DNA of 63,492 bases, the filler included, from Atractiella rhizophila (Eukaryota): the NCBI GenBank assembly GCA_021432655.1. It is 12 parts of 11 records of this genome, joined end to end, with 100 filler letters (N's around TTAATTAATTAA, not from the genome) between each part and the next. Parts side by side here need not be neighbours in the genome. Positions count along the whole stretch, not along the records: positions 30,349 to 36,587 come from MU272318.1; positions 36,688 to 42,926 come from MU272319.1; 10 more parts are not named here. The stretch is one strand, 5' to 3'. Positions 1 through 63,492 of this stretch are shown here, piece after piece. Position 1 is the first letter of the stretch, and every line of letters starts with the position of its first letter. Both the position numbers and the translations under genes were made by a program. The notes beneath the pieces were generated by a model that was not told the origin of the DNA, searched no databases, and was given only the letters and a program-made list of their open reading frames with translations.

Positions 1-368
1 GGGCAACTGGCCTTTGCGGTCGCCAATTGCGCTCTCAGCAATCCGACTCCCTGAGATTCAGACTGGTTGTAATTTGCCCCGCTAGCGGGGTAAGGCACGT
101 CGTAGATGGTAACAGATTGCCTGGTCTGACCATGGATGGCATTCTCTACTGCTCCAAGTCGTCCAGGTATGGTTTCATCTGACCCTCGCAGCGCTGTTCC
201 CATGTATCAGTATACGCGAGAAACCGAGATGCAGGGTTACGTGCACATTATCTTCACTGCGGTGCAGCCTTGTCGCTCTTCCAGTTTGGAGGCAGGGTCA
301 GCAGACGAAGCGCCGCTGCTGATTATGACGATGGAGAAAACGCAGATAAGAGAGCGAAGAGACACCAT
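1..368 (-). CDS. Secreted cutinase / acetylxylan esterase (CE5 family), N-terminal part, cut by window start
   Basis: Manual translation from ATG 368: signal-peptide-like MVSLRSLICVFSIVIISSGASSA, then GCTAVKIMSLRGSDETIPG...VPYPAS...YNQSESQGVGLLRAQLATAKASCP. This matches CE5 motifs C..ARGT.E, V.YPA, S...G, CP. Needs a 51-nt GC-AG intron (244..194). Not in the ORF track. Confidence 0.85.
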
Positions 369-2254
369 GTTGTCGTTTGCTCGTTGCGGTGCTGCAGAAT
401 AGGCGAGAGAGTCGCTTTTTATGCGTTTATCGTCTCCTTACAAGGAAAAATGGAAGAACCATGCTCCAGCTCCCTCATGAAGTCGAGGGTGTAGGCATGC
501 GGTCGTCCCACCATCGCATCACGACTTCTCATCGCTGGATGGGAAGTCATCTCTTCTGTCAGCTCGGAGTACTTGATACCTTGAGCACGGCGAAGCGAGG
601 AGATGTTGATCCGGTGGGGTTACCGGCTTTAGTGGGAGGAGCATGTTTGCACAATTGACAGCTGAAGCCATCGGGCTCGAGCTTGCATCCATCGGCTGCA
701 GCTGTACCGAGCAACGACTCCAAAGCGCCGATGGTCACCTCATCTTTTCAAGGAAGGCACGTTTGTCGTTGCGGACGCGGATACAGATGGGACCCTTGCT
801 GGCGCGCAAGGATCACTGCGTGGATGGACTGAATGGAGGACACAGGCCGCCGAGTCGCGAGAGTGGGACTGAATATACTACTACCTCCTCGGAAGCTAGC
901 ATTAGCATGTGACCCCCTCGCTTCTCCACGATACTTGTGACATTGGATCAAGCACCAGTCCTGTGGAAGTGAGGCATGTCGAGTCGACCGTGTATTCGGT
1001 TGAATTGAGCGAGAGGTTGGGATAAATTACGGAGTAACCAATGCGGGACAAAGTTACGAATGATAATTGACCTAATCAAGCACCTCTCTTTCAAGACTTT
1101 TGCGCTCTAAAGATATTTCAATGTAAATGCGGAGAGGACAACGGGGACTCACTGTTGAAGGGCAGCGACATTGCAGCAGCAGTGCGGAGTTCTGCCACAT
1201 TATTTCTGACACTTCCTTGCAGAAGTCAGCTGGTTAAGGTCTCACAAGATACATGTGTCTGGGTTGCCAGACAAGAGGACTTTGTCCACGTTCCCATTCG
1301 CCCCCCTATCTCTTTGAGATTTTGTCGGGCTCAGTGCCAGTTTGTTATGAGGCAATGCAAGCATTCAACAATTTCCACTTTCAGGTAAAACCAGTGACGG
1401 TGGAAGTTATTTGCAGTCACAATATGAAAGGCGTGGAAACGACGAACATAAACATATCTGGACATGGAGTTGATGACGTGCATGCGAGGAACGGTTGGAA
1501 TCCTACCTAGCAGAGATGGTTATCATCAGGCATGATGTGAAGAGATTTGTACGCCTCCTCCCTTTGCTGCTCGTGGACCTTCTGGATGCCTCAATCGTAA
1601 GCCCAACAATGAGGCTGACGAAACCACTCAACATGCAAAGTTGGATTGAGGAAATATGACACCCCGAGAGCTCACGCAACAGCGAGAGCGGTCGCAGAAA
1701 CTGCTCAGATTGCTGTTCGCCACGCCGTTCTCATGGCGAAGTTACTCTCTTGATCAAAACAGCGGGATAACCTCTTTTAAGACTCTAAAGTATGGCCGAA
1801 CAAGCAAAAATACCCCGGATATCACTCCAGCTAGGTGATAAAGCGTCTCTCAGTGATGAGAATGCGCGAATCCTTCTATTGCGGACTTGACACACCACAG
1901 CCATACAACTTAGTGGGAGAACACCGCTCGCTGGCAAGACATAGAGACGGATTTCCGCTCTGTCATCCAAGGCACCCAATGCTAGAATAACAAAACACTC
2001 AGTCCCACTTCGAATTCGTTGTAAACTTGCTGACGAGGTAGGCCAGTCGGGTCGCACTCTAGCTGATCGCAGCGGAACTGGGAGTAGTAAATGCTTGAAC
2101 CTCTAGTTTTTGGGGTCTTTGGCTATGAGAGCTGTAAAAAATGGCTTGTGGCCAAAGTTCAATGAGGAAGGTAAAAGAGATTAAAGCACCGTCCTATCCT
2201 CAAACACTCTGTAAATAACATCTCTAAATCAATTCCTAGCCCACAATACATGAG

Positions 2255-2840
2255 CGTATCAAACTCAAAGAAGGCCCGATCCATCATGCTTGTTATACAA
2301 CTTACCGCGCGCTGCTGTTTTACATGTATTCAGGGCTCGTTCTTTACACCGCCTAATAGAGGGACTTAAAGTTGATACATATTGACGTAGGAAAATTGAC
2401 TTCGCACCGCTAAAATCAAGGAGCAAAGCACTGGGAATATGCTCCATTGCTCGCAACAAAGAAGTTGACGAGGATGTCACAATTGCGGACACGTTTTCTC
2501 ATGGTTACATACCATCTGCCTTCTCAAGCCAGTGTTTGGTGGCCTGAAACGTGCGATGGCTCACTTTTTTTTCCCTCATTTTCCCTCAGCACTAACGTGA
2601 TGCGGTGGCGCAGAGCACTATCTGAAGGTTTCTCAGAAATCAATGTACAAAGCTTGCGCACGATGGGGACTTTCCTGCTTTGAAACCGGAAAGCTGATGT
2701 TCAGTGAAGCATATGGCAGTGATCACCTCAAAGGTCTCGCCTTGCAGAGTATTGTGGACCAATTTACGCCGGATAACATCTTGATCGAAGTGAATTCACA
2801 GTTTTCAGCCAGGTATGAAGAGATTCGAGCAAAAGAGGGT
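2255..2840 (+). pseudogene. Decayed BTB/POZ-domain gene fragment
   Basis: YTTYRALLFYMYSG (~2294-2340) and AYGSDHLKGLALQSIVDQFTPDNILIEVNSQFSARYEEI (~2710-2825) match the fungal BTB domain and its downstream helical region. No intact frame joins them. Confidence 0.6.
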
Positions 2841-3359
2841 GAAGAATTGGGTTCGTGCATCGGCCTGTTAGCACTTGCTAATTCGACGTTGCTGCAGCAA
2901 AATGTTGTCCAAAGCCCAGTGCACTATCATCTCAAACTTGAGCACATCAGTATCGATTATGAGCTGTTCACTGAGACCATGGCTGAATCCAGGAGGTTGA
3001 TGAGGATGAGGATGAATTCATATTATAGACCTTTCTGCGACCTGTTTGGTCATGAAGCTCTTCTTATGGACGAATAACGACAAGGAACGGGACCATCTCT
3101 TCCTCCAACTACCATCTGCTCTACTTCCTCTCCTTTTTTGTACCATTTCCTTTCCTGCTCCATATCTTCTTTCGTAGAATTTGGCAAGCACTAAAATAGC
3201 TTGACACAGCGAAGGGCTGAGCGATATAATATCTACGGCAGAACCCCCAATAACAGCTTTGCCAGTACGTTCGTCAGATTAATCATTTATGTCCTTCTCA
3301 TTAGGACCAAACTTCGGTTCCTTTGAAACATAGCTCCATTTCCTTTTCGTCAAAATATT

Positions 3360-4075
3360 TCATTCTACAAAGAGAAACCGTCCTGACAACGCGCCGATGA
3401 CAATCATTAGAATCACTGCGTATTTATGGTTAGCCTTGTAGAGTGCAACAAGAGTGACTACATAGACGACAGCCACCGTCGCATCGTAGGATAGCGTCCG
3501 GGCGGTGTCTTCCGTGCTTGATTCTTGTCGAGGTATGGCACCGACACAAGCTTTAAGAAACTGAAGAGCAGTGATAGCTATAACCCCCACAACTGCCCCA
3601 CCGATGCCGTCAAAGAAGCGGATAAAAACTATCACTATGTAAGTATGGGCTACACAGGTTGCGGATAAATGGTTACCCTGTTGCGACATAATCTTTCGAG
3701 TAAATCATGACCAGCTATTGTAAATAGAAAACATGGGAAGAACATGCCCAGGGTGATGACCGTGGCACCCGAAAAGCCGTATCCAACACCTTGAAATCCG
3801 ACAAATGTTGCAAAATGACCAAAGGGGCGGGAATGATATTTCCAATTGCAATACCATCAAGGAAGAGACTCTGGGGTAGCCATGTACCAAGGAGGACAGC
3901 TTCAGCTTGGATGAACGGAATAGCAGTGTATGCACCTCCAAATGACAAGCTTCCGGCGATGAGCCCTAGAGCGAAAAGGTGGACTGTATCCGGAATCCGA
4001 GCAACGCCAACAGCGAGAGCAATAGGTGTTGCGACGCCTTTAAAGACGACATAGACGGTGTAAACAACATCAGCA
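3360..4075 (-). pseudogene. Chromate ion transporter (CHR family), C-terminal half, 5'-truncated with apparent frameshifts
   Basis: LGLIAGSLSFGGAYTAIPF...FLDGIAIGNIIPAPLVI; after a 1-nt shift near 3812, FATFVGFQG...GMFFPCFLFTIAGHDLLE; intron; then FFDGIGGAVVGVIAITA...RFLFVE*. No N-terminal CHR repeat upstream. Confidence 0.8.
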
Positions 4076-4607
4076 GTTTCTGAGCAGTGACTATGGCGCA
4101 ATGGGCGCTATGATAGCTCGTAGGGATTTTGTCACCTTGGCTCTATAGTAGAGCCCTTGCTGTCGTATTATAGTCCTATATCCTATGCCTACACAATAAG
4201 CCCACAAAGTAAAGAGTTCGTGTGATGGTGTAGTTGGCGTATGGTTGGTGGTTCAGTTTTGACTGATTGGTGCTGGTGTGTGTTTGAATGTCAGTCATGT
4301 CACATTTTGTCACTGCCAAATCCTGTTGTGTGCAAACTGTGTGCACGCGATTTCTTCAGGGCTTTCTGTGATTTCTCAGGTCATGCACCAAAAACTGTTG
4401 TTTGCCAACTATGAGGGAAAGTGAGCAAGCATTCATGCAAGTGAAAAAGTTTCTTTCACAACAAATATGCTTCCTAACAGTCTACCATAGTATCTCTGAG
4501 CCCGTTAGCATCAAATCAAATCAAGCGAAAAAAGCATAGGTGTGTGGACTCTGGCTTATATATTCTTCACTCATATCATTTTGTTATGTGCAGCAAGCTA
4601 CACTCTC

Positions 4608-5030
4608 ATGCCACTTGCAATTCAGAGAAATCAAACAAGAAATCGAGAGAGCCGATCCAAACGGCATAAATCTCTGCAGCAGGAGGCAACACTACACCAC
4701 GGTCAACCTGTAAGAGAGAGGCGACGCCCTGCACGTTTTAATCCTACTCCACCTACTCCACCTCAACATGAGACAAGATCACCAGCTCGACCACATCGGA
4801 GACAGCGTTCACCCTCCCTTGAGGAGTATAGTGAAGAAGAAGCCCAATCATACCCATCCTCTCCTGATCCTGATGGTGTGGACAGTGATGAGGATAGGGC
4901 ATTAATCCCGTTGTTGTGAGGCAAAATAAGGCAACATCACTATCCTGCATTCAACTACTCACCTGATATAGATCTTGGGGCACACCACCTCTCTACTTGG
5001 GGATCACTTCGTACACATTGCAAACGGATG
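4608..5030 (+). mobile_element. Possible Helitron Rep/helicase N-terminal remnant
   Basis: Arg/Pro/acidic low-complexity ORF interrupted by TGA at 4917-4919. It continues in frame into PAFNYSPDIDLGAHHLSTWGSLRTHC, which resembles the AF.YDP.IDY..H...IG.M...C motif before the Helitron zinc finger. No termini identified. Confidence 0.35.
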
Positions 5031-5192
5031 AAAGTCCCTTTCGGCCTCGTGTTTCGTATGTCGATCCCTTATACACTTTCTTGAACATTGATCGTTTGAT
5101 CCTTATCAGTAGTGTTCTATAATCCCAACGACTGCCCAACCTTGAAGGCGGCCAACCTCATCGTCTAGCTTCTAGAGGTGCAACACTGCCAG

Positions 5193-5550
5193 CGACCGTG
5201 GAACAGTGAAGTGCTTCACGCAGTGGTGGCTTAGTATCAAGGTTGAGCATGGCTGCGAGTTCTGTCTGAACTGTGAATCTCTTTTGACGTTTGCAGGAGC
5301 GCGAAACAGTGCCAGTGAGCTTGCCTTTGAATGCTAAAATTCAAGGAACGATATGCCAATAATTTGTCGCCTCAGAGTTCGGCTCTTCCTGTACTCCACG
5401 TAAATTCATCTTCGTCTTTTACCTCCTACCATGGACTCAGACTGAAGATTGGGCCATCATTAGACGATGGCAGATGCTTGGTTGTGGTCAAAATTGGCCG
5501 CACTCTCGAAGGCAGGTCCGACACGACGTCAAAATCGTTTAGAATACAGT
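5193..5550 (+). pseudogene. Decayed two-repeat Myb/SANT gene fragment
   Basis: Collinear pieces across frames and introns: RPWNSE..AW, SAKQC/ERYANNLSP, PWTQTEDWAIIRRWQMLG, VKIGRTLEGRSD. These match Myb R2/R3 consensus and contain stops and frameshifts. Confidence 0.55.
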
Positions 5551-6278
5551 TCATCTTTCTTTGTTTTCGACATTATATGCAATTCACGCTCACAAAATGT
5601 TAGCAAATTACGGGGAACGGTGGAGAGCATTGCCGCCATTACCGCAATATTCTGGAGCTCTTCAATGACAAGTCTAGCTCGTGTCCCTCGGGGAGAAGTC
5701 ACCTGACTCAGTCGTGAAAACAATTTTTTTCATGTCTCAAAATGGTCTTTGCTGCATACGCTTCGAAAGGCGCCGACACGCGTATTCTGGTGGTATACTC
5801 AGAATTCTGAAAAGGGTTGTTGTGGGCTGTGATATAAGCGCACAAAAGTACATTCGTGAGTCATGGTCAATCCGTCATGCTTTGCCTCCCACGAGCGATT
5901 GAACAATTCCAACAAAACCAACTCTCCAACACAACCCACCGACTAGCATGCCCCAGAAAGGCCCCAACCCCCCAAGAGGGTGGAAAGGCCAACTCTGGAC
6001 CTGGGAAAGGAGGGGAACTGCGAGTAGAATTTGCTCCAACTTCTACTCGCCTCCCCACCGCTCCCCAAAATCAGCACTCCATGAGTGCCAACAAAGGAGG
6101 AATAATGAGAAATAGCCAGAGGCTATCGACGAAAGCGACGGAGGAGGAAGGGTCACCGGTACACACCTCCTTGACATGAGTGCTTCGAACCGAGAGTCTA
6201 TTCCACCTCTTTCCATCCATGGCACCCCTTCCTTTCCAAGAGTTGTAGACATTCTGGGCATTGATGAAGAGACCCAGA

Positions 6279-6378
6279 NNNNNNNNNNNNNNNNNNNNNN
6301 NNNNNNNNNNNNNNNNNNNNNNTTAATTAATTAANNNNNNNNNNNNNNNNNNNNNNNNNNNNNNNNNNNNNNNNNNNN
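6279..6378. other. Artificial 100-nt contig linker N44-TTAATTAATTAA-N44 (first of 11; others start at 12652, 19022, 20572, 23905, 30249, 36588, 42927, 49257, 55565, 61840)
   Basis: Identical length and core each time, with stops in all six frames. Genes are cut at the linkers and do not continue across them. Confidence 0.98.
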
Positions 6379-8808
6379 CTGTGCCCTATTGGTCCAAAGC
6401 GCGATTCCCACATTTCCAACATGGGTAGAAGCGAGAAAATCACCTGTTGGTGAAAAGGCAATCGACGTAGGCACAGAAGGGGTTCGAAAGGCATCCACAA
6501 GGTGACCGGTTGGGATATCAAAAGTGCGGATGACAGAGTCCATAGAGGCAGTGATTAGCCAACGTGAGTCGTGCGAGAATGCCTGCAACCAAGTCAAGCG
6601 CTTCCGTACACGATAGTGAAGAGGTACAAAGTACCGCATCCAAAATGCGACCGTGAAATCCCCCAAATTCTCGAACAACCTTCCGCGTTTCGATGTCTAT
6701 CAAGCGTACTTTGAAATCGTCGCAGACGATCAAAAGCAAACCATTCTCTCTCTTCAGGGAGGTCTTCGAGATCCCGGCCCCGACACTTATGGTCCCTACC
6801 ACACTCGCTGAATGGAAATCAAACCACTGACTCCACTTTTGTTACATCTTCGCCCCAAGGAGTGAGTGCAGAACTTACGGCAATAGTTCCATTTGTGGTC
6901 GCAGCAATGACATTTTTGTTAAGCCCGTCAGTCTCAACTCCGACGACGACCGCCGTAGTCCCAGCTGGAAGGGAGAAGGTCCTCCGCTTGATGCCGCTCT
7001 GCATGTTCCACATACCGACCTCTCCATCACCACCCACCAATCCAAAGTTCCCACAAGCCGTAACATTCACGCACTAGTCCCAATGAGTCGTCTGCAGAGA
7101 GTTAGTGGACAAGAATGCTAACACGTGCTGGGAGTCCGTTGAGAACTTTTTTTGGTAAAACGTGTAAGCCTTTCCTTCTCGAGTCTATTGTCCAACTTTG
7201 GGCCTGTTGGCGCCCAAGATGAGAAGTGAGGATGTCGTCCCACTCTTTCGCCCTTGTGGGCGAGAACGCTATTGAAGTAACTGCAGGGAGCCTAAGGGTG
7301 CCCAGAGAGATGTGTAACTTCTTCGCTGATTTCTCAATGCTCCCTAATCTTTCGTTATTTCTGTTTATGAAGTATGGGAAGCCATACCCTGGCTGAGTTC
7401 CGAGCTACGTGTATCACGCACTAACGAGACGTAACGCAGCTGCCCATCGCCACCCGCAGACAACAGAATGCGTCCATCCTCGCCGTAGAAGCGGATGAGA
7501 TGAGGAGGAGCTGAATGGCCACTCCTCTGTTTCAGTAATCGCGGTACATCGGGAGTGTCCAGGTTCCATTCCTACACCAGCCTGTCAATACTGTTATGGC
7601 GGTGTCAAAAACGAGAAAAATTACTTTGAGGCTATTATCACTACCGCTACTCAGGAGCACAGGTTGTCCGGGCACAAAATGGATTCTGGCAATTGGTCCA
7701 GTATGTGCCTCTCTGAGAGTATGAAGTATACGCGGCCGTCCTTCTAGGGAATAGATAGTGATTGTCCCATTGGAAGAAGCCGTGGCTAGGATCTGAGAAT
7801 GTTCGCCTGACTTCATGTTTAGACAATATTTCATATTACATAGGAACACCAACCGTCTCTGAACGCAATAGAGGAAATAGAACCTTCATTCGAGAGTGGA
7901 AGAGTAAGAAGGGTCTCCCCTAAGCGCACGTCCTGGATTGTTACTTGCCCATTTGCGAATCCTAGAGCTAGAAGATCCACAGCGGGGGACTGAGAAATTG
8001 CGCATATCGCGGAGGGGGCAGGGAGCAGATCTGAGGGTATGAAGGTGTGTAGCAGCATCCTAAATAACCATTCAAGGTATTTTCGGGGAAGATGGAAAAG
8101 ACAAACAGAGTCTGAACGTTCCAAATTGCCAGTGTGCCAGATGAACTGGATACTGCAACTTTGTTCAAATAGGTGGAAGGATGGACGATGTCGGACGCGC
8201 GGAAGGATGGACCAAAATCAATGACACGAGCTGCTTCGTCGGCTATACCATCTTCAATCTGGAGTCCACACCGCATGAGGAGAATTTGCGCACAATCCAT
8301 GTCCCAGATGTACATCCTACGTCCTTCATCTTCAAGCGCAACCATCGTGCTTCCGAAGATGATGAATTTTGCCAACAGCTCTCCTTCTTCATCTAACTCG
8401 AATCTCTTTACCCTCTCGCCCCTGACAAACATGTCGACGCCTCCTTTCCCGCTCGCCCATACTGACCCTCTGCCTTCAGAGTTACATTCGAGGTGCTTGA
8501 TTTCCCTCCCAACATTCACTTCAAACAACGCCTGCTCAACCTCGGTTCGTCATTGTAAGAAAGGGCTCACCAACACCGAGCAAACGCAAATCCCTAACGT
8601 TCCATTCTAGATAGGACTGTCCAGCGGAAGTTACAAGCTTGTTTCCATCGCTGGAGAGCGCAAATGGCACTCCTTCATTAGTGACAAGTCCAATTAGCCG
8701 GAAAGGCGAAAAGAGGCTGGTCGAGCTAGTACCAAGCGGTGGGGGGGTAAGAGACGGAGTGGGGAGCAGTCGAGGCTTCTTTGAGGGTCTGTGGCTATCT
8801 ATTTCCAT
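6379..8808 (-). CDS. UTP21: U3 snoRNA-associated WD40 protein Utp21/WDR36, multi-exon, 3'-truncated by linker
   Basis: SLFSPFRLIGLVTNEGVPF, HPSTYLNKV, QSPAVDLLALG, VTACGNFGLVG, IDIETRKVVREF, FSHDSRWLITASMDSVIRTFDIPTGHLVDAF, FSPTGDFLASTHVGNVGIALWTNR. Confidence 0.95.
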
Positions 8809-8987
8809 GATTGAGACCCAAAGTTGAGGAGCAGAAAAATTTCAAGGCGAGATCGGGACAGTGAAATAAAGTTATCCTTGTAACTCTATTCTGATTCCAT
8901 ATTGTTCATCACAAATGCGGGAGGGTCTGTAACACCTTCATTGGCCCAGCTATTCCTGTACACCAACGTGAAGCATTATAGCTAAAC

Positions 8988-10137
8988 ATGTCCAACAATG
9001 GGTCCTCGTATTTGGCATTGCAGAAGTCGCTCTCGCTCTTTCTCCTCAGCGCAGGATTCCAATCCTCTTCCACCGAAGCATTAGCACTTCTTGTGCATCT
9101 TACAAATTTTTGTGGGCCCTTCAGTTCTCGCTGTATACTGTAAGCACACTGAAAACCATGCAGATATCGAGAACCTATCACTGAGCACGAAGAACTATAC
9201 AGAACACGCAGGACGCGCTATTCCAACAACAAAGGATGTTATTAGAGCCGTGGAAGGAATGGGAGTCGCAACACCTGATGAGTTGCTACTTTTCCTGGAG
9301 AACGCCGGTTTATATATTTTTCCCTTCCTTTATATTGATCTCATGGAGGAAGCACAGAATCGAACATCGAAGCCGACTTCTCCATCCAAATTTCGGAGGA
9401 ACCTTCGACACGCAATCTCCTCTCTCCTCCTTCCACATCCACTTCCAAACCGCCTGCCTCTATCCTCTTCTCCCTCGACACGGAATCATCCCTCACGCCT
9501 CAGCAGAAGCAGGAGAGAGATCTGTTACTCCTAGGTTTAGGTGGGAGGGGTTTGGAGATGCTCCCGCCTCTGCCGGAACGATACACCTGGGGAGGAACAG
9601 GAGTTTGTCTTTCTCTGCTTCTTGCAATGCAGCCCTAATAAAGCTGAACGAAAGGTATACCCCTTACCTTCGTTTCTCGACCTGTCAACATCCTCAGACC
9701 GCGAAACAGAGAAAAATAACGAGCCTCGTTTGCTCACTCCGTCAATGTCCAAAAACTCGTCCATAATGTCGAAAGATCCCTCCATAGATTCCAAATCCCG
9801 ATCTTCCCTGCAGAAGGACTCCTTTGGTCGTGTAGACCGGTCGATATCTATGCTAGAAGCGCGGCGGGAGAACGCGCATCTCGTAGCCGAGACGCTGGAG
9901 CGATTGGTCAAGTCGACATCGGCTTTCAAAAGCAAGATGGAGACTGTGATGGAGGTCGATTCAGATGGAAGGGAAGCCAGGAATGACGGAAATGTGGATG
10001 TGGTTGACTGGGAGAGAGTGTGGTATGGCCACATTAATTCGAGAGACGCGTTGGGGGTTCTGGGAGACGCCAGTGAAGGGATACCGGATGAACGGAAGGG
10101 AGGGGAGAAGAGGAAAAAACGGAAATGGAAGATTTAA
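8988..10137 (+). CDS. TAF8: TFIID subunit TAF8 (bromodomain-associated histone fold plus TAF8_C)
   Basis: Spliced reading: MSNNGSSYLALQKSLSLFLLSAGFQSSSTEALALL...YTEHAGRAIPTTKDVIRAVEGMGV...EMLPPLPERYTW...HLVAETLERLV; ends KRKKRKWKI*. Confidence 0.75.
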
Positions 10138-10396
10138 GCTGATTATTGTCTCTCTATTCGTATGTTTGTGCTGTTTATGACAGGAGTGATCAATTTCATG
10201 CGTCATATTACTCTTTCTTGTTCTATCCTTCCTGCTTTCTCCTACACCTCGACCTTGCCTATAGGCTATAAGTCGCTTAAAGTCAGCAAGCCTCTCATCA
10301 GCCACTTGCAACCTGAAATAAATGGGCGAGGCACAAACTCGACCAACCAACATTTCTGTCACCATTCGCCAATCGGCTTCTTTCCATTAAACGACC

Positions 10397-12495
<2,099 letters not shown>

Positions 12496-12856
12496 GTTAG
12501 ACCCTGTAAAATTAATATTATTCCTTCCCAGTATCACGAATGCACAAGAATTGGAGCTGCACTTTCTTAACACCTTTCTGGGTCTTCATATTAACCCTCG
12601 AGCGCAACACAACTCCCTTATATATTCGTCTGGATATGAGATTCAGCTTGCNNNNNNNNNNNNNNNNNNNNNNNNNNNNNNNNNNNNNNNNNNNNTTAAT
12701 TAATTAANNNNNNNNNNNNNNNNNNNNNNNNNNNNNNNNNNNNNNNNNNNNGGAGACGGTGCGTTTTGCCTGGTCTGTTCTATCTTCACCGATTCGGGGC
12801 AACCAGCTTACGAGACACTGAGCTAGTAGGCAGATTATGATTCTATTCCCATAAGC

Positions 12857-13392
12857 ATGCCTCCGAAAGATTTACCGTCAGCTACATGGCCAGAAATAAG
12901 GACGCCTCCAGAAGGCTTTGGCGAGGAGGAAGGAGAGGAAGAGGCGGAAACCTGGCGACGAGCGTGCGTACTTGCCACTCTGTAGATGGATTTGGGATTG
13001 AAAAGTATTCTGGGAGAAGAAACGAAACTGCCTCGTCGAATATCGCTCTTTCGACGACTGGAAACGTCAAGGCCCCGCCTCCGGACGCATTTGCTCCTGC
13101 TTTCAAGATCTTGAGGCGCGCACCACCCCAACCAACCCCTCGTATCAATCCTTCTCACGACTCGAAGGGCCAGAAGACGTTGGAAGAACGACAAGCCGAA
13201 TATGATTCTGCTCGAATCCGAATTTTTGGGGAAGGTTCGCAAGCTGCAGCAGAGAAGGAAAGAGACGCCATTGCCGGGAAGAGAGATAAGAAAGCTCCTG
13301 CTGGATCTCATGTACCTTCAGGATCTGATGGAATCATCAGAGAACCAAAGGGACCCGCAAACCTGAGTGATAAAGGGTTCAAAAGGAAATGA
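12857..13392 (+). CDS. SUZ / SUZ-C domain RNA-binding protein (SZRD1-like)
   Basis: PAFKILRR, KTLEERQAEYDSARIRIFG (SUZ), IIREPKGP...KGF (SUZ-C). One intron near 12964-13019; start codon uncertain. Confidence 0.8.
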
Positions 13393-13801
13393 CATCTTTG
13401 TATACTGAAGCTCTGCAATGACACGAATTTGTCGCGGATCTACTTACTTTCCACAGCAGCTCGCTTCATCCAGGTTGAAGCATCTCTGCAGGTTTTCGAA
13501 AAATTCAATGCTGAGCTGAAGTACAAGGCGACTGAGCATTGCGCCGTGTTCATCATCATCGCACAACTACTTTCTATTTTGTGCAACCTTTTGTTGTGAG
13601 CACGGTGTTGTCATTAATTCTTCAACTTCAACGCCTCAGTGGCAATATCCGCGATCCTGCTCATACAAATACTTACGCCTGCAGACTGCAGCTCTCTTTG
13701 TCTGCGTCCGTCGTTTGGGCTGTACGTTTCCAATCCTGATTGATAAATACCGCGGGTCGAGCTGAAGCGGTCTGAGCTCCCCCTCCTACTTCTTTGACGG
13801 A

Positions 13802-15146
13802 ATGCAAACTCAAGGCAGAAATTACGAGTTCGCTGACAAAGCTCGGGTCTTCACTGTTATTCTCGCTTCTCCGATCCCTAATGCACATCCAACCTACGTT
13901 GCGGGAGCAACAATATCTGGGACCGTAATATTCAACCTTAACGAGCCACAAAAGTTGCGGGAGATCTCATTGACGCTTCGAGGGAAGACCAGAAGCGCGT
14001 TAACAGTTACTCAACACCAAATCGAGTCCGATGGTAAAAGTCAGACGAGGCAGGAGAGGAGGTCTGAGGAATGTGATATCATCAATTTGAAGATGGCGCT
14101 ATGGGATGAAAGGAACCTGCAAGGCTTCAGGATGGATGGGGAGAAGCTTGCGGCACAGACGTCTGACCTTTTATTCAATCCTTCGGCCCTGAACTTTTTC
14201 AGCTGACTATTTCCACAGATATTCCTTCCCATTCTCTATCCAAGTCCCTTTAGCTCCACAATTTGGAGGTCCGGGCATTCCTCCTAGTTTTCACGGATTC
14301 GCAGACAATCACGATCAATTTGTGCTCTATTATCTGAAGGTTGAAGGCGATCGCGTTGGTTTGCACTTCGACCACAAACTTCGCGTGCCTGTTCTCGTCT
14401 CCCCTATCCCCCCAGGTCCGGTTTGGCGAAGTCCTATGTTCCTCGAGGCCACGTCGCGAGGCCAGTTCCCTCCAGGACCTGATTTTGATCCGCAAGGATG
14501 GACCATTTCTGAGCACGAGATGCATCTGAAAGGGACCTTCAGGCAAACCTTAGCTCATATTGGAGTGAAGGTAATGACATATTTCATACCGAAAGGAATT
14601 ATGTCTAACAGTAGTGGCAAACAGTTCGCCCTTCCCAATGCTCCAATATATCTGATTGGCTCTACTTTGCCATTCATTCTCATGCTCGACCTTCACGACG
14701 GAAAGAAAGACGACAAAGTCATCAAGAAGATTGAGTTGTCTTTCCGCCAGACGCTCACAGTTTCCGTGTCTCATCCCAGCAGACGTGAAACTCATTCCAC
14801 CTCCGTTCTCTCTCCGACGATACGAAATGTTGAAGTTGAGGGCAGAAGCGTAAGCCTTGATGAGATGTTTTTTCACACGAGAGATAGGACCAAACGAGTT
14901 ATGGGAGATTTCAATTTGGGGCAATATCCATTATCTCCTGACTTTTCTACTCCAAATTTGACGTTGACCGTATGTAGTGCTTCACCTTCAAGGGATTGCG
15001 CTAACAACATGCTGCAACAGTGGCACATCAATCTCGATTTTGACGTCCCAGGATTAGGAAATGACGAGAAAATGAACATTCCAATTACCCTGGCACCTTT
15101 TCCAGAAGGCATGACGATGACGCCACAATACGCTGCTGCATGTTGA
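13802..15146 (+). CDS. Arrestin-like (Arrestin_N fold) protein
   Basis: PTYVAGATISGTVIFNL..LREISLTLRGK, YSFPFSIQVP..IPPSF, YYLKV, PDFSTPNLTLT/WHINL. At least two short introns; 3' end uncertain. Confidence 0.75.
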
Positions 15147-15598
15147 TACACGCTGTATCTGGTTACTATAAACTCTAGGGAGCGCTGTCCTTGCATTCTA
15201 ACCTTTTCAATTATGCGCCACCATGCTCAGACTATTGCTCTATCTGCATCCTCGAAACCGACAGAGTAAGCTGGAGAATGCCTAATCTAGACGACAAACA
15301 ACTAGAAGTGGAATTTCTGGTCAAATAGTGCAAGCTTGAAACTTCAACAACGCCATCACCGTATGCATCACAAAAAACCTGCAAGTCAACGCGTGGTCTT
15401 TGGGAGAAGGCAACTGCGGCTACCGTTGTACTGGCTTAGTAGACTTTGTGTTCTTGTCAACCTTAGACAACAATCCGGAATACCGGCACAATACTCCGAC
15501 GGCTTCGTGGTTGGCTCGGCCTCTACAAAATCGTCGACAGCTGAAGTGTCTGCCACAGTCCCACACCAGTTCAGACGCCAGTGCATAGCCTCTCAGGC

Positions 15599-16806
15599 AT
15601 GTCTTTGGCAGCTCAGCACGCTCAAAATGTGGATACGCTTTTAGCAGCTCAAAATGACATATCCCGATCTCCCAAATCGCCATCGCCAATTTCAGCTCTC
15701 TTCAATCGCAACAAACCCGCAAAAGCGAACTCAAAGTCGAAATTAAATAAAAAGAAGATCAAGAATGACGTGGAGAAGACGAAATCTTCAGAGCTGAACG
15801 TTATCAGCGCCGGCGGGGTGGTCGATGACGGCGAGCACCAGGAAGCTGAAGTTCTGGACCTGGCAGATCAATTGCTAGATCAGATCGATGCCTCAACCTC
15901 TTCAGCTCCTGCATCTTCCTCCCTCAACCCTAACAGTATTCTAACAAGGTCCTCACGACACTCAACGCGATCAGGCTCCTCTCACGATTCGAATTCCTCA
16001 AACGGACATGGTTTTCGTCAAGGGATCAAGGACGCTCTGTCCAAAGGAAAGAACCGACAGCAAGCAAGAAAAGATAGGAAGGAAGCTGAAGTGTTGAAGC
16101 AACGGGAGCAAGCTGAACAAGAGGCGAGAGAAGCACCAGATGATGGAGCGGAGGAAGAGAGAAGGAGATTGGACGTTATCTGTCGGAAGCAGCACTGGCA
16201 GATTTACGAAGTGAGCCTTCTCTCAATTCGTCGGAGCACGGTTTGATTGAGGTCTCTGAAGATGGAACCTGATGGTCATTGCTTGTTTAACGCAATTGCA
16301 GATCAACTAAATTTCTGGCGGATTTCGTCGAATGAGACGTACGCAACAACACGGCGCGCAGCAGCTGCCTTTATGATGGAACATCCGGATGATTTCCTTC
16401 CTTACCTTCCTGCTTCTGAAATCGACCCTTCGTCACCTGACGGAGTTCTATCTCCCGAAAAATACAGCGAATATTGTGACAGTATCGCTACGACCGCGGT
16501 TTGGGGAGGACAAACGGAGATTAACGCTCTCAGCAGGTATTGGAAGATCCCCATTCACGTTATCCAGTCAGATGGTCCAGAGGTGAAGGTAGGAGAGGAG
16601 GCAGAAGGCGAAAATGGTAAAAAGGGGAAGAAACGTGCGCCGTTAAGGATTAGTTATCATAAGAAGATGTATGGTTTGGGAGAAGTGAGTAGTTTCCTTT
16701 GTTTGTGAAGAATGATTTTGACGGTAGTGTGTAGCATTACAATTCTGTTCGGCCAGCACCAGAGCAACCCGCTCCTAATCTGGTTTATTTTTCTGCTGCC
16801 GTTTAG
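15599..16806 (+). CDS. OTU2: OTU-domain deubiquitinase (OTU2/OTUD6-like)
   Basis: KNRQQARKDRK coiled region, MEPDGHCLFNAIADQL (catalytic Cys), WGGQTEINALS, ISYHKKMYGLGE/HYNSVRP (catalytic His). Confidence 0.9.
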
Positions 16807-17496
16807 GCAAACTTCTCCCTCATCTATTGGCAATTGTTGTCTGTCCATCCAACAGCGTCACCTAGCACATGCAACGAAATGTGTATTCAACTGGTCCTCA
16901 CTGGGCACCTCTATCGAGTTGGTGCCAACTGAAGTGAGTGTATAGCCAAGGACACCTCTGTTTCCTTTTCGCCTACGCTTTCAATCTTCGGTCTTTCTGT
17001 GTAAAGCGCAGATGTTATTCTGGAGCAAACCCAACAATCAAATCCTTACTTCTTTGACGTGCATTGAATCAACGGCGATCAAATTCCTCAGTGCTTGCTT
17101 TTTGCTGCATTTGGAAAGTTAGACTCACCAATGGGCCAAGTGCATTTCGGCTTGTAGAATCCTTCGGGTAAGAGTCTGACTGGGCAACCTCACCCCAGCA
17201 GCTGTTTAAGTAGCATACCAACCTTTGGGCACATTCTTCCATGTCAAAGCTGGAGGCAGTCATGAAGTGCAAGTGTAAGCGCATTTTTCTAGAGCGCATT
17301 TCTCCATCTGTTCATCCTTCCGACCACTTCCAGTCGAGCTCCAGGGAATCCGTACTCAAAAAAGACGCTGTAGCGTTTCCTCCCCTGTGCTTGTCTTTTA
17401 AAGGACTCTCCTTTCTTCGTCAGCTGAGCTGAGCTTGTCAACTCCCGTTGTTTGAAGTCACACATTGTCAAGTTACAACCACCTTTGGCTAGAACC

Positions 17497-18853
17497 ATGG
17501 CAGGGGTCACTTCAGCTCTTTCCATGGGCGTCGTTCCAACACATCGAGCTTCTTCTCTTCGAACGACAGGAGGACCCAACTCTACATCTTCTTCCGAAGC
17601 CGAGTCTCCTAGTGCTTCTCCTGTTCTTTCAGCCGTCGATGTCACCCAGTGGATTCCAAAGAAAGCTCCGTTAAAGAGTGCAAGCGGGAGGTGGGAAGAT
17701 TTTCTATGGATTGAAAAGGAGGAACCGCACAAGAGTCGAAAGAAAGCCATTCTAAAAGCTCATCCCGAGGTGAGCACTTTCACCTACCCTGTCCCTTGGG
17801 CTTGGAGTAATTTCGAATATGAAAGGTCGTTCGGTTGATGGGCCCGGAACCTCTCACCAAATATGTTGTTTTGGCTGTGGTTGCTCTTCAAATTGCGATC
17901 GCATACAGCTTTCGGAACCAGCCCATATTCAGTTGGAAGTTCATGCTGACAGCGTACGCAATTGGCGGTTCTGCAAACCAGAATTTGTTTCTTGCAATCC
18001 ACGAAATTACGCACAATCTCGCCTTCAATGGAGTGAAAGCGAACCGAATTTTTGCTTGGGTTGCGAATTTACCCATTGGTTTGCCGTATGCCATGATGTT
18101 CAAGGTTCGTTGTCCTGCTTCCGACTGACATTGTTTGTTGACATGATGTGTAGAAATATCATATGGAACACCACCGCTACCTTGGTGAGGACGGAGTCGA
18201 CACTGACATTCCCTCTCGTCTAGAAGCGTGGGTTCTGTCCAACAGACTCGGCAAGCTCTTTTTCTGCACCTGTCAAATTCTTTTCTATGCCATCCGACCA
18301 GGCATGATCAAATCAATACCCTTTACACGCTGGACATTCTTCAATATGGCTTTTCAGTTCACCTTTGTCTACTTCCTCGTCGAGCATTTCGCATGTTGGA
18401 ACTCATGGTTATACCTTCTAATTTCAACATTCTTCGCCGGCAGCTTGCATCCTCTTGCGGCACACTTCATCGCTGAGCATTACCTATGGGAAGGCTTAGA
18501 CATGGAGACTTGGAGCTACTATGGCTGGCTCAACATCTTCTGCTACAATGTTCGTTTCCTTTTGCTTCTGCGAGTACTTGGTCGTGTTCTGATAACAAAA
18601 TCAACAGGTTGGCTACCATAACGAGCACCATGACTTTCCCTCCGTGCCATGGACACGCCTTCCCGAGCTTTCGCGCATAGCGAAAGAGTTCTACGAGCCC
18701 TTACCGCAGCATCGCAGCTGGCCGATGGTTATTGTCAACTTCATTCTGAGGGATGACGAGCAACTGTGGAGTCGGGCGAAAAGAGAGAACAGGATGCAAA
18801 AGGGGAAGGTGCAGATGAAGGAGGAAGGTGTGGCTGGTGGGATGGACGATTGA
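17497..18853 (+). CDS. DES1: Sphingolipid delta-4 desaturase
   Basis: DFLW..EEPHKSRKKAILKAHPE, MGPEPLTKY, His boxes HEITH, H.EHH and HNEHHDFP, GSLHPLAAHFIAEHY; three GT-AG introns. Confidence 0.96.
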
Positions 18854-19121
18854 GTGTTAACATTGTACTGTAGAAGGTGGATTGCTTGTTAGGCGTCAGA
18901 AACACATCCAGGTTTACACACCCAACCTCTGAAGGGATAAAAAGATCATGATTGGCATAGATGTAAAACCCTGCATAATCCGCATGTCGAATGGATACAA
19001 GAGAAGGGGTTTAGGCCTTGANNNNNNNNNNNNNNNNNNNNNNNNNNNNNNNNNNNNNNNNNNNNTTAATTAATTAANNNNNNNNNNNNNNNNNNNNNNN
19101 NNNNNNNNNNNNNNNNNNNNN

Positions 19122-19364
19122 GAAGCTATCCCTGTCGATTTGTGGGCGACCGGCAGCATTATCCTTCGTTTCTTTGGTCTATATCTCCCGGATGATCATC
19201 AGCTTTTGGATCTCGCAAGACAATTGACCGCCGCTGATCCAAAGTCTCGACCACGCCTAGATGGAATGAATCAAAGTCATAAAAGGAGGAATCTTAAGCT
19301 GGATATGCCTGTTGGTAAACACAGGTTTGTCCATTTCCCTTTGCACCGTTTGGCCCGGACTTGA
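19122..19364 (+). CDS. Protein kinase C-terminal fragment (5' end lost at linker)
   Basis: PVDLWATG (subdomain IX-like) and LTAADPKSRP (subdomain XI-like). Confidence 0.55.
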   Translation, partial: EAIPVDLWATGSIILRFFGLYLPDDHQLLDLARQLTAADPKSRPRLDGMNQSHKRRNLKLDMPVGKHRFVHFPLHRLART

Positions 19365-21110
19365 TTTTCGCTTATAGCAGACAAGACTACAAGGAGCAGT
19401 CACCCCGCCGCCCTTTGGAAGGTTGATGGGCTGAATCTGAGAAATTTTCGGTGTACCATCGCTGCCTGACATGTGCGTGAAGTCTTGTCGTGCTATCCAT
19501 GTCAAGGACTGATTTCGCTTACTTCTCTGTCCGAATCAATAAAACAGTAGTGGATTTTCGGCAGTTCCCGAATAGATTGCGTTCTACTTTTCCCTGCTCC
19601 CCTTTAAGTTCACATGCAACCTGATAATCAATTTGGATTTGTCGGCCGTAACATTGGACAATATTCAACCGCAAAAGCCGTCCCCTTCCCACCTGGTCGG
19701 CCATCTTGTTCAGTATTGGTCGTTGGCAGAATGCGCCTTAGGCTTAGGCTTCAAAGTTTCACCCAGTCAAGACGGCAGTCGCATGCTGGTATGGAATCTG
19801 ACCACAAACCGTGACCACTGTTCAACGGCCACGAGAATTATGGGATTCGACGCTGTTTGAGATTTTGGCTTTAGGACTACATTTGGGGACGCAAGTGCGG
19901 AGCATTGTATCTGACTGAGGGACTGAACTGGCTTGCCAATTTGGGAGTAACTTGTCTTCTGAAGCACTGACAGCCTCGCATTCGCATCGCGAGATTAACT
20001 ATGTAGATGTTACGGATGATGTTGAATTACATGTGCTTCTGCTCCCTCCATTTCCCAAACGGATTTGCAGTGGGGGATACATTCTAAGGTGAAAGAGAGA
20101 AGAGGACTACAAAAGATATTGTTGATTCATGTCGTTTACGCATGCCGGGAATAATAATGCCTCAACTTTTGCACCTTTTATATACTTGTAAGGAAATTTC
20201 TAGTAAAAATCAAGAAAGAGTAAGATGGTAAGAAAACAGAAAGGTGCATTAAAATGAGACAGAATTAGATGAAAGCGCGAGACCACCACATGCACGGTCA
20301 CAAACAAAATCGTCCTGATACAGAGATGTGTTGGGCAAACTTCTCTTAGCTGCGAATGCAGGACTCCATATTCCCATGCGGAATTCTTGGTGTTCCTCTC
20401 GACGTCAGCAACGTCGGAGTCGAGAGATTAACTCAAACACTGGCACAATTTGCAGCGGGACGAGTTAGAGAATTTCAGCTCAGAACCGACCCACATGATT
20501 GATTATTCTTAATATCTAAACCCAGACTGCCTTAGGGGGACATCCAACTTGCCCACCAACCAATTCGGGGGNNNNNNNNNNNNNNNNNNNNNNNNNNNNN
20601 NNNNNNNNNNNNNNNTTAATTAATTAANNNNNNNNNNNNNNNNNNNNNNNNNNNNNNNNNNNNNNNNNNNNGCAACGCTGGCAATCGAACTTTACTGCTC
20701 TCGTTCTCACTGTCTGTCTGTTTTCTAGGATTGAGGACCTTTCTCTCGGCTATTTGAAAACTAGAGCTAATAACCACACACTGGACGTCCAACTTCTGAT
20801 AGTTATGACCAGTTCTACGCGTGTCATTCATTCCCTTCGTTTCGTTCTCTGTTGACAACGTGACGTGCATCTTTTTATTAAACAAAGTAGGGTGTGTAAG
20901 TTCAGTTATGCCGAAGACATTTGTTTCGGACTCCTCTGGTTTTAATCACATACCCACAAAGAAGTAGGTCGGGTTGACTAATCGGGTTCGAACTTACATA
21001 GGGCACTGAGGAGAAAGGAATCCCGTGGAAGATAAGACTCGTAACATTAACGAGTGAATCTATTTCTCATACGATAGTGTTTGTTTTACACATTTTAAAC
21101 CAGCCTTTAG

Positions 21111-22808
21111 GGCAAATGTGAAGTAAGTCGTACAGTCTGCGGAGAGCTGCTATCCATCTCACTCTGTCCAACCAGTTTCTCAATCCCGGTGGCTCGATAA
21201 AAGATCGTGTAGCTCTTCGAGGCAAGATTCTTATTTATTCTCTGATCAAAAAAATGCTGAACGACTTCTAGTGTTGCAAAGAGCGATTGAGGAAGGAACG
21301 CTCATACCGAATGTGGAGGGAAGTAAACGTCCGAGGGCGATAGTCTTTGAAGGAACTTCGGGATCTACTGGTATCAGTCTTACGATACTGGCCGCTGCTT
21401 TGGGTATTGATACGTGCACGTTTCCCTACTTTTTATGGCTCAAGATTGTTCCTCAACTTTGTTCGTGACAGACATTGTGCTCCCGTCTGACATCGGACAA
21501 GACAAAGTCCAAACACTGCGCCGCCTAGGTGCGACGTTAGAGATTGGTGTGTCCACCTTCTCGTTTTCAGATGCGAACAGAGTTAAGGTAAAAAGTAGTC
21601 AAACCGACGTCCATCGTGGATGAGAATCACTACGTAAACGTGGCGCGTAAGAGAGCTGACGAGTATCGAAAGACCGGCACACTACCTGTGCTACCCGCTC
21701 TGAGCGAAGGGATCGCAGTAAATGAGAGCGCCGTCCTTTCCACCTCCTCTTCCTACGCCCACGTCTCCGAACCCCAAACTGGATCCTCATCACCGTCGGA
21801 TTCGCCGACGTCATCGCCCAAGCAGGATGGGCTACTCTCTCAACTGAGAGATATAGGCGAAGAACTCTTCGGCGATGATGATGAGTCGCGGTTACCAGGG
21901 GAAGGGTGCGCGTTGTTCATGGACCAGTTTGAGAATTTGGAAAATTATAAGGTACATTTGGAGGAGAGCGGACCGGAGATCTGGAGTCAGATGAAGGGAG
22001 AGATCGATTGTTTCGTATCTGGAATGGGTGGGCATTTCACTCCTCTCCTGCCGTCTTCGAAGCTGAAAGAGGGGAACCAGGCACTGGGGGGACGATGGCG
22101 GGAATAGGAAAGTATCTGAAGAGCAAGAAAAAGAACATTCATGTCGTTCTGGCCGATCCTCAAGGAAGTGGATTGTACAACAAAGTGTGTCCCTTGTACT
22201 TGTATATGGTTCCCTGTCTGACATCCATCCAGGTAAAACATGGCGTCTTGTATGCAGATACAGAAGCTGAAGGGACAAGGCGTCGCCACCAAATTGATTC
22301 TGTAATTTTTCTTGCCTCCTCCACTTCTAACAGCTCTCAATGCCCAATGCAGATCGTCGAAGGAATTGGTCTGAATCGCTCCACTCATAACATGCGGCTT
22401 GCGCTCCCCAATATCGACGATGCAGTTCGGTTGGTCTGCCATTGTTGTCTCCTTCGCAGCTTACTCATTTTCACGCAGTGTGTCAGATCATGAAGCCGTC
22501 GTCATGTCCCGCCACTTGCTCAAACAAGATGGACTGTTCGTTGGAAGTTCCAGCGCGGTGAATCTCGTTGCAGCCATGCGAGTAGCTCGTCAGTGGAGCG
22601 CTCAGGGGAGGGAAGGAAACATTGTGACCGTTTTGTGGTTCGTCTTTCCACTAACACTTCGGTAAATTTGAATAGGCTTACGCCGGACGACTATAGCGAT
22701 AGCGGTAGTCGGCACTTCAAGCGATTTTGGAAAGACGAACTTGTTGCTGAGCGGGGAATACGGCTGCAGGATTCTATCCAAGACATTATGGACGATCCAG
22801 AAGCTTGA
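21111..22808 (+). CDS. PLP-dependent cysteine synthase-like protein; N-terminal exon(s) absent from this piece
   Basis: GKCE/FLNPGGSIKDRVAL (PLP lysine), EGTSGSTGISL, DQFEN, SGMG/TGGTMAG, LADPQGSGLYNK, IVEGIGLNR, DGLFVGSSSAVN, DSGSRH. Confidence 0.93.
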
Positions 22809-22928
22809 ACTCCTGCATATAATACATATTTTGGTCAAAACTCAATCACATCACTAAACCAATGCGCTGCATTTCTTTCTTTCTCCCTTTCATGAATAAG
22901 TTCACTTCATTTCCGCTCAATCCAAGGA

Positions 22929-23904
22929 TCAATCGATCCCAAGGTCCCAGTCGTACAACTGGGTGAAAGCGACGCCGTAAGTTTGAAAAATAGTTTTCCA
23001 CCTTTGGATTTCCTGTTCAGAGCTGGCAAATTGGGGGTCCTCTGTCAAAAAGTGGGTTTTCACAGTAGAGAGAGGTAAAGAAGCAGAAATGATCGTGGAC
23101 AGCCACAAACCAAAATCAAGCGAAGTCCCCGTGATTCGGTCCAGAATCAGCGTGCCTAATGCTGGTGTAAGATACCCATTCAAACCGTGGTCCCAAGCGG
23201 CCAGATGCAAAGTGGTGAGGCCAAGGAATTCTAGACTTCTACATTCAACCAACAGGGCATAGAACTGGTAGCAAAGTGGACTTCTCTCGCCTTTGGTCGT
23301 CAAGGCAGGATCAATACTATATCTGTCGCCTGCCAGTCGTAAGCTTTTAATTGTTCCTTTGATCTGTTTTAGTAGTGGAAATAAAAGCTCATCTGTTTTG
23401 TGCTGGAAAAGAGCTAGTTCAAGAACTTGCAGAGGGGGAAAGCCCGTGTTCAGACCAAGATCGTGAACAATAATGTCAGGTATTGTCGTAAGATTTGAGT
23501 CATCCCCATACTCAGTCATTAGAATGGAGGTGAGGCCACTTGGAAGGAGTGGCGAATTGGGCAGAACATCCTTTAGGGTCGGCCAGGACTGACGCGGGTA
23601 CCAATCATCTAGTGGTTCTAAGTCTCCAAACCAACCTCGAGAACCATCCCCCGTCAAGACCTCCAGTGTGGTAATACGGGGATATTTCTGAAGGAGGGCA
23701 ACCAAAAAACCGGGGTTATTGTTGTAAACCTGGATGTGATGCAAAGCGAGAAAACCAAACGCCCTGTTGATGTCCGGACTATTCTGACCAGGATCGCATC
23801 GAAAGTGGAACGGAGTCCAAAAAGTGAGCGTCCGAACGTTCTTACACAAATAACACAGTTTCGCGAGAGAGAAGTCGTTCATAAGAGTGGCAACGTCAGG
23901 TGAT
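22929..23904 (-). CDS. Lineage-specific F-box/LRR-like protein, C-terminal part
   Basis: Open frame of over 317 aa running from the linker, with repeated L..L.L motifs (NVRTLTF, ITTLEV, LQVLEL, IKSLRL, LEFLGL, LGTLIL). Confidence 0.6.
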
Positions 23905-24004
23905 NNNNNNNNNNNNNNNNNNNNNNNNNNNNNNNNNNNNNNNNNNNNTTAATTAATTAANNNNNNNNNNNNNNNNNNNNNNNNNNNNNNNNNNNNNNNN
24001 NNNN

Positions 24005-24888
24005 CTCGTTGGAGCACAGCAACCTCCGAGCGTGTGGGAAGCCGGAGAGTTGAAAGCGCAGGGGAAACTGGGACATCCGGAGGCTGTCCTGGAAACGGAT
24101 GTCGAGGCACTGGCATTCATGGACAGATGCGAGGAGCTATTTGGTGAAAAGAGTGTGTTGTATGTCAGCTTTGGGAGCTTTTTCTGGCCGTGAGTCTGTC
24201 GCCATCGTCGCCTTCCGTTATGATGATCTTTGAGCTTCTTAGGTATCTTCACCCCGAAATCGTAGAAGACATGATCGAGACTCTGTTGAATATTTCGCCT
24301 CCTCTGCCATTTATATTTGCCCTTGCTTCGCCTCTGGCATCCCTCTCCTCAAACCTTCAAGCCCAAATTGCAGATAACTCAGATCGCTGTCTTTTCCTCA
24401 ACTGGGTCCCTCAAACACTAGTTCTCCAGCATCCAGCTCTCGGTCTTTTCCTCACCCACGCTGGTCAGAATTCTACTACTGAAACACTGATATTTGCCGT
24501 CCCCACTATATTGTGTCCTTTCATGGGAGATCAAGCGACAAACTCCGTTCTTCTATCCCAACATTTCGATTGTGGAATCGAGCTTCTGCAATTCCGGACG
24601 GGCGAGTCTTTGGAGAAAGGTGTAGCTTTCAGGGGTGGACCTGGAGGGACCAGAATTGAAGGAACAAGCGAGGCGAGAAGAATGGAACTAAAGGATGTCA
24701 TCGCTAGGATGCGAAGTGGGGAGGAAGCGCAGAGGAAAAGAAGGAATGCTGAACGCCTCGGAAAGACCTGGAGGGATAGTGTGAAGGAGGGAGGCAGTGC
24801 TTATCGGCATTTTCGTGAGCTGGAGAACTGGATAAGGAACGAAGGCAGTAAAGGCAATAAATCCAATGGGCACGCCGTTGTGATGTGA
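24005..24888 (+). CDS. UDP-glycosyltransferase (GT1), C-terminal half
   Basis: SVLYVSFGSFFWP and PSPG-like box WVPQTLVLQHPALGLFLTHAGQNSTTETLIFAVPTILCPFMGDQATN; ends EGGSAYRHFREL. Confidence 0.93.
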
Positions 24889-24981
24889 CGCTTGGTCTGG
24901 AGGGAATAATGTCATTCCAAATTATTTCAGACGTCCTTGCTTCACAGTAACTTATCAAATAAGAGCCCACAAAGCCGTTCT

Positions 24982-25575
24982 TTAGGGGAAAGTAGTCTCC
25001 TCCAGGATAAACTTGACTGCGACAACATCATCGTTGTAGGCGGATTTGAAGGCTTCAAGGTCTCCAGTGACTCCAAGATCCCCATAAGTAATGTCTTGGT
25101 AGATAGTCGTAGGTACTTCGGCTAGTCACGTGGGCATCAAAGGAACGTCTCAGGAAAGGACTGGACTACGAACTCCCATCTTCATTAGTCCACACGATAG
25201 CAAGCTCGTTGTCTTCATTGACCGACCACACGTAAGGATAACTAGCGGCTCCAGTTGCGGTACACGTCGATACTTCTTGAGAGGCGCCAGCAGGATCCAT
25301 TGAGGTCAAGAAACCATACCTGTTGGACCACAAAGTATTAGAGATGGGTCAACCCACAAAGGATCCAGATAAATGTACCCAGAAGATCCAGGACCCCAAT
25401 TCACGCCGTCAAATCCAACAGAAACACCTAATTGAGGCCATCGTCCAAATAACGAGTGGACAACCGGTGGATTACTGGATGTGACAATGTTCACCTTTTG
25501 ACGGCTGCTTGTAGTGTTGGTAGGAGCCAGTGTGTAGTAAGCCGCTTTGAGGGAGGGCAAATCAGAATTCGACGG
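24982..25575 (-). CDS. Uncharacterised basidiomycete-type protein, 5' end not resolved
   Basis: Spliced reading ...FDGVNWGPGSSGYIYL / ...YPYVWSVNEDNELAIVWTNEDGS / ...GDLGVTGDLEAFKSAYNDDVVAVKFILEETTFP*, with plausible short introns. Confidence 0.5.
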
Positions 25576-28007
25576 AGCTGAAGTTCGGGAAACGCACTCA
25601 GCTCCTCTGAAAGATAACCAACCAGTCCACTCTCGCTTTCGATTCGCACCAGGTTGGCAAAACTAACAAAATAGTCTAGCTTCCGCAGTCTTTTAGCGAA
25701 GAACTTGGAAATTCACACCTGATTGCTTGCGTCGCTGAGGAGAAGTTAGAATTAAAGCAGAGTTCCGATAGAATTACTAACAGATTTCGGGGGCATTCGT
25801 GGTTGGGTCTGGGTGCGACGACCTAACCGCGCGTTCCCTATGAAGCTTAGGACGGGCTGAAGCGAATCCAGCGAAGAGACCAAGAGAAACGGCAATCGAG
25901 GCTTTCATTCTGACTTGGAGACTGAGATCAAGCGTTTCTCTTCAACTTGGGAGGATAACGAAGAAATACTCGCCTTTTATATATTCTTTTGCCAGCATCC
26001 TAGTCCTGAGGTAGTTCGAAGGAGACCTGTTTCAAGTCTGAGAAAACTATACCTTGCGATCGATGTGATGGAAACAGGACCCACTGTCAGTACATACGGC
26101 TCAGAGTACAAATGAGCTACAGAAGAGGAAGAGAGTTTGTGCCCCAGATTCCTCACACCGGAGCGAGTGACAAGCCATGGCCAACCCATTGCAGGAGAGG
26201 AAAAAGCCGCAGCACAACCCAATCGCGGTAGGACAGAAGCACGATTGCAGTGCATGTCATGCAAATACGAGAGGGGAGGAAGAGACTGAATAAGCTCTTC
26301 ACGTAGCATTGCATTTACCAAGTCTCTCTACTATTGTTCTGCTCTCTCCTGCTCCTTCACCTTGATGACTCAAAAGCCGCGGAGCTCGTAGAACTCGCTC
26401 TCATTGATTTTGCCTCGAGGCTGTGCTAAATTCTCAGAGAAGTTGTACGCTGTGAGGATGAAGTACAACTGGAGTAGACAGTCGATGAATTGCATTCCTC
26501 TCCTGCTAAGGTTAGGTGACTGAAAAAGTGCGTCTATGGGAAAGAGGAAAAGTTCAGCCCGCTTCCTCCATTAGTGAGGATGTTCCATCTATCTCAACGT
26601 TCATTGGGTTCTGAAGCTTCTAACGTGAAACATGCCACTGTCTCAGCGTGTCATCTGGAGAAGCCATGCGCAAGACATAACAAAGTCTCTTGACAAGCTA
26701 GCACGAGGGAAAATGGTCACGTCACTAACAGTGACATCTGGAAAGTTGCGGTTTTCACTAGCTTCCAGTGGCTACTAGTCCGTAATCTGTCTCTCCGGTG
26801 GAGTTCAAGCGATTGTTCCCTCCACATCAAGGTCCAGGTCGCTTCGCTTGCTCCAAATGTGAATTATTCTTCCACAAGGCTGCGTAAGATCTTAGGAACA
26901 CTCATTTCTCTGCTCACCGAAACCCGACGTTCAAGGGCTACCTTACTGTAACCCATGTTGACTTGGCCCGCTGGGCCCAATGTCAGTCTCTCTTCTTTCT
27001 TGGCTAAGAGCGACAGGTGGCTCTTCACATTCAGCGCGCATTCCAACCAGCTATAAACAGTTGATGGCTTGCAACATGTCCGATTGGCATTCAACTTGAG
27101 AGCATGAAAAAAAATGGGACGTTAAACATTGTAATGTTCTTCCGCAGTCCCAAAGATCGAAACTCTAAACCTCAGTCTGTTCCTACCATCTTGGCTCTAC
27201 AGTATGTGGTCTCGTCATCAGCATATGTTCTCAACTTTGCAAATTTTATAAGCAGATAATACAGACTTGGTGCTTTGTCCTAGAGTACTAGCCAACATGA
27301 GCCATGAACCCACATCTTGTGGCCAGCTTAACAGCCTAAAATTGGGTACCAAAGATTCTGTTTGTGAAGAACGACCACGTTCAAAGGAGCTAGTGACTGC
27401 TGAACTCCGTGGTACAAAGTCATCATGACTGTCCCTGTCAGGACAGGAAACAGCTTATCCAACATGATAACGTAACAGGGAGGTAGGTTGCGAAACGCAG
27501 ACTGCTACCTAAACAACTGAATAGCACACTTTAACGAAGAAAAATGTTATTCCCGAGCGGCCTTGGCCAACCTCTCGTCGAAACGATTCGAAACGAAAAT
27601 CCGCGGCGGCCACTGCGCATCTACTACATCTACACGGCGTTTTCGTATCGTACATTTCTTTAACCTTTGAAGAAAGTCCAGGCTTTGAATGTACCCTGAA
27701 AGACACCTGCTGACAGGAATGTGACATGTCTGAGCCTCTGTGGAGATTCCACTATTTAGGATGTTGAGACATTTTGGAAGACATTTTCTCATCGTCTCTC
27801 CCTTTTTTGGGGGATTGTCTTTCAGAACAATTGCATAAGCTGGTCTGAGATCTGAGGGATATCGTGTCATGATATTTCTTTTTCGTCGAAAGAGAATAAG
27901 CTCTTAGCATCCGTCTGGGATCAAAGTAGCATGTAAAATATGCACGCCTCGAGATCTTTTAAAGAGATAAATAATACAGAACCGACCCACCCTGCACCTT
28001 CCCTACT

Positions 28008-28821
28008 CTACGGTCCTGCTGTCACCACCTCCTCCGACTTCACTGGTGTCCGTGTCGGTACAACCACACCTTCCTTCACCGTAGCTTTCCCCACCGCTCC
28101 AGTCCCCAAAAAGGCCGGCGAATCCTTCTTCACGAATTCAAAAGGGCTAGGTAATCGAGCACCGACCAGTTCCACGACTATTGCATTAAGAAATAGGTCA
28201 TCGTCATGAGTGCTTTCCTGCAGAGAGAGATGGGGATAAAGAGGGAAGAAAGACGCACTCTCTCGTGCGATTTCTTCTCGTAGGGTGGGACCGCCGACTT
28301 CGAATATCACCCGCCCGGGCTTGCATCGTGTCGCCCAGTGGGAGAAGGATCCTTTGCCTTTTCCCATTCGCGTTTCGTTGCCTTTTACGCAGATTGGGAC
28401 GTTGGGGAATACACGCATCCACCTGTTCCCACTCTCAATACACACTCTCCAATCCATTCCATTCCACATCCTCCAGAACAAACTTCCGCTCGCAAACCAG
28501 AAGCAGAAGAGTAAGAAGGAGGTCAGAGAAAACGCACCACTGCGACCCACGAATCGGCTTCAACTGCCTCCTAATGACCTCCTGACACCCTTCCAGCTGC
28601 TTCGCCGTGATGAAACAGTCACGCGTGATCCGCACGCCATAGCTCCCAAAAGCGACCGTCGTTCCCTTGACTGAGGTTATGGGGATGGGCGACACGCCGC
28701 GTTGGGCTTTTGGGTACTTGAATTTGCGCGGAGAGAGGCGTCCTCGGTGGCGCACTTGGGCGAAGAAGAGGGACGGGGAGAAGAGAGGCGCCGCGGAAGG
28801 GGGACGAGCGAGGAAGAGCAT
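28008..28821 (-). CDS. MRPL16: Mitochondrial ribosomal protein uL16m
   Basis: Presequence, PRKFKYPKAQRG, GTTVAFGSYGVR, WMRVFPNVPICVKGNETRMGKGKGSF, GRVIFEVGG, LPSPFEFV. Confidence 0.96.
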
Positions 28822-29007
28822 GGCGTTGTTGCAGGAGTGGCAGGATTTGAATGACTAAACTAGCAGCGTGAGCTTAGTGAGCGATTGTCTGTGTTTGGCA
28901 TATTGTAATTAGTGGAGACGTCGTTGACGATCTCGATAATTTCTATAATTTCTCTTTCCAAGTGTTCATTACCGAGCATTCTTGTTACCCTAATCAGGCT
29001 GAGGACC

Positions 29008-30248
29008 ATGTCTGCCACAGCAGCGCCTCCCTCACTGAGCGATGTCAAGCGCAAGCTGTCCTATCCAGTCCCCCAGCCAGCAGAGCATGAGGCGTCCTCC
29101 GTCTCGCGGTCGAGATCAAGGGATGGCAAGCGCGGAGGTCGCGTGAGTGTTCCTTTTCTCTTTATTCGGGTGTTCTTCAGTCAAAATTGACGATTCTGTG
29201 GCGACACGCAAGTCACCATCGACGACGAGCATCTCTTCCTCTTCTTCCCACGCACCAGACGAGCACCCTGCATCCATACCCCTCGGCCGAACCGCGCCAG
29301 GAATAATGACCACCGCTCCCACTCCCACCTCCCAAGCATTCGACCCCTCCTCCTCCTCAGGCTCCCCCCCGAGCCTTCAAATCGATCCCTCCTCTCCGCG
29401 CTCTTCCCGCCTCCGTCCCATCTCCGAGAACACTGAGAGTCCCACCTCAACAGCGAACATCGACGCACAAGGCATGCACATCTCGCGCTCTCCGTCTTCG
29501 GACGAAGATTACGACGTCTCTGATGATCCCTCGGCGGCGGCTGGGAGCGATGGGGTTGGGCGGGGCATGAGTGCGAGCGCGAGTTGGAGGGGAGGTGGGG
29601 AGGGTGAGAGCGAGGAGGAGGAGGAGGCGGCGGGACGTGGTGAGGCGGAGGTGGGCAAGTATGAGCTGATCAAGAGCGGGTATTTGTTGAAGAAGTCGGA
29701 GAAGGGGGCGGGGAGGTGGATGAAGAGGTGGTGGGTTTTGAGAGGGGATGGTTTGGGGTATTATAAGGATGAGAAGGTGCGCGTGTAGTCTTTCCTCTTC
29801 CTCTTCTTGGGCTGGTCGATGGATATTGAACGCGATGAGCAGGAGTACAAGCTGTTGCGCTGGCTCAATCTTTCTGAGGTTCATTCGTGCTCAACGGTCC
29901 AGTTGAAAAAACACGACTACTCTTTCGGCGTCGTCACCCTAAAACGTACCTTCTTATGTCGAGCGAAGACAGTGAGCGAATGCAACGATTGGGTCCTCAA
30001 AGTATGCCTTTCGAGCTGTGTTCATTAGCAACACAACTAATCACCGACGGTGCTAGATCGAAGAGGCGCTCGAGAAAGTTCGGTTGCAACAACTTCGTAA
30101 TCTCGAGACGGGATCTCTTAACGATTCTGCTTCCACCGCGTCCGGTGGTCAGACTCCAACTCCAAGGGCAACTGGTAACTCATTAGGTCTCACGCCAGCA
30201 AGGGGAGGGAACACACCCGTCCCACCGAGTCGAGCGAGCACACTGGGG
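29008..30248 (+). CDS. PH-domain protein (Opy1-like), 3'-truncated by linker
   Basis: Ser/Pro-rich N-terminus, then LIKSGYLLKK..RWMKRWWVLR..LGYYKDEK/EYKLLRWLNLSEV..FGVVTLKRTFLCRA..ECNDWV. Confidence 0.85.
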
Positions 30249-30593
30249 NNNNNNNNNNNNNNNNNNNNNNNNNNNNNNNNNNNNNNNNNNNNTTAATTAA
30301 TTAANNNNNNNNNNNNNNNNNNNNNNNNNNNNNNNNNNNNNNNNNNNNCAAACACACGGAAAGCAAAGGGGTATGCAACCTAATGATTTTCTGGCTTTAG
30401 AGCAGGAACATGCTGAGTACTCCTGCGTTCTACGACAAGTGTTCCATCACTAAACGAACGCCACACAGGCTCGCTCAAGTATATAATGAGCTTGCAAGGT
30501 ACGTCAGGCTCAGGCTCAAAGAGAATTCATATAAAAACGCGTTAAAACACCACGACAGCAGGTGACCCCAATTTGAAGCAAAAGATAGCTTAC

Positions 30594-30782
30594 TTGATGT
30601 CCCGTGAGGCACATTATAGGCGCCTGCAATCCACTCGTTCTCTTCACACCCTGCACCAGAGCTCCCTTCCCTTCCCCTGCACTGGCAACCACCATCTGTT
30701 GCTCCTCTCCTGCTCCATCTGTACGCGACCGCTTAGAGATTATGAGTGTTCCTTCGGGCGAGGGAGGGCGTTTGTTCGACAT
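30594..30782 (-). CDS. SNRNP40: U5 snRNP 40-kDa WD40 protein (Spf38/Cwf17), first exon only
   Basis: MSNKRPPSP...GALVQGVKRTSGLQAPIMCLTGHQ followed by a GTAAGC donor; RTS.LQAPIM.L.GH is characteristic of this family. Confidence 0.88.
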
Positions 30783-30907
30783 CTTGCTCTGCAGAACGAA
30801 TCCTGGAAGAGCTGGCAGTTTGGTGTTTTCAGCGTGAGCCCCTTGGGTAGCATAGGGGACACTTCCAACCTGGGTTGATGTTGATTAAGTTGCAAGTAGC
30901 AACAACG

Positions 30908-33063
30908 ATGCCCGCAAGATATCATATACTGAGATTAAGCCCAGGGAGAACAGGAACACGCGCATTCTCGTCTACGAAAGCGGTGGGAGGGACTGGGAAG
31001 AAGTGGAACATCCTCTTCTTTGGATCCGATGACTTTTCGTGCAGTATTTTGGAGAAAGTTATCCAGGTGTGTTTCTGTGTTTAGCAACGTTGAAGCTTTC
31101 TGCAGAATCTGCTTGAATGACTAGAATATAGCGTCGTTGTTGGCGTTTTGTGTGAAGGAAGATAATGGTAGAGCATCGTTTGTATCTTACGTTATTCAAT
31201 TTGCGTTGCGCAAACGTTTTGTTCCCATTTCTGGCATATACGTTCTCACAAAATCATATTCAGCTGTCTTACTCCAAGCGGTATTAATATATTCAGCATT
31301 TCTAGAAATCCAAACGCTTTGCCGTGTAGTCGTTTGATATGCTCTAACCCTTTGTTTAAAAACATGCGCTACCTGACGTTCCCTTGCTTGCCGCATCCCT
31401 CTCCAACCTTGCTGGTCATGTGCAACAGAAGTCAAAGAGTTTCTACTTTCTCCTACTAAATACCGCTTTGGCATTTTCAGTTATGTTCAGTGAGGTGGGA
31501 GCTTTGTCTCGTCGCAATAAGCAATAAAACGAGGAAAGACATAAAGACAGAGTCCCAGTGCTTGCTTTGACGACGTTAAAGTGATGCACACGTATGTGAA
31601 CTTGGCAGCAGCCTTTCATGCCTTCATTTCATATAAAGGGTGGAGTGTATGCCGCATCATAAGTCCCACGAACTTGGTTATTTTTCGGTTTTCAAAGGGG
31701 TGGAAAGGAAATAGTACGGTTTCAGTCATAATGGGTATCATTTCTCGCGCTACAGCCGACCAAGATCTCATTATCTTTTCATCGTGAAGATTGGAATCTA
31801 TTACTGTCCCCCAAACCAAGGTTGCCTCTAGGTACATTCTAAAATCGACTTCGCCTTTATCTTCATACTTCGGTTTCCTGCCTGTGCTCGCATTGGTCGT
31901 CTACACTCTACAAATGCTCACTGAAGTTATTCTAGAAAGATTTGGCATCTCACATTCACGTTGTAGTTCCTTCTTCCAAACGAATAGGGCGGAATCGACA
32001 AGAGCTATACATACCAGAACTTCTCAGACTTTCTCAGCGCCTCTCCCTTCCTACTACAACATGGGCTCGTCCATTCGCGCTCCCTTCTACGTTTTCGGAT
32101 ACTAGATCGCCCACGAATCTCTTGCTCTCAGCTTCTTTCGGCCACCTTATCCCCAGCTCAGTTATCGATGCTTTTCCTCACGCACAAGCTCTCAATGTTC
32201 ATCCCAGTCTGTTGCCACGTTGGAGAGGACCGGCACCTGTCTTTTGGACATTGTTGAACGGTGACAAGCACACTGGTGTGACGATTCAGGAGCTGCAGAA
32301 AGGAGCATTCGATGGAGGCCGGATTTTGGGACAGGTGCACACAAACGTGGGTCTGGAGGATGATTATGCAATTTTGCTGGGGAGGTTGAAAGAGAGCGCG
32401 GGAGATTTAACTGTCGACGTCTTGAAAAATTTTGATAAGTACAAGGTAAGCCATCTATCATTTTCCTTTGAACCAGTATTGACTGGATCATAGGCTCAAA
32501 TACAGACTCAAGATATGAATGGTGTTTCCCACGCACCAAAGATCACACGAGATCATGCTCGTATCAACTGGGATGAGTGGGACAGAGCTACACTTCATCT
32601 ATACAACCGCGCACTGCGGCACAAGGTTGCGCTCCCTCTTGCCTGTAGATTGCTGCTAACCAAAACGACCGCACAACAGCATCATCTGTGGACTTATTTC
32701 CTCCCTTCCCCTCCTCCCGAAAATAAACCAATAACTGCTAACCACAAGCCTTACCGTCTCTCCTTCGTCTCTCTTTCCTCGACTCCACTCTCCCCAACAA
32801 CAAAAGAAGTTCTCTCTCATCAAATCAAATCTGTGGGGGAGTTCTCTGCCTGGAAAGAAGCAGGGCGGTATAGACTCGCCGTTCGGATGAAGGATGGATG
32901 GCTCGAAGTTGACCGAGTGCAGGTGCTACGAGAAGGTAGACCAAAGGAGCTGAGCGCTGGCGAGTGGTTTACTGGCTACGTGAAGGCGAGAGCAGTGGAA
33001 GGGAAGTTTATATCGTCTCTAAAGGACGAACATGGTGCAGAATTAAGCGCTGCTTTGCACTGA
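30908..33063 (+). CDS. FMT1: Mitochondrial methionyl-tRNA formyltransferase
   Basis: Presequence and NILFFGSDDFS (exon 1, to 31066); in-frame exon from 31936 with ASFGHLIP, LNVHPSLLPRWRGPAP, TGVTIQ, FDGGRIL; then HAPKIT..ARINW. Confidence 0.92.
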
Positions 33064-33842
33064 GGTTCGGACTAAGGTTCGTACTGTAATATATGGACTT
33101 ATATGCCCACCGGATGGATTGGAAATGTAATTGAAGGGTACTATGGTAGAAAAGCCTATACCAAGAAGCATTTGGGTTTGGAGACCTTGTTAGGGGAGGA
33201 GGAATGAAATTGGGAAGTGACCAGCTTTAATTGCACTACGCGTCGTTAAAGCTCCTTCAAGAAAACCTACAGGCTACTATCCACTTTGTTCTCCTCCTTC
33301 CTTCTTTCTTTGCAATCACGTCCGTCAACTACTCCTTCAGGTTCCTTCTCTTCCGTGACGTCCCTATCCGTGTTTCTGTTCATACACCTCGACCAGTCGC
33401 GGGTATTGGCTTTTGCGGCCCATATTGGAGTTGCAACAGGAGTGGCGAGCCTTGAGAGCGGGGAAGAAAGTCCACCTGAGAACAGGTGGAGCAGGAACAG
33501 CGAGCACTTTCCCTTCCTTCTTTGCCCCTTTCACAAGCTTGAGGCGACTCCAACCAGACGTTCCATCACTGCAGGCTCTCGCAATATTACATCTGGAGGG
33601 TTTCTGTGCGCTTGCAACCTTTATATGTATACGCGCAACAGTTCAACAGCAGAGCCTACACAAAGAATGAGATTGAAGGAATTGACAAACCTCTTTCAAT
33701 GCACCTCAGCGTCGTACGTCTTTTGCTTCAGACTTCGCACGACTGGACGGCTCAGCGATGGATCTGTGGCGTTGAGTAGCTGAGAGGCACTGTAGGCATG
33801 AGACAAGGTGAGGAGGTCGTCATGAGCATCATGAATTGCCTT

Positions 33843-33903
33843 CACACCACCACAATTGTCCCGAACACACCACCACAATTGTCCCGAACACAATTGTCCC
33901 GAA
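33843..33903. repeat. Tandem repeat: 23-bp unit CACACCACCACAATTGTCCCGAA x2 plus a 15-bp partial copy
   Basis: Read directly: 33843-33865, 33866-33888, 33889-33903. Confidence 0.95.
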
Positions 33904-34203
33904 TTCTATGTTTTTGCCTCTTAGCCAGTTACATAACGACTTCTAAACACTTGCTGTTGCGTGCAATGATTGTATGAATGAGGGCTTCAGAATGGCATGG
34001 TTAAAACAACTTCATAGAAAGTAAGAGAGGTCCAAAGCCAAGGGGGTATACTGCAAGCTGTTGATCGGATGCAAACTCTACGCGTCCAACACCTTCCCGC
34101 CTTTCGACTTGACCCCTTTTACCAGCAGCAAACAACGACAACCATTGTCCCACTGAGAAGTTGTAATTTCCCCTAAGAACTCGATAAAATCACATCAATC
34201 ACG

Positions 34204-36437
34204 ATGGAATTGCATCCCCCTGCCAATGCTGACGATCGCAACAGCCTCGGCAACATTCCTAATAACAACTTGAACGCAACCAATGATGTCGCCATCGATG
34301 CCCTCCAGGGAGATATCCCTCTTCAGCAAGCTGATATCGCGCTTGGAAATGGCTCCATATCTGAAGAAGCGACCGGCAAGCCAAAAAACTCGGCTGTATA
34401 CACTTGGGAGAATCGGGGGCCACCACCGACTGAGGGTGAGACGACACCAGCAAAGGTCCCAATATCATGTTTGTGCTGCAAAGCCCAGTCAGTACTCCCT
34501 TTCTCAACAAGATATCAGTTGCTTTTCTTCCATCCACCTCTTTGTCTCCCTTTCTCCGTTTTGCGCTATTCTTTTCCCTCCTTTACTCCCTCTTCCTCGT
34601 TCATTCAGCCGCGTCCACTGACGCAGTTGCGAATGGAACAGGAAGAAGAAATGTAACGGGCAAGCCAAGAGAGCATGCACCCGTTGCGTGAATAAGTGGG
34701 AGAAATGGGTTCAGACCGTTGCGAACGGAAAAGTGCAGAAGGAGAAAGAGATGGGAGTCTGCGAGTATAGGGCAAATTCGCAGTGTGTTCCTCCTTGCTG
34801 ATCTTTTATTCGTTTCGCTCCCAAGGTGCCCTCTGACTGAGTACGAATTGTTGGATAGAGAGGAGACGAACGCGATAAAGGCGCTAAGGAATAGAAAGAG
34901 CCTGGGTGGCAGCATCGAGAAGCAAGGGAACTTGATGGCGCCAAAGAGGAAGAGACTCGTTCCAGAGGATGATACGAGGAGTGAGACCAACGAGGCAGGG
35001 ATGAAGAAGATGAAGACGACCCAAAACCCTCCTGAATACCAAACTATGTCCTATGTAGGCGTCTCGAACTTGAATTGGCTTGGCAACCTTCATCATGTCA
35101 ATGCCGCACGACCCATGGCTCCTTTCTCTGCCGTCGATCCCGTAATTAATCCTTATCTAACCATACATCAGTCGCGACACGGAGGGATGGCGACTGGCGG
35201 TTTCGTACCACACCTTGCACAAAGTTGGCCCCATGTCGCGGAAATCCTTGCTCTTGGGGAAGCAAACCCATGGTCAAACCCCAGCGGTTGGAATCAGACT
35301 GCGATGAATCCAGTTGCGATGAATCCGACTTCTGCGAATCCCATTGCGATGAATCAGTCTGTAATGAATCCTACTGGGCAAGACGTTCACCTAGGGGAGC
35401 AAGCTGGAGCCATCCCTCAACTCATGTCGTACCCCACACTCTGCCATCTGAATGGCAACAATTGTCCACCGACGCCTGATTGCAGTCGAGGAGTGGATGT
35501 CCCTCTTGTCTCCAATTTTCTAGGCTGCGGGAACGGCATTAATGGACCTTTGAATGCCCAACTTGAGCCGTCGGCGTTGCCTTTCAACCAGCCCTTGAGC
35601 TCCCATCCCACGAACCTCGCGCCCCCTGCGGCGACAGCGACCGCTCTACAGCCTTTCTGGGAAAGTGGGATTCCTGTCCTTGATGGTAATATGTCATCCT
35701 GTGACACGAAAAGCGTGTCCAAGATCGACTTCGAGAACGGAGTAGGATTGAACTTCGAGTTTGGAAATCCTGCAAGGTCTGGTGTTGGAGTCGATGCTGA
35801 CATTACACCCCTCTTTGATAAAACTGGTACGATAGGAGGCGAAAGTCTGAGTCGCGTGGATCTGGACGAGTTGTTGAGAACGATCGAGGCAACTAATAAA
35901 GATCCCCTGGTTGAACATGCCCAAGCTGGAGTCGGTATGGCTGGTCAAGGAACGCAAGATTTGCCTTCCGTTCACCAAAACGCCGCTCTTGCTCAAGCAG
36001 ATATCAATGGTGGAATACACTGGCCCTCTGACATGACTTTATCTTCCTCTGCATCGTACAGTGCTGCTAAGGTCGATCAACAGACCAGTGGGGTCGTCAC
36101 CTGGGAACAACTCAGGGTAGATGGTGAAAATTTCTTCTCCCTTAATCCGAGCGTAAGGACGATGGAGGTAGAGGCGAAGGTGACTTCTGGCGTCCTCGAA
36201 GGACTCAGGTCGACGAAGGACAATGAAGATTCCCCCATCAACATCCGCTCGTCTTCCTCTCCAATCCCCTTCTCGCCTTTCTTGCCGCTTCCACAACCAG
36301 GATCTTCGTCGCAAGATCAGGAGAGCGTAGATTATAACAATGGAATTGACGAGGAATGGGATATTTCCAAGTTCTTGACTGATTCTGGAGACATTTCGGT
36401 CGACAACGTCGTTGCTACCATGTCCGACGAACAATAA
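34204..36437 (+). CDS. Zn(II)2Cys6 zinc-cluster transcription factor with long low-complexity, acidic C-terminus
   Basis: After removing intron 34488-34641: SCLCCKAQKKKCNGQAKRACTRC...CEY. Intron 34783-34825 joins the long ORF, which has an NLS-like PKRKRL and an acidic end (EEWDISKFL). Confidence 0.85.
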
Positions 36438-36730
36438 CCGTTGTGCTGTGATAGAATAGATTCAGTTACGTGTGCTATTGACTTCGATTTTTAATTGCTT
36501 GATCGTTCCTGCAAGTTCTTTTAACCTGTAATACACAGATACTCAACATACAACATTGCGAATTACCTAGTTTTCCGTTTGCCTTTCNNNNNNNNNNNNN
36601 NNNNNNNNNNNNNNNNNNNNNNNNNNNNNNNTTAATTAATTAANNNNNNNNNNNNNNNNNNNNNNNNNNNNNNNNNNNNNNNNNNNNTCTCTTGGCACAA
36701 CCTTCTCGTTTCTCCCACACTAAAGACTCT

Positions 36731-36844
36731 TGTCAGGGTTCGAGCCCCTGATATACCTTAAGTACAGACCAAGATGGGTGTAAACACCCATCATTAGCTC
36801 TTTTAGTTCAGTTGGTTAGCTGTTGGTCTGCAGCCATCTTGACA
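36731..36844. mobile_element. 114-bp solo-LTR/TRIM-like element with tRNA-like boxes
   Basis: Begins TGTCA, ends TGACA, and is flanked by a perfect 5-bp direct repeat ACTCT (36726-36730 and 36845-36849). Confidence 0.8.
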
Positions 36845-36959
36845 ACTCTATTTGGAATCATAGACTGGGAGTGTGCCTGCCCGCTACCGCTGTGGAAGGT
36901 CTGTTCGCTCCCTTCGCTCCTGCTAGGAAGGGAGCAGGAAGGGGAACCAAAGGCTATTC

Positions 36960-37213
36960 AATAAACGGGTTTGACGTCAAACTTGTTTGAGGAGCATACA
37001 TTCAAGTTCGAGCAGATCATGTTGCGAAGGTTCTTTTTAAAGAAGATGGAAGAGATAAACCCAGAATGGGCTCGGTTATATAGGAACGAGATGAGAAGGA
37101 GAGACTTTGAATTAGCGATAGAGTATTGTGACAATGAGTTTTGCGCGGATAGAGTAGATCGATGGATTGAAACAGTTGAAAGGGTCAACCATCCGGGGGT
37201 GTCCTTTGCTTGA
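36960..37213 (+). pseudogene. Orphan C-terminal fragment resembling fungal APH/phosphotransferase-like proteins
   Basis: FEQIMLRRFFLKKMEEINPEWARLY...RRDFELAIEYCDNEF..RVDRWIE resembles, from memory, the C-terminal tail of fungal APH-family proteins. No upstream kinase domain. Confidence 0.4.
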
Positions 37214-37541
37214 AAGATTGCGTTTTTGAGAAGTTGTTAATTGACTTCCTTTATTGACAAAGTTAAAGACTTTTAATTTTCACCAATAGGTGTCATTCAT
37301 CGAGAAAACCACAGGCAGTATGAGCTACATCAATGGAGAAACGTAAAACTCACTGACTAGCAATACACTGATCAGAACTTTGATCACACCATTGATGCAC
37401 ACTTAATACTTTCCCTTAGTTTGCATTGAAAGTTAGGTCATGATGTGGTCAGAAGAACCTCAGATTAACGTTTTAACACTGGTCGACATTCCCCTGTATC
37501 AGCTGCAAAAGAGATTTGGTCCTTGTGAATTGTTCCTGACT

Positions 37542-37667
37542 CTGGTTCCACAACCACGACATGAGAGGAATAAGTACAGAAACAATAGTGGTTTTATTTC
37601 AGTATAGATAATCTACACACCTGGTTCCCCAACCACGATACGAGAGGAATAAGTACAGAAACAATAG
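37542..37667. repeat. 47-bp direct duplication (37542-37588 and 37621-37667), 3 mismatches
   Basis: CTGGTTCC(A/C)CAACCACGA(C/T)A(T/C)GAGAGGAATAAGTACAGAAACAATAG read twice. Confidence 0.95.
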
Positions 37668-38649
37668 AGTGGTTGGGGAAAAGGAAAAGAAGATGGAAAC
37701 GTGTTTAAATACGTCCAACCTAGCGGTGACGTGCCATGCGCTTCGGAATAACAGACACAAAGTGCCCATGCTGAATAAAACAAATCTGCGGCATCTCTCT
37801 ACAATCTTCAATGCCTAACATCAACTTCTAACACTGCACATTATAAACAATAAACAAGAATATCTGAGCAAGGCGACATAGAGCGGCATTGTAATCATTC
37901 AAGGAGAGTTTTTGTTCCTCCCCTACTGTAAAGAAGTTACAGGGGTCTTAACGATTAGACAATGAACAAATTGAAAGAATTGATTCCTCAACTACTCAAC
38001 GTCAGCCAGAATTAGGGACTCGCGTGAATGTGAATAATTCATGAACAGTCATCATATCATTCACCAAAAGTCATGAATAAGGTGTTCATGAACCGGTGAA
38101 CTGGTGACTTTGACTGTAACATGAGCTGTGAATGTCAGGCCTGAAACTTCTTGAGTCATGGCTAGTCATGAATAAGTCACCACTTCCAGCCATGGATGGA
38201 TGGGTACGGGCACTGGGGACAATGTCGGCCGAAGTTACAGCCATTGTGATTTCCACAAGCCTCGTCTTCATGATTGACATTCACAGATTCAGCTTCGGCC
38301 CTTGTTCGACTGGCTGAGGTTTTCGAGGTGGGCTTTTCCTATCAACCAGCAAGAAGAGGCTAAATGACTGCTCTGACTGCTCAGGAGGGCACTGACACTG
38401 GCCACCCGATTTGACGAGGCTCTGATCAGCAAGCGGTCAAGGGGGGACTCCACCTCTGGTGACCTTTTTCTGCTGTATTTCCAACTTTCTCACCTAACAA
38501 CAGAACCTGTTATTGCTCCGAAGCAAAAGTGACTACTTTCAAGAAGGATAAGTTGCATTTGGACGAAGAGGCACACTTGTACCTTGACTCTCCATTTGCT
38601 TCTCTGAACATAGATCAGGGAAGCTGATATCAAATCTTGGAAATCCTCT

Positions 38650-41600
38650 GTTTGCGCGCATTATGATACTCAGATGGTTGTCAAGAAGGAAGAAGTGGAG
38701 GGAGGTGAAAAGAAGGAGGTTATTTATTATTGGTTTACTTGTAAGGAGTTTAAAGATCATGAAGTCGACCGGAATAGGGACGGATTTGCAAGTGGGGCTG
38801 CACCGACCTCGGAGCTTTTGGTAGGCGTTAAGGCATGTGAGGTAAAGCATGTGAAGTCCAGTGAGCGTTCAACAACACTGAAGGAATTTGGATATGCCTT
38901 CGGTGACAAGATTGATGGAAAGAAGAGTGGCATTCTGTACTTCCCTTACCCCCCTCAACACTTCCGATTCTGGCTCACTTTCCTCTGTGCTCGACGCAAA
39001 CCGCCGTTTAATATTGTTGAGGATTACAAGCTCCATATCATCTTCAAGATGCTTCAACCTGATGCGTACCTTATTAGTGCTGACCAAGTCTTGAAGGATC
39101 TCTAGAACATCTATACTTGAGCTACCCAGATTATTAAGGATGTTTATTTGAAGGTAGAAGTTTCTCCTAATTTTCACATCTCACTTTCTGAAAGATGTGG
39201 GACAGGACATTGACTGGTTTCATGTTTCTACTGACGCTTGGACCTCAAGGAACTACATGGCTTGGCTTGCTGTGCTGGATCATTATTGGTCAGGAACTGA
39301 GGTAAAAGAGATCATTTTAGAGTTTGTTTGGTACAGTGTTAGAGCACTGCTGTGTCCTGTATGCTGAACTTCCTCACAGGCTGAGTGATTCACACACGGG
39401 GAGATATTTGGCCGGAGAGATTGTGAAGGTGCTGGAGCGGTATGGTATTGATGGAAAAGTCAGTTTTGCATGTCCTTTGCCATGTCCATCGAATTAAACA
39501 TGGAATTAGTTGATGAGACTAGTAAGCCATAGTGCGTCAAACAAGGACACAATGGTTTCAGAACTCAAGCTCCTGCTCCCCTCCTTGAAGGGGCAAGAAT
39601 ATCAAATCTGGTGCCTTAATCATGTCCTCAACCTGGTTGCAAAGGTATGTTCCTTAGTTTCTAATCAAGTTTCTTACCTGGCATCCTTTTAGGCTCTGAT
39701 CTTGCCCTTCATGAAAGAGAAGAAAAGAAGGAAGAAGGGCGAAGAAACTGAGAGATTTGAAGATGACAGAGCTGTAAATAGCAGCAAGGAAGAGGCTGCT
39801 ATAATCGATAAGATAGTGGCAAGCCATGATGCAGTGCAGGAAGCTATGGATGATGATATTATTGAAGAGATATCTGATGAAGTATTGAAGGGACTGGAAC
39901 AGGAGGATCTGATGATAAGAGACTGAACATCGAGTTCAGTATGGAGGAGCACCAAGCTGTTCGTGGATGTGTTCAAAGGTCCATATCGCTTGATTATGTA
40001 TTCTTTCCTGAAGACATTGCAGATTTGGGAACTGTCTCACAAGATTGTTAATGGCAGCTCAATGAACCGGAATTTCAGCGTCTTGTGGAGCGATTTTACA
40101 AGGACCTCACAGATGCACGACTTCCAATCCAAGATGTTGTCACCCGGTAGAACAGTCTCTTCCTCTGGCTCGAACGAGCCCTCCTGGTCTGACAAGGTTT
40201 CAATGGTCTTACAGAACAGAGCTCATTCCAACTTAAGAGGTATGAAGTGATGGAACCCAAATGGAAAGTCCTAGGTGAATTGTGGGATGTTCTCAAGGTT
40301 TATCAATTGCTTCAATTTAATCTGTGCAAGATCTGAGCCTAGGCTGCAGCCTTTCTATTCAGCCATAGTCAAGCCATCTGCCAAGAAACGGGTGCTCCTT
40401 ACCGACGTAATCCCTTATCTCAATAAGTTTGACCATAACCTTCACAACCTCAAGCTTAACCGAAATGTGAGTCCGTTTATTCAGTTGGGTGTTTGTCACA
40501 TGATTGCAGTTCTTAATAAATATTATTCAAAGCTTGTCAGGAGACAAGCATGTATAAGTTGGCAATGGGTTCGTCTCTCTTGGTTATTATTACTGAGCTG
40601 ATGTGAACTTTTAGTGCTCCAACCTTACCACAAACTTAAGTACTACGAACACACAGGGTAGCTCACCTCCTAGATTCAAGATATTTGGGCATTGCTATTC
40701 AAAGATCTACCATCCTACTCCTTCTGTAGAAACCATAGTTGTAACTGATCTGCTGGATGAGGACTGGGGAGGATGGTGTAGTGGGCTAAGCACCAGTCCT
40801 GGCCAGCCCAAACGACGGTTTCTATGTGGCTGTGGGTTCGAATCCCACCCTTCCCACCCTGCTTGACCCACCAAGCAACCGCCCTGGCTTGACCTGGGAC
40901 ACTGACACTGACGTCAGTAGCTGAGGGTGATAACCCCTCCGGACACTGTGGGTACCACTGTGGACGCACAGTACAGGGGCGTGGTGCTGTGATGGTGCCA
41001 AGCCTCCCCTTGTTTCTTGGTGAACGCGTTTCCAATGTGCATGAGATCCGCAGCCTTCACACAAGGAGATAGGATGACATTTAGCCGAAGCTTAGAGGCA
41101 TGGTGATCACATGTGAGGTTTTAGTGGGTATTGTTCATAGAATGGAGCCCCACACTGTTCCTTTGCCGATCACGGCGGGTTCGTGCGTAAAAAGCATTTC
41201 CTCACCATAAAAAAAAAAAAAAAAAACTGGATGAGGACTCTGATGTGGAGGAACAGTTTGGACATCGAAAAGATTACCAGCAGACAGTTGAGACGGAATA
41301 TGACGAGATCAGACGGTACTTGGAAGATGACATGGAGAAGACTCGCAAGGACTTCGATGTACTGGCTTGGTGGGATGGAGAATGGCAAGGAAGCTGGTAT
41401 CCTAATCTTGCGAAGCTAGCAATAGCTGTGCTCTCCTGCCCTGGTGTGTACCATTTCCTTACTCCTTGCCTCCTGGTGACCCTTCCTTAGTGGCCAGTAC
41501 CGATGCAGAACGTGCTTTCAGTGTGGGAGGACTTCAGATCACTGGCCACCGGCACAATCTATCACAAGATTCATTCTGTGCTGCTGTGGCTTTAGGCTCC

Positions 41601-41666
41601 TGGTATGATGCTGGATTGCTTTCTGGGACAGACAAAGAGCTTTTTGATTACTTTAAGACACAGTAG
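38650..41666 (+). pseudogene. hAT transposase pseudogene (intron-containing, stops, SINE insertion)
   Basis: YYWFTC, PFNIVED, STDAWTS, HTGRYLA, CLNHVLNL, TR*NS, DVLAWW..YPNLAKLAIAVLSCP, ASTDAERAFS (hAT dimerisation domain). Confidence 0.92.
40766..41226 (+). mobile_element. tRNA-derived SINE (461 bp) nested in the hAT transposase
   Basis: A-box TGGTGTAGTGG and B-box GGTTCGAATCC at the 5' end, A18 tail (41209-41226), perfect 13-bp TSD CTGGATGAGGACT (40753-40765 and 41227-41239). Confidence 0.93.
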
Positions 41667-42157
41667 ACCTATATACACAGACAAACTAATCAGAACTACT
41701 CTTTCCCGCCCTGCTTTGTGACTGAATCATGAAGTGTCATGAATAATCACCTGAGAATCATGACTTGTCATGAATGCAATGTATGATCCGTGACATCACT
41801 GATGAATTGAACTTTGGTTGAAAAAGTCATGACTAGCTGTCATGAACTTATCATGAACTTGTCACCCGAGTCCCTGGCTAGAATGGCATGAGACTGTTGC
41901 AAACAATGCCACTCTTATGGAGGGAAGCCATGTTGAAAGTTTGAACCCACACCCGCTTTACACATCTTTCTGACTGGACAATACGTGCACATATGAGAAG
42001 CGAAAACACATCGCCAGGCCTAGCTCTTGGACAGACAAAAAGGGTTGCGGACCAGAATACTGTTTTGAATTAACCTTCTATTCGCCAAATCGAACCCACC
42101 CAACGACAACAATCAATATTTCATACGATTCAATCACTCCTCGCCCTGCTCCAATCC

Positions 42158-42346
42158 ATGTCTTTGACCTCGACCAGTGTTCGCCATTTGCTCCACCAAC
42201 CAGTTTGGCGCCTTCGAACCAAACAAACCACCCTTCGACCACGGTCAATTTTGCCTCTCAGAGGACCTTTCGCAAGGAGCACACTGATCAGGAGTTACAC
42301 GCGGGATATAAAGATGGAGGAATTGAAAGGTTACGACCCAGTTCAG
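42158..42346 (+). CDS. IDI1: Isopentenyl-diphosphate isomerase, first exon only
   Basis: Ends MEELKGYDPVQ|GTGAGT, matching the fungal IDI1 start L.GYD.EQ..LM. The call rests on this short motif; the rest of the gene lies beyond the linker. Confidence 0.6.
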
Positions 42347-43026
42347 GTGAGTGGCTGATGTCGTGCTGAAACTTTGCGATCTGGGAATGCTCGTAACATC
42401 TGACCATGTTGCTTGCTGGGCTTCAACACAAGAGAAAGAAACTGGATTTTGTAGAGCTGCTAAAATCAAACGGTGTCTGGATTGTCTGCCGCGTGTGCAA
42501 TTGCAGTCGATATGTTTCTTCGAGATGAACCCATACCGAGTTTCATAGTAGGCAAACCATTCTTGCATCCATTCAGAGAGGCAGAGGTCGAATGTCTGTG
42601 CGAAGGGAGATTCGACGAGGCCTTCATGGATAGCCAAAGTTTGAGTCTTCTAGACTATCTGAGTTGCGTTATTTAAGTGAACTGGACTAAATTCCACACT
42701 ATGAGCTTAGCTAGCTCACACTTGCTTCCCTTCACATTGCTTTGTTCTACTTGTGGGAGAGAAAGATGAAATGGAGGTAGCTAAAAGGATTCCCGAGTCC
42801 TGGTTTTTCGACCAGGAACACGCTTTCAACGTGAATGCACCCCATTCGGCTTGTGCTTACTTTCATTCGTTGGCTTGTAACGCGAGCACCTACGGCCGCT
42901 ACCGGTGAAAATGTTGACCTGTAGACNNNNNNNNNNNNNNNNNNNNNNNNNNNNNNNNNNNNNNNNNNNNTTAATTAATTAANNNNNNNNNNNNNNNNNN
43001 NNNNNNNNNNNNNNNNNNNNNNNNNN

Positions 43027-45009
43027 CTCTCCTCCTTCACCTTTGGCACGTTAGGACGGTCCAAAGAATCTTCATATGTGATGGCGCAACTGAGCGTCAC
43101 CAACAACTCAGATACCAGCTCCGCGAACGGGACAGTACTGATATATAAGTTTCGTGCCACGTTACGGTTAAACATATCGAATTTGGCCGTGTACGCATCC
43201 GTGAGGGTATCCTTGGGATCAAAAGATTTCAGCCGACTGACGCGCTCGTCCTTCGTTAGAGCAGTAGGTCCGTGCCGGATGATCACCCACACGAGGACGT
43301 GAAGAAATGATTGGATGTCGTCGCTGGCACGGTGCTCTCGATGATAGCTCTTCAATAGTCGGAGAGACAGGAATTGGAACGTCCCCTGAGTGACCATAGG
43401 CAAATGTTCGCATTCAGCCAAAAAGGGACGTACAATTCTCTCCAGAGCCCGTGCTTCAACGTGACCTTTGACTTTCGCCAATTCCCAATCAATAAGCAGT
43501 CCACGAACCTCGTCGCCCGCCCGGACGAGGAGTATGTTTCCAAAAGAGACGTCTCGATGGAGAATCTCGGCTTTCTCGACCGCGTCGCGATGAGCTACAA
43601 TCCTTCAAAGTCGGTCTAAATGTAAATGGAGCAAAACAAGAACGTGCCGGTAAAAGCATCAGACATCACTTTTACCAGTTCCCAAGTCGACTTGAACCGA
43701 TTTAACGGCTCTCCCACCTCTTCTAATACTATCCGATAGTGTCTCAGCTTTCGGCCACCCGTCCCCTCAGCAAATTGTAGAGGATTCTGGTTGTCGACGT
43801 CCCCATGGCAGACGACGGTTGCAATGTTCCTTACTTGTTTCAATCTCAAAATTTCATAAACATCTCCCTCCTTCCCATATTCCTCCTTCCTCCAAGTGTC
43901 CTTCAGGAGAACGACCTTCTTCTCTTTGACCCAGTAAGCGTGATAGCAACGAGTGCCACGACCGACAGGCCAACGATGACTACTCGTGAAAGGCTGTGCA
44001 AAGATAAATGTTTCGGTGTCCACGATGACCTGAAAGAGATTAGCCTCCTCCTCCAATCCCAGAGCCTTCCTCGCGTTCGCAGCAGCCTTCTTTCCCTTCA
44101 CACGCTGCACCGAGGTGTCGTGTCCCCTGGCGGACTCAGGCGCATGACTAAAGCGCCAGAGAAATTCACCAAGGTGATTTTCCGGGCCATTGATCTCAAA
44201 GGCATGCGACACTCGAGTTCCAGCTCGGGAATGGCATAGTAGGCGAGCTGTGGTGGACTGAACGTAGAACGAGAAGACGCGAGTTCGTGGCTGCATGATT
44301 TGAATAGCAGTGTGGTAGAGAGCCAACTGCCCCCGAATATCCTTCCCATCATCCGTCTGATTTTCAAAATTGTGATTATCCCTTGAATCAAAAGGTGGGC
44401 TGGTGGAACCTGGCTTCACCTGTCCGAAAAGTTGTAGCTTCTTCATGTTACAGGAAGTGAAGCCTGTCTCAGCGTAGAGAGACAGATCAGGTTTGGCTAC
44501 CGACTCCTGGTAAACCTCGTGGTCGGCATCGGACGTATTCACGAGCTCCCAGCCTGCAGCGAGAAATGGCTCGAGAGCCTTGATCTGCCCTCATTCTCAG
44601 CGTCACCTTCCTCCAACAATTCAAGGCAACCCACGAGGGGACTGTATTGAGCTTTCTCCTGCTCGCCAGTCATAACATCTGGCGCGTTAAGCCTCTTGCG
44701 CTGAAAATCTTGCCGTTTTGGTAGCATGTCCACAACTTTCCCCACAGGAACCTCCTCGAATTCCCCAGCCACATCAAACTCAGCACGAGCGTAGGTGGGC
44801 TTTTGCGCGGCCAAAGATGAAGACGAATCAATTCCGCTGGCATCGATAGTAAACTTGAGTGGCGTTGGCGCGGAAAGGGGTTGTTGTTCTGAACGCTGAG
44901 AGCTGGGTTTTGATGGCGTAGACATTTTTGGGACTGTTTCAGAACTGGGTTCGGATGAGCTGTTGGGAGATTTCGGAGGCGTCTTCAAGGCAGTCTTCAA
45001 GGCAGACAT
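43027..45009 (-). CDS. Fungal-type protein kinase (FunK1 / Pkinase_fungal), 3'-truncated
   Basis: GRGTRCY, LKDTWR, HYRIVLEEVGEPLNRFKSTWELV, LHRDVSFGNILL, GLLIDWELAK, GTFQFLS, DDIQSFLHVLVW. Confidence 0.93.
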
Positions 45010-45482
45010 GATCGTTTTTGTGTGGTTTTGGTGCGTTCCCGCTTTGGGATGACGTTTGCACGTGTCGTCCGTCTGGCGTTCACCCTCCGGGATCCGCGGT
45101 AAGCCGGGCTTTGTTCAACGTTGAACACTTGACATCTGCGATCCCATCGACGGCACTTTAGGCGAAGCAAAGAGCGGTAAGAGAATGAGCGATAACGCAG
45201 GTGCGTCCCTCACATAATTGTGGCGTTGGGTTGGAGGAGCATGAATGTGCCGAGGACGAGATTGGAGTGATTGATATCTCTTTTTTGACGTGGACTGTAC
45301 ACTTCGTCTTCTCGAAGCCAGGCGTGTATCAGAGTGTCACAGCTCCGATAAATGTATCACATGGGCAGCGAATACAAACCTGCAGTTGATGGTCTCGTCT
45401 TGCGTCAAGCTGCCCGTTAGCTTGCTGGCCATCTTTCTGATGAATAAGAACAGAAAGCTGATTTTATTAATGATATCGTGTA

Positions 45483-46348
45483 GTGCCAGCGTTCAATCCC
45501 GCGCGTGGAGAAAGAGGCCGTGGGCGTGGTGGCGGGACGGGTAGAGGACGCGGAGTGACATCTCCACCTGTTAGTTCGACAAGTCCTCCTGCTCCGACTA
45601 CAACCGAGTCAGGAACCACAGAGAAGGCAGTCGAAGGAGCAAGTTGGGACACGGATGATTCAAAGCCTGTTGAGAACATTGTGTGGAGTGCAGAGGATCC
45701 TAAGGCCACCGAGGACGCTGGTTTGGACTCGGGTGAGAAGAAGGACGAGTCGGCTAAATCCGAGCAGGGGAAGGAGGGATCTGGAGAAGGTAAAAAGAGG
45801 GAGAAGAAGCCAATATACAATAACCCTGATAGGCACAAGACTGGAGGTCCTGCCCGCGTATGTTCTAGTCCGATCTTTTCGCGACATTGTTCTGAATCGA
45901 TATGCAGGAGAAACTGACGGAGGAAGAGTTGGCTGCAAAGATGGAAAAGATCCGACTACAGAATGAACGTCTCAAGGCGAGGAAGGAAGAAGTGGATGCG
46001 GACGAGTCTGCTTACACTGCCGTCACTGCGGAAGAAATCCAAGCGGCGAAGTTGAGACGAGAGAAGCAACAGGAGATAGATGCTGCTCGCCAGGAAAACG
46101 CAAAGAGGAAACTCGAGGCATTCTCCGGAAGGGAGTGGGATAGTGAGAAGGGAGACGGTTCTTGGGATAAAACTCGCGGTCGTGACGACCAAGGAAGAGG
46201 AGGTGGACGAGGTGGCGGCGGAGGGAGAGGGAGAGGCAGAGGCAGGGGAACTGGGCGTGCTGCAGACTCGACCGTGGATAAGGATGCTGAGAGTCCAAAT
46301 ACTGCCTCGACCTCAACGTCACCCGGTCAGGAGAAACTCTCTGGATAG
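45483..46348 (+). CDS. Uncharacterised RGG-rich coiled-coil protein; start not resolved
   Basis: RG repeats at both ends, KPIYNNPDRHKTGGPAR/EKLTEEELAAKMEKIRLQNERL, GREWDSEK; GT-AG intron near 45858-45907. Confidence 0.7.
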
Positions 46349-46683
46349 ATGAGGGAGAGAAAAGACAAAGGGATTTCGTTCCCAGCACAAAGTGAGATAT
46401 GACACATTTTACCCTCACTCGCGACAGTTATTTCCCTTCGGAGGCTGGGAGGCGAGACTGGTTTGCTCGGTACGTATTTTTGTTGCAAGTGACTGTTTGT
46501 TCTCACGCCTCTCTTCGATAATATTGCGCAGATATTTCGCTAAGGCACAATTTGAGCTCCATGCCTCCATCGCTCGCACTTTCACATCCTTCTTTTCATC
46601 CAATGTTCACACATCTCACAATTATGTGCAAAGTCCCGTGGTTATCATAATGCGAACCTGAACTTTGTTATTTACTCACTACC

Positions 46684-48658
46684 TCAAATTTTACATTTCG
46701 CAATAGCCTCATTCACTCGAGCCAAATTTTCCTCTACAATGTCAATCTCCCAACGTATTTGATCTGATTCCCTCCCTCCTTCTTTCGCCTTATTTTTCAT
46801 CTGCTCCAGGCGTTTCTTGATGGGATCGAGGAAGTTTTGATCCCAGGCTCTGATTACGTTTGATGTTCGAATGTTGGTCTATTCACTCTGCTCAGCATTT
46901 GTCTGAGATTGAAAGCACTGTGACGTACGATATTTTTTTCATCTCGGCTCAAAAGCCAATACCAGAAGGCCAGTCTCTTGACTACCCAATTAAGATCTTC
47001 ACCCACCACACCCATTCCCTCCTCCTTTTCGTCTCCAAGCTTCCAAAACACCTCCTTGAGCTCCTCCATCAGAAAGGGAGTCCGGAAAATCGATTCCTGC
47101 TCTTTCTTCTCTTTCTCTGAGATCGGCTCTGGCAAAGAAAGCTTTTGCTGAAGGATAGCTTGCAGAATTCCCACTGACTCCGCCTTGACTTCCTTCCACG
47201 GTGGACTAGTCAGGAGGTCCTTCAAGAATAAGAGTTGTAGATCCTCCCTTCCCTTCTCTCGAGGCTTGAACCTGCTCTTCACAACAGGAGGTGGTGGCGC
47301 GAGCTGAAGGATGATGAAATAAAGAAGTCTGAGAGCGACGAATCGGATTTTGGGATCAGGATCGGTGCAAGCGATCATGGGTACGAAAGAAACGAGACGG
47401 AAGAGGAGCGAATCGTCTTTCTCCCAACCTCCTCCGCCATCTTTGAGGCATTTGAAGAGCCAAAAAAGGGTCTCGTCGACGGGGTCAGATGGTGAAATGC
47501 TGCCGTTGATGCTGATGAATGCAGAGAGGAAGGGCAGTGTGGAAGGCAGGAACGAAAATCGTGGACGCTTGGAAGATGGGAAGTAGAGGGACGAGAGGAG
47601 GAGAAAGGCTCCTTGTGCCGTCGGTAGATCCGGCGGTGAGACAGACTTGAGCTCTGTTGATGAAGCCGACGCCTCATCCCCGTCGTTCGAGAACACCTTC
47701 GCAACCAGGGGCTTCTTTGAGCCTGAGACTGAAGAGGTGTAACTGGTAATGATCTCCAGACATCGTTCGCTCCCCAGACCTAAAGCAGACGCGATGGATT
47801 CGACTGCTGCGAACAGCAGATCCTTCTCTCCTGTTGTATTGTCTGTGAAAGACTGCCCAGGGAGGCGCCATTTGGGTTCCACTGTGGAGAAGTAGCGAGC
47901 AGCAAGATTTCGAGGTGCCAAGAGTTGTGATCGAAAAAGGACGAGAACATGGAGGAGAAAGTCAGACAAGATCGATTGCGCCTGCATGCAATATTCAAGA
48001 ATAATTCATCGATCTGCAAGAGACGAACCGTGACGAAGTCTAAGTAGTTGTTATTCACAGAGCCGATCCAAGGTATGTCAACCTCCTGCTCGGATGACGA
48101 AAGAGAGCGAATAAACTCGAGAATAGAGTTGAAAAGAGGTCGGAGGGAAGACCTATCGTTCTTCTTGAGATCATCTGTGTGTTCCTCGTCTTCAATCTGT
48201 GCCGAAAAGTCATCTAAGACCTTGTTGCAAGCGCTGATGATCGCTTGAGTGGCCGTCGAGACGAACGAGGAAGATTTCTTCGCCTTGATATTCCGCATCA
48301 CTAAGCGGCGTAAGCTCCCCTCATAATTGGAAAGGAGGTGCATACCGACGCTCAACACTTCTATTGCTCCCTGGAGCTTCATGATTTCATTTAACACTAC
48401 CTTATCACCACCCTCAGTCCCAATCCCCATCATTCCCTCCATCAGGTCCACGAAAGCCTCTTTGAAGCTTCCCCTCTTCCCAAACTCGTTCAAGGTGTCG
48501 TTACACTCCTTTTTGTGCGTGATATACCAGGGAGAGAGGGCAAAAGGGAGATTGGAAGGAAACTCTGCCTCTTCTGGTAACTCAACAAGTTGTGTTATCA
48601 GCCGGTCGGTGGGAGGGGCAAGAGAGAGATCTGAGAGCGCTTCTTGGAGATCATCCAT
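46684..48658 (-). CDS. Helical-repeat protein of the YBP1/ALF4/glomulin type
   Basis: Two long exons plus a terminal exon. PDPKIRFVALRLL, LLTSPPWKEVKAESVGIL, FWYWLLSRDEKNI/TNIR resemble the family C-terminus; stop at 46684-46686. Confidence 0.6.
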
Positions 48659-49356
48659 GTTTAAACCTGCCCAAAGTCCGTATCTTCATTAGATTGTCTG
48701 TAATTTGCTTGCATCACAGAATAATTTGAATGTAGCCTTTTCGAGTCCATTTCCTGCAATATATGGCAGCAGCTCCCATCCATGCAGTGTCAGATCAGTT
48801 CTTTCTGATGGACAATACACAACCGTAGTGGCTTAAGCGCAGTGCTATCTGAGCACATCTTGGAAGAACTTTCGCCTCGGTACACAATATGAAAGAAAGA
48901 CACAACGCTTGCTTTCTTGCTCAATAATTGGTTCCCTAAGCTCCAACTTCCATCCAGTGGATTTCTTCTGTTTATCTTTCCTCCTGTCGTACTCTCCTTT
49001 ACACAGATTCTGTAAGACTATGATGATCGGCACTTGAACAAAGTCGTTGTCATGGACTGTTTTGGATGTACTAAACTCATGTCCTTGTTTGAGATTGGCC
49101 CAATTTGAAATTCTCCTCAAGAAACACGAAGAAAGAAACGTAGTAGACGGGAGTCAATGTAAAAGTTGAAGTGAACGGTAGGAGACATAGATACACTGCG
49201 ATAGAAGGACTGTGAAAGGTGTGGACTTCAGTTTCAGTAGAGCTCGTCACTCCATGNNNNNNNNNNNNNNNNNNNNNNNNNNNNNNNNNNNNNNNNNNNN
49301 TTAATTAATTAANNNNNNNNNNNNNNNNNNNNNNNNNNNNNNNNNNNNNNNNNNNN

Positions 49357-51187
49357 TCCGGTTCATTCATCCACGCAGCTCTAAGCCTACTCCTAAACCC
49401 ATCCAACCGCCTATCGACCTCCTCCCCCCTCTGTCCCTTCTTCCCAACCTTACTGCTCTCCCTCGCGCCCTTCCGAAAATACCTCTCCCTCTCCTCCGCC
49501 AACAGTGCCGCTCCCGAAATTCCTCCGGAGCTCTTGGAATTTTTCGTCTTCTTCTTCTGTTCGGAGTCGGAATCGGAGTCTGATCCGCCGCCGTGGTCTT
49601 TCTTCAATGATGCCTGCAAGGCTGCGATCTCTCGACGGCGTTTCTCACTATTCGAAACAACGGACCCAACGATCGCACATCACGTCAGACCAAGAACCAA
49701 GATGGTCGGGTAGGGACGGATGGGAAAGAGATTAGGCGTGACGAACCTCTCGTCTTCCGGTACGGGTTCCGCCTTCTTCTTTTTCGGTTTCGCCGGCGCC
49801 GCCTCCGCCTCCTGCGCTTTCGTTTCCATCGTTGTCGATTTTTGTTGGTCGAGGTCGTCCAAAGCCTCCGCTTTCCGTTTACGTGCACCGGCCAACATGT
49901 CCGGTGGGAGGTCTGGCTTGAGAGCTCGATCGTCAACGGAGCGCAAGTCGAGACGTTCGTCTTTAACCGCTTCATGGATCGACTTGAGGGAGGAAGTAGG
50001 GGGTCTGGCTGAATCGTCCCCTTCACCGTCTTCGAAGGACATTAGGGATTTATTTCTCCGCACCACAGTCGTCAGCCACTTCACATGACAAAGGAGGGAG
50101 GGGAGGGAGGAACACTCACTTGGTTCCTTTGCCTCTCTTTCCCTTCTTCTCTTCCCTCTCCTTCTTCTCCTTCTTCGCCTCTTTCCTAGCTTTCGCCTGC
50201 TCCCTCCTCTCTTCAGCCGTGATCCTTGGTTCAATATCTTTGAAAGGGTTCTCGAGCACCTCCACCGACCGAATGGTGTATGGGTCCAATGGTCGCTCGC
50301 TATCAGGATGGAGGTCGGCTTCAGCTATCTGTATTGGATCCCCAGACAGCATTAGTGCTTTCTGTATTGTGCTGTCGGTGGTAAAGGGAAGGCAGAAGGA
50401 GGGAGGAAGACAGACCTTGAGAACATTGTAGAGGGTGTCTCCAACGACCTGGAAATTGTTTAATATAGACAGATCGAAGAGAGAAGGAGAGGGCGCACGC
50501 GTCCGAAAATCGTGTTTTTGCCTTGCAAACTGTCTGCACGGTCGAGCGTGATGAAGAACCTGTTTTCACAGTCCTCAATCTCCATTTGAGGCGTAAGTGG
50601 ATGTACGGACTGAGAAAGATTGGTGTTCTTCTTCCCTTCATTGGCCATGGCGACCAATCCTCTCCGGTTGAACTTGAGGCGTTGGTTGAACTCGTCCTCG
50701 AATGGCTCATCGAATATACTTTCTGTTAGATCGTTATTGTGTTCAATGAATATGTAAATAATGATAAGCTTACCTCCTCCATCCCCAGAATTTGTACGGT
50801 CCCCTGTTTGTACTATGAAGTTAGGAACGACTCGAAAGAACTGGCATCCATCATAGTAGCCTATCACGCATCAAAATATGCTCGTTTTACCTTTACCATG
50901 AACAAGGACAGCAACACACCTTCCAAACACAACTGAATGAAGCTTGATAACACAACAATCGCCAAATCAACTACACACCCCAAACCCAACACAGAGAGGG
51001 AAGACTAACTTGCGACACGCTTTCGGGATCTCTTTCGCCCACAATTCGATGAGAATCTGCCCTGCAGTCGTCTCGAGCGAGACTTTTGCGGATGGTATGG
51101 GCTCGGTGACACTGCAACGCGCGTATTAGCTGCTGTTGAGGTGATGGGAGGAGAGCAGAGGAGGAGGACGGACAAGATGTTGGCCAT
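49357..51187 (-). CDS. CWC27: Spliceosomal cyclophilin Cwc27, 3'-truncated by linker
   Basis: MANIF/VTEP..AKVSLETTAGQILIELWAKEIPKACRN/FIQLCLE/GYYDG..FFRVVPNFIVQTGD, RLKFNRRGLVAMAN, FFITLDRADSLQGKNTIFGR, VLENPFKDIEPR. Confidence 0.95.
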
Positions 51188-51481
51188 TTGGAGGCAGCTG
51201 GCAGCTCAGCCTGAAAGGTTTGGAGGAGGCAGGAGATGACTGCTTGCTACTGCGAGCGGATGTGGCTGTGGCGTATTCCTCCTTGAGTTGGGATTGTATC
51301 GACCCTGGCCGCTATGACAGCTCTGATGACAGCTACTGAGCTACAGAGAAGTAGCCAATGTGTGAACTTTGATGCACATTGATGCTGGCAATGTTTTGCT
51401 CACCATCAATAACTGCATTGTTATTGTCAATGTTGCCATGTCCTTTATCAGTAATTTATAGTAGCAAGCAGCCAAGGCAAG

Positions 51482-53024
51482 ATGAGTCGCAGAACAGCAG
51501 TCGATTTGAGGCTTTGGGTCGTCGCTGCAGCCCTCGCCATGTTCTACTTCCTCAATCGACCTCCCCAGACCTTTCCTCCCCTTCCCGAGCTGCAAGACAA
51601 ATGGCACACCTGGCCCGCTGATCTCCGTGAGCCATAGTTGTCAGTTCTCATGCTGTGAGCTCTAACAGGACGCTGTCATAAGGATACCCACTTTGCATTC
51701 CCAAGATATACGTTCGTCTCGTCTCATCAGCACTCGCGGGGTTCGAGGCGTCGCTGAAGTTCCAGTAGTTATACGAGCTGCCTGAGCATCTACTGCTTCC
51801 ATCAGCATCCATTTCCAAATGCCGCTGGTCACCATACTCTTCCTCTCAATACCTCCTGTCCATCCTCCACAACAACGCACACATATCCTCCCTCTACCTC
51901 ACCACCGATCCAACGACCGCCACTCACTTCCTCATTCCTCTCGACCCTTCCTGCTACCTCTTCAACTGTTGGGATTCCAGTCCTGGGTGGGACCAGGAGC
52001 TGAGGTGTGCGGTGGACGAGGAGTATTTAGGACCTGCGCTACGATGGATCGTACATGACCAGCCGTGGTGGAATCGTACGGGGGGAAGGGACCACATATT
52101 CTTCCATCAGATGGATCATAGAGACCATTATTATTCTGAGGAGCTGAGAAGGTTGATGCAGAATGCGCTCTATTTCACCACTGTCGGCGATTTGAGAGGC
52201 GTGAAAGAAGTTTGGGGGTATCGCAGACATAGAGATATTACCATCCCGTCGATCACCTATCTGCTTCATAGCTATTTCATCAATCCAAAAGACTACCTCG
52301 ACGACGAAGGACGACCTTTCGTCACTCCCTTCCCATCCTCACCTTCAAGCGTCAAGGGCAAACAAGAAACAGAGATATACGAGCCAACGTTGCGCACTGG
52401 GAAGGTGGGAAAGCGTCGTAAGCTCGCCATCTTCCGCGGGACTGGTGCCTCCAACTCAAGCACCTCCTACTCACTCGGCATCCGTTCGCTCTTCTTCAAC
52501 TCCACCTCTCCCACAGGCGAGCACCTCCACTCTGGCTTCTCGAGTCTTCCAGACTTCGACGTCGCCCACGAATCGACGAACGAAGAGTACGCGCTCGCGC
52601 TCTCGCGTGCTAAGTATGGGTTGACCCCGCCTGGATGGACTTTGGACACTACCAGGATTTGGGAGTATTTGGCTTTTGGAGTCGTTCCTGTGTTGATTGG
52701 GAGCGAGGGAATCGTGTTGCCTTTTGAGGATGATATCGATTGGGAGGGTATGACGGTCAAGATTTCGAGGAGGGAGGCACATTTGACTCCTCGTACGTCT
52801 TTCTTTTCTTCTTCCCTCTCCCTTTCCTGTCGCGTGTTGGTTCTTAGCTGTTTATTGGTGGGATAGAGATTTTGAGAGCTATTCCTAAGGAGGTGTACGA
52901 GAAGAAGCGGCGATTGGTTTGGAGCATGGGAAGGCAGGCTGTCATTGAGCCTTCAAAAGGGTTGGTTGGCACTACATCGCGCGGAGTCTTTGTCGCTTCT
53001 CCGAGACTTCTCTCCCTTCAGTAG
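51482..53024 (+). CDS. Exostosin-family (GT47) glycosyltransferase, type II membrane protein
   Basis: N-terminal TM LWVVAAALAMFYFL; YELP, TTDPTTATHFLIP, WWNRTGGRDHIF, DITIP, AIFRG, KYGLTPPG..TTRIWEYLAFGVVPVLI..LPFEDDIDW. True stop may be 53052 if a 1-nt deletion near 52966 is an error. Confidence 0.9.
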
Positions 53025-53067
53025 AAGAACGAACGTTGATATCTATTCCATGATACCAACAAGGAGA

Positions 53068-54898
53068 TCAACTTTCCTCAGGGAAAAAGTCGGGATAGAA
53101 CAAGAAAGCTAAAAATGCGATCATGACCCAAAAACACGCAACGGCGCCAGCAAACCCGAAAAATCCACTCTCCGTACTAATCGAAGGTCGCGTCCTTTCA
53201 CTCCCTTCGAACCCATCCATCTTCACCGCATTGTACAACGTCTCCTCGATACTCTTACTCATCGACTCAAGCGAAAACTTCTCCCTCACTCTTCGTTTCC
53301 CGTTCTCAGCAACCCTCGACCGCTGTTCAAAAGTCATCGAGAACATACGTTCCATCGCTTCCGCCCACACAGGTTCAAGAGGCGGACGGAGGAATCCGGT
53401 CGAAGTCTCAGCCCAACGTTCGACGTCGAATTCACCCTCTTCTTCCATGCCCATGCTGCTATCGACGATTGTTTCCCTCGGACCGCCCTCGTCGTCCGCC
53501 GCGATGACGGGTAGTCCACAAGCCATGGATTCGAGAGGCACGATGCCAAGATGCTCATGACTTGGAGTGTAGAGCAAGGAGATGGTGCGTGGGGAAGTGA
53601 GGAGGTGGAGCTTTTGGGCGTCGGAGATGTTGAGGAGGAAGAGGATGGAGGATGTGGAGTTGGGCTTGTCTGAGATGGAAGGACTGCCTTGTGATGAAGA
53701 CGGAGGGACGATAGATGAGTAGGTGTGATGTGTGAGTGATAGTTTGTCTGCTAGTCGTTGGAGCTTGACTAGAACTTGACTGTTTTCCGGTAAACGAGGA
53801 TCGTACCCTCCTGCTCCTGCGTCAACAGCTTTCCTGAAAAAAAATTGCAAGGTGAGCACATACCTGCGAGAATAAGTCGTAAGTTGGGTCGCGATTTATG
53901 AAGTTGAGCAAAAGCAGCGATTGCCAGTCCAAGGTTTTTCTTGCTCTCAAAGCGATTTATGGACAAAAAATGCTGTGTGTCCCTTCCAGCAAACATCAGC
54001 CATGCTGGAGAAAGGGTAGTGGGGACACGCACGATTGAAGGACCTGAATCTCTTCTGATGCCTGATCCACCTTAGTGAGAGCTTCATCCTGAAACGTCTC
54101 CGTGTTGATTCCGGGATATACGACGATAGGGTACCGCCGCAAGAGTGGGAAAGTCTTCGTAAATATGCTCGAGGTGAATTCCGAGTTGGAGAGCAAAATG
54201 TCTGCTTCTCCCGTCGTCGTCTCCTCCAGCGTGTCCAAAGGAGCACGATAGTGTCTTCGAATCATCTCTCCGATAGTTTGAGGCGGTCCTAACGACCTGC
54301 CGAATATGTCCTTGCCTCGCCCTGAGCTGAGGAGGAGGTCAGGAAAGTGAACGTAGAATACGACTCGGGTTCCAGTGAGCCATCGTAAGAGCGGAAGACA
54401 TGTAGAGAGCTGGTCCATGAAGATGACATCGAATGGTTTCGCCTTTGGTAAAAGGGGCAAATGAAGAGTGTAGGCGAGTTGTTGGCAAATCAAGCTGATT
54501 GTCAGGTGAAATTGACGCAAGATTTGGAGGGGCGTATTGAAGATTGTCCGTTTTGTAAATGGGATGGGAAGGCCGCGAGGTATAGGCCACGAACCGAGAA
54601 CAGAGACCTTCAAAGTGCCTGTCTCTCCCATTCATAGTTGCTCCAGGGAAAGAGCAGCAAAGACCCACCGTCTGCGGTCTCACTGAAACACCTTTCTTTC
54701 TCATGCCGCATGGTATAGATTTCGATTTCATGGCCCAATTTCTGAAGACCAACGCAAACATCGACGACAAGTCTCTCTGCTCCGCCTGTCCCGCTGCTCT
54801 GACTTCTCCCTTTAGCTCGAAGTTAGAAGGTGCTCACCAATTCCTAAGTCAGGGTGGATCACTCCTACCCGCAATTTGCGGGGTTCATCATAGTCCAT
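53068..54898 (-). CDS. ALG2: Alpha-1,3/1,6-mannosyltransferase Alg2
   Basis: RVGVIHPDLGIG/GAERLVVD, VFYVHFPDLLL, NSEFT, VVYPGI, LSINRFESKKN, GGYDPR..EN, LYTPSHEHLGIVPLESM..GGPRETI; C-terminal TM. Confidence 0.96.
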
Positions 54899-55027
54899 TA
54901 CTATCCTGCAAGCTCACGACGATGGTATCCCTCTTGATTCTGTGGTCACGGCGAGCTTTCGTCTGTTGTATTCAGAAACACGTCGACGCGTCACGTGTCC
55001 GCATTTCTAACGCGCGAAACCACGAAA

Positions 55028-55564
55028 ATGCCAGACTCCAGCTGGATAGCTCCTCTGGGTTCGCCAGCAGTTGTTATCACAATCTCTCTAATTGTTCTTT
55101 CCCTCTTATACCAATTTTTCTTTCGGATTTCGAGCACGGAGCGCGCAGTTCCATTCGTTTCTCACCAGCCGGAACAAATCGCGTTTGTTACTCTCTTTTC
55201 TGCTCGAAGCAAGGGTTCTGATGGTGTGCAACAGTCCCACTTGGAAGGGAGAGACTTTGAAAAAGCCTACCATCTTTTCCCATCTCGAAGCCAGCTCACC
55301 AGCTGCTCAGCTCTACAATTCTCAATATGGAACAACGAAATCGACTTGTGTAACCGCATTTGATCCTGCTACTGGTGAGTAGCCTTTCCTAGACTTCGTA
55401 TGCAATTTCTGACTCAAACCAGGGGAGCTGATTGACGTAGTACCTGTTGACACCCCTCAATCCATCAGTGAGAAGATTGCCAAAGCTACTTCGGCGCAAG
55501 TTGCTTGGGGAGAAAGTTCATTCAAAGAACGACGAAAGCTGTGTCGGACGTTGCTCGAGTGGAC
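55028..55564 (+). CDS. MSC7: Membrane-anchored aldehyde dehydrogenase (MSC7/ALDH22-like), 5' part
   Basis: N-terminal TM, ERAVPF..HQPEQ, AFDPATG/ELIDVV...EKIAKATSAQVAWGESSFKERRKLCRTLLEW. Confidence 0.8.
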
Positions 55565-55664
55565 NNNNNNNNNNNNNNNNNNNNNNNNNNNNNNNNNNNN
55601 NNNNNNNNTTAATTAATTAANNNNNNNNNNNNNNNNNNNNNNNNNNNNNNNNNNNNNNNNNNNN

Positions 55665-56093
55665 ACGAGAAATTGAACAAATATGGATTCGATCAGTTCG
55701 ATCACGCATTACTATCGCAGATGCTACCTCTTGAAGCCACAATCGATCATATGACCCCCAACAAACAACAGCTCATCCAAGAACTAAGGGATTGGAATGT
55801 GTGGAGAGTCGTGGAACAAGAGTATGACAAGGGATGGGAAGTCTTTGCGATTGGAGACTGGACGGGAAATGACGACGCGCCCTCCTTAGAACAGTCCAAA
55901 CGCAGACCGGACGCTGACAAGTTCGAACAAGCTCGTCAAGAGGAACTCGCTTCACTCAAGAGGATGGGTACGTTCAAGAAAATGTTCATGACTCCTCCAC
56001 CAGGAACGAAAATTATCAGACTGAAATGGGTACAACTCATAAAAAGGAATCCAGACGGGACAATAAATAAATATAAAGCTAGATTAGTCGCGG
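55665..56093 (+). mobile_element. Ty1/Copia pol fragment (start of reverse transcriptase)
   Basis: APSLEQS...ARQEELASLKRMGTF...PPGTKIIRLKWV..IKRNPDGTINKYKARLVA; similarity stops abruptly after KARLVA. Confidence 0.92.
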
Positions 56094-56556
56094 TGGAAAG
56101 TAGTAAACTCACTATTAACTTTACTTCAATTCTCGCGTATCTAGTTCTGCCTTTTGTCTATTATGTTGCTGAACCTGTCTCTTAACTTTACTGGTCGGAG
56201 GTCTCATTTCGCCACTTCTGCTTAACATTCTGCTTGTTGTTACTTTGACTCTTTACCTTTCCTACGCTTCCGTTCTGTCTTCTCCTGTGTGGCTGTCGGT
56301 CACTGCATGTTCCTCGTTGTCCTTTTACGATACGGCGTGTAGAGCGATCGTCAGTCCTATCTCCTTGCTGAACTACTCTAACCTATATGATTCGCTCTGA
56401 CAACGTGTCCCTTCGTCACCGGTCCGTTCAACTGTTACGTCTCCCTGCTCACTGTGACCTCGCTCGATCACCTCTTCCTGCTTCGGCTCGATTCAGTAGT
56501 AGTGCATTGCTGTACAAAACAGGACGACAAGGTCTAGAATAATCTAAGAATACTTA

Positions 56557-56687
56557 GACAGCAGGTTGCTTAAGTCACTCGACGATAGGTCGCCTCTCGA
56601 GCTTTACTTTGCTACTAGTTAATGTATGGACAGCAGGTTGCTTAAGTCACTCGACGATAGGTCGCCTCTCGAGCTTTACTTTGCTAC
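56557..56687. repeat. Perfect 59-bp direct duplication (56557-56615 and 56629-56687)
   Basis: GACAGCAGGTTGCTTAAGTCACTCGACGATAGGTCGCCTCTCGAGCTTTACTTTGCTAC twice, with a 13-bp spacer. Confidence 0.97.
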
Positions 56688-56899
56688 CCGCTGTCTCTTT
56701 CCTTCGGCTCCCAAATATATGTATAGCCGAATCTATTGGTTTTATCATTCTAAATTCCATTTATCTGCTGTTTGCTTCTATCTCTGTTTATCCTATTTTG
56801 TTACAGATACAGCACAACCGCATTTTGGGGGGGCATTCGGCTAACACCACATCTTTGTAACGACACTCTCCATCTCCTTGCTAGGGGTAAAAGACCGTA

Positions 56900-58228
56900 T
56901 CTCTGGTCACTTCTCGCCGTCGGTCAGGAAACCAGTAGTGCAGTCGCTGGTAAAGGAAGCATCCTTAGGTAAGCTCTGTTTACCAGGCTAAAAGTTGGAC
57001 GAGCGCCCACATTACTATCACATAAAGCTATACGAATCAGAACAACACGTATCATCCTACACTCCGATCGCAATAGCTTGGCGCTAATAGAGGCGCTTAT
57101 TCTCAGCCTAAATCGACTCCACGTAACTCTAGTAGCTCATCGGTTGCTTAGGTTTGTCAAAGGGCACGGCGGTTGCTGTAACGCTCCATAAGCCTAAGAC
57201 ACGAGCTTTAACAGTGTGCCTCAACAGAGAAGCTTTAGGTACTTTAACCAGGCAACCGGTAGTACTTTTGTCGGGGACTGTGTCTCGCAGAGCACAGTCC
57301 CAGAGGTGGCACTAGTCGCAGTCTCATTCGTACTTTCTGTCAACACCCTCGCCACATAGGTAGCATCCTCTATCGCTTTAGGTAGCACGGAGCGTCTATG
57401 GATTCATAGGCAAAGTGACGCTAGGTCACGACAAAAGGCCCTAACGACTATATAGCTCGCTGAAGCCTTTGGCGTATCCGCTACAGCCCAGCACACGTCC
57501 ACCTATCCATATGGTTTCGAGGCTGACATAAACGCATTCCCTATAGTGCGTAGAGCAGTTAAAGAACAACACTAAATCCTCTGTACAGACTTCTTTCTAC
57601 CAACATACCCAGCGTTCCGTAGAACTGTCTACTAAGGGGTAGGTACGGACAAAAGCGCTCCTGCGCGGCTTACATAGGAGAAACCACATAGAAGTGGTTA
57701 GGAGACAACAGCAGGACGAGATGGAGATAAGGGTCCTTGTGGAAGTAGACAGGACTAAAGTCTTATTTTAGAAGGGGGTCAACGAACTTGCGGAGAAGCT
57801 ACTAGCTCGCTAAACCTCGGTAGTGAGGGGGTAGTAGCTGCACATCCGGATATTAGTAAAGGGAAAAACGAAGCTTGGCTTTCATTTGCCTAAATAGTCG
57901 AACTGAAACAAACTTGGGGTATCTCTCTTCAAAGAACACCTATGCTTTCCTGGTAACAGCACTGCGAACTGCTTCAGGCATATCACGGAAAGGATTTTCT
58001 ACTGTACAGGGAGAAGATAGAAACAGCTGTATAGGACCTCCAACAAGGTGTATCTGAAGAAGGAGCTCTAGGGGCAACTCTTTACGCAAGCGCTATAGCT
58101 TAACCGGATCCATGGTAGCGGTGACGCGGCTTTCTCGCGTGTAGTAGGCTTTCCTCCATTCAGCGTATCAGCCCCTCATACAAAGCCACTTTAGGTTAGG
58201 TCCTCAGACGTACAGAGGCGCTCGGTGA
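56900..58228 (-). pseudogene. TpA-rich decayed ORF of unknown, probably repeat-derived, origin
   Basis: Minus-strand frame reads like protein punctuated by TAG/TAA: MDPVKL*RLRKELPLELLLQ...TRKA*VFFEERYPKF...GLAS**LLRKF. Confidence 0.45.
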
Positions 58229-58607
58229 NNNNNNNNNNNNNNNNNNNNNNNNNNNNNNNNNNNNNNNNNNNNNNNNNNNNNNNNNNNNNNNNNNNNNNNN
58301 NNNNNNNNNNNNNNNNNNNNNNNNNNNNNNNNNNNNNNNNNNNNNNNNNNNNNNNNNNNNNNNNNNNNNNNNNNNNNNNNNNNNNNNNNNNNNNNNNNNN
58401 NNNNNNNNNNNNNNNNNNNNNNNNNNNNNNNNNNNNNNNNNNNNNNNNNNNNNNNNNNNNNNNNNNNNNNNNNNNNNNNNNNNNNNNNNNNNNNNNNNNN
58501 NNNNNNNNNNNNNNNNNNNNNNNNNNNNNNNNNNNNNNNNNNNNNNNNNNNNNNNNNNNNNNNNNNNNNNNNNNNNNNNNNNNNNNNNNNNNNNNNNNNN
58601 NNNNNNN

Positions 58608-59315
58608 CGAATCATCGATAGATTCCTACAGCGCCTTCCTAGAGCCTTCAATCGCAATTGGTGACGGGACCGTCCGGAAGCTATGTTCCTTGTTAGGAAT
58701 TGGAAGTGAAGGAGGTATGCTGGTTGATGGGCAGCGGCGTTGTGTCGACTGCTCCAAGGATCGAGGATCTGCTCGGCTTCTCAGCATCAAAAACATTGGA
58801 ACAAGTGTGCACTCCTCCTGCTCTCCTGCTCTGCCTTGGTTAACGGAGTCGTGGTGGGTGCCCAGCACTTTCCAGACGTTCCAACCCTGAAATATACGAT
58901 CGTCAGTCCACCGGCCAGCGAAAAGGCTTTCATTCTCTCTCGGTTTCCATTCTCCACATCTGAACAGCTCGAAAGCGCAATCAAGATTCTGCGTCTTCAA
59001 TTGCGTGTCAATCATCTCCTACAGTCTCTATCCCTCCCAACGCCGTACGAGCGGACGAATGCTGACCGACAAAAGGTGATTGTTGAGACCTTCCCGTCTC
59101 AGAACGGCCTCGCATTTTTACTCTCGGATCCACAAGCGCTTATTACTATCTCTATGTTTGAAGAAGACAGAGACGATGACTGCAACGTGGCTGTGGAAGG
59201 AGAGATTGTTGAGTTGCGAGATGGACTGGAAAAGGTGTTGAGAGAGACAAGGAATGTAGGAGTAGGTATCTGGTGGATTTTGAAGAGATGGAACGAGAGT
59301 AAAATGCAGGCATGA
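58608..59315 (+). CDS. Mediator subunit Med1-like protein, C-terminal part after an internal gap
   Basis: YSAFLEPSIAI...ILSRFPFSTSEQLESAIKILRLQLRVNHLLQSL resembles the Med1 domain end. One intron and an apparent 1-nt indel near 58730. Confidence 0.5.
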
Positions 59316-59353
59316 TCCGAATGGATTTTATTCATTTCGGCCTAATACACTTA

Positions 59354-59816
59354 GAGCCTGTTTGGCAACTCCCAAATTCGAAATCCTGGCTGGGGTGAAT
59401 TGGACGTGAATTGGACCCTAATCAGGCAATTCAGCGTACCGTTTGGCGGCCATAAAATTGCAATTCTCAATCTGTGAATTGCAATTCACCCCAGCCAAGA
59501 TTTCAAAAATCGAAATCGAGCTCCAGAGCTGTATTTCGATCCTAAATTTCCTGAATTCGTTGCCGGGAGATGAAACGGACACCTCTCGGTCCTGTCCATG
59601 ACCGGGAATGTATTGAAACACCAAAAAAATGCGGGTGAGGACTCAGTTGCGGCATGCTCACGGCCAAGCGAATGCAAGCAAATTTTCCAAATCAGAATTG
59701 CGTTTGGCAACAGCTTGAATTCAAATTCTCAATTCAGGAAGCTGCTTGAATTGGATTCCCAATTCAGGCAATTCACAAAATTCGAATTCAGGCTGAATTG
59801 GCAGCCAAACGGGCTC
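59354..59816. mobile_element. PIF/Harbinger (Tourist-like) MITE, 463 bp
   Basis: TIRs GAGCCTGTTTGGC / GCCAAACGGGCTC (12/13), TTA TSD (59351-59353 and 59817-59819), non-coding interior rich in GAATT/AATTC. Confidence 0.92.
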
Positions 59817-59933
59817 TTAGCAGAAATTTGTGGGAGAGCATTCGTGCCTGTCATGTGATTGATTAGCAACTTCCGCCCGCTCCACTGAAAAAAAATCATC
59901 TACCCTGAGCTTCTGTGTGGGAGCTCTAGTGTC

Positions 59934-60212
59934 ATGGCGCAAGGTTTCAACAGCAAGAAAGCGCCGAGCGCACCGTCAACGAAGAAGATGCACCCATCAA
60001 ACCGAAACAGCTCCAAAACATCCAAAGGAGCCCGAGTTGCAGCACCGAAAAAATCAGCTGCGATTCTGGAGAAAAACAGGAAGACTAAGATCTCATCCAG
60101 TGTGAATGGAAATATTGAGAAACTTATGGCGGAGAAAGCTGGAAGTGGAGGTGCTGGTGCGAAGTTGAGAATAGTGAAGGCAGAAGGGAAGAAAGAGGAG
60201 CAGAAAAAGTGA
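59934..60212 (+). CDS. Small basic UPF0390/DUF2462 (C19orf53/LYDG10-like) protein
   Basis: MAQG start, KGARVAAPKK, NIEKLMAEKA, KLRIVK; 92 aa, intronless. Confidence 0.85.
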   Translation: MAQGFNSKKAPSAPSTKKMHPSNRNSSKTSKGARVAAPKKSAAILEKNRKTKISSSVNGNIEKLMAEKAGSGGAGAKLRIVKAEGKKEEQKK

Positions 60213-62310
60213 GGTTGTTTTTGGGAGGTGCGTATCTTTTTCCTTCTGCAAGCGGGAGGTTTGATGAAATTCTGGTTAAGCCAGAATTTTCAGAATTTGC
60301 TTGACATGGTAGTCGTCGCATCCTCACGCCGAGCCAGAGGTAGTAGCTCGTTAAACATACCTCTAGAAAGTTGTAATAAAGAACAAAAGAACACGCTCAC
60401 TTTAGGAGATGTTATCTCCTTGTTATCGCAATGACATTGTCCCATCTGCTTCTGCCACCGAGATTTATCTGCTCGCTCTTTTGCAATTCTACAAAGAGCG
60501 TGCTAAACTACCTCGGAATATTGAATCACAAAGCTTTTCTGCAGATCTCATTGGAAATTTCATATGAAGAGCGAGTTTTGAAGGAAAAGCAAATTTTCTA
60601 CCTTATCACGTCCGGAAGCAATACTTCATCTGATGCAATTCAAAGTATTCCATTACAGACTTGACTCACAGTCGATGTGCCGTTTATCCCAACAAAAAAA
60701 GATACAGATCTTTCTTTCATGGTATCGCGGTGTTTCACCCTCCTCTGGTTTCAATATTCATAGAGTTATACTCGATATCTCTTGTTCTATTCGTCCAGTT
60801 CAATCCCCGGATCTTCTAACGCCAGAATTCAAATGTGTTTAAACGTAATAAATTAATGTACGATATGAAGTGATGGTCAATACTTGAACTTTGCTCGTCG
60901 GAAGTGAGAAATGATGAGACAACAAGTACATGTTTTCTCGACCCATGCACTTCCGTAAGCCGGCTTTTAAATCCTGAGGCAAGCTCATGTACGTGCCTCT
61001 TGTGCATATTGAACTAGCTCCTTCCAAACCCATTCCGGACCCTAGGATGAGTCCTCTTTACAAGGACGTCAGTGCTGCATGGCTCGCACTGTATATTGTT
61101 TAGCTTTGTGACGCTGCACCTGGAACAGAAGCTGCAAAAGCAATTTAATAGGCATTCGAGGACGAGTTGTGAGAAACGCATGTATAACAACTTTGAATTT
61201 CCTGCTTCCAACCACTACCTCTGTACTTGTCAAGTAGACAGGCAGCCGTGATCGAAAGAATAACCTTCGACATAGTGCGCATACACCGAATAATTCAACT
61301 TTACAAGAACGAAAAGCACTTCATGGATTGAAAGGTCTACCACTCTGACACATTGGACTAATCCCACTACTGCTACTCCTTGACATTACGCAAAATAAAA
61401 TGCTGCAAGTTGCTCTCTGGAGCTGAAGGCAATGAATCGTCAACCTCTGTAGAACAGGAACGAAGGAGTATGCTTACCGTATATTCTAATGTGAAATATT
61501 GGTTTAATTCGAGTCCATGCCAACCCTATCCGTCTCTTGAAGGCATCTCATCGTCCCTCCATCCTCCTCCCACTCCACCTTCTGTTTCCCTCCTGTTCCT
61601 TCTAGCAACCCGTTCCAAACATACTTCGCAAGCCTCTTATGCGCTTCGAGGGAGGGATGAAAGCAATCGACGTTGCTGAGTGATTCAACTGGTACCAGAT
61701 ATTCACATCAACGTTGTTTTTCAGTGAAAGGAAGAGAGATATCGCACTCGGAAATGACACCCAGTCGAATTCTAATGGGTGATAAAGTACCGTAAAGTTG
61801 TCATACTTTGCCTGCTTGTACTCGAAAGCGATCCGAATTNNNNNNNNNNNNNNNNNNNNNNNNNNNNNNNNNNNNNNNNNNNNTTAATTAATTAANNNNN
61901 NNNNNNNNNNNNNNNNNNNNNNNNNNNNNNNNNNNNNNNACTGCTGCAAGGAGAATCGAGTACCTTGACAGCCTTTCGAGCAGCAAGATCGCCAGGAACA
62001 AACGGGAAGGCATCACTCGAGTCATTGGTATGACGGACGCAACCTCAGATGACGAAAAGCAGCTTGACGGTCGGCTTGTTCAAAAGCTTCTACGTTGGCG
62101 AGGTGAACCATTTGAAAGATTCGTGCGACTTGTGTCACAAAAGGGGATTGAAATGGAGCAGCAGCTTGGGGCAAAAATTCGTGACACTCCTCGTCATGAT
62201 CCCACTGATTTGACTCCGCGGCTTTACTTTGACTTACGAAAGCTTCCTTGATGCGTCCCTGTTTACATTTTTGATCCTCAGTACTACAATGCCTTGTAGC
62301 TCCCCATGCG

Positions 62311-62405
62311 CAGGGAACTCAAATGTTACTTTGATGATACTTTTCATTTCACGACTCATGACTTTATGGACCGTGATGAATTCAACTATTTTCATGCGGT
62401 GAACC
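62311..62405. mobile_element. Probable terminus of a related hAT element
   Basis: CAGGGAACTC...TGATGATAC..TTCAT...TCATGACTTT aligns by eye with the reverse-complemented right end of the 38013-41876 hAT (CAGGGACTC...TCATGATAAGTTCAT...TCATGACTTT). Confidence 0.5.
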
Positions 62406-63492
62406 TAAAGATTACGTCGGGAGATCTGAACCAAGCTGTACCAGTTATCTGATGACAATGAGGACGAAACTCTCGGTTGGGACTCAGAGGTCGATGAGGA
62501 GGACGACATGGATGTTGATGATCATTTTGAGACCTGGAGTGGGGACTCCAAAGAGGAGGAAGAAGAGGCGGATGACTGGAGGGAAAGGAGGAATCTCTTT
62601 GTATGAGAATTCCACCCTGCGATGGAGACGAGTCAAGGTGAAGAAATGGATGTGACATCTGGAGATGAATGAACATCACATAGGTAGCTAATCCAAACAT
62701 TTCGACATTGAACGTGGGATGGCTTGCCACAAGCTTAAGCCATAACTTGAAGGTTGTGACACGGCAACAAGATGGGTTCTCAGCTCTGACTTCTTCAGTC
62801 CTCACACGAGGATGAGCAGTAAGCAGTACCTTGCCAAAGAAGTTGTCAGTAGGAGAAATAGTCAGATGCAGGGAAGACGCACAAAGCTCACTGGACAATT
62901 GCCAATAGAGCCGATGGGAGAGCGAGGCAGTGGAGGCAAAAGAGCAATTGACGAGCAGTGAATACGGGAAGGAGAGTCGGTGTCTTTATCACTCCTGACT
63001 AGTGGTAGAGTCTTTGCTTGAACTTGAATGAATCTTGGAGCGGAGCACATCCCAAAAGTGCCCAGGCCCAGGTTCAGTCAAGTTGACATCAACAAACACC
63101 ATAACGCCCATTGCCGGACGGAAAAGGGAGGAGGGAAGAGGGAGTACTATCAGGACCGGAGCACTCGCAAAGTTCCATCTCCAATAATTAACCAGGGCAG
63201 GGTAAGTGTCGTCGAGAACGGCGGAGATTGATCGTGGTATTCTGCGGGATATCGGGTTGCTTGCTTTAGTTTGAGCACAAGCTGCGGTGTGGGAAACCTG
63301 AAGAAAGGTGAAGAGGTGAGCCTGACTTTCTGTGAGACAAATCTGTGGCCAAAACAGCGACAACAGACCTAGTACGTTAACATCCGTGCTCAAGAATACT
63401 TCAGGCTAACCTGAGTCTTTTGTCTTATCAATTTATAACCACAAGATGGAATCGAGATGGAGGATGTGGTTTTCGGTTCCGTCAACTCGGGG

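Follow-up and report, generated by a model that had tools for sequence, protein, structure and literature searches.

A stretch of DNA of 63,492 nucleotides (the window), whose host, judged by protein identity, is most likely the basidiomycete Atractiella rhizophila of the Pucciniomycotina, contains a 114-bp unit with matches to the two internal promoter boxes of tRNA genes, the B box preceding the A box on the same strand. This order, pointed out in a preliminary description of the locus and borne out here by the consensus positions, is the reverse of that in a tRNA gene. Two questions arise: what kind of sequence is the unit, and how, if at all, could its boxes serve in transcription? We examined the borders, copy number and tRNA-like parts of the unit and compared it with known systems. 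Judging from these likenesses, the unit probably belongs to a young non-autonomous family resembling Helenus (TRIMp3), of which it would be a solo LTR or, failing that, a unit of LTR type.

A mobile 114-bp unit and its borders

The unit starts with TGTCA (36731-36735) and ends with TGACA (36840-36844), which gives a length of 114 bp (Table 1). The terminal inversion is 5-6 bp only, namely TGTCA/TGACA, or TTGTCA/TGACAA if CTC is taken as the duplication. A scan around the site gave one single TG..CA pair with a 5-bp repeat, which is that of the unit. The termini and the perfect ACTCT duplication thus lie where the preliminary description had placed them, and the contig borders agree. The contigs were from two sequencing runs (X1 and X2) of one sample of the same organism, and 43 contigs from X1 and 38 from X2 were aligned. 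Their loose ends at 36730/36731 and 36842/36844/36846 coincide with the ends of the unit; other copies diverge there, and their flanks are unlike.

In X1, the depth of the core contig (36737-36814) was 3312, versus 117-150 in the single-copy flank contigs; in X2, it was 1975 versus 93-96. The depth of the core contigs, tens of times that of the flanks, suggests tens of copies of the unit. The summed depth by bin is uneven inside the unit and is not a copy number. The flanks of the other copies are mixed (agreement 0.56-0.8), and no common PBS-like or PPT-like sequence was found in them. Inside the unit, no variant letter amounts to 5% of the depth or more, which argues that the family is young.

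The site was also found in an empty form. In a contig from X1, position 36725 is joined to 36854 with 9 other letters between them, and in one from X2, position 36727 is joined to 36854 with 7 letters between them. The empty form is shorter by exactly 119 bp (114 + 5). The unit is a genuine mobile repeat, dispersed and multicopy, and it is present in one form of the site and absent from another. As a recently active element with such a difference, it could serve as a marker.

An alternative parse was considered, in which the unit would comprise 50 nt of internal-like sequence with AAGATGGG at its end and 64 nt of LTR-like sequence starting from TGTAAAC. It was rejected because the unbroken high-depth contig at 36737-36814 spans the proposed boundary and because insertion took place at the borders of the whole 114 bp.

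Within the window, no second copy was found by motif searches with 2-3 mismatches, by a repeat finder or by blastn-short. Likewise, no second LTR, PBS, PPT or full-length copy was seen in the window; the contigs enter the repeat by about 30 nt only. No RT, integrase or transposase domain was detected by Pfam in the 79 ORF translations (8 + 71) scanned from the window, so that the window offers no partner for the unit, either as an LTR or as a MITE. Scans of metagenomes gave 0 matches for an exact 24-mer taken from the unit and 1 match for a gapped B..A pattern, in a bacterial tRNA-Met/tRNA-Asp array unrelated to the family of the unit. Three 19-21-mers of the unit were absent from the searched literature. 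These searches gave no relative from beyond the sample.

Table 1. Positions of the 114-bp unit, its flanking duplications and its internal features in the window
Feature	Position	Strand	Basis and remarks
114-bp mobile unit, TGTCA...TGACA, probable solo LTR	36731..36844	+	sequence; multicopy; contig repeat borders at the same ends
Left ACTCT, copy of the 5-bp TSD	36726..36730		sequence; one related 5-mer in the homologous empty site
Right ACTCT, copy of the 5-bp TSD	36845..36849		sequence
T-arm-like perfect hairpin CAGGG-TTCGAGC-CCCTG	36734..36750	+	motif match; part of U3 in the putative split unit
B-box consensus match GGTTCGANNCC	36737-36747	+	consensus scan; inside the T-arm-like hairpin
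ATATACC, at the place of the tRNA 3' acceptor strand	36751..36757	+	pairs with the 5' strand at 4/7 positions only
CAGACCAA, complementary to TTGGTCTG	36765..36772	+	left-right long-range pairing, predicted fold
Hairpin GATGGGTG-TAAA-CACCCATC	36773..36792	+	predicted fold and sequence
tRNA 5'-part-like GCTCTTTTAGTTCAGTTGGTTAG	36797..36819	+	motif match; R/U5 in the putative split unit
T4 run, candidate Pol III terminator and end of R	36801..36804	+	sole run of at least 4 T; role presumed
A-box consensus match	36804-36815	+	consensus scan; within the GCTCTTTTAGTTCAGTTGGTTAG stretch
TTGGTCTG, partner of 36765-36772	36823..36830	+	predicted fold and sequence

tRNA-like boxes in swapped order

The T-arm with its B box, the tRNA 5' half with its A box, the central hairpin and the long-range pairing of the preliminary description were all recovered (Table 1). 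Both box matches are perfect (12/12 and 11/11 specified or degenerate positions). The order on the + strand is B (36737), T4 (36801) and A (36804), with 46 nt between the B part and the A part, and the - strand of the unit has zero runs of at least 4 T. The tRNA 5'-like stretch includes a 16-mer, TAGTTCAGTTGGTTAG, that agrees at every position with the D arm of a genuine tRNA-Asp (in L001). An AT-rich motif, GATATAC, lies about 40-45 nt upstream of 36797.

The chance occurrence of the boxes, a point raised in the preliminary description, was examined in shuffled sequences of the unit. Both boxes occurred together in 0 of 400,000 shuffled strands (544 had only A and 117 only B). In the window, the B-box consensus was observed 2 times (0.49 expected) and the A-box consensus 4 times (1.36 expected), and there are just 3 perfect T-arm-like hairpins on both strands of the 63 kb. 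The predicted fold of the unit is more stable than that of shuffled sequences (z = -3.3 for the + strand and -3.5 for the - strand). The co-occurrence of both boxes and the stability of the fold exceed chance.

We then asked whether the unit is a tRNA. The right end, from 36797, contributes 48 nt and the left end 3 nt, so that 51 nt precede the T stem when the ends are joined, as the preliminary description had calculated. The two tRNA-like parts sum to almost exactly one tRNA length. After joining, the acceptor stem is paired at 4/7 positions, in line with its earlier description as unpaired, and the D stem, likewise, at 1/4. With default settings, ARAGORN gave 0 genes in the window and in the unit with its flanks. 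A tRNA search of the permuted form had been suggested earlier; ARAGORN with default settings found no tRNA in head-to-tail dimers with 0-5 nt spacers. The calls obtained with relaxed thresholds were treated as spurious since the monomer also gave calls. In Rfam scans with E up to 10, no tRNA matched at the site; there were only weak, chance-level lncRNA rows and a local match to the T arm of a tRNA-clan model (E = 5.6). The 114-bp unit is no tRNA, either standing alone or with its ends joined. The boxes are intact while the acceptor and D stems and the rest of the tRNA have decayed; SINEs and Helenus retain their promoters in the same way.

Relation to Helenus and other known systems

Helenus (TRIMp3) comprises tRNA-derived TRIMs of fungi, animals and Selaginella; in its fungal families, the LTRs derive from tRNAs, the TSDs measure 5 bp and solo LTRs are numerous, and their integrase donor is thought to be a Copia element (Kojima 2024, PMC10886601). 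Their LTRs can be as short as 112 bp (Helenus-9_PSt, by our own count) and 120 bp (Helenus-1_SMo), their internal domains measure 51-85 bp, and their ends read tgtcag.../...tgaca (PMC10886601). By the formal definition of Helenus, a tRNA-derived sequence suffices (PMC10886601). As TRIMs, such elements have a PBS and a PPT in a short internal part between their two LTRs and total less than about 1-1.3 kb.

The unit shares with this group the LTR-type 5'-TG...CA-3' termini, the 5-bp TSD (ACTCT on both sides, together with the empty site shorter by 119 bp), tRNA-derived sequence with an A box and a B box inside the LTR but without a functional tRNA, and a very short LTR. The depth and the unlike flanks indicate a dispersed multicopy family, as in Helenus, where solo LTRs are included. 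The host of the unit and the rusts, which are richest in Helenus, are in the same subphylum. The right-end 9-mer of the unit occurs once in the supplement of Kojima 2024, at the LTR end of Helenus-1_AB; apart from such short motifs, no sequence match to the Helenus supplement was found.

The tiny LTR/TRIM family of the preliminary description thus holds as to its multicopy state, TG..CA ends, 5-bp TSD and tRNA-derived boxes; its paired-LTR copies were not found. The reading as the solo LTR of a TRIM is by analogy, as neither a second LTR nor a PBS or PPT came to light, and the unit may be the LTR of an autonomous element. In the Helenus-like reading, an autonomous LTR retrotransposon would have supplied the integrase for insertion, and the lone state at 36731-36844 would result from LTR-LTR recombination.

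The unit differs from Helenus in the arrangement of its boxes. In the approximately 36 consensus sequences that we examined by eye (26 + about 10, out of about 230 families), Helenus LTRs contain contiguous A then B followed by a T-run, whereas the unit has B, T4 and A. Relatives with unswapped tRNA pieces are therefore already known, and the swapped box order is what is new here. The published tRNA-bearing TRIM LTRs, of which the preliminary description was unaware, lower the novelty of the unit accordingly. In our literature searches, we found no follow-up on TRIMp3/Helenus with swapped box order, nothing relevant on permuted tRNA combined with retrotransposons, and nothing on retrotransposons of Atractiella rhizophila. 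Atractiellomycetes are not named in Kojima 2024 (PMC10886601); if the unit belongs to a Helenus-like TRIM, tRNA-bearing TRIMs extend to this class, which is absent from the defining paper.

The left hairpin was also considered as a PBS for the anticodon loop of iMet, as in the fungal Helenus sequence ggttatgagccc, with which it shares GGTT..GAGCCC. However, it lies inside the unit and fits the B box exactly. Its pairing with the 3' end of the primer, for which we assumed part of the tRNA sequence, presumably covers 4 bp only, and such a PBS was rejected.

Other systems resemble the unit less. Cassandra TRIMs of plants carry a type-1 5S promoter, contiguous in one LTR, whereas the unit has split boxes and is from a fungus; Rfam scans gave no 5S similarity in the unit. 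Self-complementarity of the LTR and tandem arrays are described for Cassandra in the available part of its literature. SINE2 elements begin with a 5' tRNA-related head in which A precedes B, end in a 3' tail and have TSDs of variable length produced by a LINE; the unit has the order B-A, no tail, TG..CA ends and an exact 5-bp TSD. As far as the available part of the literature describes them, the permuted tRNA genes of Cyanidioschyzon and some green algae likewise have the 3' part upstream, a short spacer and a near-tRNA length when joined. However, they form a cloverleaf with a paired acceptor stem after circularisation, unlike the unit (acceptor stem 4/7, D stem 1/4 and ARAGORN 0), and they are not mobile repeats with TSDs.

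Candidate roles of the tRNA-like parts

If the unit is an LTR, its tRNA-like pieces are quite possibly inert. They would be captured or inherited fragments of a tRNA or SINE, or the LTR would be a rearranged one of the Helenus type; Pol II would carry out any transcription, starting in U3, or else the family would be dead. To our knowledge, a B box placed before an A box in one LTR cannot act as a type-2 (TFIIIC) promoter, which counts for this explanation, as do the loss of the acceptor, D and anticodon stems and the position of the T4 within the tRNA-like 5' part. The location of GATATAC makes a Pol II start conceivable. On the other hand, both boxes match the consensus perfectly though the remaining tRNA is unrecognisable, and the near-tRNA length of the two parts combined also speaks against relics. 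In addition, something must transcribe the unit, given that its family is young and mobile. If the pieces are relics, the unit is an ordinary solo LTR.

We tentatively consider a second explanation, which is possible but doubtful: a putative split promoter, in which the whole miniature element forms one stretched tRNA-like Pol III unit. In that case, B, T4, A would be the order that the two ends of a single RNA ordinarily take as U3-R-U5. Transcription by Pol III would begin in the 5' LTR (at about 36785-36797), a few nt ahead of its A box, which would lie in U5. The transcript would cross a short internal domain with the PBS and PPT, in place of the anticodon/variable region of a tRNA, reach the B box where the 3' LTR begins (U3), and end at the T4 (U3/R), leaving a short R of about 8-20 nt. 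Through reverse transcription, each LTR would necessarily receive the two halves swapped, as B, T4, A. Transcription would be confined to complete copies with two LTRs, or to LTR arrays, and solo LTRs would be silent for Pol III. The complementarity between U3 and U5 (36765-36777 with 36823-36841) could draw the RNA ends close to each other for strand transfer.

The single T4 between B and A, with none elsewhere on either strand, counts for the split unit. So does the RNA of Cassandra, whose very short terminal duplication is 18 bp only according to the available part of the source (Kojima 2024, PMC10886601). Against the split unit, the polymerase would come across this T4 in the 5' LTR as well, at +5 to +8 of the putative transcript, and 8-20 nt is a very short length for R. 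In Helenus and Cassandra, each LTR holds a whole unit, whereas the proposed split unit spans both LTRs. A promoter shared between U5 and U3 would be a new use of Pol III by a retroelement, with transcription tied to the intact two-LTR state, and would explain an origin of 'permuted' tRNA-like sequences in genomes. LTRs with swapped order would be missed by tRNA-based screens, which matters for the prediction of tRNA genes and the annotation of repeats.

The preliminary description had instead placed the promoter at a junction: the Pol III promoter would be complete only where two LTRs abut, be it as a 2-LTR circle or as head-to-tail arrays free of internal domains. In this model, the junction transcript would drive propagation. 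An ordinary full-length element, with A in the 5' LTR and B in the 3' LTR, is a simpler means of placing A ahead of B. Several observations are in its favour. Joining the ends brings the T stem close to its place in a real tRNA; the joined ends make a 10-bp palindrome, as in retroviral circle junctions; tandem arrays are reported for Cassandra and one Helenus family; and one flank of another copy has TTGACA five nt before TGTCAGGG. We nevertheless consider the junction promoter very unlikely. No joint that 'goes back' into the unit was seen in the 43 (X1) and 38 (X2) contigs, a result of little weight because the contigs enter the repeat by about 30 nt and collapse could hide such a joint. The dimers were not recognised by ARAGORN at the settings given above, and the T4 at +5 to +8 tells against this transcript, too. 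The sequence next to the junction is neither a PBS (no complementarity to a tRNA 3' end) nor a purine-rich PPT, so an LTR-only RNA would have no obvious route of reverse transcription. Moreover, 2-LTR circles are dead-end products in known systems. The circles of IS911/IS30 type, in which -35 and -10 halves are completed when the ends abut, are those of bacterial DNA transposons; they share with the unit only the idea of a promoter completed by abutted ends, and no junction was seen for the unit.

It is also improbable that the unit is a MITE with a 5-bp or 3-bp duplication, moved by a DDE transposase (Ginger- or Transib-like), with incidental tRNA content. The inverted ends (TGTCA/TGACA, or TTGTCA/TGACAA with CTC), the small, structured and AT-neutral unit with internal inverted repeats, and the dispersed uniform family would suit a MITE. 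However, the inverted termini of MITEs usually measure about 10 bp or more, and those of the unit measure 5-6 bp. TG..CA ends with 5 bp typify Copia-type integration in fungi as well as fungal Helenus, and the difference of 119 = 114 + 5 at the empty site argues against a MITE as well.

Finally, a non-mobile origin (chance, tandem tRNA-gene debris consisting of a 3' part, spacer and 5' part, or a permuted tRNA gene) is practically refuted by the multicopy state with sharp borders at the ends and the homologous empty site, and by an acceptor stem of 4/7 with no cloverleaf after permutation, even though a B..A pattern is natural between adjacent tRNA genes, as in the bacterial tRNA-Met/tRNA-Asp array, and permuted tRNA genes exist in some algae, as the available part of that literature describes.

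Two minor observations concern tRNA or tRNA-like sequences outside the unit. Rfam gave one tRNA elsewhere. Around the tRNA-like locus at 40767-40856, the scan for TG..CA ends with a TSD gave 2 candidates, versus about 0.7 by chance.

Structure of the 114-bp unit

The 114-bp sequence bounded by TGTCA and TGACA (hereafter, the unit) is flanked by ACTCT duplications. These ends, together with the perfect T arm and B box on the left, the A box in the tRNA 5'-like stretch on the right, the hairpin in the middle, and the complementary 8-mers, were found where the preliminary description had placed them. Both boxes read on the + strand, B ahead of A, with a structured spacer of 46 nt after the B box and the T4 run before the A box. 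Joining the ends of the unit places 51 nt ahead of the T stem, and our recalculation gave the same figure as the preliminary description.

Positions in the window of the parts of the unit and of the linkers between the joined pieces
Feature	Position	Strand
Target duplication ACTCT	36726-36730 and 36845-36849	
114-bp unit, ends TGTCA and TGACA	36731-36844	
Perfect T-arm hairpin, CAGGG-TTCGAGC-CCCTG	36734-36750	+
B-box consensus, inside the T-arm hairpin	36737-36747	+
Complementary 8-mers	36765-36772 with 36823-36830	
Hairpin	36773-36792	
tRNA 5'-like stretch	starts at 36797	+
Sole T4 run of the unit (none on the other strand)	36801-36804	+
A-box consensus	36804-36815	+
100-nt linkers, n = 11 (N run, TTAATTAATTAA, N run)	6279-6378, 12652-12751, 19022-19121, 20572-20671, 23905-24004, 30249-30348, 36588-36687, 42927-43026, 49257-49356, 55565-55664, 61840-61939	

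When 400,000 shuffled strands of the unit were searched, an A box occurred in 544, a B box in 117, and both in none; thus, the box pair is not due to chance. Perfect T-arm-like hairpins number only three in the whole window, and the 16-mer TAGTTCAGTTGGTTAG of the unit is identical to the D arm of a genuine tRNA-Asp from a bacterial contig. The fold of the unit is more stable than those of shuffled sequences on both strands (z = -3.3 and -3.5).

The unit is not a tRNA, as the unpaired acceptor stem had already indicated. ARAGORN found no tRNA in the window, and an Rfam scan gave no tRNA match at the site of the unit. With the ends joined, the acceptor stem has 4 of 7 pairs and the D stem 1 of 4, and ARAGORN with default settings called no gene in a head-to-tail dimer of the unit with spacers of 0-5 nt; with relaxed settings, it reports 'genes' in the monomer as well.

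Copy number and mobility

We compared the region of the unit with contigs from X1 and X2, two sequencing runs of one sample from one study, in which the surrounding 2 kb is present at 0.81 and 0.76 of sampled words, respectively. At 80% likeness, 43 contigs from X1 and 38 from X2 were placed on 36688-37287. The core contig had a depth of 3312 in X1 (36737-36814), versus 117-150 for the single-copy flank contigs, and of 1975 in X2 (36737-36810), versus 93-96. The unit is thus multicopy, in agreement with the family supposed in the preliminary description, and these ratios suggest that roughly 20-30 copies share an identical core and that diverged copies exist as well; summed contig depths are not usable as a copy number.

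Contigs ceased to match at 36730/36731 (left) and at 36842, 36844, or 36846 (right), and the flanks beyond the ends were unlike one another (agreement 0.56-0.8), so the borders of the repeat are those of the TG..CA unit. One contig in each run joined the flanks without the unit, from 36725 to 36854 with 9 letters between them in X1, and from 36727 to 36854 with 7 letters between them in X2. This form is shorter by 119 bp, that is, 114 + 5, and has at that place a single 5-mer related to ACTCT. Over 36887-37117 it differs from the window at 22-23 positions (about 10%) and carries 12 extra nt behind 36964; its flank is deeper than the window's own (225 vs 136 in X1). Whether this form is a paralogue or a strongly diverged second haplotype, it is an empty site. 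The unit is therefore mobile, multicopy, and recently moved.

Within the unit, no variant letter amounted to 5% of depth. The family is thus young, and its uniformity leaves no signal of selection on the boxes versus the rest visible. In X1, the summed depth was 12,656-15,034 over the T4 and A-box part (36788-36827) versus 4,622 over the hairpin (36768-36787), a difference of 2-3 times between sums that are inflated by overlapping contigs; the A-box part may be shared with other repeat families.

Relationship to Helenus and the swapped box order

Integration by an LTR-retrotransposon integrase characteristically leaves TG..CA ends and an exact 5-bp duplication. The unit is probably of LTR type, and from these ends and its likeness to Helenus we take it for a solo LTR from a Helenus-like family, although it may be the LTR of an autonomous element. 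According to Kojima 2024 (PMC10886601), Helenus elements are miniature LTR retrotransposons (TRIMs) whose LTRs hold a stretch derived from tRNA in which the A and B boxes are conserved. The fungal ones, known from Pucciniales and three Agaricomycetes, have 5-bp target duplications and many solo LTRs and are thought to be moved by Copia; TRIMp3 groups Helenus with the 5S-bearing Cassandra and Ajax. Helenus LTRs reach down to the size of the unit (112 bp in Helenus-9_PSt, counted from the printed consensus, and 120 bp in Helenus-1_SMo), some start with tgtcag and finish with tgaca, and families from Agaricomycetes and Selaginella have internal portions of 51-85 bp (PMC10886601). The last nine letters of the unit occur once in the Helenus supplement, at the LTR end of an Agaricus bisporus Helenus (PMC10886601), which is a weak lead.

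In every one of about 36 Helenus LTR consensus sequences read by eye, out of some 230 families, the A and B boxes form one unbroken tRNA-like unit in that order, with a short T-run and a short tail immediately behind it (PMC10886601). In contrast, the unit has the B box, the spacer, the T4 run, and then the A box. The portions of PMC10886601 covered mention neither Atractiellomycetes nor permutation, and its supplement (part 1/11 and the passages searched for the motifs of the unit) gave no family with swapped order. Metagenome scans (exact 24-mer and gapped B..A pattern) and the literature yielded no relatives of the unit outside this sample. The unit is best read as a variant of Helenus/TRIMp3 with swapped box order and not as a new kind of element. 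At 36771-36787, AAGATGGG followed by TGTAAAC resembles the junctions of purine tract and LTR start in Helenus (PMC10886601). An alternative parse of the unit, into 50 nt internal-like and 64 nt LTR-like, was unsupported, as the core contig is unbroken there.

An LTR has the order U3-R-U5, in which the 3' end of the element RNA is written ahead of its 5' end. Were Pol III to transcribe the element as one tRNA-like RNA, beginning a few nt ahead of the A box, running through a short PBS-PPT domain and past the B box, and stopping at the T4 run, the resulting LTR would look exactly like the unit: U3 would comprise the T arm/B box and the hairpin, a short R would lie around GCTCTTTT, and U5 would hold the A box. 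The distance from the A box of the 5' LTR to the downstream B box of the 3' LTR would, in a full-length copy, equal the internal domain plus some 50 nt, and TFIIIC tolerates such a distance in yeast tRNA genes. The complementarity of U3 and U5 may bring the RNA ends together, and solo LTRs would be silent for Pol III. A precedent for a very short R is the 18-bp terminal duplication described for Cassandra RNA (PMC10886601). We hold this scheme only tentatively and think it rather unlikely, because no full-length copy, PBS, or PPT was found in the window and contigs, because Pol III would already run into T4 at +5 to +8 of the 5' LTR, and because the family is too uniform to show any signal of selection.

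For the tRNA pieces, the chief alternative is that they are functionless relics, a serious possibility, if somewhat short of an even chance. The preliminary description had instead proposed a promoter that becomes complete at a direct LTR-LTR junction or in a 2-LTR circle; a more ordinary architecture accounts for the swapped order equally well. The geometry allows such a promoter, and in the flank of another copy TTGACA, the same six letters as the right end of the unit, stands 5 nt before TGTCAGGG, where ...GAATTGACACCT plus T directly precedes TGTCAGGG; the end of a neighbouring LTR or mere coincidence may account for it. However, no such joint was found among the placed contigs (43 and 38), a weak argument since these extend only about 30 nt into the repeat, the joined ends make no tRNA by ARAGORN, and the sequences beside the junction resemble neither PBS nor PPT, so we regard this model as very improbable. 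The observation behind it is confirmed and its interpretation partly supported: a mobile LTR-type unit with tRNA-derived boxes stands, and the junction promoter is without support. Equally improbable is a MITE, whose inverted termini would here be only 5-6 bp. A non-mobile origin is practically refuted by the contigs (multiple copies, borders at the unit ends, and an empty site).

Surroundings of the unit

The window consists of about 12 unrelated pieces, most of about 6.3 kb, and adjoining pieces are not genomic neighbours; the piece bearing the unit begins at 36688, 43 nt ahead of it. Some 250 nt downstream of the unit, the summed contig depth in X1 rises to about 1000 at 37088-37127, versus about 360 around it, which indicates another small repeat. 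Direct repeat pairs lie at 37542-37588/37621-37667 (47 nt, 94% identity, spacing 79 nt) and 56557-56615/56629-56687 (59 nt, 100% identity, spacing 72 nt).

On the same scaffold, 4 kb away, a 90-nt tRNA-like sequence (40767-40856, +) has an A box at 40774 and a B box at 40835; its T arm is perfect and its acceptor stem pairs. With the Rfam tRNA model it reaches 31.8 bits (gathering score 29), but it has no ARAGORN call, and no T-run stands behind it. Candidate identities are a tRNA gene with an intron, a pseudogene, and a SINE/Helenus-type head.

Atractiella rhizophila belongs to the Basidiomycota (Pucciniomycotina, Atractiellomycetes). The ORFs of the window are short and interrupted, as in an intron-bearing eukaryote, and Pfam identified ordinary eukaryotic genes in them, along with the domain of a fungal protein kinase (PF17667, E = 2e-21). 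The ORF at 43616-44590 (-) is such a kinase (FunK1, PF17667), with 99% identity to an A. rhizophila protein; its paralogues in the same species, at 82% and 96% identity, place it in an expanded family.

Follow-up and report, generated by a model that had tools for sequence, protein, structure and literature searches.

We found that a 461-bp insertion in the genome of the basidiomycete Atractiella rhizophila (assembly GCA_021432655.1) very probably belongs to a tRNA-Leu-derived SINE family with few copies. A basidiomycete host is supported by proteins of the genome: a glycosyltransferase encoded in the window had two hits at E<=1e-30 among 723 candidates, both named from A. rhizophila (Pucciniomycotina) with 66-67% identity, and for a second protein the top Atlas cluster consisted mostly of Basidiomycota. 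The window, that is, the whole stretch of 63,492 nucleotides that was analysed, is composed of separate contigs with N spacers between them, and the element corresponds to G000:C1140:4079-4539. The features of the element and of the transposon around it are as follows (positions in the window).

38013..41876, + strand: hAT DNA transposon that carries the SINE, bounded by terminal inverted repeats and flanked by an 8-bp TSD (7 of 8 positions matching)
40753..40765, + strand: left TSD, 13 bp, CTGGATGAGGACT, an exact copy of 41227-41239
40766..40856, + strand: tRNA-Leu-derived head, as indicated by the Rfam tRNA match, the host tRNA ranking and the fold; the acceptor stem pairs positions 1-7 with 84-90 and is accompanied by a D-stem and a T-arm, and the first base is the start of the acceptor stem
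40774..40784, + strand: presumably an A-box-like Pol III motif (D-arm), read from the sequence against the box consensus
40795..40831, + strand: 37-nt segment between the D-stem and the T-stem, in which one interrupted hairpin is possible
40835..40845, + strand: putative Pol III B-box-like motif (T-loop), in a T-arm common to host tRNA-Leu genes
40857..41208, + strand: non-coding body, 352 nt, with no Rfam family over its gathering score
41209..41226, + strand: poly(A) tail, A18, uninterrupted
41227..41239, + strand: right TSD, 13 bp, CTGGATGAGGACT, an exact copy of 40753-40765

The insert at 40766-41226 lies between exact 13-bp TSD copies and ends in an uninterrupted A18, just as an earlier note on this DNA had described. 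The sequence CTGGATGAGGACT is the sole exact 13-mer repeated at a spacing of 400-520 nt among 61,329 window positions. At the head, Rfam recognised a tRNA at 40767-40856 with 31.8 bits (gathering score 29). The pairing of the acceptor stem, D-stem and T-arm was as the earlier note had it, and corresponds to the minimum-energy fold of the head. The body, for which about 350 nt had been proposed, measures 352 nt; no Rfam family exceeded its gathering score there, and the only Rfam matches belonged to the tRNA clan. None of the five overlapping frames (68-113 aa) of the 461-bp element matched Pfam, the descriptor of HDV-like ribozymes found nothing in the SINE, and the body had no match in the fetched LINE regions described below. 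Both hairpins that the earlier note named in the body exist; however, their significance was not above that of shuffled sequences, as the whole element showed no excess folding (z -0.43; 33 of 100 shuffles folded equally well), and five pieces of the head and body gave z values from -1.22 to +0.54. The element has the features by which SINE2 elements are recognised, namely a tRNA head with A and B boxes, a non-coding length within 100-600 bp, dispersal, variable-length TSDs, empty sites and a 3' poly(A) tail. The reading as a tRNA-headed, poly(A)-tailed SINE was thus borne out by the Rfam tRNA head, the non-coding body, the dispersed copies, the TSDs and the tails, and by these structural features the element is an ordinary tRNA-derived SINE.

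A search of the genome gave at least 20 matches, which were reduced to at least 11 independent insertions when split copies and copies with shared flanks were merged and the C1103 copy was left out of the count; these numbers are lower bounds, and more diverged copies may be missed. With 11 independent insertions, the objection that the element might be a single processed copy fails. TSDs flank all five insertions with both ends available, with lengths of 13 bp (the window copy), 18 bp (C295), 8 bp (C697, where the TSD is accompanied by AT-rich filler), 12 bp (C29) and 12 bp (C84), and the target sites had no obvious common motif. The head is retained in eight insertions, and all eight begin at the same G with unrelated DNA upstream. 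A poly(A) tail of A6 to A30 was present in each of the nine copies examined.

Five full-length copies differ pairwise by 2.3-6.2% (94-98% identical), and thus the family is young on the divergence of its copies; this evidence gives an age and stops short of present-day activity. From the majority state of the full-length copies, the window copy departs at 8 of 443 bases, and no identical pair was found among the independent copies. Two headless insertions, with 85-86% and 74% identity, are both tailed, and no TSD was found for either; their identity indicates that the family has an older layer. The proposal of a young, recently active family therefore holds as to youth (2.3-6.2%), but must be supplemented by this layer of headless copies at 74-86%. 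In addition, variants at position 57 of the head are common to several copies, which suggests more than one source copy.

The element surrounding the SINE is a hAT transposon, as indicated by its dimerisation domain (PF05699, 41227-41487, E 4e-8), and the SINE interrupts the transposase region directly ahead of this C-terminal domain. Empty-site hAT copies lacking 40766-41226, which the earlier note recommended looking for, were found: at nine of ten paralogous hAT loci the sequence continues uninterrupted across the site, and the tenth ends short of it. The paralogs carry three more bases at the insertion site than either copy of the TSD, which indicates that this hAT lost a codon before the SINE was inserted. 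The hAT of the window differs by 7.4-9.5% from eight paralogs, whereas the SINE copies are 2.3-6.2% apart. From the nesting, the empty paralogous sites and the lower divergence, we conclude that the SINE is younger than the hAT, in agreement with the order of insertion proposed earlier. The contrast in CpG content that had been put forward for the same purpose is present but modest, and is weak for dating: the SINE has 17 CpGs with an observed/expected ratio of 0.51, against 0.41 and 0.38 in the hAT flanks, while the ratio is 0.82 for the whole window and 0.42-0.76 in the paralogous hAT copies. CpG-directed C-to-T decay has been described for repeats of Pucciniomycotina (PMC4352252).

Could the junctions of the window copy be mis-joins of the assembly at a repeat? 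One mis-join is probable elsewhere in this assembly, in that C1103 is identical to the contig of the window copy for 4,521 bases and then continues into the flank of another copy; furthermore, in four runs no sample contig spans the junctions of the window copy. However, both flanks of the window copy are collinear with hAT paralogs that are empty at the site, and the 13-mer is identical on the two sides, with the loss of 3 nt by comparison with those paralogs. Such an arrangement would not result from a mis-join, and we regard this explanation as extremely unlikely for the window copy. As for C1103 itself (C1103:1-6627, L200), it is a chimera of the left part of that contig (window 36688-41208) and of the right flank of another SINE copy (G000:C697:16418-17265), and the switch lies inside a 104-bp identical block; it is probably a mis-join and possibly a real ectopic recombination.

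The same hAT family carries a second SINE insertion (G000:C84:32323-33796, L009), which lies at a different site and points the other way. This copy is interrupted by a 490-bp TG...CA element (a solo LTR or TRIM) flanked by a 5-bp TSD, and also by an inversion with its breakpoint at SINE position 328-330. Several other features were seen in the window. A 112-bp copy of 36726-36849, 98% identical, is present in L026; a gene for a fungal protein kinase (PF17667) lies on the - strand at 42983-44590 and runs off the contig end; direct repeats of 47 nt (37542-37588 and 37621-37667) and of 59 nt (56557-56615 and 56629-56687) each occur twice; and a 15-nt repeat unit is found at 35291-35380 within a long ORF.

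By comparison with host tRNA sequences, the head derives from tRNA-Leu. When the head was aligned with the host tRNA set, as the earlier note had advised, its best six matches were all tRNA-Leu, so that Leu genes hold the top six places among 38 distinct sequences for 11 amino acids; this sample comes from 63 scored out of 1,911 candidates, and nine amino acids are missing from it. With a covariance model of the head, Leu(AAG) ranked first among host tRNAs (36 sequence sources). A genome-wide search with the T-arm pattern (at most one mismatch) gave 20 matches, eight of them SINE heads and twelve tRNA-Leu genes, and the corresponding search with the D-arm pattern gave eight matches, all SINE, the host tRNA sample lacking nine amino acids. 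The head agrees with the host Leu(AAG) in 10 of 15 stem pairs; of the others, one has a one-sided change, four have two-sided changes and none is broken. Two of the four two-sided changes are in the D-stem, which is invariant across all five host Leu types. Host Leu paralogs likewise differ among themselves by two-sided changes, and nine amino acids were unsampled; thus, descent of the head from another, unsampled tRNA is possible. No covariation was seen among seven heads, which are very alike. The segment between the D-stem and the T-stem, which replaces the anticodon and long variable arms, is 37 nt in length as had been proposed, but it is less anomalous than the earlier description implied: in type II tRNA-Leu of this host these arms take up 27-29 nt in intron-less genes, and 51 nt in those with an intron. 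In this segment (40795..40831), the window copy has TTTCT where four of seven aligned heads have TTTTT. Elsewhere in the genome, facing pairs of tRNA-Gly(TCC) genes lie approximately 110-120 bp apart (L055-L061; G000:C287 and C616).

The head could instead be a genuine intron-containing tRNA-Leu(CAA) gene with its flank. ARAGORN without introns found no tRNA in the window, and with introns, at the default threshold, it called four of six heads as such a gene by cutting out 8 nt. However, the called intron precedes the anticodon, the anticodon stem is mismatched, and ordinary tRNA-Leu(CAA) genes exist at three loci. Moreover, there is no T-run terminator behind the head (the first T4 in the window copy is at position 354), and the 350-nt body, the tail and the TSDs travel with the head. 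A functional tRNA-Leu gene, with its canonical anticodon arm and close terminator, was therefore largely refuted, and we consider this interpretation very unlikely.

Another explanation is that the copies arose as processed pseudogenes when a functional non-coding RNA of the host, consisting of a tRNA-like head and about 350 nt of further RNA, was occasionally retroposed, in which case no self-propagating family would exist. The copy number is indeed low, and head stems that stay paired with four two-sided changes relative to tRNA-Leu(AAG) resemble the outcome of structural selection. A 151-nt contig of a soil metatranscriptome also lies on 41054-41197 with three differences, which indicates presence and not transcription. 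On the other hand, no master-like locus was found in the 20 matches, although this exclusion is incomplete, C1422 and C25 having no readable 3' end. All of the intact 3' ends carry a poly(A) tail, the position-57 variants suggest more than one source copy, and the body shows neither an Rfam match nor excess folding. A host RNA of this kind seems improbable to us, and the SINE family is the preferred interpretation.

The SINE was also sought in other samples. Five runs from four studies hold part of the element, and none reaches half of its words. In four runs examined, two that belong to one DNA sample cover all 30 bins of the element, and three contigs of that sample join other flanks at 40766; another DNA run yielded a 220-nt contig on the SINE body with three differences. 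No contig of the four runs spans the junctions of the window copy, and no empty-site joint was listed. An RNA run lacking hAT cover, and the runs X1 and X2, which lack the variants private to the window, were given no evidential weight. Two exact-pattern scans of metagenome contigs gave 0 and 0 matches.

tRNA-related elements of another kind are known in the same subphylum. Helenus TRIMs, described from Pucciniales and some Agaricomycetes (PMC10886601), have LTRs that bear tRNA-like A and B boxes, and like the present element they are tRNA-derived and mis-called as tRNA genes (PMC10886601). Since the host belongs to Pucciniomycotina, the element could be a solo LTR or a fragment of such a TRIM. 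However, Helenus elements are LTR elements with a primer-binding site, a polypurine tract and, in fungi, 5-bp TSDs (PMC10886601), none of which was seen in this SINE, where the TSDs are 8-18 bp. The SINE has a poly(A) tail and a 5'-terminal, G-rich tRNA, with no TG start and no CA end. Identity with Helenus or TRIMp3 was thus refuted by TSD length and tail, and there is hardly any chance that the element belongs to that group.

Among fungal SINEs, the closest in description are Mg-SINE of Magnaporthe, which is 472 bp, tRNA-derived and present in approximately 100 copies (PMC5063351), and SINE2-1_BG of Blumeria. Like the SINE of A. rhizophila, both are non-autonomous elements with a tRNA head, a non-coding body and nearly equal length. 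They are ascomycete elements, and their 3' ends are common with the LINEs MgL/MGR583 and Tad1-24_BG, respectively (PMC3747384). In contrast, the present SINE, compared with them by description, is from a basidiomycete, has approximately 11 insertions, and ends in poly(A) without significant similarity to a LINE tail. AfuSINE2 of Aspergillus fumigatus resembles it in low copy number, A and B boxes, length (140-493 bp) and TSDs (4-14 bp) (PMC5063351). However, the parents named for AfuSINE2 are Ala, Arg, Gly, Met, Thr and Ser tRNAs (PMC5063351), and here the parent is Leu; AfuSINE2-1a ends in ACT repeats and matches the 3' UTR of a Tad LINE (PMC5063351), whereas here the copies are poly(A)-tailed, dispersed and 94-98% identical. 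The poly(A) SINEs of mammals and flowering plants, for which 'relaxed' recognition by L1 is described (PMC3747384), are similar in their variable TSDs and in that no LINE-derived 3' end was found. Unlike in those hosts, no L1-type LINE was seen among the RT regions examined here, so that the enzyme would need to come from another clade.

Which LINE this could be was approached from the RT genes of the genome. There were 123 RT matches, and 40 apparently non-LTR or partial regions were fetched, 36 of which fall into four groups. From their domain layout, we take two groups to be Tad-like, their tails being CAA and CAT and their stem-loop conserved, one group to be CRE-like, with C tails, and one element to be RTE-like, with a poly(A) end. 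LINEs with both endonuclease and RT are present, and several have copies that are 97-99% identical. No L1-type poly(A) LINE was seen among the fetched RT regions or by a zf-RVT search for L1-type LINEs, which gave 16 matches, none over the cut-off, and six new loci that were Tad-like when checked.

The comparison of the SINE 3' end with the LINE 3' ends of the genome, suggested by the earlier note, was carried out but identified no partner. Against the 40 RT regions, blastn of the SINE gave only chance words, and a profile of the SINE family matched no LINE over 205 loci. A 3'-end pattern (at most three mismatches) gave 10 matches, nine in SINE copies and one unrelated, with a control count of 2. 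In 30 shuffle-controlled comparisons of 3' ends, the best value was p=0.01, between C295 and the CAT-tailed Tad-like end; this match, a lead at most, was noticed post hoc, for that one SINE copy only, and is not significant when corrected. The next best was p=0.044, and the window copy had p=0.10. In the young Tad-like families the 3' terminus consists of CAA or CAT repeats together with a stem-loop, and the SINE has no such stem-loop. The poly(A)-tailed RTE-like LINE was likewise rejected as a demonstrable partner, for its end is alike by eye but gave z values of -0.4 to +0.4.

The LINEs themselves had some features of their own. In both Tad-like groups (L094, L097, L098, L108, L111 and L132) the 3' end has one and the same interrupted stem-loop, after which come CAA or CAT repeats, and L104, L105, L106 and L110 are young CRE-like RT elements, with copies 97-99% identical and a short C run at the end. 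L093 (G000:C3:37283-41360) is a LINE of low copy number that carries endonuclease and RT and has a poly(A) tail; its relatives are single-ORF proteins of 1,200-1,400 aa, and those with names come from fungi, ferns, yew and a red alga. In the RTE-like LINE, the 5' UTR (L202:2147-2225; G000:C3, approximately 37150-37225) fits the descriptor of HDV-like ribozymes, which none of 100 shuffles did, and it had no Rfam ribozyme match. A second RTE-like copy (L122) lies head-to-tail behind a poly(A) end and does not fit the descriptor.

Transcription by Pol III and target-primed reverse transcription by a LINE are established SINE biology, which we here extend to this family. Driven by the internal A and B boxes of a source copy, Pol III would transcribe through the tail and into the flank. 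The acceptor stem would mark the 5' end, through trimming by RNase P or because transcription initiates at that base. By analogy with known SINEs, we infer that a host LINE is used: a resident LINE bearing an endonuclease would nick a non-specific target, prime on the A-rich 3' end and copy the RNA by target-primed reverse transcription. This LINE would most likely be Tad-like, since the Tad-like groups are young families, and possibly RTE-like. The window copy would then have landed in an already ageing hAT and gathered approximately 8 changes in 443 bases.

In yeast tRNA genes, transcription starts 10.4 +/- 1.4 nt upstream of the mature end, and T5 counts as a Pol III terminator (PMC13451320). 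Here T5 is the first T-run behind three of six host tRNA-Leu genes, and it also occurs between the A and B boxes in four of seven heads, which fits poorly with plain Pol III read-through. Unlike the upstream start of yeast tRNA genes, none of the eight head-bearing insertions has a leader. Furthermore, all 15 acceptor, D and T pairs are intact, while the anticodon domain has been rewritten. These leaderless starts (8 of 8), together with stems that are fully paired despite four two-sided changes, suggest that RNase P may trim the RNA template of the SINE at the first base of the head. Initiation at base 1 in this lineage may equally explain the leaderless 5' end; in some animal SINEs, the start lies no more than one or two bases from the tRNA-like part. 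Past the discriminator, the first bases are CC, and this might hamper tRNase Z. More broadly, we tentatively entertain the possibility, which we think less probable than its opposite, that the head is a tRNA mimic cut by RNase P, serving as both processing signal and promoter, and that a non-L1 fungal LINE copies the RNA via poly(A) alone. If RNase P does act in this manner, it would release a leaderless template from a precursor with a Pol III leader or from read-through transcripts of any kind, and the head would act as self-cleaving ribozymes do for some LINEs.

PMC5063351 lists fungal SINEs that come from ascomycetes and from an oomycete. SINEs are reported as less than 0.2% of rust genomes (PMC12210899), and 0 SINEs are given for Microbotryum (PMC4469406). 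We found no description of a SINE in Atractiellomycetes in the literature searched, repeat-library consensus sequences being outside this comparison. For Pucciniomycotina, the present elements provide a clean SINE family in which both TSDs and empty sites are seen. The family should be of use for repeat libraries, and for tRNA annotation it may be noted that ARAGORN with introns mis-calls four of six heads as tRNA-Leu(CAA). A leaderless 5' end made by RNase P, if true, would raise the importance of the family, as would, if true, a Tad-like or RTE-like LINE that copies poly(A) RNA in which the 3' tail of the LINE itself is missing.
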